DNA of 64,000 nt from Enterobacteria phage RB18. Each line of letters begins with the position of its first letter. The first letter of the stretch is position 1. The stretch is from the sequence record NC_054906.1; one strand, given 5' to 3'. Shown one piece after another: positions 1-64,000 of the stretch. Both the position numbers and the translations under genes were made by a program. Below the pieces are notes generated by a model that saw only the letters and a list, made by a program, of their open reading frames with translations, made no database searches and was not told where the DNA came from.

Positions 1-2178
1 TTAGGCCGCAAGGGCCTTCATAGTTTTAGCGATTTGGGAAACTTCATCATCACTTAAAGAACTGCGATATCCGATGAAGTCGGAAACAATACGGAATTTC
101 TTGGTAAACTCAGCAACCATTTTATCACTGTTTTTTGAAGCATTATTTGATAATACATCAAAAAGATTAGTTACTGTCCAGATGTCATGACCGATGGTAT
201 CTTTTCCACCATTAAAATATACACCGCGCAATGAACTAACTATATTAGCGAGTCGTGTATATTCTTCAGAAACTTCATCTGTACTGAAGTACTTCATCAT
301 AAAATCTAGTTCAGGATACTTGATAATTTTATCAATATATCGTTGAGCTGAACTTGAATAACCTACATACTTATCATAATCTACATCATCAAAAGCATCT
401 ACATATAAATCACGCAGAGTTTCAAAAATACATTGGCACTGACCGAGTTCTTTTACCTTTTTCTGCAAAAGCGGACGAATAACATAAAATTCATTAATGC
501 CAATAAGATTAGCCATACGAATCAAAATATTCATAGATGGATGACAAAGAGATGTAGTACCATCCATAGAGAAAATATCAGAACGATGCATATACGCTAC
601 ATACCCAGTAATTTCATCTGCTTCTGATGTGAGCGTAAATAATTCCTCTTTTTCCCAGCGCCCGTCTTTAATTTCAAACTTAAATGCTGTAGCAGCTTTA
701 GGACGAGGAGCTTTACTTTTAACTACCTTTGGAATATAGCTTTTAACTAAAGCTTCAATTTCTGACAAATAATGAATGTTAACTTCATCACTTTCAAACA
801 TCGCCATAATATCAGGAAGCAAATCAATCTGCGATTCTACTTCTGGATTAATAAACAGAAGGCGTTCGTTGTGATGAATATTCAAAGTGTTATTAAATTC
901 ACTATCATCTAACGCATGTGCTAATCCACGGACAATATTAACACGATTTTTAATATTATCAATAACGATATTAATTTTTGTTGCATTAATACCAAACAGA
1001 CGATAACTTGATGCAACGGCTGAAGTTTCATGACTTTGCTTAATGCGCTTCAGTCGAGGGTCAAGATTTACTTCATACACAACTCCTGCATTGCATAACT
1101 TACTATCAGGTTCAAACATGCTTTGCATCTTCTTATATGACAGATTTTTAGTCGTAAATTTGACTGAATTACTAATCATATAATCTCGAGCAGAATACCC
1201 CATCTTCATCAATTCACGATATGTATGACGGGGAGATGTGGATTCTTTAAATCGTTTTACATCTTCATTAAATGCTTTCTCACTGAGTTCTTTAACTCGT
1301 TCAATAATATTTTTACGAGTACGATCATCCAGTGAAAGAGCCTCGCGAGATGGAGCAATATCAAGTGAACCCATTGGAAACTTAATGTAATTCACTTCAT
1401 TGCGAATGCTTAGCCAGTTACGGTCTCTAATAACACCATCGATAGGATAAACAATACCGCCATAGATAGCATATAATCCACCACGATCTGGCCAGTATCT
1501 TTCTGGATTTACGCCATAATAATCATCAAAATCCGGAAAATAATCAATTTCGCGGTCAAGACCATTAATGATAGCCAAATCTTTGAACGGTCGCATGATA
1601 TAAGAAACTTCATAAGCAAAGTTTCTAAAGTCTTTTTCTTCAACTGGAACTACGATTTCAATACCAGTTTTATCATCTGGACCCATTTCTTTTACGAATG
1701 TAGGTTTAATCTGTGGGCCATCACCATCCATGTAAGCTACATAACCACGAATTTCACCTTTATGATACGAAGTAATACTAAACGTATCAGTATAACTAAA
1801 CGGAGATTTAGAACCTAAACCAAATCCGCCAATGAAATCGTTAGATTCAGCTTTAGATGAACTGAAGTATGAATTATACAGTCCAGGAGAATTATCATCA
1901 CCCTGAATATCAAAATCACTCATACCCGGACCAAAATCTCGACAAACAAATCGTGGATCTAATCGTCCTGGAACTTGAATGATAAATTTTTCAGGATTTC
2001 CATTAAGAGCATGGGCATCAATCATGTTGGTAATCAATTCACGGACCACTGCGCGAATCTTGTTTGTATACAAATCAGATGATAGAATTTTAAATACTTT
2101 AGGATTTGCTGCGATGCTAAATGCTTTTGATTTAGAACCATTGCCAAGAATTGTTTCTTTTTCAGTGGTGATAATCAT
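1..2178 (-). CDS. rIIA: RIIA membrane-associated protein (rapid-lysis / Rex-exclusion locus)
   Basis: 725-aa ORF, same length as T4 RIIA; N-terminus [16 protein letters not shown] as recalled for T4; map position next to gene 39. Confidence 0.85.
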
Positions 2179-2188
2179 AATTTCCTCA

Positions 2189-2392
2189 TTAATTCATATT
2201 ACGTTTAATAACTTCGGCAACTTCTAGTAGTTCATCTTTAGTTGCGGTATCGGATTGAATTTTATCTCTAATATCCTTAAAGCGGTTTTTAAATTCTTCG
2301 GCTTCTCCCATATCGAAAAAGCGTTGAATGATTCTATATTCTCGATGAACTGCTTTATCAAAAAGTTCTAAATTTACTTTATATGATTTCAT
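2189..2392 (-). CDS. small hypothetical protein at the rIIA.1 position
   Basis: 67-aa ORF directly upstream of rIIA, GAGG RBS, preceded by an early promoter. Confidence 0.5.
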
Positions 2393-2417
2393 TTCAATAT
2401 CCTCATTTGCCCAATTA

Positions 2418-2447
2418 ATTATACCACATCCTTGTGGTAAAGTAAAC
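2418..2447 (-). promoter_or_regulatory. early sigma70-type promoter (GTTTAC-18 nt-TATAAT)
   Basis: minus-strand GTTTAC and TATAAT with 18-nt spacer overlapping the stop of gene 39, upstream of rIIA.1. Confidence 0.55.
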
Positions 2448-4267
2448 TACTGGCTCATCCATTCTTTACGAAGGTCAGCATTATCTCCCATGAGCATTTC
2501 AAAAAGCTCTTTCCAGTTCTCAGGAAGTTTAACAACATCATATACTGGGTTTTGAATCATCTCACGATATTCAGATTTTTCCAAAGAGCCAAGTCCCTTA
2601 ATATAACGGATGCTATGTTTAGGTAGAGCATCTTTGGCACTCTCATATTCAGCGACTGTATAAAACCATTCTTGTTTTTTACCGACCTGAGCGATGATTA
2701 CAGGAGTTTTGACAAAGCGAATTCGTCCTTGCTCAAACAATTCTGGCCAATTACTAAAAAATCCGAGCAGAGAAGGATAAATGCTTCCTAGACCATCATG
2801 GTCAGCATCAGTCATAATAGCAATATTATGATAATTCAAGTTTTCAGCTTTTTCACCAAGAACTAATCCAGTGATTGCGCAAATATCAAATAGTTCTTTA
2901 TTTTTAAGCATATCAGCATATGACATACCCCAACTGTTGAGAACTTTACCACGCAATGGATAACCACCATGAAGTTCTTTATCACGAACATCAATAAGAT
3001 ATCCGATAGCAGAATCACCCTCAGTCAAGAAAAGAGTAGTATCAGCATCTTTACCGCAAAGATTCGCTTTGATATGTTTATGAACCTTAGCTTTAGAAGC
3101 CTTTTTAGCTGCTTTAGTTTCTGCTGCTTTTTCTGCCGCCAATTTACGAGCCAAAGCAGCTTCAATAATCGGCATTAGAATTGCTTCATTATTTAGAATA
3201 GCACGTGAAATCTTTTTAGCATCAAGTTGAATATGACTACGGATTTCACCAAATGGAGAAGTCAAACGCTCTTTAGTTTGAGAATCAAATCGCATGTTTT
3301 TCATATCACGAACAAACATAACGATAGTCAAACATTCTTTGACACGCGCTTTGGTTACATCAATTTTGAACTTACGTTTGATTTGTGGAATAAGGTCTTC
3401 ACAAATATCATCCATAACACAGTCAATGTGATGGCCACCATTCTTAGTATGAATGTTATTGACGTATGTTAATTGACGAAAACCATCTGGTGAACGACCA
3501 ACCGCAATAGAACAATTTTCTTGTTCTTGAACGATAGCATGTTCATCATACTGTCGTGCGTATTTCTTAAAATTACCCTGAACCTTTTTACCATTAAAGG
3601 TAAATTGAATATCAGGATAAACAACAGCAAGTGTCTGGAGACGATCCAGTGTAATGTCAAGATAAACTTGGGACAGCTCATTAGTTTCAAATGACATAAA
3701 ATCAGGAATGAAAGTAACACGAGTTCCTTTCCATTTTCCAGGAATATCTTCCCATGATTTATTTTCCATGCCATTTGAGCAACGAACTACAATATTATTT
3801 TGACCATCGCCAGTTTCACCGACAAACATCACAGAAAAAATGTTTGTCAAACTAGAACCAACACCGTTCATACCGCCAGTGACGCGTTCTTTATCATCAC
3901 CGAAGTTACCACCTGCTTTTGGAATAGTCCATGCGGCAACAGGACCAGGAATTTCTTCACCGGTAGGTGTTTTAACCATCGCTTGTGGAATACCGCGACC
4001 GTTATCTTCAACTGTTACTTGATTGTTTTTAATAGTAACATTAATTTTATTTGCGAATTTAAACTTAGTACGAATACCTTCATCTACTGAGTTATCGATA
4101 ATTTCATCAATAAGCTTAACAAGACCAGGTACATACTGAACACTTTCCCATTTACCAAACAGAAAGCGCTCATGCATTTCATTAGCAGAAGAGCCAATAT
4201 ACATGCCGCTACGCTTTTTGATATGTTCAATATCGCTCAGAATTTTAATTTCATTCTTAATCATCAC
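2447..4267 (-). CDS. 39: DNA topoisomerase II large subunit, unsplit T2-type gp39 (GHKL ATPase + TOPRIM)
   Basis: 606-aa ORF; no separate gene 60 between rIIA.1 and 39; conserved position. Confidence 0.9.
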   Translation of the reverse strand: MMIKNEIKILSDIEHIKKRSGMYIGSSANEMHERFLFGKWESVQYVPGLVKLIDEIIDNSVDEGIRTKFKFANKINVTIKNNQVTVEDNGRGIPQAMVKTPTGEEIPGPVAAWTIPKAGGNFGDDKERVTGGMNGVGSSLTNIFSVMFVGETGDGQNNIVVRCSNGMENKSWEDIPGKWKGTRVTFIPDFMSFETNELSQVYLDITLDRLQTLAVVYPDIQFTFNGKKVQGNFKKYARQYDEHAIVQEQENCSIAVGRSPDGFRQLTYVNNIHTKNGGHHIDCVMDDICEDLIPQIKRKFKIDVTKARVKECLTIVMFVRDMKNMRFDSQTKERLTSPFGEIRSHIQLDAKKISRAILNNEAILMPIIEAALARKLAAEKAAETKAAKKASKAKVHKHIKANLCGKDADTTLFLTEGDSAIGYLIDVRDKELHGGYPLRGKVLNSWGMSYADMLKNKELFDICAITGLVLGEKAENLNYHNIAIMTDADHDGLGSIYPSLLGFFSNWPELFEQGRIRFVKTPVIIAQVGKKQEWFYTVAEYESAKDALPKHSIRYIKGLGSLEKSEYREMIQNPVYDVVKLPENWKELFEMLMGDNADLRKEWMSQ

Positions 4268-4291
4268 TTATCCTCGTTTGGTTTCGGGAAT

Positions 4292-4316
4292 ATTATACTC
4301 CGGTAATCATAAAGCT
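4292..4316 (-). promoter_or_regulatory. candidate MotA-dependent middle promoter for gene 39
   Basis: minus strand reads AGCTTTA (MotA-box-like), 12 nt, TATAAT, about 25 nt before the gene 39 ATG. Confidence 0.3.
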
Positions 4317-4334
4317 AAAGGCCCGAAGGCCTTT
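4317..4334 (-). terminator. stem-loop with UUCG tetraloop (terminator / RNA stabiliser)
   Basis: aaaggcc-cgaa-ggccttt on plus strand; loop is UUCG in mRNA sense; immediately after stop of the 4334..4603 ORF. Confidence 0.45.
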
Positions 4335-4603
4335 TATTTAAAACGGATAGTCGAATCTTTGAAGAATAGACCAGAACATACTGTTCCTTCTACTTTCTGC
4401 CCGGTAGGTCCAACAGCACGAAATCCAGTATGTTGGAAATCATTTTCAGAACAACCGAACCAATTATATCCAGTGATTTCAATATTAGTAAAACCACTTG
4501 AAGACAAAACTTTGGTTGCATTATCAGCATCAGTACATCCTACTAAAGACACTGCTAATACTAATGCTGCAATAGAACGATTAATATATTTCATAATTTT
4601 CAC
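4334..4603 (-). CDS. predicted lipoprotein
   Basis: 89 aa; N-terminal signal peptide with lipobox LVGC. Confidence 0.55.
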   Translation of the reverse strand: MKIMKYINRSIAALVLAVSLVGCTDADNATKVLSSSGFTNIEITGYNWFGCSENDFQHTGFRAVGPTGQKVEGTVCSGLFFKDSTIRFK

Positions 4604-4971
4604 TTAAATTTAATGGCTTGAAGAAGACTAATAATTCTCAAGCGACTTCTTTCATCTTTAACTGTAAAAGAAAGAGGGTCACCAGATTTCATAGTAATAG
4701 TACATTCAAAATCAAAATCTTCGGAAACTTCTTTGAAGAAGTCAAATTCTTCATCATAAATTAGAACATTACTCTGACAACTATGAAGAATTTTTCCATC
4801 ATTTCCAGATGCTGTACTAATCATTGTAACATTATGACCTTTCATATCTTCAATGATAAATTCACTAGTCAATATTACAGCATTAATAGAACTATTCCTA
4901 TTACTAGCAGAAAGTAGATATTTCTGTTCTTCACCTTCACGAATGCAATATTTCTTACCGATTTTAAACAT
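4600..4971 (-). CDS. hypothetical protein
   Basis: 123-aa ORF, 4-nt overlap with downstream gene. Confidence 0.5.
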   Translation of the reverse strand: MFKIGKKYCIREGEEQKYLLSASNRNSSINAVILTSEFIIEDMKGHNVTMISTASGNDGKILHSCQSNVLIYDEEFDFFKEVSEDFDFECTITMKSGDPLSFTVKDERSRLRIISLLQAIKFK

Positions 4972-4973
4972 AA

Positions 4974-5150
4974 TTACCCTTTAAGTAAGTCGTAAAAACC
5001 ACCATTCACATGCTTAGGAGCAGAAGGCCGACGAGTAGACAAACGATGACATTTAGGGCAAACATCATTTTCTCGTTCAGAAATCTTTTTAATTTTTTCA
5101 TATTCATGCCCGCAATCTTCGGATTGGCATTTATAATCATACATTGGCAT
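4974..5150 (-). CDS. small zinc-ribbon protein (58 aa), absent from the ORF track
   Basis: ATG at 5150; translation MPMYDYKCQSEDCGHEYEKIKKISERENDVCPKCH... has two CxxC pairs; fills the gap between flanking genes exactly. Confidence 0.45.
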   Translation of the reverse strand: MPMYDYKCQSEDCGHEYEKIKKISERENDVCPKCHRLSTRRPSAPKHVNGGFYDLLKG

Positions 5151-5152
5151 AA

Positions 5153-5578
5153 TTATTCCTTAAAGTGTGCTTTCAGCATTTGATACAAGGACCATGCCTG
5201 TTCATTATTTTCAATAGTAACTTTCATGACAGGAAATTCTGTGAAATCTTCTATTTGTTCTTGCTCTTTCTCTTCCTGCTCTTGCTCTTCAGCTGCCTGA
5301 TATGGATTTTCCACTTCATCAAAGAACTCGGCTTCGTTAGTAGAGAGCCAGATAAAGTTTTCGTCAAGGATATCACCATGTGTTGCATATCCAATTGTGC
5401 CAGTAAATGACATAATTTTAGTAGGACGACCAAGATGGTCAACATCTAAAATTTTAAAAGGATGCATACCTAAACGTCGTGCATAAATTCCGTTATCAGT
5501 ATGGTCTTTAATAAAAGCTTCTTGAGCTTGTTTATTTTTAAATTGATACCATTTATTAACTTCAAATTTAATAGCCAT
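5153..5578 (-). CDS. hypothetical protein with acidic E/Q-rich segment
   Basis: 141-aa ORF. Confidence 0.5.
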
Positions 5579-5793
5579 TAATAAATTTCCTTCCAGTAAG
5601 TTGTGCCATCTTCAGTAATTTCACGAAATACACCGTAAATTGGTTGTTTATCACCAACCTTTTCATACACATAAACCGAAGTCAAGTGAGTAAACTTAAC
5701 GGTATGTTCCTTTTGAACCACTACCAAATCTGGATCAAATAATACATCTTCAAATTCGTCATTAGTGCAATTCTGAACAATTTTACGTTTCAT
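5578..5793 (-). CDS. hypothetical protein
   Basis: 71-aa ORF with overlapping stop/start. Confidence 0.45.
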
Positions 5794-5806
5794 TACAATT
5801 TCCTCA

Positions 5807-6088
5807 TTAATTAAACATTGGAGCGATACGTTTCAGAAGAGTAGCAGCACCTTTAGCGAATTTTACATCATGAAAAACAGTTTCTTCTTCTGTAACAACT
5901 CGAACTTTAATATTTTCACAATCCCAATTTTTACGAACAATCTTCAAAAGCTGCAGTAAATCTTTACATTCAGCAATATCGATAACACATCCACGAGAAT
6001 CTTCCATTATCGCACGATAACCGTAAGCCATACCATAATCGTTAAAAGATTGCTCGATGATAATTAAGTTTTCCATTTTATTCTCCAA
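5807..6088 (-). CDS. hypothetical protein
   Basis: 93-aa ORF with GGAG RBS. Confidence 0.5.
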   Translation of the reverse strand: MENKMENLIIIEQSFNDYGMAYGYRAIMEDSRGCVIDIAECKDLLQLLKIVRKNWDCENIKVRVVTEEETVFHDVKFAKGAATLLKRIAPMFN

Positions 6089-6105
6089 GTTGTTTTCTGT
6101 AACAG

Positions 6106-6141
6106 TAGTTGATATTGATATAGTACCATAATCAACTACTG
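6106..6141. repeat. 11-bp perfect inverted repeat (cagtagttgat / atcaactactg)
   Basis: read directly; 14-nt loop; lies in the leader of the 5807..6088 ORF. Confidence 0.5.
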
Positions 6142-6173
6142 ATGTATATAGTTTTATGAAAAAAATTTAAACT

Positions 6174-6665
6174 TTATGCATAGCGAGCTTTGCTGTAGTG
6201 TTTAATCCAACTTTCAGGAATGACTTTGTATGTTCCTAAAAATACCGTGTTGTACAGCTTAACACCGTCTTCTACCCACTGATCGGTAATGTATGCGCAC
6301 ATAGCACGAGTACGGTTAACAACCCCTTCCTCACCTTCAGTAAATTCAAACTCATAAGGAGCAACGAACTTGATAGCTTGACCGAGTTTCCACTTAAAAT
6401 CTACACCTACATGCGAAGTATCAATCGTTTCAATTCCTTTAGCGGGAACAGCTTTCAAAAACGCAGGCTCAAGAAATTTCCATCGAACATAACCAAACTG
6501 AGGTTTAGACATTCCATCTTTAGGAATGATACGCACTTTTACTTCAGAATCTTCATCTTTAACACCATGTTTAAGCTGAATGCTTACAACTTCAACCAAT
6601 TTTCCTGCTGCCTTAGAACGGGATTTATCAGATACACGAGCAATTTCACCGATATTAATATTCAT
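6174..6665 (-). CDS. motB: MotB-like modifier of transcription
   Basis: 163 aa (T4 MotB is 162); position between the cef/39 side and dexA. Confidence 0.65.
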   Translation of the reverse strand: MNINIGEIARVSDKSRSKAAGKLVEVVSIQLKHGVKDEDSEVKVRIIPKDGMSKPQFGYVRWKFLEPAFLKAVPAKGIETIDTSHVGVDFKWKLGQAIKFVAPYEFEFTEGEEGVVNRTRAMCAYITDQWVEDGVKLYNTVFLGTYKVIPESWIKHYSKARYA

Positions 6666-6709
6666 AATTATCTCTCACTTGTTAAAAAGATTTTATACTC
6701 CGCAGGACC

Positions 6710-6739
6710 ATTATACTCTGGTCCCAAGAGTTTGTAAAC
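6710..6739 (-). promoter_or_regulatory. early promoter (GTTTAC-18-TATAAT)
   Basis: consensus elements on minus strand upstream of motB; the -10 lies inside an inverted repeat ggacca...tggtcc. Confidence 0.5.
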
Positions 6740-7239
6740 TAGCTTACACGAACATTAATCACTGCGCTGCGAGGAACTACGGAGTACTCTCCAGCATGAA
6801 CTACATTAAGAAGTTCAACGCCATCTTCAATCCACTGGTCAGTTACCCAACCGCCAATCGGATTCGCGAATGGACGACGAATATAAACTGCCTTACACAA
6901 CAAATCAGTCGGGTCTTCAATTTTTTCAACTGGTGTTACATACATAGAAACTAAATCCATATCAATATGGGATTTTTCTTGTTCTTCTTTTTCAATTTCT
7001 GTCAATAAATTGAAATCTTCTTCATAGATGATGAATGATGATACCCTTCCATAATAGTTTCTAATTTCCATGTACACTGTACCAATGAGAATTCCGCTAT
7101 TAACACTAATAACAGTAAAAGGATATCCGCCAGTTGTACCAAGAAGTTCCCAAAACTTGCTATCAGTCGTATTCGACATTGTCTGGAAATCAATTTCAGA
7201 TGGTTTTTTCATTTGATACGTAGTATTAATTTTAATCAT
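6739..7239 (-). CDS. MotB paralog
   Basis: 166 aa; C-terminal VTDQWIEDGVELLNVV..YSVVP aligns with MotB ITDQWVEDGVKLYNTV..YKVIP. Confidence 0.55.
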   Translation of the reverse strand: MIKINTTYQMKKPSEIDFQTMSNTTDSKFWELLGTTGGYPFTVISVNSGILIGTVYMEIRNYYGRVSSFIIYEEDFNLLTEIEKEEQEKSHIDMDLVSMYVTPVEKIEDPTDLLCKAVYIRRPFANPIGGWVTDQWIEDGVELLNVVHAGEYSVVPRSAVINVRVS

Positions 7240-7248
7240 AATTTTCCT

Positions 7249-7761
7249 TTAATCTAAGGTAATAAAGCCTTTTAATTCGGCATGCGATTTGCGAAACATT
7301 ACTTGATGCCCACCAATGATAACTTGATCATCTGGCACTTCATAAATCGCAATGTACATTCCACGATCTTTTAAGTCTTCACGCTCTTCTCGAGTAAACC
7401 ATCTCATTATATCATATTCACTAGCGAAAGCAAAATGATATAATGCAATAAACCACAATGGAATATAATTTTCAATTCGTGAATAATCTTTATTCCATTT
7501 AGTTTTAATAGCATCATTAGCATTTTCAACTAATAACTTATCATCGTGTGGAATAGGAATACTTTCATGACTTTCATAATCATTGCTATGATGATGAAAT
7601 GATGATGAATTAATACCGCAAAATTTTAGCCAAGTTCGAGTTTTCATAGAATCAAATCCACGATAAGGAGTTGATTGAACACATAACTCTTGCCTAATTT
7701 TCATTATACCACTATCATCATTTAATGCGCTAAACGATGATTCAACACGATAAATTTTCAT
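7249..7761 (-). CDS. hypothetical protein (170 aa from internal ATG)
   Basis: the track ORF start at 7800 overlaps the promoter; ATG at 7761 has a GAGGA RBS. Confidence 0.5.
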   Translation of the reverse strand: MKIYRVESSFSALNDDSGIMKIRQELCVQSTPYRGFDSMKTRTWLKFCGINSSSFHHHSNDYESHESIPIPHDDKLLVENANDAIKTKWNKDYSRIENYIPLWFIALYHFAFASEYDIMRWFTREEREDLKDRGMYIAIYEVPDDQVIIGGHQVMFRKSHAELKGFITLD

Positions 7762-7788
7762 TTTATTATCCTCAGTAGCTATGGTGTT

Positions 7789-7818
7789 ATAATACCACAA
7801 CTAACCGAGGAAGTAAAC
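7789..7818 (-). promoter_or_regulatory. early promoter (GTTTAC-18-TATTAT)
   Basis: minus-strand consensus between dexA and the next ORF. Confidence 0.5.
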
Positions 7819-7824
7819 AACTTT

Positions 7825-8508
7825 TTATCGTTTAGTTGGAAGAGATAGAGGATCGCATTCTTCCTCTGACGGAGCATCTTCAAGACCCATAGCATATCGC
7901 AAAGCATACTTCATCATCAGGATGTCTTTCGCACAGTCATGAATAGAATCATGTGCAACGAATCCATCTAAAGTTCCCTTTGGAAGAGGACATGTGGTCA
8001 TATCACGAACAAGTAGAAGTGCTTCAATTCTGGTACGAATATCACGCTGATTCCAAAATTTACAAGGTTCTAACTTAAATGTATCAAGCTCATTCTCTGA
8101 AACGCCGTTAAGACGTTGAATATCGCGAATGAGATCGACTAAAATTGGAAAATCAAACGACATTCCACGGCACCAGCCTTGAGATTTCCAAGGATCGATA
8201 TTATGTGCATTGATGTAATCATTAAATTTTGCAATACCATCGATAGTGCTTACATCTTCATCGGATGGTGCAATATTTTTTCGAGCTTCAGGAGACTGAT
8301 TTTTCCACCATTCGATAGTGCTTTTAGTAAAAAGACGATGTCCTTTTTGGCTTTTTAAATCAAATTTGATTTTAATGCCGCGTGAAACTAATTCATCAAA
8401 TGTTTCAACGACTTCTGGATTAGGGTCAAAAGCAATTACAGCCAAATCAATAACAGCTGCTTTTTCACCGCTTCCCATTGTTTCAAAATCTATAATAAAA
8501 TCAAACAT
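7825..8508 (-). CDS. dexA: exonuclease A (DnaQ-like 3'-5' exonuclease)
   Basis: 227 aa, same length as T4 DexA; N-terminal DFETMG-type exonuclease motif. Confidence 0.8.
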   Translation of the reverse strand: MFDFIIDFETMGSGEKAAVIDLAVIAFDPNPEVVETFDELVSRGIKIKFDLKSQKGHRLFTKSTIEWWKNQSPEARKNIAPSDEDVSTIDGIAKFNDYINAHNIDPWKSQGWCRGMSFDFPILVDLIRDIQRLNGVSENELDTFKLEPCKFWNQRDIRTRIEALLLVRDMTTCPLPKGTLDGFVAHDSIHDCAKDILMMKYALRYAMGLEDAPSEEECDPLSLPTKR

Positions 8509-8783
8509 TAAACTTTCCTCGCTAAATCGCGAATTTGACCTACAGTATAATCTTGAATATAAACTTTATTAATAGGCTCATCCATAAATTTTGCCATAGA
8601 TTCAATATCTTTTTGCATCTCTTCAAGACTGTATACTATCTTTAAAGCTTTTTCGCGAATAGTAATATTTTCAGGACTAGAATTTTCCTCAATGACAGCT
8701 TTAACATTTGTCATAAGAGATTTAAACTGATGCAAACTTAATTCAATCATTAATAACCGCCTTATAAAGATGGCTAATTTCAC
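8508..8783 (-). CDS. hypothetical small protein
   Basis: 91-aa ORF. Confidence 0.45.
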   Translation of the reverse strand: MKLAIFIRRLLMIELSLHQFKSLMTNVKAVIEENSSPENITIREKALKIVYSLEEMQKDIESMAKFMDEPINKVYIQDYTVGQIRDLARKV

Positions 8784-9003
8784 CTAAAACATAATCACTG
8801 ATTGTGACAGTTTTCACTTCACCACAAAAGAATTCTAACGCAATCAAATCTCGTTCAATTTCTTCTAATTGAAGCATTAACTTGCCAGATTCAATTTTTA
8901 CATTTCTACGATTTTTACTATAAGCTATTTCATAAATTTCGCTCACTTTATCTTGAAGCAGATAAAACTGGTCTTTAGTTATTTCCACGAATAGCTTCCT
9001 CAA
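8743..9003 (-). CDS. hypothetical small protein
   Basis: 86-aa ORF; overlaps neighbour, real start may be internal. Confidence 0.4.
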   Translation of the reverse strand: MRKLFVEITKDQFYLLQDKVSEIYEIAYSKNRRNVKIESGKLMLQLEEIERDLIALEFFCGEVKTVTISDYVLGEISHLYKAVIND

Positions 9004-9235
9004 ATTTAATTAGTAATTTACAGACACTTTCATCTAGTGTAATTACCGTATCTGTATTACTGTGATATGATTGTTTTTCAATTCGTTTAATTGCTAATAT
9101 AGTATCACTTATAAGATAAAGCTTATGAAGGAGCTCAGCTCCTGTTACCATAACATCGAGATTATCTTGCTTATTAGTATGCTTCCTTATACCATCTATT
9201 AGACGATTTAAATATTTTGAATTGATGTTAATCAT
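8975..9235 (-). CDS. hypothetical small protein
   Basis: 86-aa ORF. Confidence 0.4.
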   Translation of the reverse strand: MININSKYLNRLIDGIRKHTNKQDNLDVMVTGAELLHKLYLISDTILAIKRIEKQSYHSNTDTVITLDESVCKLLIKFEEAIRGNN

Positions 9236-9241
9236 ATAGCC

Positions 9242-10561
9242 TCACACATAAAACACATCATAACGACCACGTGTTACACCAACATAAAGAAGCTGCTGAG
9301 CTAGTTCAGCATCTGCATAATGAATACAAGGCGTATAAATGAAAGCACGGTCTACAGACATACCCTGAGCTTTATGGAATGTTGATGCAGGAAGTGCTTT
9401 CACTTTACTAAACTGTGATTTAGCATCCCAAAAATCACTCCACGGAGCTTTTCCGCCTTTGTTCCAATTTTTATAAGTTTCTGCAGTTTTACCTAAAAAT
9501 AGGTTAAACTTATATAGCTCTTCATCAGATGAAATTATTTTAATCTTTTCACGATAATATTCATCATCGCCGTAAGTTTCTACTGTTAAATCCCAATGAC
9601 GAATTAAGTATTCTCCAGGAACACCACGGGCTTTAACAAACGTTGATGTATACTCTGCTTCTATAATACGAACTAATTGTCCGTTATTAAAAATAATTTC
9701 TGACACAGGCTTTCCATCAATTTTATATGTTTTAATTAATGGTTCCTGCATTACAATAATTTCACCGACAATAAAATCTTTATCAGTTTCAAAAATCTTT
9801 TTACGAATAATGCTATTTAACTTGTCAACAGATTTATTCGTAAATGCCATTACGCGATTTTCAAACAAATCATCTAATGATTTTACGATTGAAAAATAAT
9901 TTACCATAAAATCGCGTAAAGCGGTATCACCAGTAAATCCACGTACTCCATGCCCGTCAACAACTTTATCATAAATCCACTTACCATTGCGAACATCAGT
10001 AGCTACATCAATAATAGGAGCATTACTGCGTTTAACTTCAGTAAGTTCACACTGATAAAAATCTTTGTGTGTAAAGAATGGACTGATATAAGCAGTATTT
10101 TCTCCTGGATCAACAGGTCTAATTTGCTTATTATCACCTATTCCAATTATAGTACACCAAGGTGGAATAGTTGAAAGCAGAATTTTAAATAGCTTTCTAT
10201 CATACATTGACACTTCGTCGCAGATTAATACCCTGCATTTAGCTAAATCTGGTACTTCTTTTTGCTCAAAAAGAACGTTTTCTTCATACGTAACTGGATT
10301 AATTTTAAGAATACTATGAATAGTACTCGCTTCTTTCCCTGATAGTTTTGAAAGAATCTTTTTAGCTGCATGTGTAGGAGCTGCTAAAATAATGCCAGTT
10401 TCACCCGTAGATATTAAAGCTTCAATGATGAACTTAGTAAGAGTAGTCTTACCAGTACCAGCAGGTCCATTAATAGTTACATGATGTTTCTTTTCTTTAA
10501 TAGCCTTCATAACAATGTTAAAGGCATTTTTCTGGCCTTCGGTCAAATCATCAAATGTCAT
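9242..10561 (-). CDS. dda: Dda SF1 DNA helicase
   Basis: 439 aa as in T4 Dda; Walker A GPAGTGKTT. Confidence 0.9.
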   Translation of the reverse strand: MTFDDLTEGQKNAFNIVMKAIKEKKHHVTINGPAGTGKTTLTKFIIEALISTGETGIILAAPTHAAKKILSKLSGKEASTIHSILKINPVTYEENVLFEQKEVPDLAKCRVLICDEVSMYDRKLFKILLSTIPPWCTIIGIGDNKQIRPVDPGENTAYISPFFTHKDFYQCELTEVKRSNAPIIDVATDVRNGKWIYDKVVDGHGVRGFTGDTALRDFMVNYFSIVKSLDDLFENRVMAFTNKSVDKLNSIIRKKIFETDKDFIVGEIIVMQEPLIKTYKIDGKPVSEIIFNNGQLVRIIEAEYTSTFVKARGVPGEYLIRHWDLTVETYGDDEYYREKIKIISSDEELYKFNLFLGKTAETYKNWNKGGKAPWSDFWDAKSQFSKVKALPASTFHKAQGMSVDRAFIYTPCIHYADAELAQQLLYVGVTRGRYDVFYV

Positions 10562-10869
10562 CGTAAATTCCCTGCAATTGGTATACTAACAATACGCCCA
10601 GTATCTAAAATTCGCTGATATAATCTTTGTGTGTCTACGTCAGGCTTAACATGTTTAACTTCTATTTTATTAAACCAAAATTTACGTGGAGTCTCAACTA
10701 ATCTTGGAATTCCCTTACCTAAAGCTAGTTGATACTGCTCTTTAAGAGTGGTAAATACTTTATCAGCAATCTTCCATTCAAAAAATACAGCAGGACGATG
10801 TTCATCAAGCGGAACTGGCGCCGTAAATCCGTCTTTGTCTCGGTAAACTATCGCATATACATAAACCAT
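10558..10869 (-). CDS. hypothetical protein (dda.1 position)
   Basis: 103-aa ORF, ATGA overlap with dda. Confidence 0.5.
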   Translation of the reverse strand: MVYVYAIVYRDKDGFTAPVPLDEHRPAVFFEWKIADKVFTTLKEQYQLALGKGIPRLVETPRKFWFNKIEVKHVKPDVDTQRLYQRILDTGRIVSIPIAGNLR

Positions 10870-10870
10870 A

Positions 10871-11626
10871 TTATCCTCGGATAAGTTTAAAAATTGAACA
10901 ATTTAGCGGGTATCCTCTTTTCAGTTTAAGTTTATCAATAAAAGACAAGTTTTGATACCGCTCTACACCTTGAATAATTTTATCACACATATCATATTGC
11001 ATTTCTGCTTCTGACAACTTTTTCACAATTTTCCAATCCGAGCCTTTAAGAAGAACGTTCAGTTTAACAACTTCAGCGCCTTCTGCTATGCGAGAACCAT
11101 CAATACGAGCTTTAAGTGCTATAATCCTTAGCTTAATGTCAGAGGTCTGTTTTGATTTAGAAAGCTGAGAAATGTGTTCAATTCGATTTTCACGCTTTTT
11201 CTGTATAGCTTTAATTTGATTATAAGTCTTTTTGATTTTAGCCCATTTCTTTTCATCTAAATTTAGTTTATGAACTTTTTTCGCAGATGAACGACCAATT
11301 CGCAAAGCAAATAAATCCCGTTTTTCAATCAACTCTTCTAAAGTATAATCAGAACGAAATGTATTATACTTTTTCTTTACTGCAATAACATTCCCTTTAA
11401 TGTATCCAATGTTATTATCAAAACGTTCTAATGATAATTTCTCTCCTTCAATACGATTATCAAAAGGTTCTCCCGAGTAAGCACAAACTTTTTGATCTAA
11501 AATGTTCTTAATGTAATTGAAGTCTAAGTTAAAATCTTTAGAACGTCTTTTTGCAGATGCCTGAGTATGCTCTAAACGACGTTTAATTTTACGAATTTGA
11601 TTATTAGACATATTATGCAGTTTCAT
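10871..11626 (-). CDS. srd: Srd-like basic protein
   Basis: 251 aa, lysine/arginine-rich; position between dda and modA. Confidence 0.6.
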   Translation of the reverse strand: MKLHNMSNNQIRKIKRRLEHTQASAKRRSKDFNLDFNYIKNILDQKVCAYSGEPFDNRIEGEKLSLERFDNNIGYIKGNVIAVKKKYNTFRSDYTLEELIEKRDLFALRIGRSSAKKVHKLNLDEKKWAKIKKTYNQIKAIQKKRENRIEHISQLSKSKQTSDIKLRIIALKARIDGSRIAEGAEVVKLNVLLKGSDWKIVKKLSEAEMQYDMCDKIIQGVERYQNLSFIDKLKLKRGYPLNCSIFKLIRG

Positions 11627-11661
11627 ATTTTTCTCACATCTTACGGACGATTGACTACTAT

Positions 11662-11691
11662 ACTATAACATTTTTACTTTAACTTGTAAAC
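11662..11691 (-). promoter_or_regulatory. early promoter (GTTTAC-18-TATAGT)
   Basis: minus-strand consensus upstream of srd. Confidence 0.5.
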
Positions 11692-11749
11692 AACTTTATG
11701 TAAAAATGACTTTAAAAATTTCATGGTATAATGAATCTAAGTCCTTCCA

Positions 11750-12352
11750 TTATAGATTAAATCCTTCAAAATCAAGAGTATAGATAGTGTATGTTGAATA
11801 CTTTTTATACTCATATCTATCTGCAATTCTAAATACACTTCCAGCTGGTATCATTACTTCTTGTTCATCTGAAACTAATTCCATATTACGATAACGATGG
11901 CTATCCGGAAACTTAAAGTTTGGATTGTATTCTTTACAGCGTAGAGCTTTTATAGCATACTCCTGGAAATTGAATACCATAGGAGCTTTGAATTCAAAAA
12001 TAACTTGTGTGTTATACTCTAAACCGGAAGCAAAATGTAGAGCTATATTTTTATCATATGAAGCTGATACGACTTTATCAAATGTAATAATATCAATTCC
12101 TTGATTTAACACCTGCTTAGTCTCAGCTGGAACACCTCTCCAAAGAGGTTTATCGTTTGGAACCAAACGAGATTTGATTATTTCATTTAACCAAGTATGG
12201 TCATCTGGTTTGTTGGTAATACAATGAATTAAAAGTTCAATTTCAGATAAATTAAACCCTTCAGAAAGTAATTCTTCACGAATAGAAGCACGCACCGATG
12301 CATCCATTGATTTTATTTTAAAATCTTTTAGTTGCATTACTGAGTATTTCAT
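11750..12352 (-). CDS. modA: ModA ADP-ribosyltransferase
   Basis: 200 aa, same as T4 ModA; tandem with modB. Confidence 0.75.
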   Translation of the reverse strand: MKYSVMQLKDFKIKSMDASVRASIREELLSEGFNLSEIELLIHCITNKPDDHTWLNEIIKSRLVPNDKPLWRGVPAETKQVLNQGIDIITFDKVVSASYDKNIALHFASGLEYNTQVIFEFKAPMVFNFQEYAIKALRCKEYNPNFKFPDSHRYRNMELVSDEQEVMIPAGSVFRIADRYEYKKYSTYTIYTLDFEGFNL

Positions 12353-12972
12353 TCAACTACCTCAATATCATAAACTTTAAATGTTCCAAATGAATCGTGT
12401 AATTTTTCTTTTGAAATAGAAGTTATTTTATACTTTCCAATTGGAATCATCCATTCTTGTTCATGTACAATCATCATTAAGTTATCAGTACGCTCTGAAT
12501 CTAATCCATCAGTGTCTTCATACGTGTACTTAAACTCAGTATTAGGAGAAGAAAGTATAATATCGCTGATATGGTCAGAGTAATTAAAAGCTTTATCAGT
12601 TTTTAAACGAAGTATTGTTTCAGTGAAATATTCAGCATAAGAAAAAGAACACGCTGTATGCAAACTAGTAGTAAATGAATCTACCCTGTTCGTTGAAAAC
12701 ACTTCTCCAACTTGTAAATCTTTAATAAGTTCTTTTGTCGATTTTGATATACCACGATATAATTGATAAGGCGATTTAGTTAAATGCTTTTTAATGATTT
12801 TATTCAACTGTCTGTGAAGAGCTTCATTCTTTTTGGCTTCCATACATTGCCAAAGAACAGACTGCTCAAAGTCAGTAAATTTTTCACAGACTTTTTTATA
12901 CATATCATATTGAAAATCAACGCTTTCAGCTTTTATAGATAACTGTTCAACATCTGCAGGATTAATAATCAT
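12349..12972 (-). CDS. modB: ModB ADP-ribosyltransferase
   Basis: 207 aa, same as T4 ModB; 4-nt overlap with modA. Confidence 0.75.
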   Translation of the reverse strand: MIINPADVEQLSIKAESVDFQYDMYKKVCEKFTDFEQSVLWQCMEAKKNEALHRQLNKIIKKHLTKSPYQLYRGISKSTKELIKDLQVGEVFSTNRVDSFTTSLHTACSFSYAEYFTETILRLKTDKAFNYSDHISDIILSSPNTEFKYTYEDTDGLDSERTDNLMMIVHEQEWMIPIGKYKITSISKEKLHDSFGTFKVYDIEVVE

Positions 12973-12998
12973 GATAGCCTCCGTATACTTCAGAAGCT

Positions 12999-13028
12999 AT
13001 CATATCATCGTTAGAAAGGAAAGTAAAC
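12999..13028 (-). promoter_or_regulatory. early promoter (GTTTAC-18-TATGAT)
   Basis: minus-strand consensus 27 nt upstream of the modB ATG. Confidence 0.5.
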
Positions 13029-13039
13029 AACTTTTTGAA

Positions 13040-13222
13040 TTATTTTGCCCAGGGAGCCCAAGGCGGAGGGTCAAGATGGTATGAAGCTAGTTCTTCTAGA
13101 AGAGCATCTGGGGCTTCAATTCCATAATTCTGTAATACTATACGGTACTCTTTCTTATAATCACTAGAATCATTCTGGTTATTCGTAGAATGATTATCTT
13201 CTAACATCTCAAATAAATCCAT
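13040..13222 (-). CDS. hypothetical small protein
   Basis: 60-aa ORF. Confidence 0.4.
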   Translation of the reverse strand: MDLFEMLEDNHSTNNQNDSSDYKKEYRIVLQNYGIEAPDALLEELASYHLDPPPWAPWAK

Positions 13223-13230
13223 ATTAATTC

Positions 13231-13701
13231 CTAGCGATAAAAACCAAAGTGACGATTAGCTTCAATGATCTTTCTTTCTTCTTCGGACATTCTCCAGCGT
13301 AGTCCAACATCAAAATGAGCCCAGACCATCCTAACAAATGCATTTATATCTTTAATATCTTCAATAATGAATGTTTTACTTTTAGAAGGTTGACTCGCTA
13401 ATTTAACTTTATCGTCTTCAAACATGTCAAAAAGACCATATTCATGAGCTCTTTTATAGCCTTTAATAGTTAAAGCTTCAGAAGAAGAAAATGGTGAATC
13501 TGTATTCTGCAAAATATCTTCAGTATGCTTTATAATTAGAATAACATTTTCTGGATATTTTCTTTCTTTTATATCTTTAATTAAAATATCCGGATTTTCT
13601 GCTAAAGGAATAATTAACGAGCATTTTTTATCAAGTGTATTTACTGATTTACCTTCTTTAGACATAAATTCTATTGAATATAATTTTGCTACTTCAATCA
13701 T
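13231..13701 (-). CDS. hypothetical protein
   Basis: 156-aa ORF. Confidence 0.5.
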
Positions 13702-13858
13702 GTGATTTCCTTTTGCCTACTAATGGACCGTCAGGAATTTTGTTTTCCTGAATGTATTTCTCATTTTCTTCCATCATTTTACTACCGATTTTAAGAAGCA
13801 AATCTAAGGCTTCATTTGCTTTAGCTTTAGCCTCTTCTAACGTCATGTTCTTGTTCAT
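13694..13858 (-). CDS. small hypothetical protein (54 aa), absent from the ORF track
   Basis: ATG overlaps the upstream stop (ATGA); translation [21 protein letters not shown]...; fills the gap. Confidence 0.4.
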
Positions 13859-14058
13859 GATTTATCCCCATAGATATCTCTCATCAATTTAAGTGCTGAG
13901 CGTTCTAATTTCTTTTCTTTCTCAGCACTAATCATTGATTTCATCCATTCTTCCGATTCGTTCTGCATTTCTTTATTTGCCTGTTCAACCCAACCATCGT
14001 CAATATACATTGAGTTTGGTCTACTGAACCATTCAAGCATCTTCTTCAGAACTTTCAT
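13855..14058 (-). CDS. hypothetical small protein
   Basis: 67-aa ORF. Confidence 0.45.
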
Positions 14059-14530
14059 TTGTTTTACCTAAAACAATAGTAGGAGCATCGTCAAATTCAT
14101 GAATTTTTAGCAATTTTGGATTTAAATTATTCCATACATAATAAATAAAGTATGATAAAGCATCTTCACTCGCAATTATAAATTTATTTCCTTCATTTAT
14201 TTTCCAGTCATATACTGAATCGTACGAATAAAAAGATAAAGGATTACCATTATATTGTTCTGCGCTAACATTAATGTATTCGGATTTAGTAAATGCTTCA
14301 ATTGCTCTAAACGGACTATTTGGCACAGTTTCAATAATTCCGATCTTTTTAAGTTTTATTTCAACATCTTCTGGAACTGGCATTGAAACGAAATTTTCTA
14401 CGAGATACATAGGGTTACAATAACCCTTATCAATCACTACGGCTACAGTAATTGGAACATCTTTAGCAAACGACATGCTATTACTGCTAATATACATTTC
14501 AAACAAAATCGCTTCCATAATTTTCCTCAA
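14033..14530 (-). CDS. hypothetical protein
   Basis: 165-aa ORF. Confidence 0.5.
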
Positions 14531-14859
14531 TCACAAGATGTAGATGAACAACCAGAATCACAAGAACTTCCACATGAATCACCTGCCCATACATGAACAG
14601 GGACATTTGTATCATATAAATCAGAACTAGATTGTGCATTAGATGATGTAGTAGGTACTGACCAGCGCCAAGGATTTTTATAATATTCTTGGGCTTCTTC
14701 ATAAGTCATAGTAACTGCTTCTACTGTTCCATCTCCCATATAAACATATTCAACTACAGTTAAAGGAAGGTAGTCATTTGAAATAGGAACTACACCTTCT
14801 CCAGGAGTCGTAGAGAAAAAATCTGTAAAGAAACTTTTAAACCAATTAAAGATAAACAT
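14527..14859 (-). CDS. hypothetical protein with Cys/Ser-rich C-terminus
   Basis: 110 aa; C-terminal [15 protein letters not shown]. Confidence 0.5.
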
Positions 14860-15065
14860 TACAAAAAGCCTCTCTTAAATTCGACTTGCTTCTCGCCATA
14901 ATCATATCGAATCTCTGCATTAAATTCGACAGAACCATCTGCGTACATCATAAATGAATGCACAACAACTTCTGTAGACCATGGCTGTAGTTCATATTTC
15001 TTCATTACATGCCGTGAAATGATAATATCTAAATCTTCATTTGGTTTAATCCAGCGATTTAACAT
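14859..15065 (-). CDS. hypothetical small protein
   Basis: 68-aa ORF. Confidence 0.45.
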   Translation of the reverse strand: MLNRWIKPNEDLDIIISRHVMKKYELQPWSTEVVVHSFMMYADGSVEFNAEIRYDYGEKQVEFKRGFL

Positions 15066-15091
15066 AGTGCTCTCCTCTATAAGATAATTCT

Positions 15092-15121
15092 ATTATACCA
15101 TACTCATTTTGGAAAGTAAAC
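15092..15121 (-). promoter_or_regulatory. early promoter (GTTTAC-18-TATAAT)
   Basis: minus-strand consensus just after the soc terminator. Confidence 0.5.
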
Positions 15122-15135
15122 CATTTAAATGAAAA

Positions 15136-15157
15136 AAGGACTCCCGAAGGAGTCCTT
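15136..15157 (-). terminator. intrinsic terminator, UUCG hairpin plus U-tract
   Basis: aaggactcc-cgaa-ggagtcctt; minus strand follows with TTTTTTC; directly after soc. Confidence 0.6.
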
Positions 15158-15161
15158 GAAT

Positions 15162-15407
15162 TTATTCACCAGTTACTTTCCACAAATCTTCATTTGCAGC
15201 AATCCATTCAGTACGTTGATTTTCTTCATATACTGTAGAATATGCTGCTTTTTCTGAAGGGAATGTCTGATAATGAGCACCAGAAATTTTGTGAACGTCA
15301 GAATAAAGAGGGAAAGCTACAGAAATTTCCTTTCCTTCAATTTTCTTATTTCCATCTAATTTCTGCTCAAATGTTTTGATATTAACATAACCGCGAGTAC
15401 TAGCCAT
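15162..15407 (-). CDS. soc: small outer capsid protein Soc
   Basis: 81 aa; MASTRGYVNIKTFEQKLDGNKKIEGKEISVAFPLYSDVHKISGAHYQTFPSEK matches recalled T4 Soc. Confidence 0.9.
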   Translation of the reverse strand: MASTRGYVNIKTFEQKLDGNKKIEGKEISVAFPLYSDVHKISGAHYQTFPSEKAAYSTVYEENQRTEWIAANEDLWKVTGE

Positions 15408-15423
15408 GTAATTCTCCTTTTAT

Positions 15424-15633
15424 TTAAATTACATGATTATTTATAATAAATTCTCGCGGAACGTTAAAATACCCAATTTTAGTTAATATAACAATATCGC
15501 CGTTAATAATTACCGGAGAATAATCGGCTGGAGCATTAAATTTCCAATGGGCTCTAATATTATATCCATCAGAACCAAATGCTCGAATAGCCGGTCTCCC
15601 GGCTTTTTGCCATGCATAAAAATCAAATTTCAT
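15424..15633 (-). CDS. hypothetical small protein
   Basis: 69-aa ORF. Confidence 0.45.
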   Translation of the reverse strand: MKFDFYAWQKAGRPAIRAFGSDGYNIRAHWKFNAPADYSPVIINGDIVILTKIGYFNVPREFIINNHVI

Positions 15634-15833
15634 TTTGAATGCTCTATAATTAATTTTAAGGCTTCTTCACACACCAACTTGTCTAATGGTATATGCCCAG
15701 TTTTAATTGTGTAAGCTTTGTGGAGCTGATTAGATAAGAGCTCGTATGTGAGCTCTTTGTCATAATCTTTAAATAGCTGGTCAATACGTTTCTTGCGGGC
15801 TTTCTTAAGCTGGCGTTTATTTAAACGAGCCAT
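15630..15833 (-). CDS. hypothetical small basic protein
   Basis: 67-aa ORF. Confidence 0.45.
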   Translation of the reverse strand: MARLNKRQLKKARKKRIDQLFKDYDKELTYELLSNQLHKAYTIKTGHIPLDKLVCEEALKLIIEHSK

Positions 15834-16351
15834 TAATAGCCTCTGTCTTGACGAGCGAAGTTTTCAGCATTTTTCAGATAATAAAGTTTAAATATTTCTT
15901 CAGCTGACATTCCAAGAGCAATGAATTTATTCATGAAAAAGTGAAATTGATCAATCAGTTCAAATTTAATTTCAAGTTGATCTTCAGGAGATAAATCTTG
16001 AATTTTCTTGGATTGCATTTCAGAATAACGTTTCTTCCAAGGTTTCCATACAGCAGAAGCTTCTTTTTCACCATTACTCATACCACCAAGAGAAGTATAT
16101 AGCTCGCGAGTTTCGTCTGCGATATAATCGTCTTGGTTTCGCAGCCAAGCAAGAACTTCTCCTGCAGTTTCAAGTGAATCAGGATGACGATTTGTTTCTG
16201 GTTTATCATTAGCCAAACGAATCTGTAAATGCCGCTGCATATCAAGCATAACCTGCAGTGGGTCAATATTGTGCATAATATTCTCAGCATATGCACGATT
16301 TGCTTTATCAACACCTTCGATCAAATGAGCACATTCATTAAAGTAAGCCAT
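15833..16351 (-). CDS. 56: dCTP/dUTP pyrophosphatase gp56 (MazG-like)
   Basis: 172 aa from the internal ATG at 16351 (AGGAAA RBS), beginning MAYFNECAHLIEGVDKA like T4 gp56; the track N-terminal extension is rejected. Confidence 0.8.
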   Translation of the reverse strand: MAYFNECAHLIEGVDKANRAYAENIMHNIDPLQVMLDMQRHLQIRLANDKPETNRHPDSLETAGEVLAWLRNQDDYIADETRELYTSLGGMSNGEKEASAVWKPWKKRYSEMQSKKIQDLSPEDQLEIKFELIDQFHFFMNKFIALGMSAEEIFKLYYLKNAENFARQDRGY

Positions 16352-16385
16352 TATTTTTCCTTTCAATTCATGGGTTAGTAGATTA

Positions 16386-16410
16386 ATTATACAATAAATA
16401 TATAAAGCAA
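16386..16410 (-). promoter_or_regulatory. MotA-dependent middle promoter for gene 56
   Basis: minus strand reads TTGCTTTA, 11 nt, TATAAT. Confidence 0.45.
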
Positions 16411-16422
16411 TAAGGAGGACAT

Positions 16423-16623
16423 ATGATACAAAAATTAATGGCACTTGTTAATGCCATAAAAGGTAATAAGAAACGTATAGCTTTTACTATTTCTGCTATG
16501 GTAGGAATTTTACTCTGGAACTTTATTTTATCACCTGTTGCAATTGCACATGGTATTAATATTCCAGTAGTTACTCTTGATACATTCGTAGATTTAGCAT
16601 TTGCTTTAGTTGGGTTAATTTAA
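16423..16623 (+). CDS. candidate plus-strand small hydrophobic membrane protein
   Basis: 66-aa ORF in the 268-bp gap between 61 and 56; AAGGAGG SD 3-4 nt before the ATG; two predicted hydrophobic segments. Confidence 0.3.
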   Translation: MIQKLMALVNAIKGNKKRIAFTISAMVGILLWNFILSPVAIAHGINIPVVTLDTFVDLAFALVGLI

Positions 16624-17648
16624 ATCTTAGCATATTTAGATAACCGCATTTTAGCCATCAACCCCTGGGCAATATTATTTTTCATATATTCCATAATTTG
16701 TTCAGGGGTTGCACCTTCCTTTCTAATCATATCATTAACATCTTTTGATTTCCAGGGAGATTTATCCCAAAACATAACCCTTTCTCCTGCATCAACTAAT
16801 TTAGTCATTCGCTTAATAGTGTCAGGATGACGAGGTTCATTATCTAAAACCCACACACGTCTATCTTTAAATGGAACAACTTCTAGGTCTAATTGACCAC
16901 CCGTAATAGCTATACCATTTTCAATAAAAAGTGAATCTATAGGTCCTTCTAGAACATATACATCACCATCTTTAACTCGTTCGACTCCATAGATTTTTGT
17001 TGCTTCAGGATAAGCTTTGATGGTGATATATTTTTGGGGAGCATCTTTCTTTAATGCACGTCCTTGAAAAGACTCAGCTTTTCCATTAGCATTATAAATT
17101 GGAATAACAAGACGAGGCTCAGGTATTTCCTTTTTATATGTTCCCGGTGCTATGCTATTAACTAATTTAGGCCATTCAGTTGTAAACCAAAGATATTTCC
17201 ATTTATCCTTTGGAATACAACGAGCTTTTACATATTTTATAATTGCATGGTCTTCCGCCAGTTTATCTAATCGAACACATGACGGAAGAGATTTAATTAT
17301 TTTCTTCTCAGGTTGTTTAGGAAGTTCTTTAGGTTTTTCTACTGGACGACTTTTACCTTTTTCTTTTCTTATTTCAAAGATATACTCACGATATAAATCA
17401 GGTTCAAACTCCTTTAAATATATTCCGATTGGTGCATGATAGTTACAGTTATAACAATGAATATTTCCTTCATTATTATCACCATAATACCATCCACGAG
17501 CTTTATTCTGGTCGGTTTTTGAATCTCCACAAACAGGACATCTAAACCGTAATTTAAAAGTTGAACTATTATTTACTTGTGTGAATTTAGGTAAATGAGC
17601 TAATGCACGGTATGCAAACTCATTATCAATCCAAGGTATTGATGACAT
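16620..17648 (-). CDS. 61: DNA primase gp61 (zinc ribbon + TOPRIM)
   Basis: 342 aa as in T4; CPVCGDS...CYNC zinc ribbon. Confidence 0.9.
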   Translation of the reverse strand: MSSIPWIDNEFAYRALAHLPKFTQVNNSSTFKLRFRCPVCGDSKTDQNKARGWYYGDNNEGNIHCYNCNYHAPIGIYLKEFEPDLYREYIFEIRKEKGKSRPVEKPKELPKQPEKKIIKSLPSCVRLDKLAEDHAIIKYVKARCIPKDKWKYLWFTTEWPKLVNSIAPGTYKKEIPEPRLVIPIYNANGKAESFQGRALKKDAPQKYITIKAYPEATKIYGVERVKDGDVYVLEGPIDSLFIENGIAITGGQLDLEVVPFKDRRVWVLDNEPRHPDTIKRMTKLVDAGERVMFWDKSPWKSKDVNDMIRKEGATPEQIMEYMKNNIAQGLMAKMRLSKYAKI

Positions 17649-17650
17649 TT

Positions 17651-17815
17651 TTACTCTTCTTTTTCTTTAGATTCCTCTTTTTTCTTTTTAGGAATCTGTT
17701 CAGGGCCTTTATTTACTACAGCGCCTGACGTTGTTCCAGTAGAGATATTTTCAGGATTACCACCTGAATCTCCAGCGACCATATCTTCTTTGATAAATTC
17801 TTTATATGTTTTCAT
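17651..17815 (-). CDS. small protein with capsid-targeting-sequence-like N-terminus (54 aa), absent from the ORF track
   Basis: MKTYKEFIKEDMVAGDSGG... resembles the T4 internal-protein CTS MKTYQEFIAE; fills the gap between flanking genes exactly. Confidence 0.4.
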   Translation of the reverse strand: MKTYKEFIKEDMVAGDSGGNPENISTGTTSGAVVNKGPEQIPKKKKEESKEKEE

Positions 17816-17816
17816 A

Positions 17817-18173
17817 TTAACCTCTATTCATAAAAGCATTAAAAATTTGGTCATCAATAGATGGAATAGCAACCTTTTCGGCATCATTTAGCAAATCATT
17901 AATTTCATCAGATAGCATAACACATGTGCCTTTATTTCCTGTAATTGTTACTGCGCAATTACGAACGTTTTCTTTATCAAATTTTAGGTTAATATTTTCG
18001 TAGTGAAAATCCTTTAATGCCGAATATATCTTTAAAATGAAATTGTCTTTTACTACAATAAACCCAACTTCACTATTAAAACGTGGTTCATGGAAACTGT
18101 AATAAACCTTTTCATCTATGAAATCGTATGAAATTTTTTCCATTTTTAAATATGAAAATTCAGAACTATACAT
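17817..18173 (-). CDS. hypothetical protein sharing a C-terminal tail with the next gene
   Basis: 118 aa ending SIDDQIFNAFMNRG; 3' end lies inside a 45-nt direct repeat. Confidence 0.5.
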   Translation of the reverse strand: MYSSEFSYLKMEKISYDFIDEKVYYSFHEPRFNSEVGFIVVKDNFILKIYSALKDFHYENINLKFDKENVRNCAVTITGNKGTCVMLSDEINDLLNDAEKVAIPSIDDQIFNAFMNRG

Positions 18174-18174
18174 A

Positions 18175-18801
18175 TTAATCTCTATTCATAAAAGCATTAA
18201 AAATTTGGTCATCAATAGAAACATTTACTTTAGACTGTTTTTCAGATGGCAATTCATATCCACATATTACAATTTTATGATCAATATCAAAATACACAGA
18301 AGCAATATGATTAATGATATTTTCAGTGAAGTCTAAATCGACATCAATATCTTTTTGACCACAGCCCAAAGGATAAATAATGCGAGTAATTCGATTATCT
18401 TTAACAAATATTCCACCGACATACTCTGTACTGCGTTTAAAGTCTACACGCCGACGAAATGAAAAATATTCAGGCTCTTTATGAGCTCGGCTCATAGGAC
18501 ACAACGAATAACTAGAATAAGAGATGTCAAATCCTACGCCTTCGATATGAGCCAAAGTGTCATGATTAAACCAATTATAATCGTACGCCAAATCCATTAG
18601 ATTATAATATGTAAAAGGCACCGGATTAACATCATTAGTCACAAGCATGTAATTAGCAACTGCTATAATTTCATTGTTTTTAACGAATACAAACCGTGAT
18701 TGATGCGAATGACCTGGACCCGCGTTTTCACGATTAATGATATAACACTGGGCACCTTTATATTTGTATGTATCTTTGCACTTGTGCATTTGATAGAGCA
18801 T
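18175..18801 (-). CDS. hypothetical protein
   Basis: 208 aa ending SIDDQIFNAFMNRD; 3' end lies inside the same 45-nt direct repeat. Confidence 0.5.
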   Translation of the reverse strand: MLYQMHKCKDTYKYKGAQCYIINRENAGPGHSHQSRFVFVKNNEIIAVANYMLVTNDVNPVPFTYYNLMDLAYDYNWFNHDTLAHIEGVGFDISYSSYSLCPMSRAHKEPEYFSFRRRVDFKRSTEYVGGIFVKDNRITRIIYPLGCGQKDIDVDLDFTENIINHIASVYFDIDHKIVICGYELPSEKQSKVNVSIDDQIFNAFMNRD

Positions 18802-19094
18802 TATTCACCTACCACTTCAGCGATGATATTTTTGTTATTAAAGTTTTTATCGCAATACAGAACATAATTATACTGCATTACACCACCAGACTTAAGTTGT
18901 TTTTGCACTTCAGCTTTCATTTCAGGACGATCACGCTCAACGATATTCATAATATCCGCTTCAATTTGAGTTTCAACTTCAGTCTGATCCGCAGTCATAG
19001 ACCATTCGCACAAATCTTTATCATAACCTGCCATAGCAGGCTGAGCAGCGCAAGAAGCTAAAGCAAAAATTGTAGCAAAGATAAATTTTTTCAT
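18801..19094 (-). CDS. predicted lipoprotein
   Basis: 97 aa; signal peptide with lipobox LASC. Confidence 0.55.
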   Translation of the reverse strand: MKKFIFATIFALASCAAQPAMAGYDKDLCEWSMTADQTEVETQIEADIMNIVERDRPEMKAEVQKQLKSGGVMQYNYVLYCDKNFNNKNIIAEVVGE

Positions 19095-19122
19095 GATAAT
19101 CTCCTCAGTAGTTTATGTTTAT

Positions 19123-19152
19123 ATAGTATCTCAATTTCCAACAAAAGTAAAC
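19123..19152 (-). promoter_or_regulatory. early promoter (GTTTAC-18-TACTAT)
   Basis: minus-strand consensus upstream of the lipoprotein gene. Confidence 0.5.
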
Positions 19153-19154
19153 AG

Positions 19155-19454
19155 TTATTTTAAAATTTCTGCGTAATCACATGTTACAAACTGTTTCTCT
19201 AGCTTGACGATTTTACGAAAGTATCTTTTGCATTGGCGAATCTGCCTCTTCGTAGGGCGAACAGCAAACTTAATAAATTCCACTCGACCAAATGGAGGAC
19301 TTTCTTCTGCTGGAATATCTAACACCAATTCCCACGTATCTGCAATAAGTGCTTTGAATTGCGTATTTTTCCTGACGTTATACGGAGTAGGTTTAAATAA
19401 AACAATATGCATATTATCCTCGGCAATCCACTTCACATACTTTCTTGTCATCAA
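19155..19454 (-). CDS. hypothetical protein
   Basis: 99-aa ORF. Confidence 0.5.
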   Translation of the reverse strand: MMTRKYVKWIAEDNMHIVLFKPTPYNVRKNTQFKALIADTWELVLDIPAEESPPFGRVEFIKFAVRPTKRQIRQCKRYFRKIVKLEKQFVTCDYAEILK

Positions 19455-19596
19455 TGAAAGCTTTAACTAATGCTTTATTAACTTCAGCATATTGAGTAGT
19501 AGCCCATTGAACGTCATCTTTCATCATTGTGATTTCTTTAGTAAACATACTTTCGTTCTTAAACCACCCCATAAAAACTACTTTTACCAATTCCAT
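19414..19596 (-). CDS. hypothetical small protein
   Basis: 60-aa ORF overlapping its neighbour. Confidence 0.35.
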   Translation of the reverse strand: MELVKVVFMGWFKNESMFTKEITMMKDDVQWATTQYAEVNKALVKAFIDDKKVCEVDCRG

Positions 19597-19625
19597 AACA
19601 ATCTCCTCATTTAACCAACAAGACT

Positions 19626-19655
19626 ACTATACCATAGTCTTGTCAGCTTGTAAAC
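19626..19655 (-). promoter_or_regulatory. early promoter (GTTTAC-18-TATAGT)
   Basis: minus-strand consensus at the 3' end of gene 41; -10 lies inside the inverted repeat caagacta...tagtcttg. Confidence 0.5.
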
Positions 19656-21082
19656 TAAAATTTTAATTCATTTGCCAAAGCATCTAACTGAGCTCGAGTG
19701 GATTCATTTCTTTGATAGCGATTCTGCTCAGCTTGTATCTGTTGTGAACCTGCTACCTCACTCACTTCAGTTGGAGTAGAATCTTGTTCAATTTCTACCC
19801 ATTTCTGATTTCCTTTTTGAACACCCATCAAAAACTTATTCCATTTGTTCTTATCGCCATATCGTGATTTGATTTGCTTAATGAGTTGTTGTTCAGCAGC
19901 TGCTAGCTCCTCGGTTTCAATGACCGCAAGCATAAAATCGGCTGTTGCTGGAAGACCGGCAGATTCTGCAATATCGCTCATGTTAACATCAGAAGAATCC
20001 CAAGCTTGTTTACCAACCTGTGCTGCAGTCCAAAGAACAGTTTCGGTTTCAACAGCAAGAGCACGCAATTCCTCTGCAATAGCTTTAACAGTTGTGTAAC
20101 TATTTTCTGAATAAACTCTGATGCGACAAGATTTACAAATACCCAGATAGTCGACAATAATGATTGTTGGAACAAAATTCTTCTTGAGCTTCAATTCGTT
20201 TAAAAGTGATCGAAATGTATTAGCATCTGCTCCACCAGTAGGATACTGTTTAACGATTAAACGACCGAGAGTAGATTTCTCACGCCATTTTTCCATTTTT
20301 CCTTTATACTCAGCGTAAGAAATATGCCCATCATCAATGTCATCAAGAGAAACATCAAGCATATTAGCATCAATACGTTTAGCACAGACTTCTTCTGCCA
20401 TTTCCATGGAAATGTAAAGAACATTATGTCCGAGCTGTAAATAATCTGCTGCCAATGAACACAGACCTAATGACTTACCAACGTTAACGCCAGCCATTAA
20501 AACGTTCAGCGTTCCAGTTTCAGCTCCGCCTTTCGTAATTTTGTTTAGAATTCTGAGTTTAAATGGAACCTTACGAGCTTTATTCATATAAGATAGCCAA
20601 CGTGCTTCATAGTCATCCATCCAATCATGACCAACGTAACTATCAAATGAAATTGATAATGCTTGGCGCATGATGTCAGGAATAGCACCAACATCCGGCA
20701 TTTTCTTATTTCGTTTTTCCGGAGGAAGCTCAGCATTAGTTTGAATTTCAATTATTTTAGACGTAGCATTAAACATCGCCCTTTGCTGAACATATTTTTC
20801 TGTTTCTTTTACTAACCAGCTGTGGTCTTCCGGAGAATCGGCTAGTTTTGAAATAAGTGTTTTTACACCAGAATATTCTGTTTCAGTAAATGAACTATTT
20901 TCTAATGCAACATTTAACGCATTGATAGATGGAACGCTATGATACTCATTAACATGGGATTTAATTAATTTGAATGTATTTTTAGCTGGACCACTTTCAA
21001 AATATTCTGAATCCATATATGGCCAAACTTTTGAAAAATAAGCTTGATCAAATATGAGATGAGAAAGAATAATTTCTACCAC
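19655..21082 (-). CDS. 41: replicative DNA helicase gp41 (DnaB-like)
   Basis: 475 aa as in T4; RecA-fold ATPase; position. Confidence 0.9.
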   Translation of the reverse strand: MVEIILSHLIFDQAYFSKVWPYMDSEYFESGPAKNTFKLIKSHVNEYHSVPSINALNVALENSSFTETEYSGVKTLISKLADSPEDHSWLVKETEKYVQQRAMFNATSKIIEIQTNAELPPEKRNKKMPDVGAIPDIMRQALSISFDSYVGHDWMDDYEARWLSYMNKARKVPFKLRILNKITKGGAETGTLNVLMAGVNVGKSLGLCSLAADYLQLGHNVLYISMEMAEEVCAKRIDANMLDVSLDDIDDGHISYAEYKGKMEKWREKSTLGRLIVKQYPTGGADANTFRSLLNELKLKKNFVPTIIIVDYLGICKSCRIRVYSENSYTTVKAIAEELRALAVETETVLWTAAQVGKQAWDSSDVNMSDIAESAGLPATADFMLAVIETEELAAAEQQLIKQIKSRYGDKNKWNKFLMGVQKGNQKWVEIEQDSTPTEVSEVAGSQQIQAEQNRYQRNESTRAQLDALANELKF

Positions 21083-21091
21083 ACTTACTCC

Positions 21092-21454
21092 TTAAAAGAA
21101 TTTAAATTTTTTCTTTGACCTTTTATTAAATGCATCTTGTAGTTGCATTGTAATACATTTTTCTACATGAGGAGCTAACTCAGCTTTTCTTTCTTGGTCA
21201 AGAACAGCAAAGTCCATTACAACCTTTCCATCAACCCAATCTAATTTTGTCACATACACAATGTGTGTAGAACCGTCTTCTAGTTTAATGACAATCTCCT
21301 GGATAACATTTTCCATGGCAGATTTAATTATCTTAAGAGATTCATTAAAAAGACGTTCTTTTCTTTCTTCTTCCCCCTCCGAAGAGGGGGATTCATCGAT
21401 AATTTCTAGATCTAAATCTAAATCATCTTTATTCATTAAATTCTTCCATATCAC
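21092..21454 (-). CDS. 40: acidic protein at the gene 40 position (head vertex assembly chaperone)
   Basis: 120-aa ORF between uvsX and 41, as in T4 gene order. Confidence 0.5.
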   Translation of the reverse strand: MIWKNLMNKDDLDLDLEIIDESPSSEGEEERKERLFNESLKIIKSAMENVIQEIVIKLEDGSTHIVYVTKLDWVDGKVVMDFAVLDQERKAELAPHVEKCITMQLQDAFNKRSKKKFKFF

Positions 21455-22610
21455 TTAACTGCTCGAGGTCAGTTTCTAAATCAGCAGCTGATTTACTTTT
21501 ACTTTCTGGAGATTTAAATTTTTCAACCTTTGAGTTAATCAATTCATCAACTTCAGCTTCAACAATTTCATTACTATCAATAGCACCTAACTGATAAGCA
21601 CGTTTAATAGCATCTCGGAATGGTTGATGCTTAAATAAAGGACCCCAGAATGTAGTGCAGTTGGTATCTTTTGCACGCCAAGATTTTTCTTCGCGAACCA
21701 TCTCGCCGGTTTCTTCATCAAGAAATTCACGAGCATACCAGCCATTTTTAGGTTTTACCACGAATCCTAATTCTAGAGCCATATCTAACAATCCAGAATA
21801 AGGATCGATACCACCGTCAAATTTAACATCAATAAAGAATTTACTTTTTTCTTTAACGGTACGAGATTTTTCTACATTTAGAACAAATTGATACCCCTGA
21901 AGATCAGAACCATCTTTAATTTGACGTTTACCGATAATGAATACAGTATCAGCCGAATACATTACGCCTGTACCACCTGTCATCACGGTTTTACTAAACA
22001 TTTCAATGGTTTCAATTGTATGGTTAACCGCAACGCACGGAATATTTTTAATGCTAAAATAAGGAGTAACAATACGGAATAATGACTTCAGTGATTTAGC
22101 ACGAGTCATATCTGCCACAGATTTTTCATTCAAGGCATCTTCAGTTTCTTTCTTAGAAGCCATATTACCAATTGAGTCGATGAATACTATAACTTTTTCA
22201 CCACGCTCAATAGCTTCAAGCTGATTCACCATATCAATTTTCAGCTGTTCAACTGACTGGATTGGCGTATGAATTACTCGTTCCGGGTCAACTCCCATGG
22301 ATCGCAAATAAGCTGGAGTAATACCAAATTCGCTATCATAGAATAGACAAACCGCGTCAGGATATTTGTTCAAATATGCCGCAACCATAGTCAAAGACAT
22401 ATTTGATTTAAAGTGTTTAGAAGGCCCTGCGAAAATAGTTAAACCAGACTGCATACCGCCATCAATCGCACCAGAAATAGCGATATTAAGCATTGGGATT
22501 TTTGTACGGATTACATCCTTTTCATTAAAGAATTTAGATGTAGTCAGTTCAGCAGTCATTTTAGAAGTGGAAGCTTTAATCAAACGGGATTTTAAATCTG
22601 CAATAGACAT
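21429..22610 (-). CDS. uvsX: UvsX RecA-like recombinase
   Basis: 393 aa; DLKSRLIKASTSK...TAELT.SKFFNEKD matches recalled T4 UvsX. Confidence 0.9.
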   Translation of the reverse strand: MSIADLKSRLIKASTSKMTAELTTSKFFNEKDVIRTKIPMLNIAISGAIDGGMQSGLTIFAGPSKHFKSNMSLTMVAAYLNKYPDAVCLFYDSEFGITPAYLRSMGVDPERVIHTPIQSVEQLKIDMVNQLEAIERGEKVIVFIDSIGNMASKKETEDALNEKSVADMTRAKSLKSLFRIVTPYFSIKNIPCVAVNHTIETIEMFSKTVMTGGTGVMYSADTVFIIGKRQIKDGSDLQGYQFVLNVEKSRTVKEKSKFFIDVKFDGGIDPYSGLLDMALELGFVVKPKNGWYAREFLDEETGEMVREEKSWRAKDTNCTTFWGPLFKHQPFRDAIKRAYQLGAIDSNEIVEAEVDELINSKVEKFKSPESKSKSAADLETDLEQLSDMEEFNE

Positions 22611-22687
22611 TCATTTTTTCCATAGGCATCATTATATTTTCCTCACTGGTTAAAGATAGAGTAATTATAACACAATAAATTTAGGCA

Positions 22688-23536
22688 TTAATCAACTGCT
22701 ATCGGATGAATAGCATTAAACTTATGAAATGCTTCTGATTTTTCTTTGCGCGAAACACACATGCGAAGAACCTTTAATGGCTCGTCTTCTTCACCCAACG
22801 ATTTTCGTTTTTCAATATTAGAAGTTTTCCAACGAGCTTGCTCTGGAAACTCTCTATTGATTTGCTCAAGCGCTCTATTATGTTTAGAATTACTGCGAAT
22901 TGAACTGCACCCGCCAGGAGCTTGTGCTTTTCCAGATACAACTAGATATTTGAACAAGGCCAAATGCGGATAACCTTGATTAATTAAATTGAGAAATGCA
23001 TACATATCTTCGCATAAATCAATTTTTCCATACCCAATTTGTTCTGTAGTAAGTTTTCCGAGGTCATACCATGTATTCGTGAATCCATATGAATTTTCAC
23101 GATAATTACCCCAAGATGAAGTAATTTTAAAAATAGGTAGACGAGCATGGCCATGATAATACCCACAATCCATGGCATCCTCAACATATTGAATCAATTC
23201 ATAGAACTGTTCACGAGTCAATTGATTGACTTTATCTACACAACGACGATCATCTCTTTTTCGCATTGAACTCATACGAATAGTAGTATCATCGTCAATC
23301 ATCCAGATTCGTTGACCTGCATACGTATCAGTAATTGCTTTACGAGTACCGGCAATTCCGTTTACATCATCAGGAATAGTTATAATTTTAGCTCTAGACC
23401 CATAGACATCATAATAAGCTTTTTCTTCGTGTTCACGCACTACAATATGAGGTTCATAATCAGTCGGAAACATATCAAGGGCAGAAACTGCCCCGACACG
23501 CTGATAACTTGGAATTACGAATTGAATCATTTCCAC
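22688..23536 (-). CDS. GT-A glycosyltransferase at the beta-gt locus (possibly beta-glucosyl-HMC-alpha-glucosyltransferase type)
   Basis: 282 aa with DXD-type motif IWMIDDDTTI; sits where T4 has the 351-aa beta-gt. Confidence 0.5.
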   Translation of the reverse strand: MEMIQFVIPSYQRVGAVSALDMFPTDYEPHIVVREHEEKAYYDVYGSRAKIITIPDDVNGIAGTRKAITDTYAGQRIWMIDDDTTIRMSSMRKRDDRRCVDKVNQLTREQFYELIQYVEDAMDCGYYHGHARLPIFKITSSWGNYRENSYGFTNTWYDLGKLTTEQIGYGKIDLCEDMYAFLNLINQGYPHLALFKYLVVSGKAQAPGGCSSIRSNSKHNRALEQINREFPEQARWKTSNIEKRKSLGEEDEPLKVLRMCVSRKEKSEAFHKFNAIHPIAVD

Positions 23537-24268
23537 TCACCTTTATAGTCTTTTTTCACAATATGAGTTTCGCCAGTATTCCACCAATGATCAACCAAGT
23601 AAAAATGACGAGAATATACATGAAGACTTCCGACATTCCATATAATAGAACCTGCTTTATACTGACGAGTTGAATCGCCTGCATTCAAATCAGATACTAA
23701 TTTATCTAATACGTATTTTTGCCATGCATAATCATTGCGGAATCCGAAGACCACGTCATTTGAGCGCATGCTTACTACTGCATTGACTTTCTTATCACGA
23801 ATCAGGTACTGTACTGTATTAGTACACATGAAATCTGACATACCATCTTTATTGTAGTCAAACTGCATAGATGGACGAGTATAAATCATGATACCACGTC
23901 GAGAATCAGGATTTTGACCAAGTTCAGCTAAACACATATCATACTGGGCATAGTTATCTTCTGACCAGATAGCCCAACCATAATTCGAGTTAATTTCACC
24001 TTTAGAAGATGCTACTTGTTGCCAAATCTTCGGTGTTTCACCCGGAATATCTTTAACGAACAAGCTCTTAGATTTATACCATTCAAGTTCACGCTGAATG
24101 TATTCATCATTAAGAGCGCCAAAAATAAACGGTTCATCTGCTACAAATGATGCGCCAATAATTTCAATAGTTTTAACACCAGTTTTATCAACTACGAAAT
24201 CTTTTTCTTTTTAATGCAAGCCCCAAATGAAGACGGATTTCTTCAACTGTCATAGAGTCACTAATCAT
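23527..24268 (-). pseudogene. 42: dCMP hydroxymethylase gene 42 with apparent +1 frameshift
   Basis: ATG at 24268 reads MISDSMTVEEIRLHLGLALK then stops; the remaining 178 codons lie in another frame; the shift is in an A5-G-A5 run at about 24208..24212. Confidence 0.65.
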
Positions 24269-24275
24269 TTAAACC

Positions 24276-24425
24276 TCAATTGATACATTCATATTTAACT
24301 TGTAACAGTAATAAACCCCAACCTAAAATAATAGTTGGAATCATAAGAGGAACCGTTACACTATAGTATATACTTATTATAATCATCAAGATTAAAAGCA
24401 ATGCTGCTATAATTTTGCTTTTCAT
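24276..24425 (-). CDS. small hydrophobic membrane protein (49 aa), absent from the ORF track
   Basis: ATGA overlap with the imm stop; MKSKIIAALLLILMIIISIYYSVTVPLMIPTIILGWGLLLLQ. Confidence 0.4.
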   Translation of the reverse strand: MKSKIIAALLLILMIIISIYYSVTVPLMIPTIILGWGLLLLQVKYECIN

Positions 24426-24673
24426 TCCTTCTCTCTGATGATAATTACCTGATTTGGCTGCGCAGACTTTTTAGTTTCACCTGCAATTGACCAAATAAAT
24501 GTAATAAACCAACCAATAATTGACCAGTTAAACAGTAAAGACGTGAAAAAGATTCCTACTGTCGATTTTGACCCACGCATCAAGGCGATAAACCATGGAA
24601 GCATGTATATAATAATAGCCAACACGCCTGAAACTAAAACCATAAAAATTGAACCTGCTACTAAAGTTTCCAT
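24422..24673 (-). CDS. imm: Imm immunity (superinfection exclusion) membrane protein
   Basis: 83 aa as in T4; two transmembrane segments. Confidence 0.8.
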   Translation of the reverse strand: METLVAGSIFMVLVSGVLAIIIYMLPWFIALMRGSKSTVGIFFTSLLFNWSIIGWFITFIWSIAGETKKSAQPNQVIIIREKE

Positions 24674-24680
24674 GTTTTCC

Positions 24681-25061
24681 TCACTTAGTCAAATTTTTTA
24701 CACATGAATTATAAGAATTCACTACATACTCCATCGGAGCATTTTTACCTGTGCGCCATTGGTAATTATTAGCCCAATTTGCCCAAAGCACAGCGCAGTA
24801 GTTTTCAATTTTTTCTTCGCGTGTAATTACATCTGAATTACGATATGCTTGAGCAGATTCATCTGGACGAATAGCTTCGTCAAAATTCGCCTGCATTTGT
24901 TCTACTGTCTGTTTTGGAGCTTCTTTATAACACTTGACATTAGGATTATAAAACTTGCTTGAACAGTTTACAATTTTTCCTACATCAGACTGATTTACTA
25001 CCGGTCCTTGAGCTACACAACCAGTAAGACCTAATGCAATAACCAAAATAGCGATTTTCAT
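24681..25061 (-). CDS. predicted lipoprotein
   Basis: 126 aa; signal peptide with lipobox LTGC. Confidence 0.55.
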   Translation of the reverse strand: MKIAILVIALGLTGCVAQGPVVNQSDVGKIVNCSSKFYNPNVKCYKEAPKQTVEQMQANFDEAIRPDESAQAYRNSDVITREEKIENYCAVLWANWANNYQWRTGKNAPMEYVVNSYNSCVKNLTK

Positions 25062-25071
25062 AATAATTTCC

Positions 25072-25302
25072 TCAAATGCAAGTAGTAATTACTCCAGTAG
25101 TGCTTACACAGGTATTACCTAATTGAACACCCAGCGTTCCATTAGTATTCATATGAAGATTATCATCAATTTTTGTTGATACTTTACCATTCATGTGAAT
25201 AACAGTATTAGATTCAATCACATTCTGAGTATCATTTTCAATAAATGGAACAGTTGCTAATGCAACTAAACACACTGCTAAGCAACCATAAACAATTTTC
25301 AT
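25072..25302 (-). CDS. small secreted protein
   Basis: 76 aa from the internal ATG (GGAG RBS); signal peptide; leader is a copy of the repeated promoter cassette. Confidence 0.5.
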   Translation of the reverse strand: MKIVYGCLAVCLVALATVPFIENDTQNVIESNTVIHMNGKVSTKIDDNLHMNTNGTLGVQLGNTCVSTTGVITTCI

Positions 25303-25336
25303 TTTATTCTCCAAATCCGTATCAGTTGATAGTTGT

Positions 25337-25366
25337 ATAGTACCACAGAGGAACGGTCTTGTAAAC
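25337..25366 (-). promoter_or_regulatory. early promoter, repeated cassette copy A
   Basis: GTTTAC-18-TACTAT on minus strand with the conserved core gatagttgtatagtacca. Confidence 0.55.
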
Positions 25367-25450
25367 CGTTTTGTGAAAAATTTTTAATGAATCCAAAGGG
25401 TCCAGAATCATCTGTTTTTCATAAGTATAGATTTATATTACTTGTATGAA

Positions 25451-25472
25451 AAAGGGACCCGGAGGTCCCCAG
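25451..25472 (-). terminator. intrinsic terminator after gene 43
   Basis: gggacc-cgga-ggtccc hairpin; minus strand follows with TTTTTC. Confidence 0.6.
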
Positions 25473-25482
25473 ATTTATTCTA

Positions 25483-28179
25483 TCAGCCAAACAGGAAGTC
25501 TAACGAAGCTTTTTCTTCATAGTCCATACCAGCCGATTCACACATACCCGCAAGCGGTTTAACAAACGATTTTTGGAACAAAGTTGAGTAGTCAATCCAA
25601 GACAGTACGTCAGAACGAATTTCTTTTGGAAGTTCTGTGCCCGACGGCCAAGCAATACACTTGTCACCAAATGGATTTCCTTCACGTAATGGAAGAACCA
25701 TTACTTTATTTCCATCCAAAATTGGAGCTACACCCAGACCATTAACAGCTCGACGATAAGTTAGCACACCACGAATATGGAACGGGCATTTAAATCCTGG
25801 CCAACCTTTATCATCATATTTCGCTATATCGTTCGCAGTTTTTACTTCAGCAATAACTTTATAGTCAAGTTGACGATATTCTTTCTCGAAGTTCTTGTAG
25901 TATTCTTGGACAGACTCTTCACCTTCCTGAAGAATACGACGAATACTTTCTTCGAGAGCTTCTTGTACTGCTTTTGGTGTTGAACTCTGTTGAGTTTCCA
26001 TACCCATGATTTTTAGATGCGGTTCAGCAAATCGCTTATCTTCCATATCATAAACGTTCAGAGCATAACGCTTTTTCGCTTTCCAAAATCCACCAACGCC
26101 CTTTGAACCAAGTGGAGGACAAGAAATAGCTTCACGGTCCATATGCATCAGATGCTCGCGGTTATTCATATAATCACATAACTCACGATATGCAACATCA
26201 ATCATAGGTTCCATCTTTTTCTTACCGAACTGATTCATAAATTCAACTAAATCGTTCTGCTCTTTGAATCGGTCAAGACCAACTTTTTCAATAACTTTAT
26301 CTACACAAACATATACCGAATCAGTATCACCTGCTGCAATGAAATCTTCACCATTAGTTCCGCATACTTTATTCAGATATTCATTAATTTTACGAGCAAT
26401 CCACTGAATACCGACTTGGCCAAAAATTGTGATAGCAGTAGCATTTCGCAAATCATAGTAACGGAAATGAATATTACCAAGAGCACCATAAAGACTGTTA
26501 ATAAGAATTTTACGGTTCAGCTGATTTGTATTAGCAAGTGTAGCTGCTTTTTCACATTCTTCAATCAGACTATTGAGAACAGATTTAGTATAATTCGATA
26601 GTTCATTTAAGAAATCATCACTGAACTTAACATATCGTTCAACTTCTGGTTTAGTTGAACAAGACCCTGCGCCTTTCATAATAATCTTTTTAATAGCTTC
26701 GGCATTCATTTCTTCAGCGAACATTTTCTTTTTCCAGTCTTTACGCTGGAAAAATACTTTAGCGATTTCCTTTGGAATGATACCTTCTTGATGCTTATCA
26801 TACATCCATCCATTCGGAGAACAAGAATATTCATCACTCGGTTTAGGAGCTGTTCCTGCGATATATTCATGAATTGGATGAACTTTAAACTGACCACGAA
26901 TAGTCTCAGGACTAATGTTAACCTGACGAATAATGCTCGGATACAGAGACGTTAAGTCAAAACTCATAATATATCGACGAGCAATTGGTTTAGGTTCAAA
27001 TACAAATGCACCCGGAAAACTCTGTTTAACATGCGAACCTTGTTGAGGAATAACCTTATGTTCACCTTTCAATGAGTTAAAAATAATAGCATCCCAAGTT
27101 TTAATAGGACTCATTACACCAGAAAAAGGCATTTTAGCGTAATAAGACATACTTAAAACTAGATCGATAAACCCGCGAATTTTATCAATTGCTTGAACTG
27201 ATTCTACGTCAATGATGTTATAACTAATGTATCGTTGATGATTAGTCTCACGAAGTTTATTAATAGGACCATCATACGGTAATTTACCTTTTTTGGTTTC
27301 ATGTTGAGCAACTGATTCCAAAGAGAATGACGGCAAATTAGTAAAAGCGAATTTCTTGTACAAATCTAAATAATCAAGAATAGATACTCCATCAATAGAA
27401 TAAATTTCTTTGCTACCGTACATATTTTGAATTAGTTTAGATTTTACTCGACCGATTGGAGAGAAGCGTTTCATACTACGTTCACCGAGAACCATTTTAA
27501 CGCGATTCATGATATACGGAACGTCAAATCCCTCAATATTCCAACCAGTAAAAATAGCAGGTCGTTTCTGTTCCCAAAGATTGATATATTCCATGAGCAT
27601 ATCACGCTCGTTATCGAATGGCATATAAATTACTCGGTCAAGAATTTCTTGAGGAACTTCATCACCACCTTCACAGTCAAGCTTAGCAGCTAACTTTGCA
27701 TCCCATTTTGATACTGAACCGTACATTGAATTCAAAAGGTCGAAAACATAAAAACGGTCATCAATTGAATCGTAATGAGTGATAGCATCAATTTCATATT
27801 CAGCTTTCATTGGGTCAGGAAATTTATCACCAGTAACCTCAATGTCACAGTTAGCTACACGAACAAATTTTCGGTCATAAACAATTTCTGAACCATACGT
27901 ATCACTGATATAAGCGAGTTTAAAATCGTTCATACCGAGAGCTTCGAGACCGATGTCTTCCATTCGTTTCATCCAATCTCGAGCATCTTTCATTGATGGA
28001 AATTTTTGAGGAGCGCAGTTTTTACCATAGATGTCTTTGTACTTTGACTCTTCCTTACAATGCCTAAACATAGTCGGAAGATATTCTACTTCACGAGTAC
28101 GTTCCTTTCCGTTTTCATCAATATAACGTTCAACAATGTTATTTCCGACTGTTTCGATAGAGATATAAAATTCTTTCAT
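25483..28179 (-). CDS. 43: DNA polymerase gp43 (family B)
   Basis: 898 aa as in T4; exonuclease and polymerase motifs. Confidence 0.95.
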   Translation of the reverse strand: MKEFYISIETVGNNIVERYIDENGKERTREVEYLPTMFRHCKEESKYKDIYGKNCAPQKFPSMKDARDWMKRMEDIGLEALGMNDFKLAYISDTYGSEIVYDRKFVRVANCDIEVTGDKFPDPMKAEYEIDAITHYDSIDDRFYVFDLLNSMYGSVSKWDAKLAAKLDCEGGDEVPQEILDRVIYMPFDNERDMLMEYINLWEQKRPAIFTGWNIEGFDVPYIMNRVKMVLGERSMKRFSPIGRVKSKLIQNMYGSKEIYSIDGVSILDYLDLYKKFAFTNLPSFSLESVAQHETKKGKLPYDGPINKLRETNHQRYISYNIIDVESVQAIDKIRGFIDLVLSMSYYAKMPFSGVMSPIKTWDAIIFNSLKGEHKVIPQQGSHVKQSFPGAFVFEPKPIARRYIMSFDLTSLYPSIIRQVNISPETIRGQFKVHPIHEYIAGTAPKPSDEYSCSPNGWMYDKHQEGIIPKEIAKVFFQRKDWKKKMFAEEMNAEAIKKIIMKGAGSCSTKPEVERYVKFSDDFLNELSNYTKSVLNSLIEECEKAATLANTNQLNRKILINSLYGALGNIHFRYYDLRNATAITIFGQVGIQWIARKINEYLNKVCGTNGEDFIAAGDTDSVYVCVDKVIEKVGLDRFKEQNDLVEFMNQFGKKKMEPMIDVAYRELCDYMNNREHLMHMDREAISCPPLGSKGVGGFWKAKKRYALNVYDMEDKRFAEPHLKIMGMETQQSSTPKAVQEALEESIRRILQEGEESVQEYYKNFEKEYRQLDYKVIAEVKTANDIAKYDDKGWPGFKCPFHIRGVLTYRRAVNGLGVAPILDGNKVMVLPLREGNPFGDKCIAWPSGTELPKEIRSDVLSWIDYSTLFQKSFVKPLAGMCESAGMDYEEKASLDFLFG

Positions 28180-28237
28180 AGATATTCCTTAGTTTATAGC
28201 CCGAGTTATTAGGCTCTTGATATATTATACTCCAAAT

Positions 28238-28255
28238 AAGGGGCCGAAGCCCCTT
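28238..28255 (-). terminator. UUCG hairpin upstream of gene 43
   Basis: aaggggc-cgaa-gcccctt; a TATAAT follows on the minus strand. Confidence 0.4.
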
Positions 28256-28257
28256 GC

Positions 28258-28479
28258 TTAAATTAGTACTATTTGTCGGTGAAAAATTGTCATTCCATCT
28301 GCATTAATTGACTTAACGACTGCAGTAAAGTGTTTTTGTTCTGGATGAATTAATTTTTGAAATTCTACCTGAAATTTTAGTTGGAGGTTTTCTGGTAAAT
28401 CAAAAAGTGTTTCTGTTGCAGAAAGATTATATTTTTCTTTAAGAGACGCCATGTATTCTTGTGGAGTTATAGCAGTCAT
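28258..28479 (-). CDS. hypothetical protein
   Basis: 73 aa from the ATG overlapping the regA stop. Confidence 0.45.
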   Translation of the reverse strand: MTAITPQEYMASLKEKYNLSATETLFDLPENLQLKFQVEFQKLIHPEQKHFTAVVKSINADGMTIFHRQIVLI

Positions 28480-28480
28480 A

Positions 28481-28849
28481 TTAATTACCAATCGTATATT
28501 TAGGAACGAGTTTCCATTCATGTTTTTGTTTAAAAGAAATAACTCGGAAGTTATTAGTTAAATCTTTCATAAAAGTTCTTTGACCAGGGACGATTTCAAT
28601 CAGTCCCCAATCTTCTAATAGCCATGCAATCGAATCACGACGAACTTCATCTTCTTCTGTCATTTCAACCTGGCGACCATCCATACGAAGCATTTCTTTA
28701 AAATGAACGATATAGTATAGTCCTTTTTTCTGAAGAATATGACAGGACTGATACAGAACTTTATCTTTATTATTAGCAATTCCCATACGAGTCAAAGTTT
28801 CTTTTACTTTCAGAAAATCTTCAGGTTTTTTAAGAGTAATTTCAATCAT
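28481..28849 (-). CDS. regA: RegA translational repressor
   Basis: 122 aa as in T4; position between 62 and 43. Confidence 0.8.
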   Translation of the reverse strand: MIEITLKKPEDFLKVKETLTRMGIANNKDKVLYQSCHILQKKGLYYIVHFKEMLRMDGRQVEMTEEDEVRRDSIAWLLEDWGLIEIVPGQRTFMKDLTNNFRVISFKQKHEWKLVPKYTIGN

Positions 28850-28850
28850 T

Positions 28851-29414
28851 TTACCATTCCAATGCTAGTTTTTTGAGTTGTTTCTGTTCTTTTACGTTCT
28901 TAGTCACTTCTTTCAAAAAATCATCCGTGACTAAACCTTTTAGTTCTTTTAATACTAAAGGAAGTTTTCCATTTTTAGTAAGAATTGATTTATAGTTAAT
29001 TGCATCATTTGTATTAACTTGATACCGCTTAGCAAGTAACTTAATAATCAATACTTCGGTGGAATCTTCAACCAGTTTTGCCCATTTACCATATCTTTTA
29101 CCACGAGGAACTGCAGCCATTAGATAATTAAAATGAGCTTCATCACTTAAACCTGATCCAATTAAATTCATAGCATATACAGCTGGCATGCACTCTGGAA
29201 ATTGTGATAATGCATTTTCAACCATGAATTTTGAATAATCTTTTTGAGCAATAGAGCATTTAGTTTTATTATTGATAGCTCCAATTATTTCAAAAAATTC
29301 ATTTTCAGCTTTTTCTTTAAAAGAATCAGCAGCGGATTGGACAGCTGTCCAATCTTTTGAATACCAAGCAACTTGATGCTCGTTTAATTGAATATCATCT
29401 TCAAATAAGCTCAT
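28851..29414 (-). CDS. 62: clamp loader small subunit gp62
   Basis: 187 aa as in T4; adjacent to gene 44. Confidence 0.8.
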
Positions 29415-29415
29415 A

Positions 29416-30390
29416 TCACTTCCACTGCATTTCGCATGCTAATTGAATGAAAAGATAAACTAAATGTAATTCAGTGTTAGCTGCAATTCCATGATACTGA
29501 TTATTTTCACCAACAATTTCGTACATACGAATAATACTCTGTGGAGTTACACGTGAATAGATTTCTTCGGCAAGTTTACCAACAAACCAAGAATAATCTG
29601 CTGCATATTTTGGTGCTAAAGCTCTGAGTTGTTTAACATCTTTATTTTTGAGAGACTCAAGAACATCATCAATAGCACCACGATCGTTAGTAACCAGTGA
29701 TAAAATACCAGCATCCAAAACACCTTTAGATGAATAACTATCGAGCTCGCCAATAGTTTTACGAAAATCAGGAAAATTCTTTTTAACCAAAGCTGCTACA
29801 ACTTTCATATCAGCTATAGCAATTCCTTCATGCTTGCAGATTTCAGTCAATCGACGAATCATCTGCTTCATCATTTCAATTTTATCTTCATCAGTTGGTT
29901 GACCGAATGTAATAACTCGGCAGCGTGACTGAAGCGGTTTAATAATACCATCAATATTGTTAGCAGTAATAATAATACTACAGTTTGAACTATAAGCTTC
30001 CATAAAGGAACGAAGATGTCGCTGAGACTCTGCTAGCCCTGAACGGTCAAATTCATCAATAACGATTACTTTTTGACGACCATCAAATGAAGCTGCACTG
30101 GCAAAATTAGTCAAAGGACCGCGAACGAAATCAATTTTACAATCTGATCCATTCACAAACATCATATCAGCATTTACATCATGACACAATGCTTTCGCTA
30201 CAGTTGTTTTACCTGTTCCTGGAGAAGGAGAATGAAGAATAATATGTGGAATCTTACCTTTACTTGTAATAGATTTAAAGGTTTCTTTATCAAAGGCGGG
30301 AAGAATACATTCATCGATAGTAGATGGACGATATTTCTGTTCAAGAATGTGTTCTTTTTCATTTACTGTAATCATAATTTCCTCATTCAA
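29416..30390 (-). CDS. 44: clamp loader AAA+ ATPase gp44
   Basis: 324 aa; Walker [11 protein letters not shown]. Confidence 0.9.
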
Positions 30391-30409
30391 GTTTTAGTGT
30401 AAATTATAA

Positions 30410-30423
30410 AGGGCCGAAGCCCT
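30410..30423 (-). terminator. UUCG hairpin between genes 45 and 44
   Basis: agggc-cgaa-gccct; minus strand follows with TTTATAATTT. Confidence 0.4.
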
Positions 30424-30426
30424 CTA

Positions 30427-31113
30427 TTAAAAATCATGGGTAGAATCAGCTTCAAGAGCTACTACATAATTCGCGTGTTCACCTTCAAATTTAGCAGCAC
30501 CTTGTTTACCTTTTGCCCAGAGCAGAAGTTTATAATTTCCTGGTTGCATTTTCATATTTGCCATATTGATAATGAAATTAAATGTATTTTCACCATCATA
30601 ATCACCAAGAGTCAAAGAATATTTAACACGGGTCAGAGCAGAATCTTCTACTTTATTAAAACCGTTAATTACGATTTTACCTTCTTTTACCGTGATAGCA
30701 ATTGTATCAATCTGCAGACCACGAGATACACGCAACAGCTGTTGAAGGTCTTCAGCTTTAATTTCAGTAACAACAGATGCTACCGGGAATGGAATTGGTT
30801 TATTAGGAGCAACTACTGTACTCGGATCGGCTGCTGGCCAAAAAATTGTTGAACGAGCATCAGCAATTTTAATATTTCCATCTTCTGACTGGGAAATTTC
30901 TGCATCATCATTAACTAGAGACAGAATACCGAGAAAACCGTTCAAATCGTAAATTGCTACATCAAAATCAATAACGTCAGAAATATTTGCTTCCGCATAA
31001 GTTGTACCATTAACTGCGCGAGTCATAATAAATTGACCGGATTTAAGCATAATACCAGAGTTAATAGTAGCGAAATTTTTAAGCAGAGCAGTAGTATCTT
31101 TAGACAGTTTCAT
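30427..31113 (-). CDS. 45: sliding clamp gp45
   Basis: 228 aa as in T4; position. Confidence 0.9.
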   Translation of the reverse strand: MKLSKDTTALLKNFATINSGIMLKSGQFIMTRAVNGTTYAEANISDVIDFDVAIYDLNGFLGILSLVNDDAEISQSEDGNIKIADARSTIFWPAADPSTVVAPNKPIPFPVASVVTEIKAEDLQQLLRVSRGLQIDTIAITVKEGKIVINGFNKVEDSALTRVKYSLTLGDYDGENTFNFIINMANMKMQPGNYKLLLWAKGKQGAAKFEGEHANYVVALEADSTHDF

Positions 31114-31168
31114 GTAATTTCCTTCAATTCAAATGAGATTTAATTTTATAACTAATTTAATAAAGCAA

Positions 31169-31558
31169 TTAACGATTAAAATCAGCCGCAATTGTTTCGG
31201 CAACAATTTGAGCAGCAACAATCAGACGTTCATCTGCATTGCCGCAATATTCATCTTCAAGGCGTTCACCACATGAAGTCATAATAAATTTAGCACCAGC
31301 GTTTAGGGATTCTGTAGTATGTTTGCGCATTAGTTCAATCCATTTATTACTTACTTCACGATCGATAGCTTCATAATACGCATGACGAGCAGGTGCAGAT
31401 TTAATTTTGTTCTGAATAACTTCCATTGCGTTATCAGAAAGAGACAAAACCCATGCTCGACGAATTTTATTTTGGTTTTGTGGATTTGATTCAGAACGCA
31501 CGTGTTTTGGCTGAATATCTTTTACATCAACAGTATAATTCACAGTAATTTTAGTCAT
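31169..31558 (-). CDS. rpbA: RNA polymerase-binding protein RpbA
   Basis: 129 aa as in T4; position upstream of 45. Confidence 0.7.
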
Positions 31559-31567
31559 AATACACCT

Positions 31568-31756
31568 TTAGTCATAATAATCAGTAACAGTCCAAGCTTC
31601 ATTTCTATTGGACATTATTTTTGTATATTCTGCTTTAAATGCATTCCTAAGCATAGATTCAGTAACTATATGCTCTTCATTAGAAAAATTATTTCTCAGA
31701 ATATATCGTTTTATTTCAGGAATAGTTAATAGATGCTGTCCAGTTGAATATTCCAT
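31568..31756 (-). CDS. hypothetical small protein (45.2 position)
   Basis: 62-aa ORF. Confidence 0.45.
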   Translation of the reverse strand: MEYSTGQHLLTIPEIKRYILRNNFSNEEHIVTESMLRNAFKAEYTKIMSNRNEAWTVTDYYD

Positions 31757-31773
31757 GTTTTTCCTCCATAGAG

Positions 31774-31798
31774 ATTATACTCTAATAAATTAAAGCAT
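31774..31798 (-). promoter_or_regulatory. MotA-dependent middle promoter for the 45.2-rpbA-45 unit
   Basis: minus strand reads ATGCTTTA, 11 nt, TATAAT; flanked by a 9-bp inverted repeat. Confidence 0.45.
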
Positions 31799-31811
31799 AA
31801 TCTCTTATAAA

Positions 31812-33494
31812 TTAAACCATTACAGTAAATCGACCAACTTTCTTCATTTGAAGATGCTGACCGTATGCTTGCGGGTCATGGTCTCTATGTGAAATAACAA
31901 AAACATTAGTATTTTTTAAACTATCTAAAATAGTTGAAATAGCTTTTACACCTTCAACGTCGGTCGCTGAATCAAAAACTTCATCAAGAATTAGTGTGTT
32001 TATTTTAACACCTGAAACTTTTTCAGCAATATCACGCCAAGTAAATAAAAGAGCAATATCAATTCGTGCTTTTTCACCTTGACTGAATGAAGCATAACTA
32101 AAATCTTCACGACCACGGGATTTAATTGTCTCATTAAATTCTTCATCTAATGTAAACACATAATCCGCTTCCATTATTTTAAGATAATGGTTAATCTGCT
32201 TATTAAATAATGGAATGTACTTTTTAATAATAGCACCTTTAATACCAGAATCTTTGAGCATATCAGTCAAAATTCCTCGGTGGTATTTTTCCATTACTAA
32301 ATTAGTTTTTGTCTTAACAATTTTATCAAGTTCTTCTTGAAGCAGTGCTATTTCATCAGCATGGTCAATAAACTCAGAAGATGCTTTTTCTATAGCTGCT
32401 TTAACTTTTTTAGCTTTATCTACCGTCGTGATTAGAGATTGCTTTTTATTGCGAATATCATTTGCCAACGACTGTTGGGTTTTAATATTATCTCGGTATT
32501 CATCAACAAGAACTTTTAAATTATCACGATGTATTGAAAGCTGTTCAAACGAATGCGTACATTCAGAAACTTTATCTTTAATTTTAGAAACAACTTTATC
32601 ACCTGAACTTAATTGTGACAAGCAGGTTGGACATAATCCACCTTCGTGATACATATTAATGACTTTATTATACGAGTCAATTTTTGATTTAATTAAAACT
32701 GCTTCTTGACCGATTTTATTAAATGCATCAGTCGGGTCTTCATCCAAAACAATATTAACTAATCTTTCATTAGCTTCTTCTATTTCCGATTTTAACGTTC
32801 TAGCTTCTTTTGCCAAATCATCATACATATTTTGCAGACGAGTAAGGTTGTCACCCGTTAATTTTTTCTGGCGTTCAACGTTATCATTATATATTTTAAT
32901 TTGTTGGATAATACTATCTTTTTTAACATCAAGCACTTGGTTTTGTGAATTTAATTCGCGTATTAGTGCTTTATTAAGCTTATCCATTTCAGCTAATGTT
33001 CCTACCTCAAGCAAGTCTTCCACAAGCTTTCTTCGCGCAGGGGTCGACAAACCCATGAAAGGGGTATACCCTGCTGTACCAAGGACAACAATCTGCTTGA
33101 AACTGGCATATGACATTCCGATAAGCTGTTCAAATTCTGCTTGGAAATCTTTACTGCTGGCAGATTCATTAAGACGTGTACCGTTAACGGTGATTTCGAA
33201 AACGTTCGGTTTTTGTCCTCTTTTGATATAGTACTTTTTCTCATCATATTCCATCCACAGTTCAACTAAAAGTTCTTTCTTATTTGTGCTGTTTATTAAT
33301 TGACCTTTCTTTACATCACGAAATGGCTTGCCAAAAAGCCCAAATGTGATGGCTTCTAACATAGTAGACTTACCACCACCATTTCGTCCAGTAATAAGAG
33401 TTTTTTGAACCTTATCTAATTGAATGTCAATAGGATTTCCACCTACTGACATTATATTTTGGTACCTAACTCGGTTTAGTTTAAAATTCTTCAC
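31812..33494 (-). CDS. 46: recombination nuclease subunit gp46 (SbcC/Rad50-like)
   Basis: 560 aa as in T4; Walker A GRNGGGKST and coiled coil. Confidence 0.9.
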   Translation of the reverse strand: MKNFKLNRVRYQNIMSVGGNPIDIQLDKVQKTLITGRNGGGKSTMLEAITFGLFGKPFRDVKKGQLINSTNKKELLVELWMEYDEKKYYIKRGQKPNVFEITVNGTRLNESASSKDFQAEFEQLIGMSYASFKQIVVLGTAGYTPFMGLSTPARRKLVEDLLEVGTLAEMDKLNKALIRELNSQNQVLDVKKDSIIQQIKIYNDNVERQKKLTGDNLTRLQNMYDDLAKEARTLKSEIEEANERLVNIVLDEDPTDAFNKIGQEAVLIKSKIDSYNKVINMYHEGGLCPTCLSQLSSGDKVVSKIKDKVSECTHSFEQLSIHRDNLKVLVDEYRDNIKTQQSLANDIRNKKQSLITTVDKAKKVKAAIEKASSEFIDHADEIALLQEELDKIVKTKTNLVMEKYHRGILTDMLKDSGIKGAIIKKYIPLFNKQINHYLKIMEADYVFTLDEEFNETIKSRGREDFSYASFSQGEKARIDIALLFTWRDIAEKVSGVKINTLILDEVFDSATDVEGVKAISTILDSLKNTNVFVISHRDHDPQAYGQHLQMKKVGRFTVMV

Positions 33495-33754
33495 AAAAGA
33501 TTCCTTTTAATGTATCTTTTAGACCATTCTATCATATCATCATAATCTAAAAAGTATTCATCAAATTCAGCCATGCAAACAACACCTTGTGCTGTTTTTG
33601 ATGTAATATAAATTATTCCAACATATCTAGAATCTTCTTCGGTATAATCAATGTTTGCTATGAATTCATCATTAATGTCAAATGTCGAAAACTTCACAGT
33701 ATGCATCCTTAATACAAGATACGGCCATATCTCGCAATGATTTAGGTGTGTCAT
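33491..33754 (-). CDS. hypothetical small protein (46.1 position)
   Basis: 87-aa ORF; start may be internal. Confidence 0.4.
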   Translation of the reverse strand: MTHLNHCEIWPYLVLRMHTVKFSTFDINDEFIANIDYTEEDSRYVGIIYITSKTAQGVVCMAEFDEYFLDYDDMIEWSKRYIKRNLL

Positions 33755-33941
33755 TATCTAAAATGTTGAAGTTAAAAGATACAGCCCAATCTGTACAGAC
33801 CGTAACTTTTTTAATACAATTATCTTCAACCTCTAGCGGTTCAAACCAATATTCAATAATTTCTTTATGACCAATATCATCTTTTACTTCGCATTCAAAA
33901 TGCTGACTCATCATAACATTTTTAAATTCATCAAAAGTCAT
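33678..33941 (-). CDS. hypothetical small protein (46.2 position)
   Basis: 87-aa ORF. Confidence 0.4.
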   Translation of the reverse strand: MTFDEFKNVMMSQHFECEVKDDIGHKEIIEYWFEPLEVEDNCIKKVTVCTDWAVSFNFNILDNDTPKSLRDMAVSCIKDAYCEVFDI

Positions 33942-34957
33942 TGTGTTGCCTCTACATATAACTGATTTGCATATTGAATAAGTGCTTCGCGGTCAGAATC
34001 AGTGATGTCTGGAATTGCATTAATGTATTCTTCCATCAACGTCTGAAGAGATTGAACTTCAACTTCTTCACTGTCATCTGACTCGACAGAGTTATCAATC
34101 TTTGACACAACTCGTAACGAATGCACAACTTTTTCTAGTTCAGATTCGAACTTCGTTAGATTTTTGTCTACTTCAGTTACTATAACACGTACTGATAGAT
34201 TTGTAAAATCTTTATAGTCAATTTTTCCTTTAAATGGATAATGAATTCTACGATGCCAGGTAGTGTTGTTTGGAATAAATTCCATTCGTTCTGTTTCTGT
34301 ATCAAACATCCAGAACCCACGAGGGTCATTCTCGTCACCGGCAGTTAGTGTCCATGGTGTCCCAATATATCTGACATTAGCAGCCTCAGAAATAGTATGG
34401 AAGTGACCAGACCACACTTCTTTATAAGTCTTAAGGAAATCAGGTTCAAGACCGTGAGATTTCATTCCTTTATAAAAATAAAATCCATTCAGTTCCCAGT
34501 GACCAACACAAAAAGAAGCAGAAGAAGTTTTTATGTGCTCGAGAATTTCACCAGTATTTTCTTCACACATCCAAGGAATCAAATCAATCAAACACCCGTC
34601 AAAATCTACTGTAGTAGGCTTATCATATACTTTAACATTAGGATATTTAGCCAAAAGCTCAGTAGAAGCATTTGGAGTTAAAGTATTTTTAAAGTGCATA
34701 TCATGGTTTCCTACAACAGTATGCAGGGTAATACCAGCATCATCAAGCATTTGAACTATTTCACGAGCGAACTCCATAGTTTTATGCGTGATTGCTTTTC
34801 GCACATCAAAAATATCGCCGTATTGAATCCAGGTAGTAATTCCATTTTTCTTAGAATATTCTATCGCTTGCTTAATTCCATCCAACTGAATGGATTGAAC
34901 CCACTCATCATCGGCTTTAACGCCTAAATGCCAATCACCTAAATTTAAAATTTTCAT
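33938..34957 (-). CDS. 47: recombination nuclease subunit gp47 (Mre11/SbcD-like)
   Basis: 339 aa as in T4; calcineurin-like phosphoesterase motifs GDWH and GNHD. Confidence 0.9.
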   Translation of the reverse strand: MKILNLGDWHLGVKADDEWVQSIQLDGIKQAIEYSKKNGITTWIQYGDIFDVRKAITHKTMEFAREIVQMLDDAGITLHTVVGNHDMHFKNTLTPNASTELLAKYPNVKVYDKPTTVDFDGCLIDLIPWMCEENTGEILEHIKTSSASFCVGHWELNGFYFYKGMKSHGLEPDFLKTYKEVWSGHFHTISEAANVRYIGTPWTLTAGDENDPRGFWMFDTETERMEFIPNNTTWHRRIHYPFKGKIDYKDFTNLSVRVIVTEVDKNLTKFESELEKVVHSLRVVSKIDNSVESDDSEEVEVQSLQTLMEEYINAIPDITDSDREALIQYANQLYVEATQ

Positions 34958-35092
34958 ATATCAAGAACCGTCATTGAAATGCAAAATAAAATTATTGAAA
35001 TAAATCCATCTGGAGTGCTAAAGAACCCAATCCAGCACGCTCTAGTGAATAGATAAAATGCAAGAAAAAGTATCACATATCCAAGAAATATC

Positions 35093-35117
35093 ATTATATC
35101 AAACTCCGTATAAAGCT
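35093..35117 (-). promoter_or_regulatory. candidate MotA-dependent middle promoter for gene 47
   Basis: minus strand reads AGCTTTA, 12 nt, TATAAT right after the UUCG hairpin; same layout as upstream of gene 39. Confidence 0.3.
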
Positions 35118-35135
35118 AAAGGGCCGAAGCCCTTT
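35118..35135 (-). terminator. UUCG hairpin at the alpha-gt stop
   Basis: aaagggc-cgaa-gcccttt overlapping the stop codon. Confidence 0.45.
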
Positions 35136-36336
35136 ATTTTGTAATAATGTCAAACTGTTCTTTAAAGCAGAAGCTTGAATCTTGATGTTGATACAAAAAT
35201 TCATACGCTTTTTCTCGCTCACGGTCATAAAGAGCTCGGTCAGATGACAGTTCTTTAATACGCTCGAATGTTGATTCCATATCATTTTCATCAAACCAAA
35301 CGATACCGCTATCATGCGAAATTAGCGGAGTATTATCAACACGGAATTTTAAATTTTCGCCAGTAGATTTCCAAAATACCGGAATTGTTCCACATGCACC
35401 AAGCTCGAGATGAGTATATTCTAAAGAACGTTGTAAATATTTTTTGTCCAACTTACTCAGCTGATAACCAAATCCGGATTTACTCATGCGTTCAAGCATT
35501 TCGCTATTTACATAACGGTCAAGAATTTGCGTTGGCAAATTAGGAGCAATTTTAATTTGGTCTACTTGATGAAGACGATAATATTCATATGGAATTCCCT
35601 TTTCTTTAATAGGAATGAACGCTGGAGAACGTTCCAGACCTTCCATAATAGTACTTAGTCCTGCAGGTTTAAGATGTTTTTCATGAAAATCAAACATCTG
35701 ATAAAAACCTTTCCATGTAGTCGTACGACCAATCCAACGGTTGATATTCATGTTAATTTCAGAAACATCTTTCCAGTAGGTTGATCGAACCTTCGCAATA
35801 TCCATCGGAGGCTGAAAGTTATATACTGTCGGTGCTTCTTCAATATCATCAAACAGAGAAACAGTTTCTGGATACCACTCTTTCATCAGAACTTTATTAA
35901 AATCACCATTATCGGAATGGCTAAAAATAACATCAGCTCGACGAACAGTTTCTTCTAATCCCAAATTTCGGCGCAAAGAAAGAGAAGAATGGTCATGTTG
36001 ATAAACTACAACACGAACCGAAGGTTTAATGTTATCAATAATTTTTTTATAGTTATTAATAGTGTCTTCTTCAACTGAAGTAGCAGGAACTGAATTGATA
36101 ATTAGAATATCACAATCATTTACCAGCTTAAGTGTTTTATCGTATTCTTTTGCCAATAAAACCGGAATTGAAAATGATTTATAATCATGCGCACAATTAC
36201 GAGTAAATGATTTATCTTTAGCATAAACCAAAGTCACTTCATGACCATTTTTAATAAACCAATCACGTTGCTCGAGTGAGAATTTTGTTACACCACAACC
36301 TTCAAGACCTCGAGCCATAAAAATACATACTTTCAT
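35134..36336 (-). CDS. a-gt: DNA alpha-glucosyltransferase
   Basis: 400 aa; CIFMARGLEGCGVTKFSLEQRDWFIKNGHEVTLVYAKDKSFTR matches recalled T4 alpha-gt. Confidence 0.9.
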   Translation of the reverse strand: MKVCIFMARGLEGCGVTKFSLEQRDWFIKNGHEVTLVYAKDKSFTRNCAHDYKSFSIPVLLAKEYDKTLKLVNDCDILIINSVPATSVEEDTINNYKKIIDNIKPSVRVVVYQHDHSSLSLRRNLGLEETVRRADVIFSHSDNGDFNKVLMKEWYPETVSLFDDIEEAPTVYNFQPPMDIAKVRSTYWKDVSEINMNINRWIGRTTTWKGFYQMFDFHEKHLKPAGLSTIMEGLERSPAFIPIKEKGIPYEYYRLHQVDQIKIAPNLPTQILDRYVNSEMLERMSKSGFGYQLSKLDKKYLQRSLEYTHLELGACGTIPVFWKSTGENLKFRVDNTPLISHDSGIVWFDENDMESTFERIKELSSDRALYDREREKAYEFLYQHQDSSFCFKEQFDIITK

Positions 36337-36387
36337 TTAATATCCTCTTTGTTTTGGTTTATTTACCAAAAATTTATAAAGCAATAT

Positions 36388-36404
36388 AGGAGCCGAAGCT
36401 CCTA
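36388..36404 (-). promoter_or_regulatory. UUCG hairpin followed by a MotA-box-like element upstream of alpha-gt
   Basis: taggagc-cgaa-gctccta; minus strand then reads TTGCTTTA, 12 nt, TAAATA. Confidence 0.35.
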
Positions 36405-36578
36405 TCCACATAATACGCCATACAGAGGCTCGTTAGAACTTTTAAATTTTATGCGCTTATATGTTATAGTTCCTTCTGCTTTAGCTTTATCATGAGACTC
36501 TTTAAAGCGTCTCATCATTTCCTCTTTAGAGGAATGAATTTTATTATAATCTATTTCAGAAGTCTGGGTGTTCATCTT

Positions 36579-36785
36579 TCATAACTGCCACCATTTTTTG
36601 ACTTGATAAGAATCAACCCACACTTTCATATTAGGGTCTGCTCTTACAATAGGAGGATTAACTTCTTTAATTGAACTATCATGGTATTCTTTTTCAGAAA
36701 TTTTCACACAAAGATGACCATTCAAAGATTCAGTAAATCCTGCATTAATTTTAAGACGCTTGAATTTTACGTGTGTAAGCATCAA
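36579..36785 (-). CDS. hypothetical small protein
   Basis: 68-aa ORF. Confidence 0.45.
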   Translation of the reverse strand: MMLTHVKFKRLKINAGFTESLNGHLCVKISEKEYHDSSIKEVNPPIVRADPNMKVWVDSYQVKKWWQL

Positions 36786-37068
36786 TCATATCCTCAATCT
36801 GCGATCTAGTAGTCTTCCAAAGAATACTGATGAGTTCATCGTTATATGGCTGTTTTAGAATATCCCGACTTTTCTTGATAGCATATTCGTATTGAGCAAA
36901 ATTATTATTTTCAGCTGCAATCTGAGCGTGCTTATAAAGACGATTCAGTTCGCGTTTGTTTTTAGACAATAACTTATTTGCTTTTCTTTCTGCTTCAAGA
37001 CGGTTCTTTTCTTCAATAGAAGAAATAAGCTTTTCCACTTCATCATTAATTTCGGGTTTATCAGTCAT
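36751..37068 (-). CDS. hypothetical helical protein
   Basis: 105-aa ORF. Confidence 0.45.
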   Translation of the reverse strand: MTDKPEINDEVEKLISSIEEKNRLEAERKANKLLSKNKRELNRLYKHAQIAAENNNFAQYEYAIKKSRDILKQPYNDELISILWKTTRSQIEDMIDAYTRKIQAS

Positions 37069-37069
37069 A

Positions 37070-37288
37070 TTATTTCTCTAATATAAAATAAAAATCATCA
37101 TCTGTTAAATGATACCGATAGTTTAATTCTACACCATTAGATTTAAAAGCGGTATCATACGGATTTTCTGGATCAATATCAATGTCAAGAGCTAAAACTT
37201 CCCTGAGATACATTTTAAGTAAATAGGGAATAGCTTCAACTTCAGGTATTTCTTCCAAGAATCCGGAGAGGTTAATCGTTAGCCTCAT
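37070..37288 (-). CDS. hypothetical small protein
   Basis: 72-aa ORF. Confidence 0.45.
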
Positions 37289-37835
37289 ATAAAAAATCCA
37301 AACTAGGAGAATCGTCTACAACACTTTTCTTTTCAGCCCCTGGTGTTCTATAGGTTGATTCTTCGTAATGCGTCATTTTATCATAGATGTCTTGAATAAA
37401 AGTTTCATCTACTAACGCAACCATATCGTCGTCACGACTGTCATAGACATTGTGAACGAAGTAACTATATTTCTTTGCAACTTCCTTACGTTCTTTTTTA
37501 ATACGTTGGACGAATGCATTAAAACAAGCTTGAGTTATATACGCATGTGGGTTTTTATATTTCGTTTCATCAAAATTATGAAGCCCCTTAATAGAAGCTT
37601 CTATACCATCTGCAATCATTTCTTGTTTCCAAGACTGGGTGTATCCTGAAAAGTTGAAACGTTTAGATAAGCCTTCTGCAATAAGCATAATGGCTAATCC
37701 GATAGTATCATTCTGACGAACTACTTTATTTGGGTCTTTATTATTTGCTAATTCTGTTTTCCAATCAATAATAGCTTGTAAAAGCTCTTTATTGTTTACG
37801 TAATTATATTTAGGCTTAGTTTCTGACATTTTCAC
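37272..37835 (-). CDS. 55: late-transcription sigma factor gp55
   Basis: 187 aa (T4 gp55 is 185); position. Confidence 0.85.
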
Positions 37836-37907
37836 CTCTTAGCTCAATTCATAGATCTATTATATCATAATATTTGAAGATCTATCTTAAAGCATAGAGG
37901 ATATCAG

Positions 37908-38177
37908 TTATCTAAGTAAGCAGTATGCTTGGAACACTTTCTCCATCATCTTTTTAAATTCATGAATATCTATGTAATGACTAGTTAAATCAGCATGATA
38001 TAAAAAGTCTAAAAACTTTTCATGTGTACTAGCATATTCACTTTCATTTAATTCAGAAACATGACTTTCCCAATATCCAACACCAGTCTTATTTGGGAAA
38101 AATGAAATTTTCATGTATTGGTCAACATAGAAAATTCCATAATTTTCAATAGTAATAGAAATATTAATAAATTTCAT
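37908..38177 (-). CDS. hypothetical protein
   Basis: 89-aa ORF. Confidence 0.45.
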   Translation of the reverse strand: MKFINISITIENYGIFYVDQYMKISFFPNKTGVGYWESHVSELNESEYASTHEKFLDFLYHADLTSHYIDIHEFKKMMEKVFQAYCLLR

Positions 38178-38389
38178 GCATTCATCAACTTAGCCGCTTC
38201 AAGAGCTGCATCTAGTGAATCAAATTGGTCAACATATTCAATCAATTCGCCGTAATTGGCATATAACCACCATTGGCTAAATTCATACTCAAGGATGAAT
38301 CCATTTCCTTCAATTTGAGTTAAACCAATGCCATTTGTATTTACTTCATATCCAGCAAGACGCAAATCGTTAATAAGAGCTTCGTTCAT
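38174..38389 (-). CDS. hypothetical small protein
   Basis: 71-aa ORF. Confidence 0.45.
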   Translation of the reverse strand: MNEALINDLRLAGYEVNTNGIGLTQIEGNGFILEYEFSQWWLYANYGELIEYVDQFDSLDAALEAAKLMNA

Positions 38390-38391
38390 AA

Positions 38392-38718
38392 TTATACCTT
38401 AGTAATTTTCAGGTCTGCAAATTTTTTCTTGCGTTGATTTTTCATGCGACGAATAGTTTTATCGGAAATTTCATGCTTTTGATAAGCTTTAGATTCTACA
38501 CCAAAAGCTTTAACATCAAATTCTGACAAGATATATTGAACCAACAATTCACGGACAGTATTGCGTCCAATCTTCTGATCATTCTGTTTCATCGTCTGAT
38601 GAAGCTCTTTTTCCCATTTATCCAAAATTTGAGGAGTTACAATATCGCCTTTTTCTAACAAAGAAACTACTTTATCATATGCGTAAGAATTGATGGCGTT
38701 TTTAATTTGAATAGTCAT
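38392..38718 (-). CDS. hypothetical basic protein
   Basis: 108-aa ORF. Confidence 0.5.
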   Translation of the reverse strand: MTIQIKNAINSYAYDKVVSLLEKGDIVTPQILDKWEKELHQTMKQNDQKIGRNTVRELLVQYILSEFDVKAFGVESKAYQKHEISDKTIRRMKNQRKKKFADLKITKV

Positions 38719-38756
38719 ACATTATCCTCAATTACGTTAAAATTTTATTATCCAAA

Positions 38757-38772
38757 AAGGGCCGAAGCCCTT
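38757..38772 (-). terminator. intrinsic terminator, UUCG hairpin plus U-tract
   Basis: aagggc-cgaa-gccctt; minus strand follows with TTTTTGG. Confidence 0.55.
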
Positions 38773-38971
38773 AGCTAAACTTTTTGGCACCCTTCCAGCC
38801 TTCGTACATCATTGCGACTGACAATGACAAAGCTCCTTCACATGCTGCATACTTATTATTCCAGAACCAATTTAGAAAAACTTCATCCTCAATACCATTG
38901 TGTTTCATGTTCTGGAAAAATTTGGCGCGTTCTTCAGCAATTCGCTGCGATAATTTAGATTCAGGATTCAT
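38771..38971 (-). CDS. hypothetical small protein
   Basis: 66-aa ORF. Confidence 0.45.
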   Translation of the reverse strand: MNPESKLSQRIAEERAKFFQNMKHNGIEDEVFLNWFWNNKYAACEGALSLSVAMMYEGWKGAKKFS

Positions 38972-39187
38972 TTAAATTTCCCAATTGCCATTTTCATCAA
39001 TAAATTTAATCCAGTCATTTACTGACCACTTAGTTGTATCGCCTTTTGGAGCAACATTTAAAGTGTATAGCCATTGCTTAAAAAGCATTCGTTTGATATT
39101 CATATTTTCCTCAGCTATAACGATAACACTCGTTTGATTTACGTTTAGCAACTCGTTGAGAAGTATTATAATCAAAATCATCGTCAA
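38972..39187 (-). CDS. hypothetical small protein
   Basis: 71-aa ORF; true start may be internal. Confidence 0.35.
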   Translation of the reverse strand: MTMILIIILLNELLNVNQTSVIVIAEENMNIKRMLFKQWLYTLNVAPKGDTTKWSVNDWIKFIDENGNWEI

Positions 39188-39443
39188 TGTAAACTGATTT
39201 TTTCAACTTTCTTACTTCACCGCGTAATTGACGATTTAGCTCATCTTTAACTTCTGAATCAATGCCTTTCATTCTACGCCATTTATCTGAGCGAAAAATG
39301 TTTTCAACCATATCTTTATGACTTACACCGTCTGGAGCTTTACGCTTTCCGAAATAGTCATAATCACGCACTTTTAAGTCTTTACGACGATACGTTTTAC
39401 CCATGGAGTTTAATTTCCTTAGCAACTGAACTAAATGCAGCAC
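39111..39443 (-). CDS. hypothetical basic protein
   Basis: 110-aa ORF. Confidence 0.45.
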   Translation of the reverse strand: MLHLVQLLRKLNSMGKTYRRKDLKVRDYDYFGKRKAPDGVSHKDMVENIFRSDKWRRMKGIDSEVKDELNRQLRGEVRKLKKSVYIDDDFDYNTSQRVAKRKSNECYRYS

Positions 39444-39579
39444 GATCGCAAATCATGCGTTTATGTAACTTGAGTATAATATAGCAAACTTCAAAACTAT
39501 TTACATGAGTAACACGAACAGCATTACCATTAATGAGATAATACTGTCCCTTTTTAATTTCTTTATCAACCACAACCAT
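39397..39579 (-). CDS. hypothetical small protein
   Basis: 60-aa ORF. Confidence 0.35.
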   Translation of the reverse strand: MVVVDKEIKKGQYYLINGNAVRVTHVNSFEVCYIILKLHKRMICDRAAFSSVAKEIKLHG

Positions 39580-39609
39580 ATCAATTCCTCAAAGGTAATT
39601 CATATGTTA

Positions 39610-39639
39610 ATAATACCACGGTTTGAACTTGTTGTAAAC
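39610..39639 (-). promoter_or_regulatory. early promoter (GTTTAC-18-TATTAT)
   Basis: minus-strand consensus after the nrdH terminator. Confidence 0.5.
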
Positions 39640-39717
39640 AACTTTGTGAAAAATATTTTAGGGAATGATAAGAAAGGAATGATAGCTTAGAATGGTAATA
39701 TACAGAATGTGAGAAAG

Positions 39718-39736
39718 AAAGGCCCAGAGGGCCCGT
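39718..39736 (-). terminator. intrinsic terminator after nrdH
   Basis: ggccc-aga-gggcc hairpin; minus strand follows with TTTCTTTCTC. Confidence 0.5.
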
Positions 39737-39737
39737 C

Positions 39738-40046
39738 TTAATCTTCTATGATATCTCTATCATATCCAAGTGAAATGAGAGTTTCTTTGAAGTGTTTAAT
39801 GTTCTTTTGTCTAGAATCATTAATGAAAATGACTGGATAACGAATGTTAAGAGATGTGAATCCAGCGCGTTTAGCAAGAGATACAATCAGTGGACGATCA
39901 TACTCAATCTTACCGTTATTTGTAAGAACTTTATAGAAAGTAAAAGGAGCATTGAGCTCCTTTAGAAGTTTTGTAACTGATTGACATCCAGGACAACGAC
40001 CTACTTCATCTGGAATTCCATAGACTTCAATCTTATTTTGTTTCAC
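39738..40046 (-). CDS. nrdH: NrdH glutaredoxin-like protein
   Basis: 102 aa with CPGC redox motif; adjacent to nrdG/nrdD. Confidence 0.65.
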   Translation of the reverse strand: MKQNKIEVYGIPDEVGRCPGCQSVTKLLKELNAPFTFYKVLTNNGKIEYDRPLIVSLAKRAGFTSLNIRYPVIFINDSRQKNIKHFKETLISLGYDRDIIED

Positions 40047-40048
40047 AA

Positions 40049-40261
40049 CTATTCCTTACTAAGAGCAGCATTCAGCTTGTTAGTAATTTTATCCAGACGC
40101 TCATTGAACTCACTAGAAGATAAGCCCTTTTCTGGAGAAATCAAACTAATCACGAAAAATATAGCAATAAAAGGAATAAGGAAAATAGCTCCAACTGCCA
40201 TAAACAGAAAGAATGTTACAGTTGTAAGAAAATCAGCTAAACCTTTACGAAATTTATACAT
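40049..40261 (-). CDS. small membrane protein
   Basis: 70 aa with hydrophobic core. Confidence 0.45.
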   Translation of the reverse strand: MYKFRKGLADFLTTVTFFLFMAVGAIFLIPFIAIFFVISLISPEKGLSSSEFNERLDKITNKLNAALSKE

Positions 40262-40376
40262 ATTTTACCCTTAATTAATTAACCAAGCATTGATAAGCAC
40301 TAAACTATATTGGGAATAAAATTCTGGACCAAAATGAAAAATCATATCATTTATAGTATCCATAATATAATTCAAT

Positions 40377-40847
40377 TTAATCATGTTTCCACACCCCATC
40401 GGTATTTGACCAAAGCCGCTGATTATCTGATCCTCGCCACAGCTTTTTAGTCGGAAGATTTTTCTCATACTTCCCATCAATAATAACATCAACATATTTA
40501 AGCATTTCTAGTTGTTTAATATCTTCAAACTTATATCCTGTCCACAACCAAATGCTTTTATTGGGATAAAGATTTTTTACTGTTTGAACAATGCAATGAA
40601 TAACATCTCGGTTATCAGGATAAAGAGGGTCTCCTCCAGTTATAGTCAATCCTTCTATATAATCATTATTCAAACATTCAATTAATTGTTCTAGTGTTTC
40701 ACCAGTGAATGGAATACCATTTCTAGCATTCCATGTTGATTTATTATAACACCCTTCGCATTTATGCAAACAACCTGTAACGAAAAGAACGACCCTGCAA
40801 CCAGGGCCATTAACAAAATCGCAAGGATAAAATCTATCATAATTCAT
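40377..40847 (-). CDS. nrdG: anaerobic ribonucleotide reductase activase NrdG (radical SAM)
   Basis: 156 aa as in T4; Cys cluster CLHKCEGC. Confidence 0.85.
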   Translation of the reverse strand: MNYDRFYPCDFVNGPGCRVVLFVTGCLHKCEGCYNKSTWNARNGIPFTGETLEQLIECLNNDYIEGLTITGGDPLYPDNRDVIHCIVQTVKNLYPNKSIWLWTGYKFEDIKQLEMLKYVDVIIDGKYEKNLPTKKLWRGSDNQRLWSNTDGVWKHD

Positions 40848-42661
40848 TGGTGCTTAACCCTATGCATGATTTCTTTATTTTTACCGAGATTAAATCCGCG
40901 TTCGTTAGGATTTCCCAAATAACCACATGTTCTTCTTATTGTGTTCATCTTTTTAGGATCAGTTTCTCCACAAATAGAACAAACAAATCCGTTTTCAGTA
41001 GGAGTCATTTCATGGGTACTTCCACACGTAAAACATTTATCTACTGGCATATTAACACCAAAATAATCTAAATGTTGTGCAGCATAATCCCATACGGCCT
41101 CAAGGCCTTTCAAGTTATTTTTCATATCAGGAAGTTCAACATAAGAAATGTGACCACCTGTCGCAATGAAATGATATGGCGCTTCACGAGAAATCTTTTC
41201 AAACGGAGTAATATTTTCTTCTACTGAAACATGGAAACTGTTAGTGTACCAACCTTTATCGGTAACATCTTTTACGCTTCCATATTTTTCTGTATCGAGT
41301 TTACAGAAGCGATAACAAAGGTTTTCAGCAGGAGTCGAATATAAACTAAAAGCAAATCCAGTTCTTTCAGTCCACTGTTTAAGATGAGCATTCATTTTAG
41401 TTAAAATTTCTCGTCCAATATCACGACCGACAAGAATATTCAATTCGTGAATACCAATGTATCCTAAAGACACTGAACTTCTACCGTTTTTAAATAACTC
41501 AATTATGTCGTCATCAGGTTTAAGACGAACCCCGAATGCACCTTCTTGGTAAAGAATAGGAGCAACAGTAGCTTTAACTCCTTTTAAGGAACTAATTCTA
41601 CACATCAAAGCTTCAAAACATAAATCCATTCGTTCATTAAATAGCTCAACAAATTTCTGTTCATTGAATTGTGTTCCAATATAAGAATCTAACGCGATGC
41701 GAGGAAGATTCAGTGTTACAACACCAAGATTATTACGTCCATCAAGAATTTCATTACCAGTCGAATCTTTCCATACGCTCAAGAAACTACGGCAACCCAT
41801 TGGAGAAACAGGAACAGATGAACCAGTGATAGCTTTATTGTTCTTAGCTGAAATAATATCAGGATACATCCTTTTGCTTGCGCACTCTAGAGCAAGTTGC
41901 TTAATGTCGTAATTCGGATCGTCTTTATAAAGATTAACGCCTTCTTCAACGAACATAACAAGCTTAGGGAAAATAGGAGTTATTCCATCACGACCGAGAC
42001 CTTTAATACGATTTTTCAGAATTGCTTTCTGAATCATTCGTTCAGTCCAGTCAGTTCCCGTACCAAATGTAATTGTTACAAAAGGTGTTTGCCCGTTTGA
42101 ACTAAAGAGAGTATTTACTTCATATTCATAAGCTTGGAATGCATCGTATACGTCTTTTTCTGTTTTAGATTGAGCATAATTCAACGCATCAGCGATTTGC
42201 CATTTTTCTGCATCCTCAATATGTTTTGCATAGGTGCGTTTAACATAAGGAGAAAGTACTTTATCTACATTAGCAAAAGTCGTTCCGCCGTATTGATGGG
42301 AAGCAACCTGTGCAGTAATTTGTGCCATAATTGCAGTAGCAACACCGATTGATTTAGGAGTTTCAATCTGTGCATTACCAAGCTTAAATCCATTCTCAAG
42401 CATTCCTTTTAAATCTACTAAACAACAATTAGTAAATGGAAGAGCAGGGGAATAATCAATATCGTGGAAATGGATAATTCCGCTTTCATGCGCTTTCATA
42501 ATAAAAGACGGGACCATATTTTTGGCAATGTGTTTAGACACAATACCAGCCATAAGGTCCCGTTGAGTTGGAAAAACACGAGAATCTTTATTAGCATTCT
42601 CGTTTAAAAGGTCTTTATTAGTTTTATGAATCAATCCTTCAATTTCTTTTTCAATTGTCAT
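40844..42661 (-). CDS. nrdD: anaerobic ribonucleoside-triphosphate reductase NrdD (glycyl radical enzyme)
   Basis: uninterrupted 605-aa ORF with C-terminal Zn ribbon CFTCGSTHEM...CSICGE. Confidence 0.9.
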   Translation of the reverse strand: MTIEKEIEGLIHKTNKDLLNENANKDSRVFPTQRDLMAGIVSKHIAKNMVPSFIMKAHESGIIHFHDIDYSPALPFTNCCLVDLKGMLENGFKLGNAQIETPKSIGVATAIMAQITAQVASHQYGGTTFANVDKVLSPYVKRTYAKHIEDAEKWQIADALNYAQSKTEKDVYDAFQAYEYEVNTLFSSNGQTPFVTITFGTGTDWTERMIQKAILKNRIKGLGRDGITPIFPKLVMFVEEGVNLYKDDPNYDIKQLALECASKRMYPDIISAKNNKAITGSSVPVSPMGCRSFLSVWKDSTGNEILDGRNNLGVVTLNLPRIALDSYIGTQFNEQKFVELFNERMDLCFEALMCRISSLKGVKATVAPILYQEGAFGVRLKPDDDIIELFKNGRSSVSLGYIGIHELNILVGRDIGREILTKMNAHLKQWTERTGFAFSLYSTPAENLCYRFCKLDTEKYGSVKDVTDKGWYTNSFHVSVEENITPFEKISREAPYHFIATGGHISYVELPDMKNNLKGLEAVWDYAAQHLDYFGVNMPVDKCFTCGSTHEMTPTENGFVCSICGETDPKKMNTIRRTCGYLGNPNERGFNLGKNKEIMHRVKHQ

Positions 42662-43131
42662 TTTAAACTCTTTCTAAGCTGCTTCTTAAATGAAGCTATT
42701 AACTGTGTTTTAGTGTCAGATTCATTATATTCAAATCCTCTTTGAAGCATCTCAGCCATCATTTCCTCTTTTCCTAAACGAGAAAATTCCTTTGATTTAT
42801 CTCCAACGAAGTTAGGGTGAATATTATTTTGGGTGTAATCGGATTTTAAATAAGTAAGTAAATTTTCTAACCATTCAAGATAATCAACACCTTGCCCCTT
42901 TAAGCCAGAACGATTAAATTTATGTTTCATTTGACCTTCTGCGGCATTGCAGAGATTACAAAGCAATCCACGCACCTTTCCTGCTTTTGGTCCATTTAAT
43001 TCATGGTCATGATCAAGATGATTAGCTTGAACATCAGGATTTAGTTCTCGTTGGCAAATTAAGCATTTACCATTTTGTGCATCATAAAATTTCTGTTTTT
43101 CTTCTTTATATAATTTGCCAGTCAATAACAT
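42658..43131 (-). CDS. 49: endonuclease VII gp49 (Holliday junction resolvase)
   Basis: 157 aa as in T4; Cys/His zinc motifs. Confidence 0.85.
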   Translation of the reverse strand: MLLTGKLYKEEKQKFYDAQNGKCLICQRELNPDVQANHLDHDHELNGPKAGKVRGLLCNLCNAAEGQMKHKFNRSGLKGQGVDYLEWLENLLTYLKSDYTQNNIHPNFVGDKSKEFSRLGKEEMMAEMLQRGFEYNESDTKTQLIASFKKQLRKSLK

Positions 43132-43138
43132 AATAAAA

Positions 43139-43161
43139 CCCTTACCTTAAATAGATAAGGG
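43139..43161 (-). promoter_or_regulatory. hairpin including the presumed ribosome-binding site of gene 49
   Basis: ccctta...taaggg stem-loop ending 7 nt before the gene 49 ATG. Confidence 0.4.
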
Positions 43162-43173
43162 TATTTATTATTT

Positions 43174-43659
43174 TCAAGTATTGTAAAACATTTGATTCAA
43201 TCGCTTATATTGCCGAATCTTTTGGTCAGAAAAAGAAATTTGGGTTTCAAGCCATTCAATATATTCTGCCGCAGCTTGCATCAAATTTCCTTCATAGCCA
43301 TCGTTATTTTCTTGTGCAGCTAATTTAGCTAATGCATATGAAATACGTTCACCTTGAAAATCGGCTTTAGGCTTCTGAACAACTTGATTAGTTCGCTCTA
43401 CAACTTCTTCAATTTCGCCATTTTCGACTGATTCAGTATTCCACAAGCACCAATACGTAATTGGCTTATCATAGATGTTAATAATCTTTCCATCAGAAAG
43501 TTCAATTTCAATAATTCCAGTATCAGGTTCTATATCATCTTCACATTCTTTTGCAAGTTCACGAACTTTAAAGACAGTACCTGCACTAAGTTCCGGCCAG
43601 TAATTACACAGCCCTGTATCAGCACGATTAATTCTAAACCACTTATCTACTGTAATCAT
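43174..43659 (-). CDS. pin: Pin-position protein (161 aa from the first ATG)
   Basis: first ATG with GGAG RBS gives 161 aa, the T4 Pin length; position between 49.1 and 49. Confidence 0.5.
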   Translation of the reverse strand: MITVDKWFRINRADTGLCNYWPELSAGTVFKVRELAKECEDDIEPDTGIIEIELSDGKIINIYDKPITYWCLWNTESVENGEIEEVVERTNQVVQKPKADFQGERISYALAKLAAQENNDGYEGNLMQAAAEYIEWLETQISFSDQKIRQYKRLNQMFYNT

Positions 43660-43699
43660 GTCCCATCTCCATATCAATTAAGTCATTTATCGTTGGTTC

Positions 43700-43729
43700 A
43701 TTATATACTGTTTCTTCATCAGTGTAAAC
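43700..43729 (-). promoter_or_regulatory. early promoter (GTTTAC-18-TATAAT)
   Basis: minus-strand consensus upstream of pin. Confidence 0.5.
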
Positions 43730-43782
43730 CGGTTCTTCCGGCTCTGGCTCTACAGTTTCCCATCTAGCCGCCCACCAAGGTT

Positions 43783-44103
43783 TTATAGCGTAATCCATTC
43801 TCTTACTGTCTGAGTTACTACACGTTCTCGAAGCTCAACCAGTTCAACGGTAGGAACTGCATAATACCAGTCAGAATGGTAAGAACCTGAGCGAGATTCA
43901 TTTACAGCCACATGTACATTATGTTTTGGACTAAAATAAACACACTGACGATATTGGCATTTACCATCTTGCACCCAGTCTTCTATTTCGATAGGTTTAA
44001 GATAGTCGGAAAAATCGAAATCATAGTTTTCCGAAAATGCATCATGGTCTTCAATGATTTCGCTCAGAACTGCATCAACATCTAATTTATTTTCAATAGT
44101 CAT
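43783..44103 (-). CDS. hypothetical acidic protein
   Basis: 106-aa ORF. Confidence 0.5.
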   Translation of the reverse strand: MTIENKLDVDAVLSEIIEDHDAFSENYDFDFSDYLKPIEIEDWVQDGKCQYRQCVYFSPKHNVHVAVNESRSGSYHSDWYYAVPTVELVELRERVVTQTVREWITL

Positions 44104-44113
44104 TTTTCACCAA

Positions 44114-44284
44114 TTAATTTCGCAATTTATTAAGTTCTTCATCATCAATCCAGGATTCTAGTCCTGATGGCAGGTCACATTCAATTTCCCAAAGAAGTTC
44201 TTCAATTTTCTGAAGACGATCTAGTTCTTCGGCTGGAATAGTAACCATTGACGGAGCTCGTGATACATTAATATCGTAAATCAT
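44114..44284 (-). CDS. small hypothetical protein (56 aa), absent from the ORF track
   Basis: MIYDINVSRAPSMVTIPAEELDRLQKIEELLWEIE...; fills the gap exactly. Confidence 0.4.
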   Translation of the reverse strand: MIYDINVSRAPSMVTIPAEELDRLQKIEELLWEIECDLPSGLESWIDDEELNKLRN

Positions 44285-44286
44285 AT

Positions 44287-44502
44287 TTACCCCAATTTAA
44301 CCATACAATCGCCGTATTTCCACTTAGAAATAGACTTTTCACCATTAGAATAATAAACTTCGAGTTTAGCACGATTATTTTTAATTTGAATAACCTTGGC
44401 TGTCATCAAAGTTCCATACCCATAGTAAACTGCAACTTCATCACCTACATATATCGCGCTTCCGCGGTAATCATGGATATAGTCAGTTCCTTCGAGCATC
44501 AT
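44287..44502 (-). CDS. hypothetical small protein
   Basis: 71-aa ORF with ATGA overlap to nrdC. Confidence 0.45.
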   Translation of the reverse strand: MMLEGTDYIHDYRGSAIYVGDEVAVYYGYGTLMTAKVIQIKNNRAKLEVYYSNGEKSISKWKYGDCMVKLG

Positions 44503-44762
44503 TTAAAGTATTCCCGCAATTGGTCAAATCCACCAATATGACTTCCATCAGGAGCAAATACTTGAGGCATCGTCAGTCCAATTTGAGTATCACGACCTAG
44601 TTTCGTCAGAAGCTCAGCAATTTTCTCATCATCAAAAACACCTTTTTTCGGCATAATGTTGATAAATTCAAACGGCTGTTTCTTCACGGTCAAAAGACGT
44701 TTTGCATTATCGCAATACACACATTTATGGATGTTGCTATCATAACCATATACTTTAAACAT
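44499..44762 (-). CDS. nrdC: NrdC thioredoxin/glutaredoxin
   Basis: 87 aa as in T4; CVYC active site. Confidence 0.8.
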   Translation of the reverse strand: MFKVYGYDSNIHKCVYCDNAKRLLTVKKQPFEFINIMPKKGVFDDEKIAELLTKLGRDTQIGLTMPQVFAPDGSHIGGFDQLREYFK

Positions 44763-44763
44763 A

Positions 44764-45165
44764 TTATTCCTTAATTCCTAGTACTTGTTTAAAAGTCTCG
44801 TCGTAATCAAGACTTTGGCCCGTTTGTTCTTTATGTTTGTATATAATATCACTTACTTCTGATAGCATATTTTTATATGAACGAGTTAAAGCAGATTTAA
44901 GCACGCTGTATCTATCAGGAAATTTACCGTGTTCATTATAATAAGCTATTGCTAATTCACGGACTGCCTTTTCAGCAGTCTCCATATATTCTTTACGCTT
45001 TGTCATTTTCTTCTCGGTCAAATCGGTGTTTACAATGGCGACATTTATAACGAAGATTATTAGTCTGCCAATGGACCAATTGCACCTGTTCAGTTCCACA
45101 TTCAGGGCAATTAGGAACGTTTTTAGAAGCCCTTTCGCGACGTTTAACCATAGCCATAATGGCAT
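44764..45165 (-). CDS. hypothetical protein (start probably internal, near 45009)
   Basis: ORF overlaps its upstream neighbour extensively; internal [15 protein letters not shown] is the likely start. Confidence 0.4.
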
Positions 45166-45289
45166 CCCATGCTGGAGGTTTAAAATCTAAATCGTCAGTA
45201 ACTAGCAGTCCTTTATCAAACCCAACGCATGGAGTCCATTCAGGAAAATCTGAAGCTTCAGCAATATCTTCTAATAAACGCTTTTTCAT
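44993..45289 (-). CDS. zinc-ribbon protein
   Basis: 98 aa with CPEC...CRHC. Confidence 0.5.
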
Positions 45290-46212
45290 TTCAGTACCTC
45301 AATAGCATCACGTAAACCATTTGCTTTGGCGGTTAAAGCCTTAATAACTTTAGTATGCTCTTCAATCTGTTTTTCAACTTCAATCAAACGGGCACTGAGA
45401 TATTCGCGTTCTTCTTTCATAGTATCATTCCCATGATTGGGCTTTGGCGTAGGTTTAAATTTATTAGGGTCCTTTAACTTAATAACAACTTTAGTTTCAA
45501 ACAGTGAAAGACCATAATTCGTATTATCATCAAAGGATTCAACTACGTCCATTTTAGACAATAACGTACGAAGATTATAAGTCAAAGAACGAATCGTTTT
45601 ATTATGTTTATTAGCTTCACATGGTTTCATATATGGAAGATTTTTATATATTTCATGCGGAGCACAAACAATAATTGACAATTCAAATGGTCCATTCTGT
45701 GATGATGGAATGAATTTAGCCGTAACCCAATCTTTTACATTTACATTAATAGTACGATCATCGCCATGACAAAACAGTCTACGAGAATGCTTAAAAAGCA
45801 TATTCACATTATTATTAAATTCGTGTGAAAACTCACTGGCAAATTTTTCTTTACTATTTTTAGAAAACCATTCTTCTAAATAAGTTCTTTTCACGTCGTT
45901 AATAATATTAAATGTAACAACACTAGCATTTGATACATTAGTCTCAATGTAGCTTGGATACATAAATTTTTTAACATTATTAACAGCTATCACAGAAGAT
46001 AGTAATCGGGAACGTTTGAACCACTCGAGCAAAGAACCAAGAGAATGTGAATACGCATTTTGTGTATCTTTACAAATATGGTTTTCCCATCCAATATAGT
46101 CTAAAAAATCACGAAGAATATTATTGATTACTGCTCTGTGTCCGATCTGATAATTACGGTGTTTAGTAATAAGACTGTCAAAATAATCAATATAATGTTT
46201 ACGAGTTTTCAT
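45286..46212 (-). CDS. coiled-coil paralog family member 1
   Basis: 308 aa; divergent N-terminal domain plus C-terminal heptad coiled coil. Confidence 0.55.
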   Translation of the reverse strand: MKTRKHYIDYFDSLITKHRNYQIGHRAVINNILRDFLDYIGWENHICKDTQNAYSHSLGSLLEWFKRSRLLSSVIAVNNVKKFMYPSYIETNVSNASVVTFNIINDVKRTYLEEWFSKNSKEKFASEFSHEFNNNVNMLFKHSRRLFCHGDDRTINVNVKDWVTAKFIPSSQNGPFELSIIVCAPHEIYKNLPYMKPCEANKHNKTIRSLTYNLRTLLSKMDVVESFDDNTNYGLSLFETKVVIKLKDPNKFKPTPKPNHGNDTMKEEREYLSARLIEVEKQIEEHTKVIKALTAKANGLRDAIEVLK

Positions 46213-46264
46213 GTTCTTCTCACTTGGTTAATGATTTATACTCCGAGCCATCCTTGGCTTTAAA

Positions 46265-47266
46265 TTACTTAATTAACTGTAAAGCTTGTTCCAAACGATC
46301 AAGACGATTAACAGATTCTTCCCAAATCCTTTTAGCCTGCTCATATTCTTTCTGCGCTTTATTAGAAATTTCTAGAACTTCTTTATAAGCTTTTTCTAGT
46401 GCAATAACTTCTGGACGAATTTCTACAGGTTCAGGCGAATCATCAAGACATTCCATTAGTTCCTCAAGGGTAGTTTCTTCTTTAGGAGTATTCACAATTT
46501 CATCACATTTTTGTTGGTAAATTTCTTTACTAGTAAGTGAATAAGTACATTTCACTTCACGAAGACTAACTACAATTTTATATCCTTCCCAACCGCATAT
46601 ATTCTTAAAAGGATATGTATGAATATTTTCTACTGTTTCCATACAAAGTAATGCGGTCTCTAATTGACGAGTTATAGTGCTAGCAATTGAGAAAAATTTA
46701 TTAATGTTCTTTTGGTTAGTTTCTGGTGTAAAAAATCCATAATTCACAAAAATAGCTACTTTATTTTTATCAAGCTCATATTCTTTTATGATAATCATAT
46801 CAGAAGCCAAAGGATGAATTTGACGATAATCGCCATAGCATAATTTAGAAGCTGATTTTAAAATTTGCTTTTTGAAAAGTCTGAAATTACTAATCCAACG
46901 ACGAGTAAAAATATTCTCAGGGTCTTCTTTATTATTAAGATGATAAGAATTAACATCACCGAACCAATTATATCCTACTACATCTTTAGTTCGTTTAATT
47001 TCTTTCCCAAAATTACCAAGAATATCCCGATTTACCAAATATGAAAGAAGACGAGACTCTTTAAAAGTTTTCTTGATATTATCTTTATCTACACGGCTAG
47101 AAATTTTACGAATTTCATGAATAAATTTAGCAGAAGAAACAATACCTGCATCAACACTATTGAGCCATTGATTGATAATAGAAAGAACGCTATTTTGGCC
47201 AAACATCGGTATAGCTTTATCATCAATAACGCTATTGAATGATTTGATATATTCGTTACGAGTCAT
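46265..47266 (-). CDS. coiled-coil paralog family member 2
   Basis: 333 aa from the internal ATG at 47266 (GAGGAG RBS); C-terminal coiled coil. Confidence 0.55.
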   Translation of the reverse strand: MTRNEYIKSFNSVIDDKAIPMFGQNSVLSIINQWLNSVDAGIVSSAKFIHEIRKISSRVDKDNIKKTFKESRLLSYLVNRDILGNFGKEIKRTKDVVGYNWFGDVNSYHLNNKEDPENIFTRRWISNFRLFKKQILKSASKLCYGDYRQIHPLASDMIIIKEYELDKNKVAIFVNYGFFTPETNQKNINKFFSIASTITRQLETALLCMETVENIHTYPFKNICGWEGYKIVVSLREVKCTYSLTSKEIYQQKCDEIVNTPKEETTLEELMECLDDSPEPVEIRPEVIALEKAYKEVLEISNKAQKEYEQAKRIWEESVNRLDRLEQALQLIK

Positions 47267-47294
47267 AATAATCTCCTCAGTAGAAAGTAAGAAC

Positions 47295-47324
47295 ATTATA
47301 CCACATCCTTGTGGCAAAGTAAAC
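47295..47324 (-). promoter_or_regulatory. early promoter (GTTTAC-18-TATAAT)
   Basis: minus-strand consensus between paralogs 3 and 2. Confidence 0.5.
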
Positions 47325-48343
47325 TAGTTCAGTGCATTTAGTGCATTGTTCAATTTAGAACGTTGCTTCGTGAGATTTTTTACTTTTTCTTGAGCTTTTT
47401 CTAGCATCTTTTCAGCTTCTAACACTTCATTAGTTGCTTTAACGAGTTCATCATCTACTGCCTTGATAGACTTCTCAATCGCATCCGCGTGCCATTTTTC
47501 AACAGGTTTAAGACTCGGATTTTCAACAGGAAGAAAATTCACTTTATTGAATTTCCATGCATCATTATTACCTGAACTATACATCCAAAATTTAGGATCG
47601 TTTGATGAGTAATTAGATAAATTTAAGTTATCTTGCACTTCCTGCTTTTTCTCTTGTACAACTTCATCCTTTCTCAAAAAATCGTATTTAAATGAAACGA
47701 CCATATCAAGTTCATACGTTGTTGTGTCTAATTTAAATCGTTCGAAATGCTGTGAAATCTTAGAATGAACTGCGGCAACAACATCCATATACTTAAATGC
47801 TTCTGTCAACTGTGATTTAAGGCATTCACAAATTGAAAGAGAATTTTTTGTATTAGGTTTAAAGCTAATTCGTGCAGTTCTATTATTTTCTTTTACTGGT
47901 CTTACTTCCATCTGAAGAGTATAACCATCAAATTTCAGATTCTTTAAGTTAATATCAGAACCTTTTAATCGACTAGCCGTCGACAAAATTTGCTTTAATT
48001 GTTTACGGAATAGAGCAATAAATCTCCATTCAATACGATAATGATTTGGATTGAAAAATCCAGATGATAAATCGACCTTACTCTGACCAACACCTTGAAC
48101 AAATAGAGGATTTTTATAATCAATAGTTTTACAGAAATCGGTGAGCTGCTCACGAGCAGTCATTTGTGTAATATACCCCGCTTTACTAAAATGACGTAAC
48201 CATTCACTGCTATTCATATATTTAAAGTGAATATCACGATTAACTTTATCAGGGTCTAAATTATTTTGACACAAAAATGTCATAACATCACGAGTATAGC
48301 TGGCATTACGAACCATATCTTCAATTTGAGAACGAGTTTTCAT
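47324..48343 (-). CDS. coiled-coil paralog family member 3
   Basis: 339 aa; N-terminus MKTRSQIE resembles member 1 MKTRKHYI; C-terminal coiled coil. Confidence 0.55.
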   Translation of the reverse strand: MKTRSQIEDMVRNASYTRDVMTFLCQNNLDPDKVNRDIHFKYMNSSEWLRHFSKAGYITQMTAREQLTDFCKTIDYKNPLFVQGVGQSKVDLSSGFFNPNHYRIEWRFIALFRKQLKQILSTASRLKGSDINLKNLKFDGYTLQMEVRPVKENNRTARISFKPNTKNSLSICECLKSQLTEAFKYMDVVAAVHSKISQHFERFKLDTTTYELDMVVSFKYDFLRKDEVVQEKKQEVQDNLNLSNYSSNDPKFWMYSSGNNDAWKFNKVNFLPVENPSLKPVEKWHADAIEKSIKAVDDELVKATNEVLEAEKMLEKAQEKVKNLTKQRSKLNNALNALN

Positions 48344-48351
48344 GGTGTTCC

Positions 48352-49254
48352 TTAAGATTTAAGTAAATCAACAATTTTAATTAATTTTTCACGTTCAGAT
48401 TTAGCTTTACTACTCAGTCCAGATAGTCTGAAAATTTCATCGTCATATTGTTGAATAGAAATATTCAGCTCTTCAATTTGCTTATTAAAATAATCAATTT
48501 GTTCAGAATGTTTTTCGTTACTACGAACTGGTACAGGTTTTGTAGGCAATTTAGTTGAACTGGATTCATCCGGGCGATAAATTAAAATACAACTTGAACC
48601 AATAGGGCATTTAGCACCAGATGAATATTCTAACGTTCCAGCTTCTTTTAAAACTTCAAAAGCTAAACAGAGATGATGCCCCATATTAACATAATCTGTA
48701 GAGCGAGCTCTGATATAATAATCATCGCCGCGAATACTAAATTTAAAGCATTTAAGGTCTTCTGTATTATTGGTCTTAAAAATCATTTGTTTATCTAGAC
48801 CTTTAGCTAATCGAGCGCCTAATGCTAATAATCGTCGTTGATTTTCCCACAAATCCGCAATCATTTGATCGAATGATAATTTCGGCATTAGTCGACCATA
48901 AAGGTCATATCCTTTATTATAATTGCGAAGGATTTCACTCGCATTAATACGAGACAACGCTCCAATTTTATTAAGGGCTTTCATGATGCGATTAGATAAA
49001 CCCATTCCAGACCCGTTTGTTCGTTGTAAATGTTTATCTAATCCAAACCCAATATCAACTTTAAATTTATCTAAAATTTCAGCATGAACATCTCTGTCAA
49101 TAACATTCAAATCCAAAGTTGGGTTAAATCTATGAAAAAATTTATCTGGCTCTCCACGACGAAGTACAGTCCATTCATTCAATTTTTTATTAACTAAAGA
49201 TTTAATTACTGCATTGACATTATTAATTACTACTGACATATTTTCCTCACTCAA
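48352..49254 (-). CDS. coiled-coil paralog family member 4
   Basis: 300 aa; C-terminal coiled coil. Confidence 0.5.
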   Translation of the reverse strand: MSEENMSVVINNVNAVIKSLVNKKLNEWTVLRRGEPDKFFHRFNPTLDLNVIDRDVHAEILDKFKVDIGFGLDKHLQRTNGSGMGLSNRIMKALNKIGALSRINASEILRNYNKGYDLYGRLMPKLSFDQMIADLWENQRRLLALGARLAKGLDKQMIFKTNNTEDLKCFKFSIRGDDYYIRARSTDYVNMGHHLCLAFEVLKEAGTLEYSSGAKCPIGSSCILIYRPDESSSTKLPTKPVPVRSNEKHSEQIDYFNKQIEELNISIQQYDDEIFRLSGLSSKAKSEREKLIKIVDLLKS

Positions 49255-49655
49255 TTTTCAATTTTACTAAATACGCAGAATATGATGGAAAAGACTATAT
49301 AAACACCACACACAGATTGAACTAATACCATTCCAAAAAACCAAACAATATTATCAAACAATGTCTGTTTTACGTCGAAAGGACGTAAACTTACAGTAAT
49401 ATTATCGCCTTTTTCTATTGATGAATACATCTCTGGTGAAATATATTCGCTAAATCTATAACCGTCTTTGAGTTCATATACGGCAATAAACGATAAACTA
49501 GACCCCTTTCCTTGAGTTCCTGTAAAGGTATTAACTACAGTAACATCATAATCTTTATAATGCATATAATCATTAATTGCGTAATAACCATATGCAACTA
49601 CTACGCATAAACAACATATCAATAAATTCAATCTTTTAATTATCAACTGTTTCAT
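49251..49655 (-). CDS. membrane protein
   Basis: 134 aa with N- and C-terminal hydrophobic segments. Confidence 0.5.
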   Translation of the reverse strand: MKQLIIKRLNLLICCLCVVVAYGYYAINDYMHYKDYDVTVVNTFTGTQGKGSSLSFIAVYELKDGYRFSEYISPEMYSSIEKGDNITVSLRPFDVKQTLFDNIVWFFGMVLVQSVCGVYIVFSIIFCVFSKIEN

Positions 49656-49684
49656 AATAATCTCAATTAAAAGGGCTTAGAACC

Positions 49685-49709
49685 ATTATACCATCCTTGG
49701 TATAAAGCG
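49685..49709 (-). promoter_or_regulatory. candidate middle promoter
   Basis: minus strand reads CGCTTTA, 12 nt, TATAAT. Confidence 0.3.
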
Positions 49710-49710
49710 G

Positions 49711-50238
49711 TTATGCGAGTACCGTCTTTAACCGTTCTTCAAACTTCCGAAGAGTATTTTGGCGTTCAGCTCTTTGCTTTTTGTAAGTTTCAATACGCTC
49801 TGAAATGAGAGTGTATCGTTCATTTACTGATTCTTTCATAAAATCAGGAATTTCACGAGAAGCTTTAATCTCGTCAAATTTATCAATAACAGCTTGCTCT
49901 TCAGCAATTAAGTTATCATACATCAAAATATCTTTCTTGATGAACTCAATATCTTCTTGAGTTACACGAGATAATTTAGATGCTTTATCCTTTTTGTACT
50001 GTTCGTTAGTATCACGAGACCAGTGTAATGTACGATTTTTATTCGTATTCTTGTAAATTTCTACAATACCAATCCCATCGATAATAACGATCCAATTCCA
50101 ACGAGATTTGTAAATTTGTCCTCCGTCAACCGTGATTTCACCTCCGATTGAGATGTCATTAAAGAACTTGCTTTGTGCTTCTGATTTAAATTTACCATCG
50201 TTGTAATTTACCAGGTTGAAAATATCTTTAGCGTTCAT
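49711..50238 (-). CDS. hypothetical protein
   Basis: 175 aa; leader is a copy of the repeated promoter cassette. Confidence 0.5.
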   Translation of the reverse strand: MNAKDIFNLVNYNDGKFKSEAQSKFFNDISIGGEITVDGGQIYKSRWNWIVIIDGIGIVEIYKNTNKNRTLHWSRDTNEQYKKDKASKLSRVTQEDIEFIKKDILMYDNLIAEEQAVIDKFDEIKASREIPDFMKESVNERYTLISERIETYKKQRAERQNTLRKFEERLKTVLA

Positions 50239-50266
50239 TTTGTGTTCCTCCGTAGTTGATAGTTGT

Positions 50267-50296
50267 ATAGTACCACAAAGGAACAGTCTTGTAAAC
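50267..50296 (-). promoter_or_regulatory. early promoter, repeated cassette copy B
   Basis: GTTTAC-18-TACTAT with conserved core gatagttgtatagtacca. Confidence 0.55.
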
Positions 50297-50298
50297 CA

Positions 50299-50613
50299 CT
50301 AAAAGAAACTTCTTTCACAATTTTTTCCACTGAACCAAGCGCTCACTGCTTTCTTAGTCTCAGGAGCAGTGTTATCCATAAACCATTCAAAAGCAGCCTT
50401 TTTATGATTCTGGAGGGCTTCTCGGGCTTTAATCTGCTCACGGTCTATTAACACTAACATATGAGCCTTTCTTGTCACCAGGGGCTTCTTATGATTTTTT
50501 GAATATTCCCAATCATTTGTCCATCGCATCGTTGTTGCGAATTGAAGTACAGCTTCTTTAATCTTAGTTTCGTAAATTTCACGAGCCTTTGAGTATAACA
50601 TCATTACCTCCAT
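50299..50613 (-). CDS. hypothetical protein
   Basis: 104-aa ORF. Confidence 0.5.
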   Translation of the reverse strand: MEVMMLYSKAREIYETKIKEAVLQFATTMRWTNDWEYSKNHKKPLVTRKAHMLVLIDREQIKAREALQNHKKAAFEWFMDNTAPETKKAVSAWFSGKNCERSFF

Positions 50614-50702
50614 TTACTAGTTTAATTCTAGTCATCTTTTTGATGGCAGTCCATATAATCTATTTCTGAACTGCCTTTTTGTCTTAGAAGTCCTCTTATG
50701 AA

Positions 50703-51671
50703 TTATTTCAGAAGAGTAACCTCAGCGATTTCTTCCCAACCGTTTTTGTCGGTCATAATAAAGTCAGCAAGATAAAGCGCAGTACGCAGTGAAACATTGC
50801 GTAAACGATTAACATTGACTTTCATCCATGATAATGCTTTATAAGTTTCTTCATCAGAAAGACCGCGCTTTTGCATCATGTCAGTTGAAAGAATAACATC
50901 TTCAACCCTGACCATAATTTCTTCATTAGTGTGAACACCCAAATCCAAATAAACTGAGCGGGACACTAATGCTTGTAAATGTGGAGCAAGTTTAGTACCA
51001 CGGTCTAATTCGCGGTCAATGTCAACGTTTGTGATAAAAACAATCGTTCCTTTAAATTCAAACTCACGCTCAATGCCTTTTTCTTCTAAGTAAGAAGATG
51101 CAGTGCTCCAGCAGACTTTACGGGTCTCTCCAGTGTCCAGAGCAGCTTTCAAAAGATTAAGAATATCCATATCAGAGAAAACATCCACATCATCAATCAA
51201 AAGGACAGAATTCTCTTCACGATTATTCCAGAGCTGTTCATAAAGACCGATACCAGAGATTTTACCGTTAATGCTTTTATATTCAATGTATCCAATATCA
51301 TTTGCTTTATTTAAAGCTTTATCCAAAGAATACGTTTTACCAATACCTGCCGCACCAGAGATAATTAATGAACGAATGTTTCCGTTAATAATACCATTCG
51401 TCATCATTCCCATAACATTAAATCTTTTATTAATGCGGGTTTTCATATCTTCATATGATTCTTTAACTTCTTCAACTTTTACACCATCATATGAAATGTC
51501 TGATTTGTAAACCCAAACACCGCGACGTTTACCGTCAATTTCAACAAAAACTTTACCATCTCCTTGCGCATCTACTGGAGCATTATCAGGGAACCACTCA
51601 CCTAAGAGTTCAAAAGTTCCAGAGATTTCTTTGCCAAAGTAGATACCCTTATTGATAGTTACAGTTTTCAT
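50703..51671 (-). CDS. P-loop NTPase (AAA-like ATPase)
   Basis: 322 aa from the internal ATG (GGAG RBS); Walker A GAAGIGKT, Walker B VLLIDDVD. Confidence 0.6.
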   Translation of the reverse strand: MKTVTINKGIYFGKEISGTFELLGEWFPDNAPVDAQGDGKVFVEIDGKRRGVWVYKSDISYDGVKVEEVKESYEDMKTRINKRFNVMGMMTNGIINGNIRSLIISGAAGIGKTYSLDKALNKANDIGYIEYKSINGKISGIGLYEQLWNNREENSVLLIDDVDVFSDMDILNLLKAALDTGETRKVCWSTASSYLEEKGIEREFEFKGTIVFITNVDIDRELDRGTKLAPHLQALVSRSVYLDLGVHTNEEIMVRVEDVILSTDMMQKRGLSDEETYKALSWMKVNVNRLRNVSLRTALYLADFIMTDKNGWEEIAEVTLLK

Positions 51672-51705
51672 TTTATTCTCCAAATCCGCATCAGTTGATA
51701 GTTGT

Positions 51706-51735
51706 ATAGTACCATAAAGCTTTATGCTTGTAAAC
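51706..51735 (-). promoter_or_regulatory. early promoter, repeated cassette copy C
   Basis: GTTTAC-18-TACTAT; about 45 nt of leader identical to copy A. Confidence 0.55.
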
Positions 51736-51765
51736 AACTTTGTGAAAAATTTTTGAAATAAAAAA

Positions 51766-51783
51766 GGGAGCCCGAAGGCTCCC
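51766..51783 (-). terminator. intrinsic terminator, UUCG hairpin plus U-tract
   Basis: gggagcc-cgaa-ggctccc; minus strand follows with TTTTTT; right after the nucleotidyltransferase stop. Confidence 0.65.
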
Positions 51784-51785
51784 TA

Positions 51786-52799
51786 TCATTTATAATAACT
51801 TCGGTGGTTTTCAAGATAGACCTTCTCAAGGAAGTCATCCCAGAAACTCATGTCTACTTTTTGCTGCATACCGTTCTTAGAAGCTTCAGTAGATGCTGCT
51901 TCTACTTGATCAACCACATCTTCCAAAAACTCTTGAACCGTTTTAAATGGATGTTTACCCAACTTCACGTCGAGAATAAATGGAGCATCTTGAAGTGGAT
52001 AAACCAAGTCGCCAGTTTTGTAAATTTCCAATAGTTGGAGTCCACCACGACAAGCATGGCTCAGAGCTTTCCAGTCAATACCTTCATTGGCTTCAGCCTT
52101 ACGAGCACGTTCACCATATTCAGCATCTAATTTGTTCAGTGACTGCTTAAGCTCAATAAGAGAAAGCGTTGTCTGATATTTACGACCCAATACAGTGTAG
52201 AACGTTTGTGGACCTGTTTTCTCATGATTATGGAACACCCATTCACAGAATTCGTTTTCTGGAAGACGATGCTTAATATCTTCAACTTTAGTGCGACGCT
52301 GCTTAATAGAACCATCTTCTTGGTAATCAACCCATTGCTCAGGGATTTGATTAACTACTTTCAATACATCGCGTAATGCAGCCAAACGAGAACCCTTGAC
52401 ACCATATTTAGAAGCTTGCTTGCGAACATATCCTAAATAGGATTTCATGTTAGTCGTATAAAAACGAGAACGGTTGTCTTGAATAAACTTCCACACATCA
52501 GGCAAATCAGATTTAACCACTAGTTCAGGTGGAGTGTGAAGCATATCCAATGCTACAGTTTCACCATCTGCTGCTAATTTAAAGAAATATTTAAGACTGT
52601 ATAGTTCATGGTCAATATCATCTTTAGTGTTTTTAGATGATGTGTTGTTAGTGTTTTTACTCATGTGCTCTTTGACATTTCCGATAAGAATATCACGAGC
52701 AGGAGGAACAAAAATTTCTTTAAAATCTACATCAGATTCTGGGGTAGAAGTTCCATAAAGATGACTACCAAAATAGCTTTTCATTACTGTTTTCATCAT
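51786..52799 (-). CDS. predicted Pol-beta-superfamily nucleotidyltransferase
   Basis: 337 aa; N-terminal GSHLYGTSTPESDVDF (hG[GS]..D.D motif) with a third acidic residue near KDDIDHE. Confidence 0.55.
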   Translation of the reverse strand: MMKTVMKSYFGSHLYGTSTPESDVDFKEIFVPPARDILIGNVKEHMSKNTNNTSSKNTKDDIDHELYSLKYFFKLAADGETVALDMLHTPPELVVKSDLPDVWKFIQDNRSRFYTTNMKSYLGYVRKQASKYGVKGSRLAALRDVLKVVNQIPEQWVDYQEDGSIKQRRTKVEDIKHRLPENEFCEWVFHNHEKTGPQTFYTVLGRKYQTTLSLIELKQSLNKLDAEYGERARKAEANEGIDWKALSHACRGGLQLLEIYKTGDLVYPLQDAPFILDVKLGKHPFKTVQEFLEDVVDQVEAASTEASKNGMQQKVDMSFWDDFLEKVYLENHRSYYK

Positions 52800-53257
52800 T
52801 CAGCCTTATATTCAATAACAGGACATACTTTAGCTTTACGAGCTTTTAAAAATTCAACGATAATCGATTTCTTGGGTTGAATAGGAGGTAAACCTTTATA
52901 CGCCCTATCAATATTTTCTATGTGTAAAGCATAATCCTTTTTCCATTTATAATCTTTATATTTTTCATGCAAATGTGCAGGAATAACAAATGAACCGATA
53001 ATAAGTAAAACAACCAAAAGCGCAAGTATAAATGCTGATGGAAGAAGAGTCCATAAACTACCGAAAATAAGCCAACGTTGTAGGCTTTCTGCACAAATAA
53101 TTGTTAGCCCTACGAGTATAGCACATCCAAAAATAGAAACGAAAAATGTAGGAATGGCAATAGACCAAAAATATGCGCATAGTGTCTTAGGTCGTTGCCA
53201 TTCATCGTTAAACAATTTGAATAATTTATAGTGCCAAGAGTTTTCATTAATAATCAT
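52796..53257 (-). CDS. multi-pass membrane protein
   Basis: 153 aa with 3-4 hydrophobic segments; ATGA overlap with the nucleotidyltransferase gene. Confidence 0.5.
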   Translation of the reverse strand: MIINENSWHYKLFKLFNDEWQRPKTLCAYFWSIAIPTFFVSIFGCAILVGLTIICAESLQRWLIFGSLWTLLPSAFILALLVVLLIIGSFVIPAHLHEKYKDYKWKKDYALHIENIDRAYKGLPPIQPKKSIIVEFLKARKAKVCPVIEYKAE

Positions 53258-53259
53258 AA

Positions 53260-53781
53260 TTATCCTTTCATTGAAGGCGTAACAGTTGTTAAATACTTAA
53301 TCATAGCTTCAGCTTCTGATTTTGATAATGAAATTTCTCCATTGTTTTGACGAATAGAAATAAAATCCGGATGACGGTCACCACCAGCTTTTAAAACACA
53401 CATATAAGTATCAACTTCATCTTCAATATTTGAAATGATTGAAGCAGTTCCACATGAATGCGGTTTTTGATAAATCAATGCAGCTTTTCTTCCGCCATTT
53501 GACTGTTCATAAACTTTTAATACATCAAACAAATCACTTCTTTTATCAATAGCTAAAATGTTATTTTCATCTTCAATGTTAAATCCTTCGGATACTTCAT
53601 AAAGTGTCACCCATAAATCGCCAATATCAATAACAGCGTTCACTTTTCCATGACTTTCAAGAGCATGACAAATTTTCTTGATTTCGTCATAACTCATTTT
53701 AATAATATCATCTCCTTGAATAAGAAAGATGTCATTTTTAAATTCAACACGAATTAAACCACTTCCACTTGAAATAAACAT
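53260..53781 (-). CDS. hypothetical protein, paralog of the next gene
   Basis: 173 aa ending SKSEAEAMIKYLTTVTPSMKG. Confidence 0.5.
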   Translation of the reverse strand: MFISSGSGLIRVEFKNDIFLIQGDDIIKMSYDEIKKICHALESHGKVNAVIDIGDLWVTLYEVSEGFNIEDENNILAIDKRSDLFDVLKVYEQSNGGRKAALIYQKPHSCGTASIISNIEDEVDTYMCVLKAGGDRHPDFISIRQNNGEISLSKSEAEAMIKYLTTVTPSMKG

Positions 53782-53787
53782 ATTTCC

Positions 53788-54342
53788 TCACTTTGAAATC
53801 ATAGTTGGAATGACAGAATCAAGATAAGTCTTTAGCGCAATAGCTTCGTCTTTGGTAAATGTGACAATATGTGCTCGAGAATCATCATTTTGGCGAACAA
53901 GTACGACATCGCCATCTTCATAAGAAGTCTTGACATCCAAAGTCGTAGTATAGTTTGCAGCTACTGGATTAATAATGTTAGCACCGCGATCTTTAGCCCA
54001 TTGAAGTTTAGCCTTTTCGGGTGTTTCGGCTGTTTCAGATTCTAAGAATTCTTTCACCTTGGCAACGAATGTTGCCCAATTGTTGATAGAAAGACACATA
54101 AATTCAGTTTCAATATTACCGCCGTAAAGGCCACGATAAAAACGAACTTGGAGGTCACCTGTAATATTAGTTACACCGGTAACTCCTGAGGGAGCATAAG
54201 ATAAAATCGCAGCCAGTTCCATAGGAAGAATAGTAATACTATCGTCTTCCTGCGTCAGAACGTATACATTACCGCGTTTTTCGATAACTAGGTCACCGAA
54301 CAAATCAGTTGTTTCAATTACAGCTTTCATATTATTTACCAA
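53788..54342 (-). CDS. hypothetical protein, paralog of the previous gene
   Basis: 184 aa ending TKDEAIALKTYLDSVIPTMISK. Confidence 0.5.
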   Translation of the reverse strand: MVNNMKAVIETTDLFGDLVIEKRGNVYVLTQEDDSITILPMELAAILSYAPSGVTGVTNITGDLQVRFYRGLYGGNIETEFMCLSINNWATFVAKVKEFLESETAETPEKAKLQWAKDRGANIINPVAANYTTTLDVKTSYEDGDVVLVRQNDDSRAHIVTFTKDEAIALKTYLDSVIPTMISK

Positions 54343-54517
54343 TTAAAGTTTCAATATAAGAATCAAGATTTACTTTAGCTTCTTCCATAAGAGTTTTGTA
54401 TTTAATCTTGTTAGCATGTCCGGAGAAAGCTGATTCATCAATAATTGTTGATGTATGAACAGCTTTACTATACGTCTCAATTAATTCTCTTAATTTAAAA
54501 GCCTGCTCACTTGTCAT
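54332..54517 (-). CDS. hypothetical small protein
   Basis: 61-aa ORF. Confidence 0.4.
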   Translation of the reverse strand: MTSEQAFKLRELIETYSKAVHTSTIIDESAFSGHANKIKYKTLMEEAKVNLDSYIETLIGK

Positions 54518-54650
54518 TACATACTCCTCTGAATCATATCAATAATGTTGTTTACCAAATTATAAGTAAACATTGGGTAATTATATTGAATCATCACATA
54601 CACAACAAACAAAACTTTCATTCTCTTCTCCTTGGCAGTCGACAAGATTA

Positions 54651-54680
54651 CTATACCATAACCTTGCCAACTTGTAAACC
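54651..54680 (-). promoter_or_regulatory. early promoter (GTTTAC-18-TATAGT)
   Basis: minus-strand consensus upstream of the 54517 operon. Confidence 0.5.
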
Positions 54681-54844
54681 ATTAAATGACGTTTTCGATA
54701 AAATTCTGAAGCTTTGTATGAGCATCAACCATGATTTTCAATTCTTCTTTAGCGAAAGCCGTACCTCTTTCCCGAGCAGAATACTCATAGTCAGAAACTG
54801 CATTAGCATATTCTTCAATTAGCTTCATTAAAAACATCTGCTTT

Positions 54845-55039
54845 TCAGTTTTCATTATTCCACCTAATCATTTCAAGATATTGAACTAACTTAGCTTTGG
54901 ATTTATCCAAATCTCTTTTAGCTGCTTCTATACCGTCGTATGAATATCCTTCACAATGCTCAACTGCTAATTGGTATGAATCTATTTCAATATCACGTGC
55001 TAATTTAATGATTTTTTCAAACTGTTCACGTGTTAGCAT
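54845..55039 (-). CDS. hypothetical small protein
   Basis: 64-aa ORF. Confidence 0.45.
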   Translation of the reverse strand: MLTREQFEKIIKLARDIEIDSYQLAVEHCEGYSYDGIEAAKRDLDKSKAKLVQYLEMIRWNNEN

Positions 55040-55041
55040 AC

Positions 55042-55281
55042 TTAAACTCTCGTATTATGATCGATAATTTCATCAAGAAACATATCTAACGCTTCTAAAG
55101 CATTATCAACTTTAGCTTCAAGTTCATCAATGCCTTTATTTGCAATGCCTGACGAAAACCAAGCAAAGTCACTAAGTTCCTCGTCTGCTTTACGAATTAA
55201 AGCTACCAATTCTTTAATCTTATCCGCTTGTTCGATACTAATCATTATTCCACCACATATGAAAGAGAGAATATTGCACAC
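55042..55281 (-). CDS. hypothetical small protein
   Basis: 79-aa ORF. Confidence 0.45.
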
Positions 55282-55433
55282 GCCATGTGAGTTGCAACTT
55301 CATCACACATATTATAACGTTTCTTAAGAAGTTCTACAAGTTCTTCACTAGTAACTTCATCCATGTCGACGAAAAAATCACCATTAATGATGACGTAGAT
55401 ATTTCCTTCTTGATTGAGTGCTTCAATTTTCAT
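55245..55433 (-). CDS. hypothetical small protein
   Basis: 62 aa from the internal ATG (AAGAGGAG RBS). Confidence 0.45.
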
Positions 55434-55461
55434 GATGTTCTCCTCTTTATCCGATAGTTGT

Positions 55462-55491
55462 ATAGTACCACAGCTCAAACGGAAAGTAAAC
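55462..55491 (-). promoter_or_regulatory. early promoter, repeated cassette copy D
   Basis: GTTTAC-18-TACTAT with conserved core. Confidence 0.5.
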
Positions 55492-55506
55492 CGGTAAAAT
55501 GAAAAA

Positions 55507-55524
55507 AGTCTCCCGAAGGAGACT
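55507..55524 (-). terminator. intrinsic terminator, UUCG hairpin plus U-tract
   Basis: agtctcc-cgaa-ggagact; minus strand follows with TTTTTTC. Confidence 0.65.
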
Positions 55525-55528
55525 AATG

Positions 55529-55915
55529 TTATTCGAGGGAAAGAAGATATTTACTCTGGTAAAACATTCCAGTAATATCATCTATCGTGCTTTGGATGGC
55601 TGGAGGCATTTCTTTATAAATGCTGTTAGATTGGTCTAGTATGCGATCAATCATTTTAATTGTGTCGGTAGGAAGTTTACTGGCATCTGGAATTGAAGGT
55701 GTGTATTTTCTACCAGAATACCCCAAATATTGCTCACCAAATTTATCAATCAAATCTGGCAACTCGGAGAAAATAAAATCGTATGCTTTGTGTCTAGCAT
55801 AACTTTTAGTTTCAAAATGTGCAGAATGAAAATAAGCTTGTGCAGCCATTAATAAACCTAAGTATTCATCTGCCTTTGAAGGTTTTCCACTTTGTGAAAA
55901 GTCGCTGAATTTCAT
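55529..55915 (-). CDS. hypothetical protein (rI.-1 position)
   Basis: 128-aa ORF, ATGA overlap with rI. Confidence 0.5.
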
Positions 55916-56205
55916 TCAGTCTCCAATTTAATGTTCATAATTCTAGCGTATGATTGTGCCATCTCCGCGCCTCGTTCTATACATTCAAAATCAGAAGAGC
56001 ACGGGTCATTTTTATAGGTCGTTCTCATAAAACTATAGAATTGTTCAGACGATTCTACGCTTTTATTTTCAAAAAGCATATAAACGTGCCTAATACCAGA
56101 TTCCATAAATTTATCAAAATGAGGATCGACATTCGCTTCAATCGATGGAGATAAAACAAATGACAATCCTAGCATGGCAAAAAGTGCCGTTGCTTTTAAG
56201 GCCAT
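55912..56205 (-). CDS. rI: RI lysis-inhibition regulator (periplasmic antiholin)
   Basis: 97 aa; MALKATALFAMLGLSFVLSPSIEANVDPHFDKFMESGIRHVYMLF matches recalled T4 RI. Confidence 0.8.
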   Translation of the reverse strand: MALKATALFAMLGLSFVLSPSIEANVDPHFDKFMESGIRHVYMLFENKSVESSEQFYSFMRTTYKNDPCSSDFECIERGAEMAQSYARIMNIKLETE

Positions 56206-56217
56206 AAAGGCCTCCTA

Positions 56218-56430
56218 TCATTTTTGTCCTGTATTTACTTTATGCCGATGCACGGCCTTAACTTTATCAAGGTATTTTTCAAAATTTCGCAATCTAGTAT
56301 AGTCTGCCGGAGATTGGTTGAGTGATACTTCTCGACGCAAAGCTGAAATGATATTTCCAACTTCCCTACGAATTTCATCTAATTGAAGAACAGTAAGATT
56401 GCGAAGTTGCTTTTCAGTTAATTGTAGCAT
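56218..56430 (-). CDS. hypothetical small protein (rI.1 position)
   Basis: 70-aa ORF. Confidence 0.45.
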
Positions 56431-56472
56431 ATATACCCCTTTAGTTAGATAAACCTATTTATAACTTTTGCA

Positions 56473-57054
56473 CTAACCGAGCTTTTTAGTTAATTCATTC
56501 CAATGTTTTCTACACAAAGAAACATAAATTTCATCACCAATACAGATTTGATTACCTTCTTTAACTGGTGTTCCATCTTCCATTAATCGAGCTGTCATAA
56601 TCGCTTTTTTACCACAATGACAAACTGCCTTTAGTTCAATAAGTTTATCTGCAATCGCTAAAAGTTCTTTAGAACCTTCAAACAATTTTCCAGCGAAATC
56701 AGTCCTTAATCCATAAGCCATAACAGGAACATTATATGTATCAACAATTCGGCTCAATTGATGTACTTGTTCAGTTTTTAAAAATTGGGCTTCATCTACA
56801 AATACGCAATGAATATCTTTTTGTGCTTCAGCCCATTTATAGAACTCGAAAATATCCATATCATCTGTAATAATATTCGCTTCCTGTTTAATTCCAATGC
56901 GAGAAACAACTTCACAGACAGAATCGCGAGTATCAATAGCAGGCTTAAGAACTAATACACTCATTCCGCGTTCTTTATAATTATGTGCAGCAGTTAAAAG
57001 AGAAGCAGATTTTCCAGCATTCATTGCTGCATAAGTAAAAATTAAACTCGCCAT
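56473..57054 (-). CDS. tk: thymidine kinase
   Basis: 193 aa as in T4; P-loop YAAMNAGKS and zinc-binding cysteines. Confidence 0.9.
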   Translation of the reverse strand: MASLIFTYAAMNAGKSASLLTAAHNYKERGMSVLVLKPAIDTRDSVCEVVSRIGIKQEANIITDDMDIFEFYKWAEAQKDIHCVFVDEAQFLKTEQVHQLSRIVDTYNVPVMAYGLRTDFAGKLFEGSKELLAIADKLIELKAVCHCGKKAIMTARLMEDGTPVKEGNQICIGDEIYVSLCRKHWNELTKKLG

Positions 57055-57055
57055 T

Positions 57056-57244
57056 TTAGTCCTTAGTTAAATTTTCTAAATATGTTTCTAAATCATTTTC
57101 AGCTTTATCGATAGATTTTACTAATTCGTAATATGTTTCGGCATCTCCATAATCAGAAGATAATTCAAAAGACAAATCCTTTTCTAAACTAATAATTTCA
57201 CCAACTAAAAATAATATTTCGTTCTTTTGTTCGCGAGTAATCAT
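57056..57244 (-). CDS. hypothetical small protein
   Basis: 62-aa ORF. Confidence 0.45.
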   Translation of the reverse strand: MITREQKNEILFLVGEIISLEKDLSFELSSDYGDAETYYELVKSIDKAENDLETYLENLTKD

Positions 57245-57426
57245 AAAGAATTTATATAATCAATGAGTTCTTGTTCTTTATTATCGAATTCTTTAGAAAG
57301 TTCTTCGTACTCGTTTGCACTAAAAGGACCGCATTCATTACAAACTTTTTCCAATTCGCTATTTTTATCCATAACTTCGTGGATAAGAGAAAAGAGTTTG
57401 TCTTTTTGTTCTTTGCTTAGGCTCAT
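57241..57426 (-). CDS. hypothetical small protein
   Basis: 61 aa; similar architecture to the preceding ORF. Confidence 0.45.
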   Translation of the reverse strand: MSLSKEQKDKLFSLIHEVMDKNSELEKVCNECGPFSANEYEELSKEFDNKEQELIDYINSL

Positions 57427-57596
57427 ATATTAATTTCCAGAAGTTTTAAAATAATTCGCTTTTGCTTAAATATTTCCATAGTTAAATGATCAGTATCTTT
57501 TTGACCAATTCCAATGGCAAAACCTTTATTAGCAGCGAGTTCAATTAAATTATCAAGTTCACGTAACACTTCGTACTGTAACTCATAACTATTCAT
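57423..57596 (-). CDS. small hypothetical protein (57 aa), absent from the ORF track
   Basis: ATGA overlaps at both ends; MNSYELQYEVLRELDNLIELAANKGFAIGIGQKD... Confidence 0.45.
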   Translation of the reverse strand: MNSYELQYEVLRELDNLIELAANKGFAIGIGQKDTDHLTMEIFKQKRIILKLLEINI

Positions 57597-57805
57597 TTCG
57601 GTTTACCTTCTTTAACGAAATCTGGATAAGGATAAAATCCCGAATAAAATCCTTCACCTTTATGATTGATGCATCCTTTATTAGAACAATAGCACCAATA
57701 ATCGAAATCACAAGCCATTTCATCGTTGCATAAAGCAAAAACAACCGGCCATTTACACTTTTCACAGTGGGCATTTTTAAGAATACTAGTTTGGCTCATA
57801 ACCAT
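57593..57805 (-). CDS. Cys-rich small protein
   Basis: 70 aa with 9 cysteines. Confidence 0.5.
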   Translation of the reverse strand: MVMSQTSILKNAHCEKCKWPVVFALCNDEMACDFDYWCYCSNKGCINHKGEGFYSGFYPYPDFVKEGKPK

Positions 57806-58023
57806 GTCACCTTTAAGCAGTATTCTTCTACATGCTGTTTACGACCTTTCTTATCAATAAAGGTATATTCAACGAATGTTCCAATGTAGTCTTTATCTAC
57901 ATCATGTGGACTATTAATTGGACATTTAGTACGGCAAATGCGTTCCCATTGACGAATAATTACTGCCTTATTCTTTGGGTCATACGGATGTGGATAATGT
58001 ATATTCATAATAACGGTTCCCAA
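57796..58023 (-). CDS. hypothetical small protein
   Basis: 75-aa ORF. Confidence 0.45.
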   Translation of the reverse strand: MGTVIMNIHYPHPYDPKNKAVIIRQWERICRTKCPINSPHDVDKDYIGTFVEYTFIDKKGRKQHVEEYCLKVTWL

Positions 58024-58472
58024 TCAACAATCACAATTTCTAATTTAGAGGAATATGTATCTAAAATCCCCTCAATAATATCCCAGTTCCCTTTACCTAT
58101 GCCTGCACCAATCCTAGGCATATAGATTGTAGGTTTAATCAGTTTATTTTCACCAAACTCATTTAATTCTAACATACAATTCATTAAAGCGGAATACTCA
58201 AAATTTGGCCCTGGTTGAAATTGAGTATAAAGGTTGAAGCAATACGCTTTATGAGTCCTAAAGTATTTTTCATAGACTGAGTAAGAACCGAGTTTAGTTA
58301 CATCACCCCATTCAGTCTGTAATTTATCAGCTTCCAAAATTTTAGGGAAAGCTTTGGTTAATTGACCCGCTACGCCTGAACCCATAGTATGAAAACAATT
58401 GCATCCATGCGCAATATTTTTACCTTCAGCGAAAAGGGCGACAATATCGCCCTTGATATATTTTACAATCAT
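58005..58472 (-). CDS. macro domain protein (ADP-ribose binding/processing)
   Basis: 155 aa with macro-domain-like glycine motif GCNCFHTMGSGVAG. Confidence 0.55.
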   Translation of the reverse strand: MIVKYIKGDIVALFAEGKNIAHGCNCFHTMGSGVAGQLTKAFPKILEADKLQTEWGDVTKLGSYSVYEKYFRTHKAYCFNLYTQFQPGPNFEYSALMNCMLELNEFGENKLIKPTIYMPRIGAGIGKGNWDIIEGILDTYSSKLEIVIVDWEPLL

Positions 58473-58816
58473 CTAGTACTCAATCCTCGATTATAAGAAT
58501 CTACCAAACGGTCAACCATTGAATGACAAGCGGCTTTATCTTTCTCCTCCGCAACTGAACATTCTAAGGTATTCCACTTTTTAGCATATCGTTTTAATAA
58601 TGTATCGTTTTTGTATCTACTTGATTTATCTCTTTCTCCGTCTTTATATGCATATATTAATTTCTGTGCAAATTCAGCTTGACATGCTTTATTTTTCCCA
58701 CAATAATCTGCCGCAGTGCGGTTTACATATTCTCTAATTTCAGTATATGATGTATCTGCTGATGCAGAAGCAGAAAATGAAATTAATCCTATACATAAAA
58801 CCAAAATTTTAGTCAT
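58469..58816 (-). CDS. secreted Cys-containing protein
   Basis: 115 aa with signal peptide. Confidence 0.5.
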   Translation of the reverse strand: MTKILVLCIGLISFSASASADTSYTEIREYVNRTAADYCGKNKACQAEFAQKLIYAYKDGERDKSSRYKNDTLLKRYAKKWNTLECSVAEEKDKAACHSMVDRLVDSYNRGLSTR

Positions 58817-59354
58817 TTACTATTTCCAAAAGTTTATTATTTTTAAGGTAATTAGCCTTTTCTAGGACTTCAGAAGCATATTTAGAACCAGCTTTAACAT
58901 TCCATCCCGAATTATAAGAGGATATTGCTTTTCTTATATCGCCCTTATGTATATTTAACCAATAAGAAAGTTCAATGTACGCCCAGGAAGCTGAATTGGA
59001 TCGTTTATTCAACATTCTTTTTATTTCAGCATCGGTCATATTATAACCAAGTTCCTTAACTCTTGCTCGCATAGTAGGCAAATAATTTTGGAACATTCCG
59101 TAGGCGTGATGCTTTGGTTTAGATTTTAAATTAACTCCGCCAGAGCTTTCTTGCCATAAAATAGCAGCCATTATATGACCTAATCCGCTCTTGTGGATAT
59201 TTTTGTGTGTTTTATATTTTCCATCCTTAGAAAATTGTTCCCCGAATTGATACGCGTAACGCATGTTATCGAGTTGGACATTACTGAAAGTATGCTCGGA
59301 GCTATGTGCCATCATTGAAATGGCCAATAGACCAGCGAGTAGTGCTTTTCTCAT
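58809..59354 (-). CDS. secreted lytic-transglycosylase-like protein
   Basis: 181 aa with signal peptide; SLT-type catalytic motif AAILWQESSGG. Confidence 0.55.
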   Translation of the reverse strand: MRKALLAGLLAISMMAHSSEHTFSNVQLDNMRYAYQFGEQFSKDGKYKTHKNIHKSGLGHIMAAILWQESSGGVNLKSKPKHHAYGMFQNYLPTMRARVKELGYNMTDAEIKRMLNKRSNSASWAYIELSYWLNIHKGDIRKAISSYNSGWNVKAGSKYASEVLEKANYLKNNKLLEIVND

Positions 59355-59361
59355 GCTTACC

Positions 59362-59823
59362 TCATTGAGTTTTAATTACTGCTTTAGAAGCCTTTCCTGG
59401 TAAACGACGACTGTTGATAATTGCCATCCTACATTGAAGTGACGGGTTTTTGAACTTCTCATTAGGTTTACAAACCGTAAATCCAAGCCAAAGATTTCCA
59501 TCTGTAATTTCCAAACGCCCAGGACGATATTCAACCCCATCAATAAAATCCTCGTCAATGTCAGGACGCGGAGGCATACTCAGGAATTCATTAACTTCTA
59601 AAACATGGTCTTTTATTTTATGGAATAATTCAAAAACGTATGTCTCATCAATCTCCCGTTGAATTGCGCGATCAAGAAGATGCTGAGAATATTTTAGATG
59701 AAACGATGAGACTCCTGCTGCTTTTGATGCCTCACGAATCTCATTGTTAATTTGACGAAACTCCGACTCAAAGTGACGACGAAGCTTATTTCGACGGATA
59801 AAAACTTCTGTATTGATAGTCAT
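59362..59823 (-). CDS. regB: RegB site-specific endoribonuclease
   Basis: 153 aa as in T4; position. Confidence 0.8.
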   Translation of the reverse strand: MTINTEVFIRRNKLRRHFESEFRQINNEIREASKAAGVSSFHLKYSQHLLDRAIQREIDETYVFELFHKIKDHVLEVNEFLSMPPRPDIDEDFIDGVEYRPGRLEITDGNLWLGFTVCKPNEKFKNPSLQCRMAIINSRRLPGKASKAVIKTQ

Positions 59824-59850
59824 GTTATTCTCCTCTTAACTGATAGAAAA

Positions 59851-59880
59851 ATTATACCACAGTCAAGAGGAAAAGTAAAC
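59851..59880 (-). promoter_or_regulatory. early promoter (GTTTAC-18-TATAAT)
   Basis: minus-strand consensus about 28 nt upstream of the regB ATG. Confidence 0.55.
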
Positions 59881-59882
59881 AA

Positions 59883-60203
59883 TTATTCTTTAAATCTGAT
59901 TAATTTATTCATAGACTTTGAAACTTCTGCACGAACCTCATGTAAGTTTTTAAGCTGTTCAAGACGCTGTTCATAGTAAGCAATTTCATCTTCTTCGAGA
60001 CAGTCCTGTGAATCTTCTTTAAGATAACGTGCATAGTCCTGGAAAGCTTTACGGACTACTTCCTGGAAGTCATCAAGACTTTGAATTTTCTTAGGAGCGG
60101 CAGATACACGACGAGGGGCAGTATAATACTCATAACCAAACCCTGCACTTAATTGAGCCATTAGTATTTTTCCTCTGGTTGGAACACAGCACGGCAAGCC
60201 CAC
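59883..60203 (-). CDS. hypothetical protein
   Basis: 106-aa ORF. Confidence 0.45.
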
Positions 60204-60463
60204 ATACTTGCTTCTTTGAGTTTCGTTTTAGCAATAGTTAACTGATCGAGGCTTTCGGCGTAATTCTTCGCGAGTTCATCATCTTCACAGCTATCAAATG
60301 CTTCCCAAAATTCATCGTATAAAGCATCAAAGATAAGTCCTAAACGAACTTCAGCGTCTTTGATAGCATTCACTTTACCGATTTTCTCTTCAGTATGCGG
60401 CTTATAACCTTTAATGTCTTCAATCATATTTGACTTCCTCACCAGTACATAAATCATATTCAA
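60161..60463 (-). CDS. hypothetical acidic protein
   Basis: 100-aa ORF. Confidence 0.45.
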
Positions 60464-60641
60464 CTAAACGAATAGGTTCATGAATGCCATATCCCTGAAC
60501 AGAAATTTCTGTCGTAGGATAAATTCCATCAATATCACCCATATTCCACGCTTCGTTAAATTGCTGTTCGCCTGAATTACTAAACCACTCGGCGAAAGCA
60601 TTTAGCACATCTTTAGAACCTTCAATAATTATCTTTGCCAT
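60420..60641 (-). CDS. hypothetical small protein
   Basis: 73-aa ORF. Confidence 0.45.
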   Translation of the reverse strand: MAKIIIEGSKDVLNAFAEWFSNSGEQQFNEAWNMGDIDGIYPTTEISVQGYGIHEPIRLVEYDLCTGEEVKYD

Positions 60642-61003
60642 TATAAGCTCTCAGTAAAGGTACGAGCAATAACGTCGCGCTGCTGTTCCGGAGTCAGAGA
60701 GTTAAAGCGAACTGCATAACCGGATACACGGATGGTCAGCTGTGGATATTTTTCCGGATGCTTAACTGCATCTTCCAGAGTTTCACGACGCAGAACGTTA
60801 ACGTTCAGGTGTTGACCACCTTCAATTTTAACTGTAGGCTGTGGCTCAATTTCAATTTCACGAGCATGCAAACCGTAGAAAATTTCTGGGTCTACAAAAG
60901 AGTCCTCTTTAAAGGTTTTAGAGACAATAATTCGTGCTTGAATACCATCTTCAAAATAAATAGTACCTTTATGTGTGCCTTCAAGAATTTGATATGCTTT
61001 CAT
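60641..61003 (-). CDS. grcA: autonomous glycyl radical cofactor (GrcA/YfiD-like)
   Basis: 120 aa; C-terminal [60 protein letters not shown] carries the glycyl radical motif RVSGYAV; 3' half is GC-rich. Confidence 0.7.
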
Positions 61004-61010
61004 ATAAACC

Positions 61011-61391
61011 TCAATTAGAAAATAAATTTATCCAAGATTGTTCTTTAATTAAAAATGGCTCAGAATCATATGCCATTAAACTCTGTGTGATTAGTCCTTT
61101 AAAAGGTCCATCAATAAATTCCATGGTAAAATATGGAATTTTATTCATTAACTGTGCGTTAGGAGCAGTGCACAAAACTCTGCATCCTTTGAATACGCCT
61201 TTTTGTAATTTGTATTGCTTGGGATAAAATTCGCTTAAAATGTTGTTATTTGCCAAAATTTCAAAATGATTCACCAATTTATTTTTAATAGTTTTTGGCG
61301 AAAAATAAAGATATTCGAAAAGCTGTGTGTCTGTCATCATTGCATTCCGATTACGAAAAACTGTGGACGAGTAATACCACCAATACAACAT
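61011..61391 (-). CDS. hypothetical protein
   Basis: 126-aa ORF. Confidence 0.45.
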
Positions 61392-61876
61392 TTACTATTA
61401 CAGCAGTAGTGTACAGTCTCAATATGGACACTATAAATCTTATCCATATCAGGAGATTTGACAGGCTCATCAATTATATACAAAATTCGCGAAAGCGATA
61501 AACCTCTGAACTTGCTTCCTTTATTACCAATAAAACTGCGCACAGAATCAGTAAATAAACGAAAACGTATATCATCATTAGAATAACGCGAAAATTCCTT
61601 TTTAATGTTATTTGCAGAAATTTTAGCGTAAGCTGAAGTATTAGAAAGAACGATAACTGTTCCGCCATCATACAACCAATTAGCAGCAAAGTTAGTCACA
61701 GCAATTGATTTACCGGATTGACGTCCACCATCTAGTCGAAGTGTGCAATACTGTTTAAGTAATTCTTCAAATGGCGGGATATATTCGTTTTTACAAATTT
61801 CTTCTACTCTAGCATCAGAATGGTGTGTAAAAGCATTCATCAGGGATAGATAAGGACCAGTTAAAAATGTTCTCAT
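61337..61876 (-). CDS. P-loop NTPase of unknown function
   Basis: 179 aa from the internal ATG; Walker A GGRQSGKS, Walker B-like ILYIIDEP. Confidence 0.5.
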   Translation of the reverse strand: MRTFLTGPYLSLMNAFTHHSDARVEEICKNEYIPPFEELLKQYCTLRLDGGRQSGKSIAVTNFAANWLYDGGTVIVLSNTSAYAKISANNIKKEFSRYSNDDIRFRLFTDSVRSFIGNKGSKFRGLSLSRILYIIDEPVKSPDMDKIYSVHIETVHYCCNSKCCIGGITRPQFFVIGMQ

Positions 61877-62029
61877 TTTATTCTCTCTAGGTTTGGGCCA
61901 TTCCGTGGCGCATGAATTGTCCATTTCTGTATTTACCCATTACCGCACTTGGGCTCGACCTTATTACAGGTTGGCGGGAATCCCTCACAGAATCATGAGG
62001 TCCAGGTTGTTCCCATATTTCTTATTTGC

Positions 62030-62503
62030 TTATTTGAACGATTTAACGTACTGAATAGAACCTTTACTATTCACAAAGGCAATTTTACCATTTTTGTTAT
62101 ACATGGTAGCAGTACGTTGATAGCCATAAGTTTGTTTACCAGATTGATAACCAACTAATGCAAAATTATCTTCACCCATTTTATTCTGTTTAGCGCGAAT
62201 ACGTTCATGACCATGTGCCATAAGAACCTTAGCATCACCTGTTGCAATGGATCGACGAGTTTTTTCATCTTCAACTGTATTAACAAAGTCGTCAAATGAA
62301 TCAAATTTAGCATGAGATTTATTATACAGTTTTCCATCTACTGCATAATTATATCCCTGTACATCCATCTCAACTTCTGTACCATCATCCAGTACAGCAG
62401 TGATTTTCTGTCCTTTTTTAAATTTCAAAAGATCAGTAAAAGATTCAGCAATAATTTGAGAATTAATAGCTGCTTCAGTAATAAATTCTTGATATGTTTT
62501 CAT
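62030..62503 (-). CDS. internal (capsid-packaged) protein with CTS N-terminus
   Basis: 157 aa beginning MKTYQEFITEA, the T4 capsid targeting sequence; located upstream of e like ipIII. Confidence 0.6.
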   Translation of the reverse strand: MKTYQEFITEAAINSQIIAESFTDLLKFKKGQKITAVLDDGTEVEMDVQGYNYAVDGKLYNKSHAKFDSFDDFVNTVEDEKTRRSIATGDAKVLMAHGHERIRAKQNKMGEDNFALVGYQSGKQTYGYQRTATMYNKNGKIAFVNSKGSIQYVKSFK

Positions 62504-62563
62504 GTGTATCCTTTAAATGTAAATATTTTAATTAATAATTTATCTCTTCAAGTAACTGTGAAT

Positions 62564-62593
62564 ATACTATCACAATTCTAGGAAAAAGTAAAC
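62564..62593 (-). promoter_or_regulatory. early promoter (GTTTAC-18-TAGTAT)
   Basis: minus-strand consensus upstream of the internal protein gene. Confidence 0.45.
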
Positions 62594-62597
62594 AACT

Positions 62598-63566
<969 letters not shown>

Positions 63567-63585
<19 letters not shown>

Positions 63586-63965
63586 TCAGTGATAAAGTTA
63601 TTTAAATTTTGAGTATATTTCTTTTCATCAAAAATCTTTTGCTGTCTGCGTAACCGCCATGGCATTTCAATGAACGCGCACCATATCCCAGATAATATTG
63701 CTGCTGTCAAAATATTAACAAGCATAATTAAAAGAATCCAATCTCCTGTTCTGCCTATTGGACTTTCTCCAAAGAAGCAAAATACGAATGATGACACAGG
63801 AAGACTAATAATATACCACAGAATCATAATTTTATTTGTAAACCAATCAGCATTTGTTAACTTAGCGCGACCATTATGAATACACACGAATTTATCATCT
63901 GTTATAATAGATGGCTTAGCTGCTTGATATCCCATTCTAAACTCCCTAATCAACAAATTTTTCAT
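63567..63965 (-). CDS. membrane protein (e.2 position)
   Basis: 132 aa with two or three hydrophobic segments. Confidence 0.5.
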
Positions 63966-64000
63966 ATCTTCGGAACAACCATTCCAGTCAACTCTATCAA

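Follow-up and report, generated by a model that had tools for sequence, protein, structure and literature searches.

A segment identical to host grcA in the vs.6 gene of bacteriophage RB18: probable recurrent gene conversion from the enterobacterial chromosome

The vs.6 locus and its product

Nucleotide comparison assigned the window (the whole 64-kb stretch of phage RB18 DNA analysed in this study) to a Tequatrovirus (T4-like) genome. Escherichia phage Shinka is 98.6% identical over window positions 60000–62000, and many T-even phages reach 97–98%. The T-even relatives annotate the ORF at 60641–61003 as vs.6 or as autonomous glycyl radical cofactor, and the order of genes in this region of T4 is denV, vs.8, vs.7, vs.6, vs.5, vs.4, vs.3, regB. 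On the basis of the annotation, we take the T4 protein Y06I to be the product of vs.6. The locus contains the following features:

60641–61003, minus strand: vs.6 (Y06I) coding sequence, 120 aa, encoding a stand-alone glycyl-radical protein, a homolog of GrcA/YfiD
60710–60730, minus strand: glycyl radical motif RVSGYAV, residues 92–98, in which Gly95 corresponds to Gly102 of GrcA and Gly734 of PflB (alignment to 6OWR and PflB 697–759)
61009–61012, minus strand: putative Shine-Dalgarno-like element GAGG, recognised from the sequence alone, 5 nt upstream of the vs.6 ATG and overlapping the vs.7 stop codon
60420–60641, minus strand: vs.5 ORF, whose start codon overlaps the vs.6 stop codon (TAATG)

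A scan of positions 59800–62700 for promoters and terminators was uninformative, with 13 promoter-like sites versus 10.8 expected from shuffled sequences, and 3 terminator-like sites versus 1.5.

The Vs.6 protein of RB18 is identical to that of T4. The Pfam domain Gly_radical covers residues 61–101 (66.8 bits; cut-off 22.2). Among solved structures, the top match is E. coli GrcA (PDB 6OWR; phmmer, E=8.6e-42, residues 22–120 of Vs.6 against 28–127 of GrcA), followed by PflB, in which residues 697–759 align with residues 58–120 of Vs.6 end to end over the domain (E=5e-26). The original prediction had placed a GrcA-like gene at 60641–61003 and had described its C-terminal 60 residues as matching those of GrcA. 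The ORF proved exact and the homology was confirmed: residues 61–120 of Vs.6 are identical to residues 68–127 of E. coli GrcA at 60/60 positions, including RVSGYAV with Gly95.

Vs.6 thus resembles E. coli GrcA in being a small stand-alone protein with the same PflB-type domain and an identical C-terminal part, but it is 7 residues shorter and its N-terminal 60 aa are only ~33% identical. It is because of this N-terminal divergence that the score of Vs.6 for the NCBIfam GrcA equivalog TIGR04365 (153.3 bits) falls below the 170-bit cut-off; despite this sub-threshold score, RefSeq names the phage orthologs GrcA. The genomic settings of the two genes are also different, since vs.6 is encoded in an AT-rich early-gene cluster of a lytic phage, whereas E. 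coli grcA is located between ung and eamB. The Gly_radical match of vs.6, as well as its conservation in all of the T4-like genomes examined there, has been reported previously (Nolan et al. 2006; PMC1524935).

The host-identical patch and its junctions

At the nucleotide level, vs.6 is divided as follows:

60826–61003, minus strand: 5′ phage-type part, gene nt 1–178, residues 1–60; AT-rich, with a diverged GrcA N-terminal region
60651–60825, minus strand: host-derived patch (putative conversion tract), gene nt 179–353, residues 61–117; encodes the whole glycyl-radical domain
60641–60650, minus strand: phage-specific 3′ tail, composed of the third base of a GAG codon, the last two sense codons and the stop codon; three synonymous differences from grcA

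The patch is identical to grcA of E. coli strains 2EC1 and LR-45 at 175/175 positions, and to the common E. coli grcA allele at 173/175. In BLASTN searches, gene nt 179–363 matched grcA in every one of 5,426 complete E. coli genomes (97.3–98.4% identity); the 5′ half of vs.6 had no match in any of these genomes. A two-breakpoint likelihood scan of the codon alignment delimited the segment nt 179–353, with an identity of 1.00 inside versus 0.47 outside; codons identical to those of grcA numbered 57/57 inside the segment and 7/20 outside it. The GC content is 0.47 for the 3′ 185 nt and 0.48 for the 175-nt patch, compared with 0.343 for the whole window and 0.47 for the donor, E. coli grcA. No part of the window is richer in GC than the patch (z=3.45), whose value is reached by 0.03% of all 175-nt windows. 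Moreover, of the 64 kb, the patch alone gave megablast matches to any of the 5,426 E. coli genomes, and a megablast search of the whole window against E. coli for further host-identical DNA found none.

The host-like 3′ half of vs.6 is real, a result that is confirmed and statistically overwhelming. The original prediction, which regarded this half as host DNA at the nucleotide level, was therefore upheld by the BLASTN comparison and by the perfect match to the best allele. GC is not uniform along the gene, but steps from 0.34 to 0.48; the elevation that had been predicted is present, although the figure then given (about 50%) was slightly high. Other local GC peaks (0.47–0.48) were observed in the window at 19891–20065, 6698–6872, 43719–43893 and 3827–4001. 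None of them has a megablast match to any E. coli genome, so they do not represent further host patches of this type.

The 5′ 178 nt have a GC content of 0.34, practically that of the window, and their identity to grcA is 33–41% without gaps, or ~47% in the codon alignment. This half had correctly been described as phage-like, but the accompanying idea, that a host fragment was fused to an N-terminal domain of phage origin, had to be abandoned. In a pairwise comparison, residues 22–60 of Vs.6 align with residues 28–67 of GrcA (33% identity over 40 aa, E=2e-5), and the phmmer alignment to 6OWR runs on through the N-terminal region from residue 22. Since the N-terminus is itself homologous to GrcA, vs.6 is a full-length, old grcA homolog whose 3′ part has been overwritten, and not a fusion.

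The 5′ boundary of the patch lies between codons 60 and 61, at EGGQH. It is here that alignment between the phage and host genes becomes possible and that the Pfam domain starts. The position of the boundary agrees within 2 nt between phages of E. coli and phages of Klebsiella. The 3′ boundary is located 7–19 nt before the stop codon across phages, and beyond it homology is absent. The tail of RB18 reads GAG AGC TTA TAA, versus GAA AGC CTG TAA in E. coli grcA, while T4 has GAA AGT TTG and Mosigvirus GAG AGT CTA. T4 and RB18 share the same protein and the same locus, but the RB18 gene differs from that of T4 at two synonymous sites within the patch and in the 3′ tail. Among phages, the last 10 nt of vs.6 are far more variable than the adjoining patch, with at least five synonymous versions (L083, L084, L174, L180–L185). 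This variability may reflect differing ends of the conversion tracts or the tuning of vs.5 translation.

Distribution and host tracking of the patch

Genes similar to grcA were found in Tequatrovirus, Mosigvirus, Jiaodavirus, Karamvirus, Slopekvirus, Krischvirus, T5-like and jumbo phages. Among the phage groups compared, the near-identical patch of E. coli type is confined to Tequatrovirus and Mosigvirus. Some 640 records of these two genera match the patch at at least 95%, and 292 match the common E. coli allele at at least 99%; the patch of T4 is 100% identical to this allele. The host fragment had originally been thought to be recently acquired, but a recent acquisition private to this phage is not compatible with the presence of the mosaic in T4 and in these ~640 records, nor with a pattern that suggests repeated conversions.

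The T5 gene T5.056, vs.6 of Krischvirus and Karamvirus, and the genes of Slopekvirus and Asteriusvirus resemble RB18 vs.6 in their architecture and in the conservation of the glycyl-radical domain. In the homologs of T5-like phages, Krischvirus, Karamvirus, Slopekvirus and jumbo phages, however, the 3′ part is 67–83% identical to any of ~80 sampled enterobacterial grcA genes, and there is little or no GC step. The longest exact runs shared with host genes by the Karamvirus, Slopekvirus, T5 and Krischvirus copies are only 11–20 nt. The identity of the RB18 patch to host grcA is thus considerably higher than that of other phage homologs, in agreement with the predicted host origin. Judging from these comparisons, the copies of T5, Krischvirus, Karamvirus, Slopekvirus and Asteriusvirus look unconverted or long ameliorated.

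Several individual records deserve mention. EC.W14-2 (116 kb, 100% patch match) was considered as a T5-like phage with a separate conversion, but this was rejected, as the record is a Tequatrovirus. The 19-kb IMG/VR contig UViG_2706794630_000006 (L122) carries a grcA gene with a GC of 0.46 and 0.47 in its two halves, the junction RVEGGQ and 91% identity to Yersinia grcA; it is probably host or prophage-flank sequence and not a phage copy. A full-length grcA is also present in "plasmid unnamed4" of Klebsiella sp. WOUb02 (L025, 275 kb), a record that is perhaps a chromid or else a wrongly labelled piece of chromosome.

Phages of Klebsiella (Jiaodavirus) served as an independent replicate. For this comparison, Klebsiella grcA DNA was obtained by a protein search followed by contig look-up (protein P0003 corresponds to the NCBI entry "GrcA [Klebsiella variicola]"). 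In Jiaodavirus, GC rises at the junction from 0.35–0.36 to 0.53–0.55. The patch of phage K5 (nt 181–344) differs from Klebsiella allele L178 at 4/164 positions (97.6% identity) and from E. coli at 17/164 (89.8%), and is followed by a phage-specific tail of 19 nt. Phages KP179 and K5 differ from each other at 3/178 positions in the 5′ part and at 0/19 in the tail, versus 12/164 (7.3%) in the patch. In turn, Klebsiella allele L177 is the nearest to contigs L119 and L171 (5 mismatches), which share the L177-specific states at nt 204, 225, 246 and 288. This sequence pattern would be hard to explain otherwise than by several conversions that occurred independently at the same junction and drew on different donor alleles. 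In L119 (IMG/VR UViG_2974754850, a 167-kb Jiaodavirus-like contig), vs.6 is apparently frameshifted (an ORF of 80 aa; the match spans 359 instead of 360 nt), which reflects either a pseudogene or a sequencing error.

The patch therefore tracks the host, in that the phages of E. coli and of Klebsiella each carry the version of their own host. This tracking is not tight, since Tequatroviruses isolated on Yersinia (phiD1, fPS-2, PYps55T and others) carry the E. coli-type and not the Yersinia-type patch. Two explanations offer themselves: conversion lags behind host switching, or these phages normally grow on E. coli.

Divergence within the E. coli phages was analysed using 16 sampled vs.6 copies of Tequatrovirus and Mosigvirus. 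Between the two genera, the 5′ part diverges by 10.9% and the patch by 3.1% (22% versus 9% at third positions), whereas the differences within genera are 4.6 for the 5′ part and 4.2 for the patch. The near equality of the latter values indicates that the patch is under no special synonymous constraint. In the absence of such constraint, its lower divergence between genera means that the patch coalesces after the genus split, and it would thus have been either converted independently in Tequatrovirus and Mosigvirus or reset after they separated. T4, EC.W14-2, the IMG/VR contig IMG96 and the Mosigvirus-type phage phiE142 show 0/175 differences from the common E. coli allele. Their relatives carry up to 9 changes in the patch, all of them synonymous, and the protein domain is invariant in the 16 copies. 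These observations are suggestive rather than conclusive of more than one conversion among the E. coli phages alone. The post-transfer changes in the 16 copies showed no clear GC-to-AT amelioration bias (12 versus 10); they therefore provide no amelioration clock with which the transfer could be dated.

Compared with the common E. coli allele, the RB18 patch carries the substitutions 261 G>A and 336 C>T, which are exactly the two differences of 2EC1 (NZ_CP047571) and LR-45 (NZ_AP027532). This two-site allele was detected in only these 2 of the 5,426 E. coli genomes, among which single-site intermediates are absent. In the phages, 336 C>T is present in five copies (RB18 and four others), and 261 G>A is private to RB18. 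Phage slur04 has the one-step intermediate allele, which is thus present in phages and absent from E. coli. We considered the match to 2EC1 and LR-45 as proof of a separate conversion, but rejected it, because the allele can arise stepwise within phages. Stepwise mutation in phages is the simplest explanation of the RB18 allele, and with it a coincidental match to the two strains may be no less probable than a separate conversion or a back-transfer.

Origin, function and precedents

Our preferred interpretation, which we consider probable, is that vs.6 is an old phage homolog of grcA that has been subject to recurrent host-to-phage gene conversion and whose protein rescues host PflB. From the patterns described above we infer the recombination mechanism, its recurrence and its selective benefit as follows. 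The 5′ 178 nt would have drifted to phage composition, and the 175-nt glycyl-radical part would have been replaced by host chromosomal grcA through recombination between phage and host DNA during infection. The replacement tract would extend from codon 61 (EGGQH, the start of alignability) to the end of homology, 7–10 nt short of the stop codon. As the 5′ junction is almost without flanking homology, at least the founding event cannot have been an ordinary double crossover between homologous sequences. An infrequent first event that made use of short homology may have created a perfect homology of 175 nt; this would make later conversions much easier, so that the patch would be periodically reset to the allele of the current host. 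Such a course of events would also explain why resets seem to have been repeated in some lineages and to be missing from others. That the glycyl-radical half of vs.6 is still engaged in a continuing gene-conversion exchange with the chromosome of the current enterobacterial host is a further proposal, which we regard as quite possible but put forward only tentatively. In addition, phage-to-phage spread of one converted patch could lie behind part of the pattern seen in the E. coli phages.

Several other histories of the patch have to be weighed against recurrent conversion. A single acquisition in a common ancestor, followed by strong purifying selection that included synonymous sites, would fit the invariance of the domain and the exclusively synonymous changes in the 16 copies, as well as the coincidence of the 5′ boundary in E. 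coli and Klebsiella phages. However, the synonymous sites are evidently not frozen, as the patch varies within genera almost as much as the 5′ part, and an almost unchanged domain is encoded in Karamvirus, Slopekvirus, T5 and Krischvirus by DNA that diverges from the hosts by 17–33%. Moreover, a single event does not account for patches that match the respective hosts of the E. coli and Klebsiella phages, for Jiaodaviruses that match different Klebsiella alleles, or for the pair KP179 and K5, near-identical outside the patch and divergent within it. We therefore judge this history to be quite improbable. One conversion per host genus followed by phage-to-phage spread, with the host serving as donor only once or twice, appears unlikely. 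In its favour, recombination among T-even phages is free, Tequatrovirus and Mosigvirus have hosts in common, and the slur04 intermediate occurs in phages and not in E. coli. Against it, the host allele is found unaltered in four phages belonging to two genera, in spite of the drift that the patch shows elsewhere, and the allele-specific states of the Jiaodavirus patches are those of different Klebsiella lineages.

The abrupt change in composition is all that would be explained by an assembly or contamination chimera of host reads. Hundreds of independently sequenced phages, several T4 records among them, have this in-frame mosaic, complete with a 3′ tail specific to the phage; the mosaic is therefore not private to RB18, and an artefact can be given practically no credence. 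Transfer in the opposite direction, in which E. coli grcA would have taken its 3′ half from a phage, is extremely unlikely. Its one attraction is the occurrence of the RB18 two-site allele in two rare E. coli strains in the absence of single-site intermediates, but 2EC1 is divergent across the whole locus (41 SNPs per 1,385 nt). The GC content of E. coli grcA is uniform (0.47), and in a small sample its identity to the Citrobacter, Klebsiella and Salmonella genes is 0.92, 0.87 and 0.83 for the patch and 0.88, 0.86 and 0.85 for the 5′ part. This parallel divergence of the halves across Enterobacteriaceae, together with the uniform composition, indicates that E. coli grcA has been vertically inherited as a unit. 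Furthermore, the phage patches nest inside the diversity of E. coli grcA, and the 5′ sequence of the phage gene is absent from all 5,426 E. coli genomes. These sequence relationships clearly point to transfer from host to phage; a rare phage-to-host back-transfer of the two SNPs is, at most, possible.

As regards function, a passage of PMC8683613 citing Wagner et al. (2001; BBRC 285:456) states that PFL activase introduces the glycyl radical into both E. coli YfiD and T4 Y06I, and that the complex of either protein with O2-cleaved PFL restores activity. That PflA activates T4 Y06I and that this protein rescues O2-cleaved PflB has thus already been reported, and since Vs.6 of RB18 is identical to the T4 protein, the same function is to be expected of it. 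Synthesised early in infection, Vs.6 would receive the radical on Gly95 from host PflA and would plug into O2-cleaved host PflB, restoring its activity and keeping up the fermentative supply of acetyl-CoA, formate and ATP while host protein synthesis is off. Because host protein synthesis stops after infection, an early copy supplied by the phage would keep PFL fermentation going under the fluctuating O2 of the gut.

The original prediction had named phage NrdD next to host PflB as an enzyme that could be repaired in this way. The PflB part agrees with the T4 biochemistry as relayed in the passage cited above, whereas the NrdD part does not stand. The window encodes such an enzyme:

40844–42661, minus strand: nrdD (anaerobic ribonucleotide reductase), 605 aa, Pfam NRDD 572 bits, motif RRTCGYLG

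That Vs.6 is a spare part for this protein instead of host PflB might be supposed because NrdD is likewise a glycyl radical enzyme, because a role in nucleotide metabolism was suggested by Nolan et al. (2006; PMC1524935), and because the homolog of jumbo phage A4 lies between nrdD and an nrdG-like gene. Nevertheless, the similarity between Vs.6 and the NrdD of the window is not significant (E=2.7), and the motifs are different (RVSGYAV versus RRTCGYLG). The Vs.6 domain, by contrast, is of GrcA/PflB type, identical to that of GrcA and alignable end to end with PflB 697–759, and the published biochemistry uses PFL. A role in NrdD repair is thus very unlikely. Within nrdD (40844–42661), megablast against the E. 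coli genomes detected no E. coli-like nucleotide patch. The grcA-like gene of Escherichia phage A4 (L092; Asteriusvirus, 355 kb; ON286972, 108509–109685) is placed between nrdD and a gene annotated as "anaerobic NTP reductase". This neighbourhood suggests a module of anaerobic metabolism, although the domain is of PFL type.

T4 is the textbook example of a lytic phage, and it destroys the DNA of its host. Nonetheless, 175 nt of its genome are, base for base, E. coli chromosome, and at the identical junction phages of Klebsiella have the Klebsiella version. We regard this as a clean case, in cultured phage–host pairs, of what is probably repeated host-to-phage conversion of an auxiliary metabolic gene. 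It suggests either that the glycyl-radical domain must match host PflA and PflB, or that homology alone makes resetting frequent. If the exchange is indeed continuing, a strictly lytic phage that degrades host DNA would be keeping one segment of its genome synchronised to the host allele. The patch would then be a natural record of the recent host species (E. coli- or Klebsiella-type, and even of the allele), and vs.6 would offer a tractable system for measuring natural rates of host-to-phage homologous recombination. The patch is also a possible marker of the host of origin for T-even phages.

Full-text searches, which did not extend to the T4 genome review or to Wagner (2001), returned no description of a nucleotide mosaic between vs.6 and grcA or of host tracking. 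The gene and its biochemistry are known, and it is the conversion pattern that appears to be undescribed in the searchable literature. To our knowledge, host-to-phage conversion of auxiliary metabolic genes has so far been argued mainly for the photosystem genes of cyanophages. Intragenic recombination between host and phage in cyanophage psbA and psbD was reportedly described by Zeidner in 2005. Such recombination in psbA and psbD, accompanied by patchy G+C content, was documented by Sullivan et al. (2006; PMC1484495). Like vs.6, psbA and psbD are auxiliary metabolic genes of T4-like phages in which segments have been exchanged with the host copy. In vs.6, however, identity to the host reaches 100% over the segment, whose sharp breakpoints coincide with a domain boundary. 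Unlike in the cyanophages, the hosts of the phages carrying vs.6 are enterobacteria, the direction is clearly from host to phage, and one and the same junction has apparently been reused with the alleles of different hosts.

Follow-up and report, generated by a model that had tools for sequence, protein, structure and literature searches.

What lies in the short gap between vs.8, the gene for a P-loop protein, and its upstream neighbor in the genome of Enterobacteria phage RB18? The window, a stretch of 64,000 nucleotides (NC_054906.1), belongs to a T4-type (Tequatrovirus) genome. Its initial annotation singled out the interval 61925-62029 as GC-rich, devoid of open reading frames beyond a few codons and marked by short inverted repeats, and considered that it might encode a small structured RNA or a regulatory site. 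The interval is indeed rich in GC (45.7% versus 34.3% for the whole window; 98.65th percentile and z=2.36 among all 105-nt windows), and the quoted repeat is present on the plus strand (CCTCA at 61983-61987, TGAGG at 61996-62000). A 5-bp inverted repeat alone is not significant. The statement on reading frames is wrong, as three of the six frames cross the interval without a stop, over 32-35 codons; the listed ORFs are one of 33 aa with a GTG start on the minus strand (61887..61988) and two of 53 and 69 aa with TTG starts on the plus strand, none of them conserved as coding when compared with relatives.

The vs.8 gap and its conserved element

The left edge of the interval also has to be moved. 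It had been taken from an over-long 195-aa ORF, and because the conserved start of vs.8 is the ATG at 61874-61876, the non-coding gap begins at 61877 and comprises 61877-62029 (153 nt). The PHROG 1488 profile (177 positions) aligns to residues 3-179 of vs.8 and is limited to the 179-aa form; among the tblastn matches listed, the full-length ones begin at residue 1-5, and 18 of 39 relatives have in-frame stops 0-4 codons upstream of this ATG. The purine-rich ribosome-binding region of vs.8 occupies 61877-61888. In the T4 reference (NC_000866), vs.8 is annotated as a protein of 219 aa that reads through the element described here; that start is mis-called, and the element lies inside it. Every T4-like copy shows a conserved block extending from just after the stop codon of the upstream gene to ...GGAATGGCCC, and this block reaches past the earlier left boundary. 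The features of the locus, with helices as predicted from the comparison of relatives, are the following:

62030..62503, minus: upstream gene, Ip4-like internal virion protein (DUF7412), stop codon 15 nt before P1
61895..62014, minus: conserved non-coding block of T4-type phages, made up of the element proper (62014-61936) and a 3' extension found in T4-likes only (61935-61895)
62014-61936, minus (gene strand): RNA element proper, about 80 nt, P1 hairpin followed by the three-way junction Pc/P2/P3
61976..62014, minus: P1 extended hairpin, outer helix GGGAA 62010-62014/UUCCC 61976-61980, inner helix CCUCA 61996-62000/UGAGG 61983-61987
61972..61975, minus: linker GCCA, 5' strand of the closing helix Pc, paired with 61936-61939
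61958..61971, minus: P2 hairpin ACCU-GUAAUA-AGGU, hexaloop pattern G-U-R-R-N-A
61945..61957, minus: junction CGA and mini-hairpin P3, GC-CCAAGU-GC, with a loop of 5-6 nt that varies in sequence
61936..61944, minus: junction GGUAA (61940-61944), invariant in retrieved members, then UGGG (61936-61939), 3' strand of Pc
61932..61978, minus: core matched by covariance model R1 (71.3 bits, E=2e-22), the sole copy in the 64-kb window
61895..61935, minus: 3' extension of T4-likes only, with a terminal hairpin GCCA-CGGAA-UGGC (61897-61909) whose loop contains GGA
61337..61876, minus: vs.8, P-loop protein (PHROG 1488), corrected to 179 aa, start MRTFL

The inner helix of P1 is the inverted repeat quoted in the initial annotation. 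The core has a consensus of about 35 nt, ACCUGURRNAAGGUCGAGC-N5-6-GCGGUAA, and its predicted closing helix Pc has about 3 bp. In the sequences compared, P2 and the junction strands CGA and GGUAA are almost invariant, although loop positions 1, 2 and 6 of P2 were set by the retrieval pattern. The P3 loop occurs in 22 variants, divergent tandem copies have GCC-CGC-GGC or GUC-CGC-GAC in place of P3, and the copy of phage Lutter has GAUC there, with one pair broken.

Distribution and comparative evidence for an RNA

Conservation, whose lack the initial annotation would have counted against its proposal, was found: the block recurs in other phages. BLAST locates it in 993 of 50,697 phage records, at 1012 places, about one per record, and pattern scans define 88 loci with 76 distinct sequences. 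Of the 37 core positions, true members retain 27 or more and chance matches no more than 24; R1 scores 47-73 bits in the 88 pattern-defined copies and 36-46 bits in three divergent tandem second copies, against no more than 21.5 bits on control viral DNA (0.87 Mb). Much of the core invariance is imposed by the exact retrieval patterns, and divergent members are under-sampled; the two halves of the pattern were cross-validated, and when retrieval relied on the 5' half of the core alone, every true match still had GCGGTAA. The T4-like carriers are Tequatrovirus, Mosigvirus, Jiaodavirus and PEi20-like phages, and the others comprise two rV5-like lineages, Pseudomonas phage PsgM04F and its relatives, and environmental contigs. 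Named sequenced carriers include T4, T2, RB32, AR1 and therapeutic candidates of the rV5 type. Among jumbo-type relatives the only copy is on a metagenomic contig related to such phages (L222), and direct model search finds none in the syntenic tRNA region of Salmonella phage Munch. The BLAST summaries list 6-19 Campylobacter phage records, counted at summary level only, and the first 50 kb of Campylobacter phage CP220 hold no copy.

When 185,579 species genomes of bacteria and archaea were searched with two patterns, neither gave a match. There is no BLAST match in 5,426 E. coli genomes either, in a search that detects only stretches of about 22 nt or longer and thus leaves room for short seed pairing to host RNAs; at that length, the lack of similarity led us to reject host mimicry and host origin. 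Among the genomes searched, the element is thus confined to phages.

Covariation across relatives, which had also been recommended, argues for the proposed pairs. In the covariation set of 26 alignable sequences, 95.6% of cells are paired, versus 18-46% when the partners are slid (14-49% when the core set is included), and the covariation score of 0.151 compares with at most 0.073 for slid partners and is reached by none of 500 shuffles. Three pairs are formed in all 26 sequences and yet occur as 3-4 pair types. In the type B/C group, pair 6/53 is GC in 15 sequences, CG in 10 and AU in 1, and never unpaired; the innermost pair of Pc is formed in all 51 distinct core sequences (AU 30, UA 7, UG 7, CG 6, GC 1). 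On the minus strand, several pairs take the form G·U (UG 6-11 per pair). They would be A·C mismatches on the plus strand, which indicates that the RNA is read from the minus strand. Double-sided covariation is carried by only about three base pairs. P2 and P3 are uninformative in this respect because they are nearly invariant; the P2 helix does not vary in retrieved members, with a single compensatory change from A-U to G-C in a second tandem copy (L173). When the partners in the core alignments are slid by +1, the covariation score is similar or higher (0.200 vs 0.155; 0.155 vs 0.180), but only 49% of cells are paired.

P1 behaves differently from the core, as it is rebuilt with other sequence in each lineage, and 24 different helices occupy its position. 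Its pairs change in a compensatory manner, from GGGAA/UUCCC to GGGAG/CUCCC (L022) and from CCUCA/UGAGG to CCUUA/UAAGG (L206). Helix length is a weak test of P1 (mean of 5.07 versus 3.98 bp in shuffled 5' flanks, with a 5-bp helix in about 29% of shuffles), and compensatory changes were therefore counted within alignable groups instead. RNAalifold on 21 T4-like sequences predicts the hairpin of the 3' extension, whose pairs are constant except for an A-U pair broken in 2 sequences, with a covariation term of just -0.28. It misses the outer P1 helix, because MAFFT offset the 5' strands of types A and B by five columns.

Thermodynamics adds little to this picture. The absence of a stable predicted structure, which the initial annotation would have counted against its proposal, is what the single sequence gives: on either strand, the window copy folds with the energy expected of a shuffled sequence (z=0.04 and 0.06), and single-sequence folds of 37 representatives show no mutual agreement. 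The feature stands out from chance because it is conserved in other phages, not because of its folding energy. Members of the tRNA-cluster lineage have a long closing stem around a unit of about 100 nt, with z between -1.8 and -4.4 in 7 of 10 of them, and their minimum-energy fold has a long-range helix in place of P2. An alternative pairing of CUAACCU with a downstream AGGUUAG is possible in one lineage only.

Genomic setting and alternative readings

Within the T4 genome the element has denV and vs.8 on either side, and the tRNA cluster is about 6 kb away. Among the T4-like copies examined, the element is found 61-102 nt upstream of a vs.8-like ATG, whatever genes lie on its other side (Ip4, denV and others), and these phages share an additional conserved hairpin, GCCA-nGGAA-UGGC, 12-25 nt before the ATG, adjoining the ribosome-binding site. 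This arrangement suggests a cis-acting leader of vs.8, in which a riboswitch-like aptamer or a protein-binding operator would act on vs.8 translation through the 3' hairpin. Conservation centered on a junction, variable peripheral helices and occasional tandem copies are typical of aptamers, and the element shows all three; like riboswitch aptamers it also occupies a 5'-leader position in T4-likes. This constant position before one gene holds within T4-likes but fails across other lineages, and the element differs from riboswitches in having neither an Rfam match nor a common downstream gene. Homologs of vs.8 were found in T4-type genomes only, with none found in rV5-like, PsgM04F-like or other carriers, and they diverge down to about 37% identity where the RNA core remains 92-95% identical; therefore, the element is not coupled to vs.8. 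What comes next after it in rV5-like, PsgM04F-like and related lineages is a promoter, a tRNA gene or a non-coding unit, with no homologous ORF, and in some Jiaodavirus-type copies an internal-protein gene comes directly after it, between the element and vs.8. The ribosome-binding site, moreover, has no obvious pairing partner inside the element. For these reasons the leader reading is unlikely, and the element is probably not a control device dedicated to vs.8. As for the initial proposal, the structured RNA, on the minus strand, is upheld by the comparative evidence, whereas a site regulating the P-loop gene is the weaker reading because the RNA also occurs among tRNA genes in phage families with no vs.8 homolog found. 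A functional link to neighboring proteins was considered as well and rejected, since vs.8 (PHROG 1488), Ip4 (DUF7412) and the rV5-like neighbors are not common to the lineages.

Outside T4-likes, 22 of 30 loci have tRNA genes on the same strand, at distances of about 40 nt to 1.2 kb, and the orientation of the element is always that of the local transcription unit and of the neighboring tRNAs. In rV5-likes, the core match is flanked by two promoters, a near-consensus sigma-70 promoter about 80-150 nt upstream and the next one downstream; between the two, the same strand has no conserved ORF and no terminator-like site. In the window, a promoter scan of 61000-63200 finds no promoter-like site within 61895-62029 on either strand, there is no terminator-like site at the element and no U-run after Pc or the 3' hairpin, and T4-likes have no terminator after the element. 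The adjacency to tRNAs, the rV5-like promoter, the bracketed unit of about 100 nt and the tandem copies suggest the context of a stable RNA.

We consider it somewhat better than an even chance that the interval holds one copy of an undescribed family of structured phage non-coding RNAs, probably a processed and stable small RNA that binds a conserved partner. In the model proposed here, the RNA would be made early by the host RNA polymerase within longer transcripts, from which a discrete species of about 80-130 nt would be released or stabilized, in the manner of tRNAs and of T4 RNAs C and D. The invariant junction would bind a partner whose conservation extends over the hosts or over these phages. 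In T4-type phages the element would simply happen to sit in the leader of vs.8, where it may have gained its extra 3' hairpin.

Another rival is an RNA-processing module: either a novel small ribozyme that cleaves itself or a dedicated structure recognized by a nuclease, by which polycistronic or tRNA-type transcripts would be cut at cassette borders. Small ribozymes resemble the element in layout, with about 50 nt, three helices and invariant unpaired nucleotides at a multi-helix junction, as in hammerhead, twister, pistol and hatchet. The element is located where gene cassettes meet in T4-likes and also within tRNA regions, which are heavily processed, and in rV5-likes no terminator separates it from the downstream promoters. 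Against this, it carries no known catalytic-core signature, and no hammerhead, twister, twister-sister, pistol, hatchet or HDV-like model matches it at permissive thresholds (E up to 10 for 551 nt of the window, up to 1 for 51 kb from eight other loci), which leaves a processing module very unlikely. Likenesses to twister, pistol, SRP Alu, RNase P L15, ToxI and Y RNA that had been noted by eye extend over 6-9 nt each and were dropped, as no model supports them.

Less probable again is that the DNA itself is the functional form, serving as a target for recombination or homing or as a small mobile module that exchanges cassettes, with incidental hairpins. Homology between Tequatrovirus genomes and the window stops precisely at the element's 5' edge (positions 1-120 of a 146-nt query are covered), next to the hypervariable internal-protein/denV cassette, and near-identical 40-mers in unrelated phage families suggest horizontal transfer. 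There is also a precedent in the PeSL (promoter-early stem-loop) elements, intergenic motifs that promote recombination in such regions (PMC4122927). Like the element, PeSL/PmSL cassettes are short conserved intergenic stem-loop motifs in hyperplastic regions, at the borders of variable cassettes (PMC2839356, PMC4122927). A PeSL, however, consists of a promoter of sigma-70 type (TTTACW-N17-TAYWAT in the T4/PST pair) and a terminator-like stem-loop, and a genome has many PeSLs, which are not the same from one phage pair to the next (PMC4122927). Identity with them was rejected, as the element is single-copy, has no promoter or terminator match inside and keeps its core of about 35 nt across families. 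A DNA-level role is further opposed by the compensatory changes, which maintain helices of wholly different sequence between lineages, by G·U pairs that occur on one strand only and point to RNA, and by the constant orientation relative to transcription.

Finally, a coding function, as an N-terminal extension of vs.8 in the manner of the T4 annotation or as a small independent ORF, is hardly credible and is contradicted by the present comparison: although the window has the 195-aa and 33-aa ORFs here and two minus-strand frames are open through the core, its nucleotides are read in three different frames among phages, P3 loops of 5 or 6 nt shift the frame, the conservation has no three-base periodicity, the ORF over the element in one rV5-like lineage (L024) is reduced to 7 codons in the other (L005), and stops precede the conserved vs.8 start as described above.

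Relation to known RNAs and significance

The Rfam/Infernal scan that the initial annotation had suggested assigns the element to no Rfam family. None of the 4227 models of Rfam 15 matches anywhere in the window at gathering thresholds; at E up to 10, the region 61700-62250 gives snoRNA and miRNA noise only, none of it on the element, and eight diverse loci give tRNAs and noise, with nothing at the element. Keyword and literal-sequence searches of the published literature, including a gut-metagenome RNA catalog, returned no description of it. A tRNA or tmRNA was rejected too, given that ARAGORN finds none in the window and elsewhere calls the neighboring tRNAs but never the element, whose P2 loop has 6 nt and not 7. 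The family thus matches nothing curated, and orphan structured phage RNAs are already a familiar kind. GOLLD and ROOL, for instance, are large orphan RNAs of phages and prophages, several hundred nt long, structured and often adjoining tRNA genes; the element shares with them its phage-borne nature, its structure and the proximity to tRNA genes, but it has only about 80 nt and matches neither covariance model.

The closest parallel in T4 itself is offered by RNAs C and D (rnaC and rnaD, or 'species 1 and 2'), which are, like the element, small non-coding RNAs of T4-type phages on the same strand as the neighboring genes. They lie in the T4 tRNA cluster (PMC3014915), and this is the setting of the element in rV5-like and PsgM04F-like phages. 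Homology was rejected, as the core motifs are absent from both RNAs and R1 has no match in the T4 tRNA region (L028). RNAs C and D are documented as accumulating stable RNAs, whereas for the element we infer accumulation.

It is also conceivable, though rather doubtful, that the invariant three-way junction represents a new functional class that engages universally conserved host machinery, or a new class of ribozyme or aptamer. The targets could be the translation apparatus or the RNA polymerase; the former may be suggested by the P2 loop GUAAUA, which is identical to the hexaloop 1093-1098 of 23S rRNA, in the L11/thiostrepton region (the sequence was confirmed as 23S rRNA), a likeness of six nt only, as the closing pair, the order of helices and all other sequence differ. 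The G-U-R-R-N-A pattern that this loop follows throughout the family fits a GNRA-like fold with one extruded base.

The element is present in about 1000 sequenced phages and is more conserved than the surrounding proteins, and it escaped notice partly because the T4 reference annotation reads it as the start of vs.8. A review of 2010 stated that T4 had no functionally characterized riboswitch or trans-acting small RNA (PMC3014915), and one of 2024 that the roles of non-coding RNAs in lytic phages were still to be elucidated (PMC10884466). The gene model of vs.8 is corrected, and annotation pipelines gain a new RNA family. If the element is a functional RNA, the question is which conserved partner such different phages address with one and the same RNA, and this can be tested by T4 genetics. 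Should the junction prove to define a new class, this would explain why about 35 nt keep at least 90% identity in unrelated large lytic phages, and the element would be the first functionally meaningful small RNA or riboswitch-like element of T4.

The gap upstream of vs.8 and the element within it

The genome is of T4 type. Across 61300-62600, identity is 99.8% to Escherichia phage vB_EcoM-S1P5QW and 97-98.7% to RB32, AR1, RB14 and others. Gene direction around the gap is minus throughout.

62598-63092, minus strand: e (lysozyme)
62030-62503, minus strand: Ip4-like internal virion protein gene (DUF7412)
past the gap, minus strand: vs.8 (the 'P-loop gene'), then vs.7 and vs.6 (GrcA-like)

Ip4 substitutes for the denV-ipII-ipIII cassette of T4: between e and vs.8 (62030-62597) there is one Ip4-like gene (DUF7412), against ipIII, ipII and denV in T4. 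The UV-repair gene denV is missing from this stretch, and relatives such as NBEco003 have it between e and Ip4. The product of vs.6 (60641-61003, minus strand) is a GrcA/YfiD-like autonomous glycyl-radical cofactor with an RVSGYAV motif, annotated likewise in T4 and relatives. On the plus strand, 62025-62049 reads TTTGCTTA, then TAACGT 11 nt on, running antisense into the Ip4-like gene; it resembles a T4 MotA-dependent middle promoter.

The extent of the gap follows from the start of vs.8. The family profile PHROG 1488 (177 positions) spans residues 3-179 of the 179-aa form, and full-length tblastn matches among those listed from 1008 phage records begin at residues 1-5 of that form. An in-frame stop lies 0-4 codons 5' of the conserved ATG in 18 of 39 distinct relatives, and identical nucleotides 5' of this ATG fall in reading frames that differ between phages. 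Therefore vs.8 begins MRTFL (ATG 61874-61876) and the gap is 61877-62029; the left boundary of 61925 in the initial annotation was an artefact of an over-long ORF (the start region concerned is 61874-61924). Start calls are inconsistent between phages: vs.8 has 179 aa in other phages' annotation, and is over-extended into the gap in the T4 reference (219 aa), RB32 (189 aa) and the longest ORF of the window (195 aa). The ATG of the 219-aa form falls within the P1 hairpin of the element (T4 NC_000866 64793-64912; 2794-2913 in L004, the fetched T4 locus). The predicted parts of the element, a candidate structured RNA, are as follows, 5' to 3'.

62010-62014 / 61976-61980, minus strand: P1, extended hairpin, outer helix GGGAA/UUCCC
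61996-62000 / 61983-61987, minus strand: P1 inner helix CCUCA/UGAGG, the repeat first annotated
61972-61975, minus strand: linker GCCA
61958-61971, minus strand: P2, ACCU-GUAAUA-AGGU
between P2 and P3, minus strand: junction CGA
61945-61954, minus strand: P3, GC-CCAAGU-GC
61940-61944, minus strand: junction GGUAA
61936-61939, minus strand: Pc 3' strand UGGG, partner of the linker GCCA
61897-61909, minus strand: hairpin GCCA-CGGAA-UGGC, the end of the T4-like extension (a further conserved block), immediately 5' of the vs.8 ribosome-binding region

The initial annotation had described 61925-62029 as GC-rich with an inverted repeat, and both are borne out (45.7% G+C against 34.3% in the window, the 98.65th percentile of all 105-nt windows; CCTCA 61983-61987 and TGAGG 61996-62000). 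Its claim that ORFs run to no more than a few codons is not strictly right, since in three of six frames 32-35 codons are free of stops; mechanical ORFs across the interval have 33, 53 and 69 codons. The element also exceeds the size stated there, and its strand is the minus strand. Folding energy of the interval is no better than that of shuffled sequence (z = 0.04 and 0.06 on the two strands). With E allowed to rise to 10, the Rfam scan of the interval still matched no family, and membership of an Rfam 15 family is rejected. No tRNA was found in the interval and this identity is rejected too, as is kinship with T4 RNAs C and D.

Extent and specificity of the family

The element belongs to a non-coding sequence family that is specific and confined to phages. 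Used as the sole BLAST query, the interval matched 993 of 50,697 phage records at 1012 places, about one per record, and a core of about 40 nt recurs with 92-100% identity in phages outside the circle of close relatives:

rV5-like Murica (Vequintavirus)
Mosigvirus phiC120
Jiaodavirus-type Klebsiella phages
Pseudomonas phage PsgM04F

Viral and metagenomic collections, scanned with exact patterns, yielded 88 loci (76 distinct sequences), with clean separation by core positions kept: at least 27 of 37 in true members, at most 24 in chance matches. Positions fixed in the retrieval patterns are invariant by construction; the half-patterns cross-validate, since every true match retained GCGGTAA when the 5' half alone was fixed, and ACCTGT...AAGGTC when the 3' half alone was fixed. 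R1, a covariance model built on the 47-nt core, scores these 88 copies at 47-73 bits, the window copy at 71.3 bits (61932-61978, minus strand; its only match in the window) and three divergent tandem second copies at 36-46 bits, against at most 21.5 bits in 0.87 Mb of control viral DNA pre-selected for a partial motif.

No core turned up in 185,579 bacterial and archaeal species genomes, which were scanned twice, and BLAST gave no match in a set of 5,426 complete genomes of E. coli. The sole 'plasmid' match (CP057073.1, 100818-100862, core identity 97.8%) is an E. coli record of 137,565 bp, filed in PLSDB as a non-mobilizable plasmid; a length of 137.6 kb would suit the genome of an rV5-like phage, and it could be one. 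A metagenomic contig (L222) is the only relative of Munch-type jumbo phages with the element; a model search aimed at the syntenic tRNA region of Salmonella jumbo phage Munch itself gave none. BLAST summaries count 6-19 Campylobacter-phage records as candidate matches, and the first 50 kb of Campylobacter phage CP220 hold no copy.

Comparative support for the helices

P1 keeps its position and has its sequence rebuilt lineage by lineage: GGGAA/UUCCC, GGGAG/CUCCC, GGGG/CCCC, GGAAC/GUUCC, AAAGG/CCUUU, AAAGC/GCUUU, AAAGA/UCUUU, GAAUGU/ACAUUC, GAGUG/CACUC, GUGUAU/AUACAC, GUGG/CCAC and UGAGG/CCUCA. The inner helix CCUCA/UGAGG becomes CCUUA/UAAGG in one locus (L206). Comparing P1 helix length with shuffled flanks makes a weak test, so the case was built on compensatory changes inside groups that can be aligned. 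This covariation check, proposed with the initial annotation, turned out positive for P1 and Pc, the helix closing the three-way junction (alignments of 26 and 51 sequences). Among 26 alignable type B/C sequences, 95.6% is paired under the full model against 18-46% with partners slid, and the covariation score is 0.151 against at most 0.073 when slid; none of 500 shuffles reaches 0.151. P1 pair 6/53 (GC 15, CG 10, AU 1) is always paired, as are Pc pairs 62/95 (four pair types) and 60/97 (three). Pairing likewise covers 95.6% of cells across the 51 distinct core sequences, where the innermost Pc pair shows five types with zero exceptions. Read on the minus strand, several pairs are G·U (in 6-11 sequences each); on the plus strand they would be A·C.

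P2 and P3 are uninformative because they are almost invariant: P2 offers a single compensatory change, A-U to G-C, in the second copy of L173, and one of two P3 pairs is broken (GAUC for GAGC) in Escherichia phage Lutter (L223 349-395, 61.4 bits). Freely varying P2 loop positions read R-R-N, and P3 loops differ both in sequence and in length (5 or 6 nt). Pc has only about 3 bp, and on the core alignments sliding the pairing partners by +1 gives similar or higher covariation (0.200 vs 0.155 and 0.155 vs 0.180), though with only 49% of cells paired. In the tRNA-cluster lineage the minimum-energy fold replaces P2 by pairing of CUAACCU with a downstream AGGUUAG. Taken comparatively, these alignments support a minus-strand hairpin and three-way junction.

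Genomic context and possible function

In T4-likes the element begins a few to about 25 nt past the upstream stop codon and ends 61-102 nt from a vs.8-like ATG (39 copies examined); in some Jiaodavirus-type phages an internal-protein gene lies directly 3'. The upstream neighbour varies (Ip4, denV, others), and it is at the 5' edge of the element that homology to the window ends. The extra hairpin of T4-likes, GCC-AnGGAAy-GGC with GGA in its loop, stands 12-25 nt 5' of the vs.8 AUG, and the 153-nt gap holds five GGA motifs. These and the hairpin at 61897-61909 resemble CsrA-type binding sites, and the hairpin might link the element with translation of vs.8. The main rival reading, though an improbable one, is that of a vs.8 leader acting in cis: it accounts for the strict T4-like synteny and for the additional hairpin at the ribosome-binding site, and leaves the other lineages unexplained. 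As vs.8 homologs were found in T4-type genomes only, and diverge to about 37% identity where the RNA core holds 92-95%, the RNA is untied to vs.8 and much more strongly constrained.

At 22 of 30 loci outside T4-likes, the element falls within a tRNA gene region and shares the strand of the tRNAs. PsgM04F has it between tRNA-Thr and tRNA-Gly, and in L222 a tRNA-like gene ends about 40 nt 5' of the core match. In rV5-likes a near-consensus sigma-70 promoter precedes the core match by about 80-150 nt (TTGACA-17-TG-TATACT, 11/12, in L024; TTTACA-17-TATCAT, 10/12, in L005). The next strong promoter is downstream of the element; the stretch between the two lacks a conserved ORF and, on the strand of the element, shows nothing terminator-like. 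In one of the rV5-like lineages (L024, 8465-8490 and 8590-8615) the element has a direct repeat, CC(T/A)TAGAGGGCTTGA(T/A)AGTGC, on both sides.

The tRNA-cluster lineage carries a unit of about 100 nt with the element inside inverted repeats forming a long closing stem (folding z = -1.8 to -4.4 in 7/10 members); such a bracketing stem resembles the processing stems around stable RNAs. Non-coding units (the element, variable inserts) alternate there with inverted repeats AGTGCTCTT..CGTTGTGA / TCACAAC..AAGAGCATT as an array of bracketed small units, one insert having a T-arm-like GGTTCGATTCC.

Bracketed-unit arrays: L007 2430-2570; L094 10500-10720; L181 1990-2200; L195 6800-7000

L094 also has a weak tmRNA_permuted match at 10995-11082 (33.7 bits, threshold 47). 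PEi20-like T4-type phages hold two tandem copies. Of the second copies, that of L173 has GCCU/AGGC in place of ACCU/AGGU in P2; P3 in these copies is a hairpin of 3 bp and a triloop, GCC-CGC-GGC or GUC-CGC-GAC.

Divergent second copies (36-46 bits): L173 5093-5137; L182 9135-9179; L218 477-521

The tRNA-region context, the tandem copies, the bracketing stems and, in rV5-likes, a promoter of its own suggest that the element would be made early as RNA, then released, or stabilised, as a small RNA in its own right. Since the core is kept across phage families whatever its neighbours, the invariant junction may act on a conserved partner. A discrete early small RNA acting in this way is the reading moderately favoured here. 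A processing module or ribozyme appears doubtful, a DNA-level recombination site more doubtful still, and coding function is contradicted and highly improbable.

PeSL is a multi-copy promoter-plus-terminator cassette (PMC4122927), whereas the element has about one copy and no promoter or terminator match, and is therefore not PeSL. The P2 loop equals the six nucleotides of hexaloop 1093-1098 of 23S rRNA (23S sequence verified), a likeness that is only a lead. In the literature searched, the sequence is printed in no paper, and keywords led to no description of the element. A 2010 review stated that riboswitches or trans-acting small RNAs were not yet characterised in T4 (PMC3014915), and a 2024 review that ncRNA roles in lytic phages are still to be elucidated (PMC10884466). 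The element stands as a computational candidate for a new RNA family. Of the two possibilities first raised, the small structured RNA gains comparative support, and the local regulatory site becomes the less likely one, the element being far more widespread than such a site would be. It is of real interest because it is unannotated in T4 itself.
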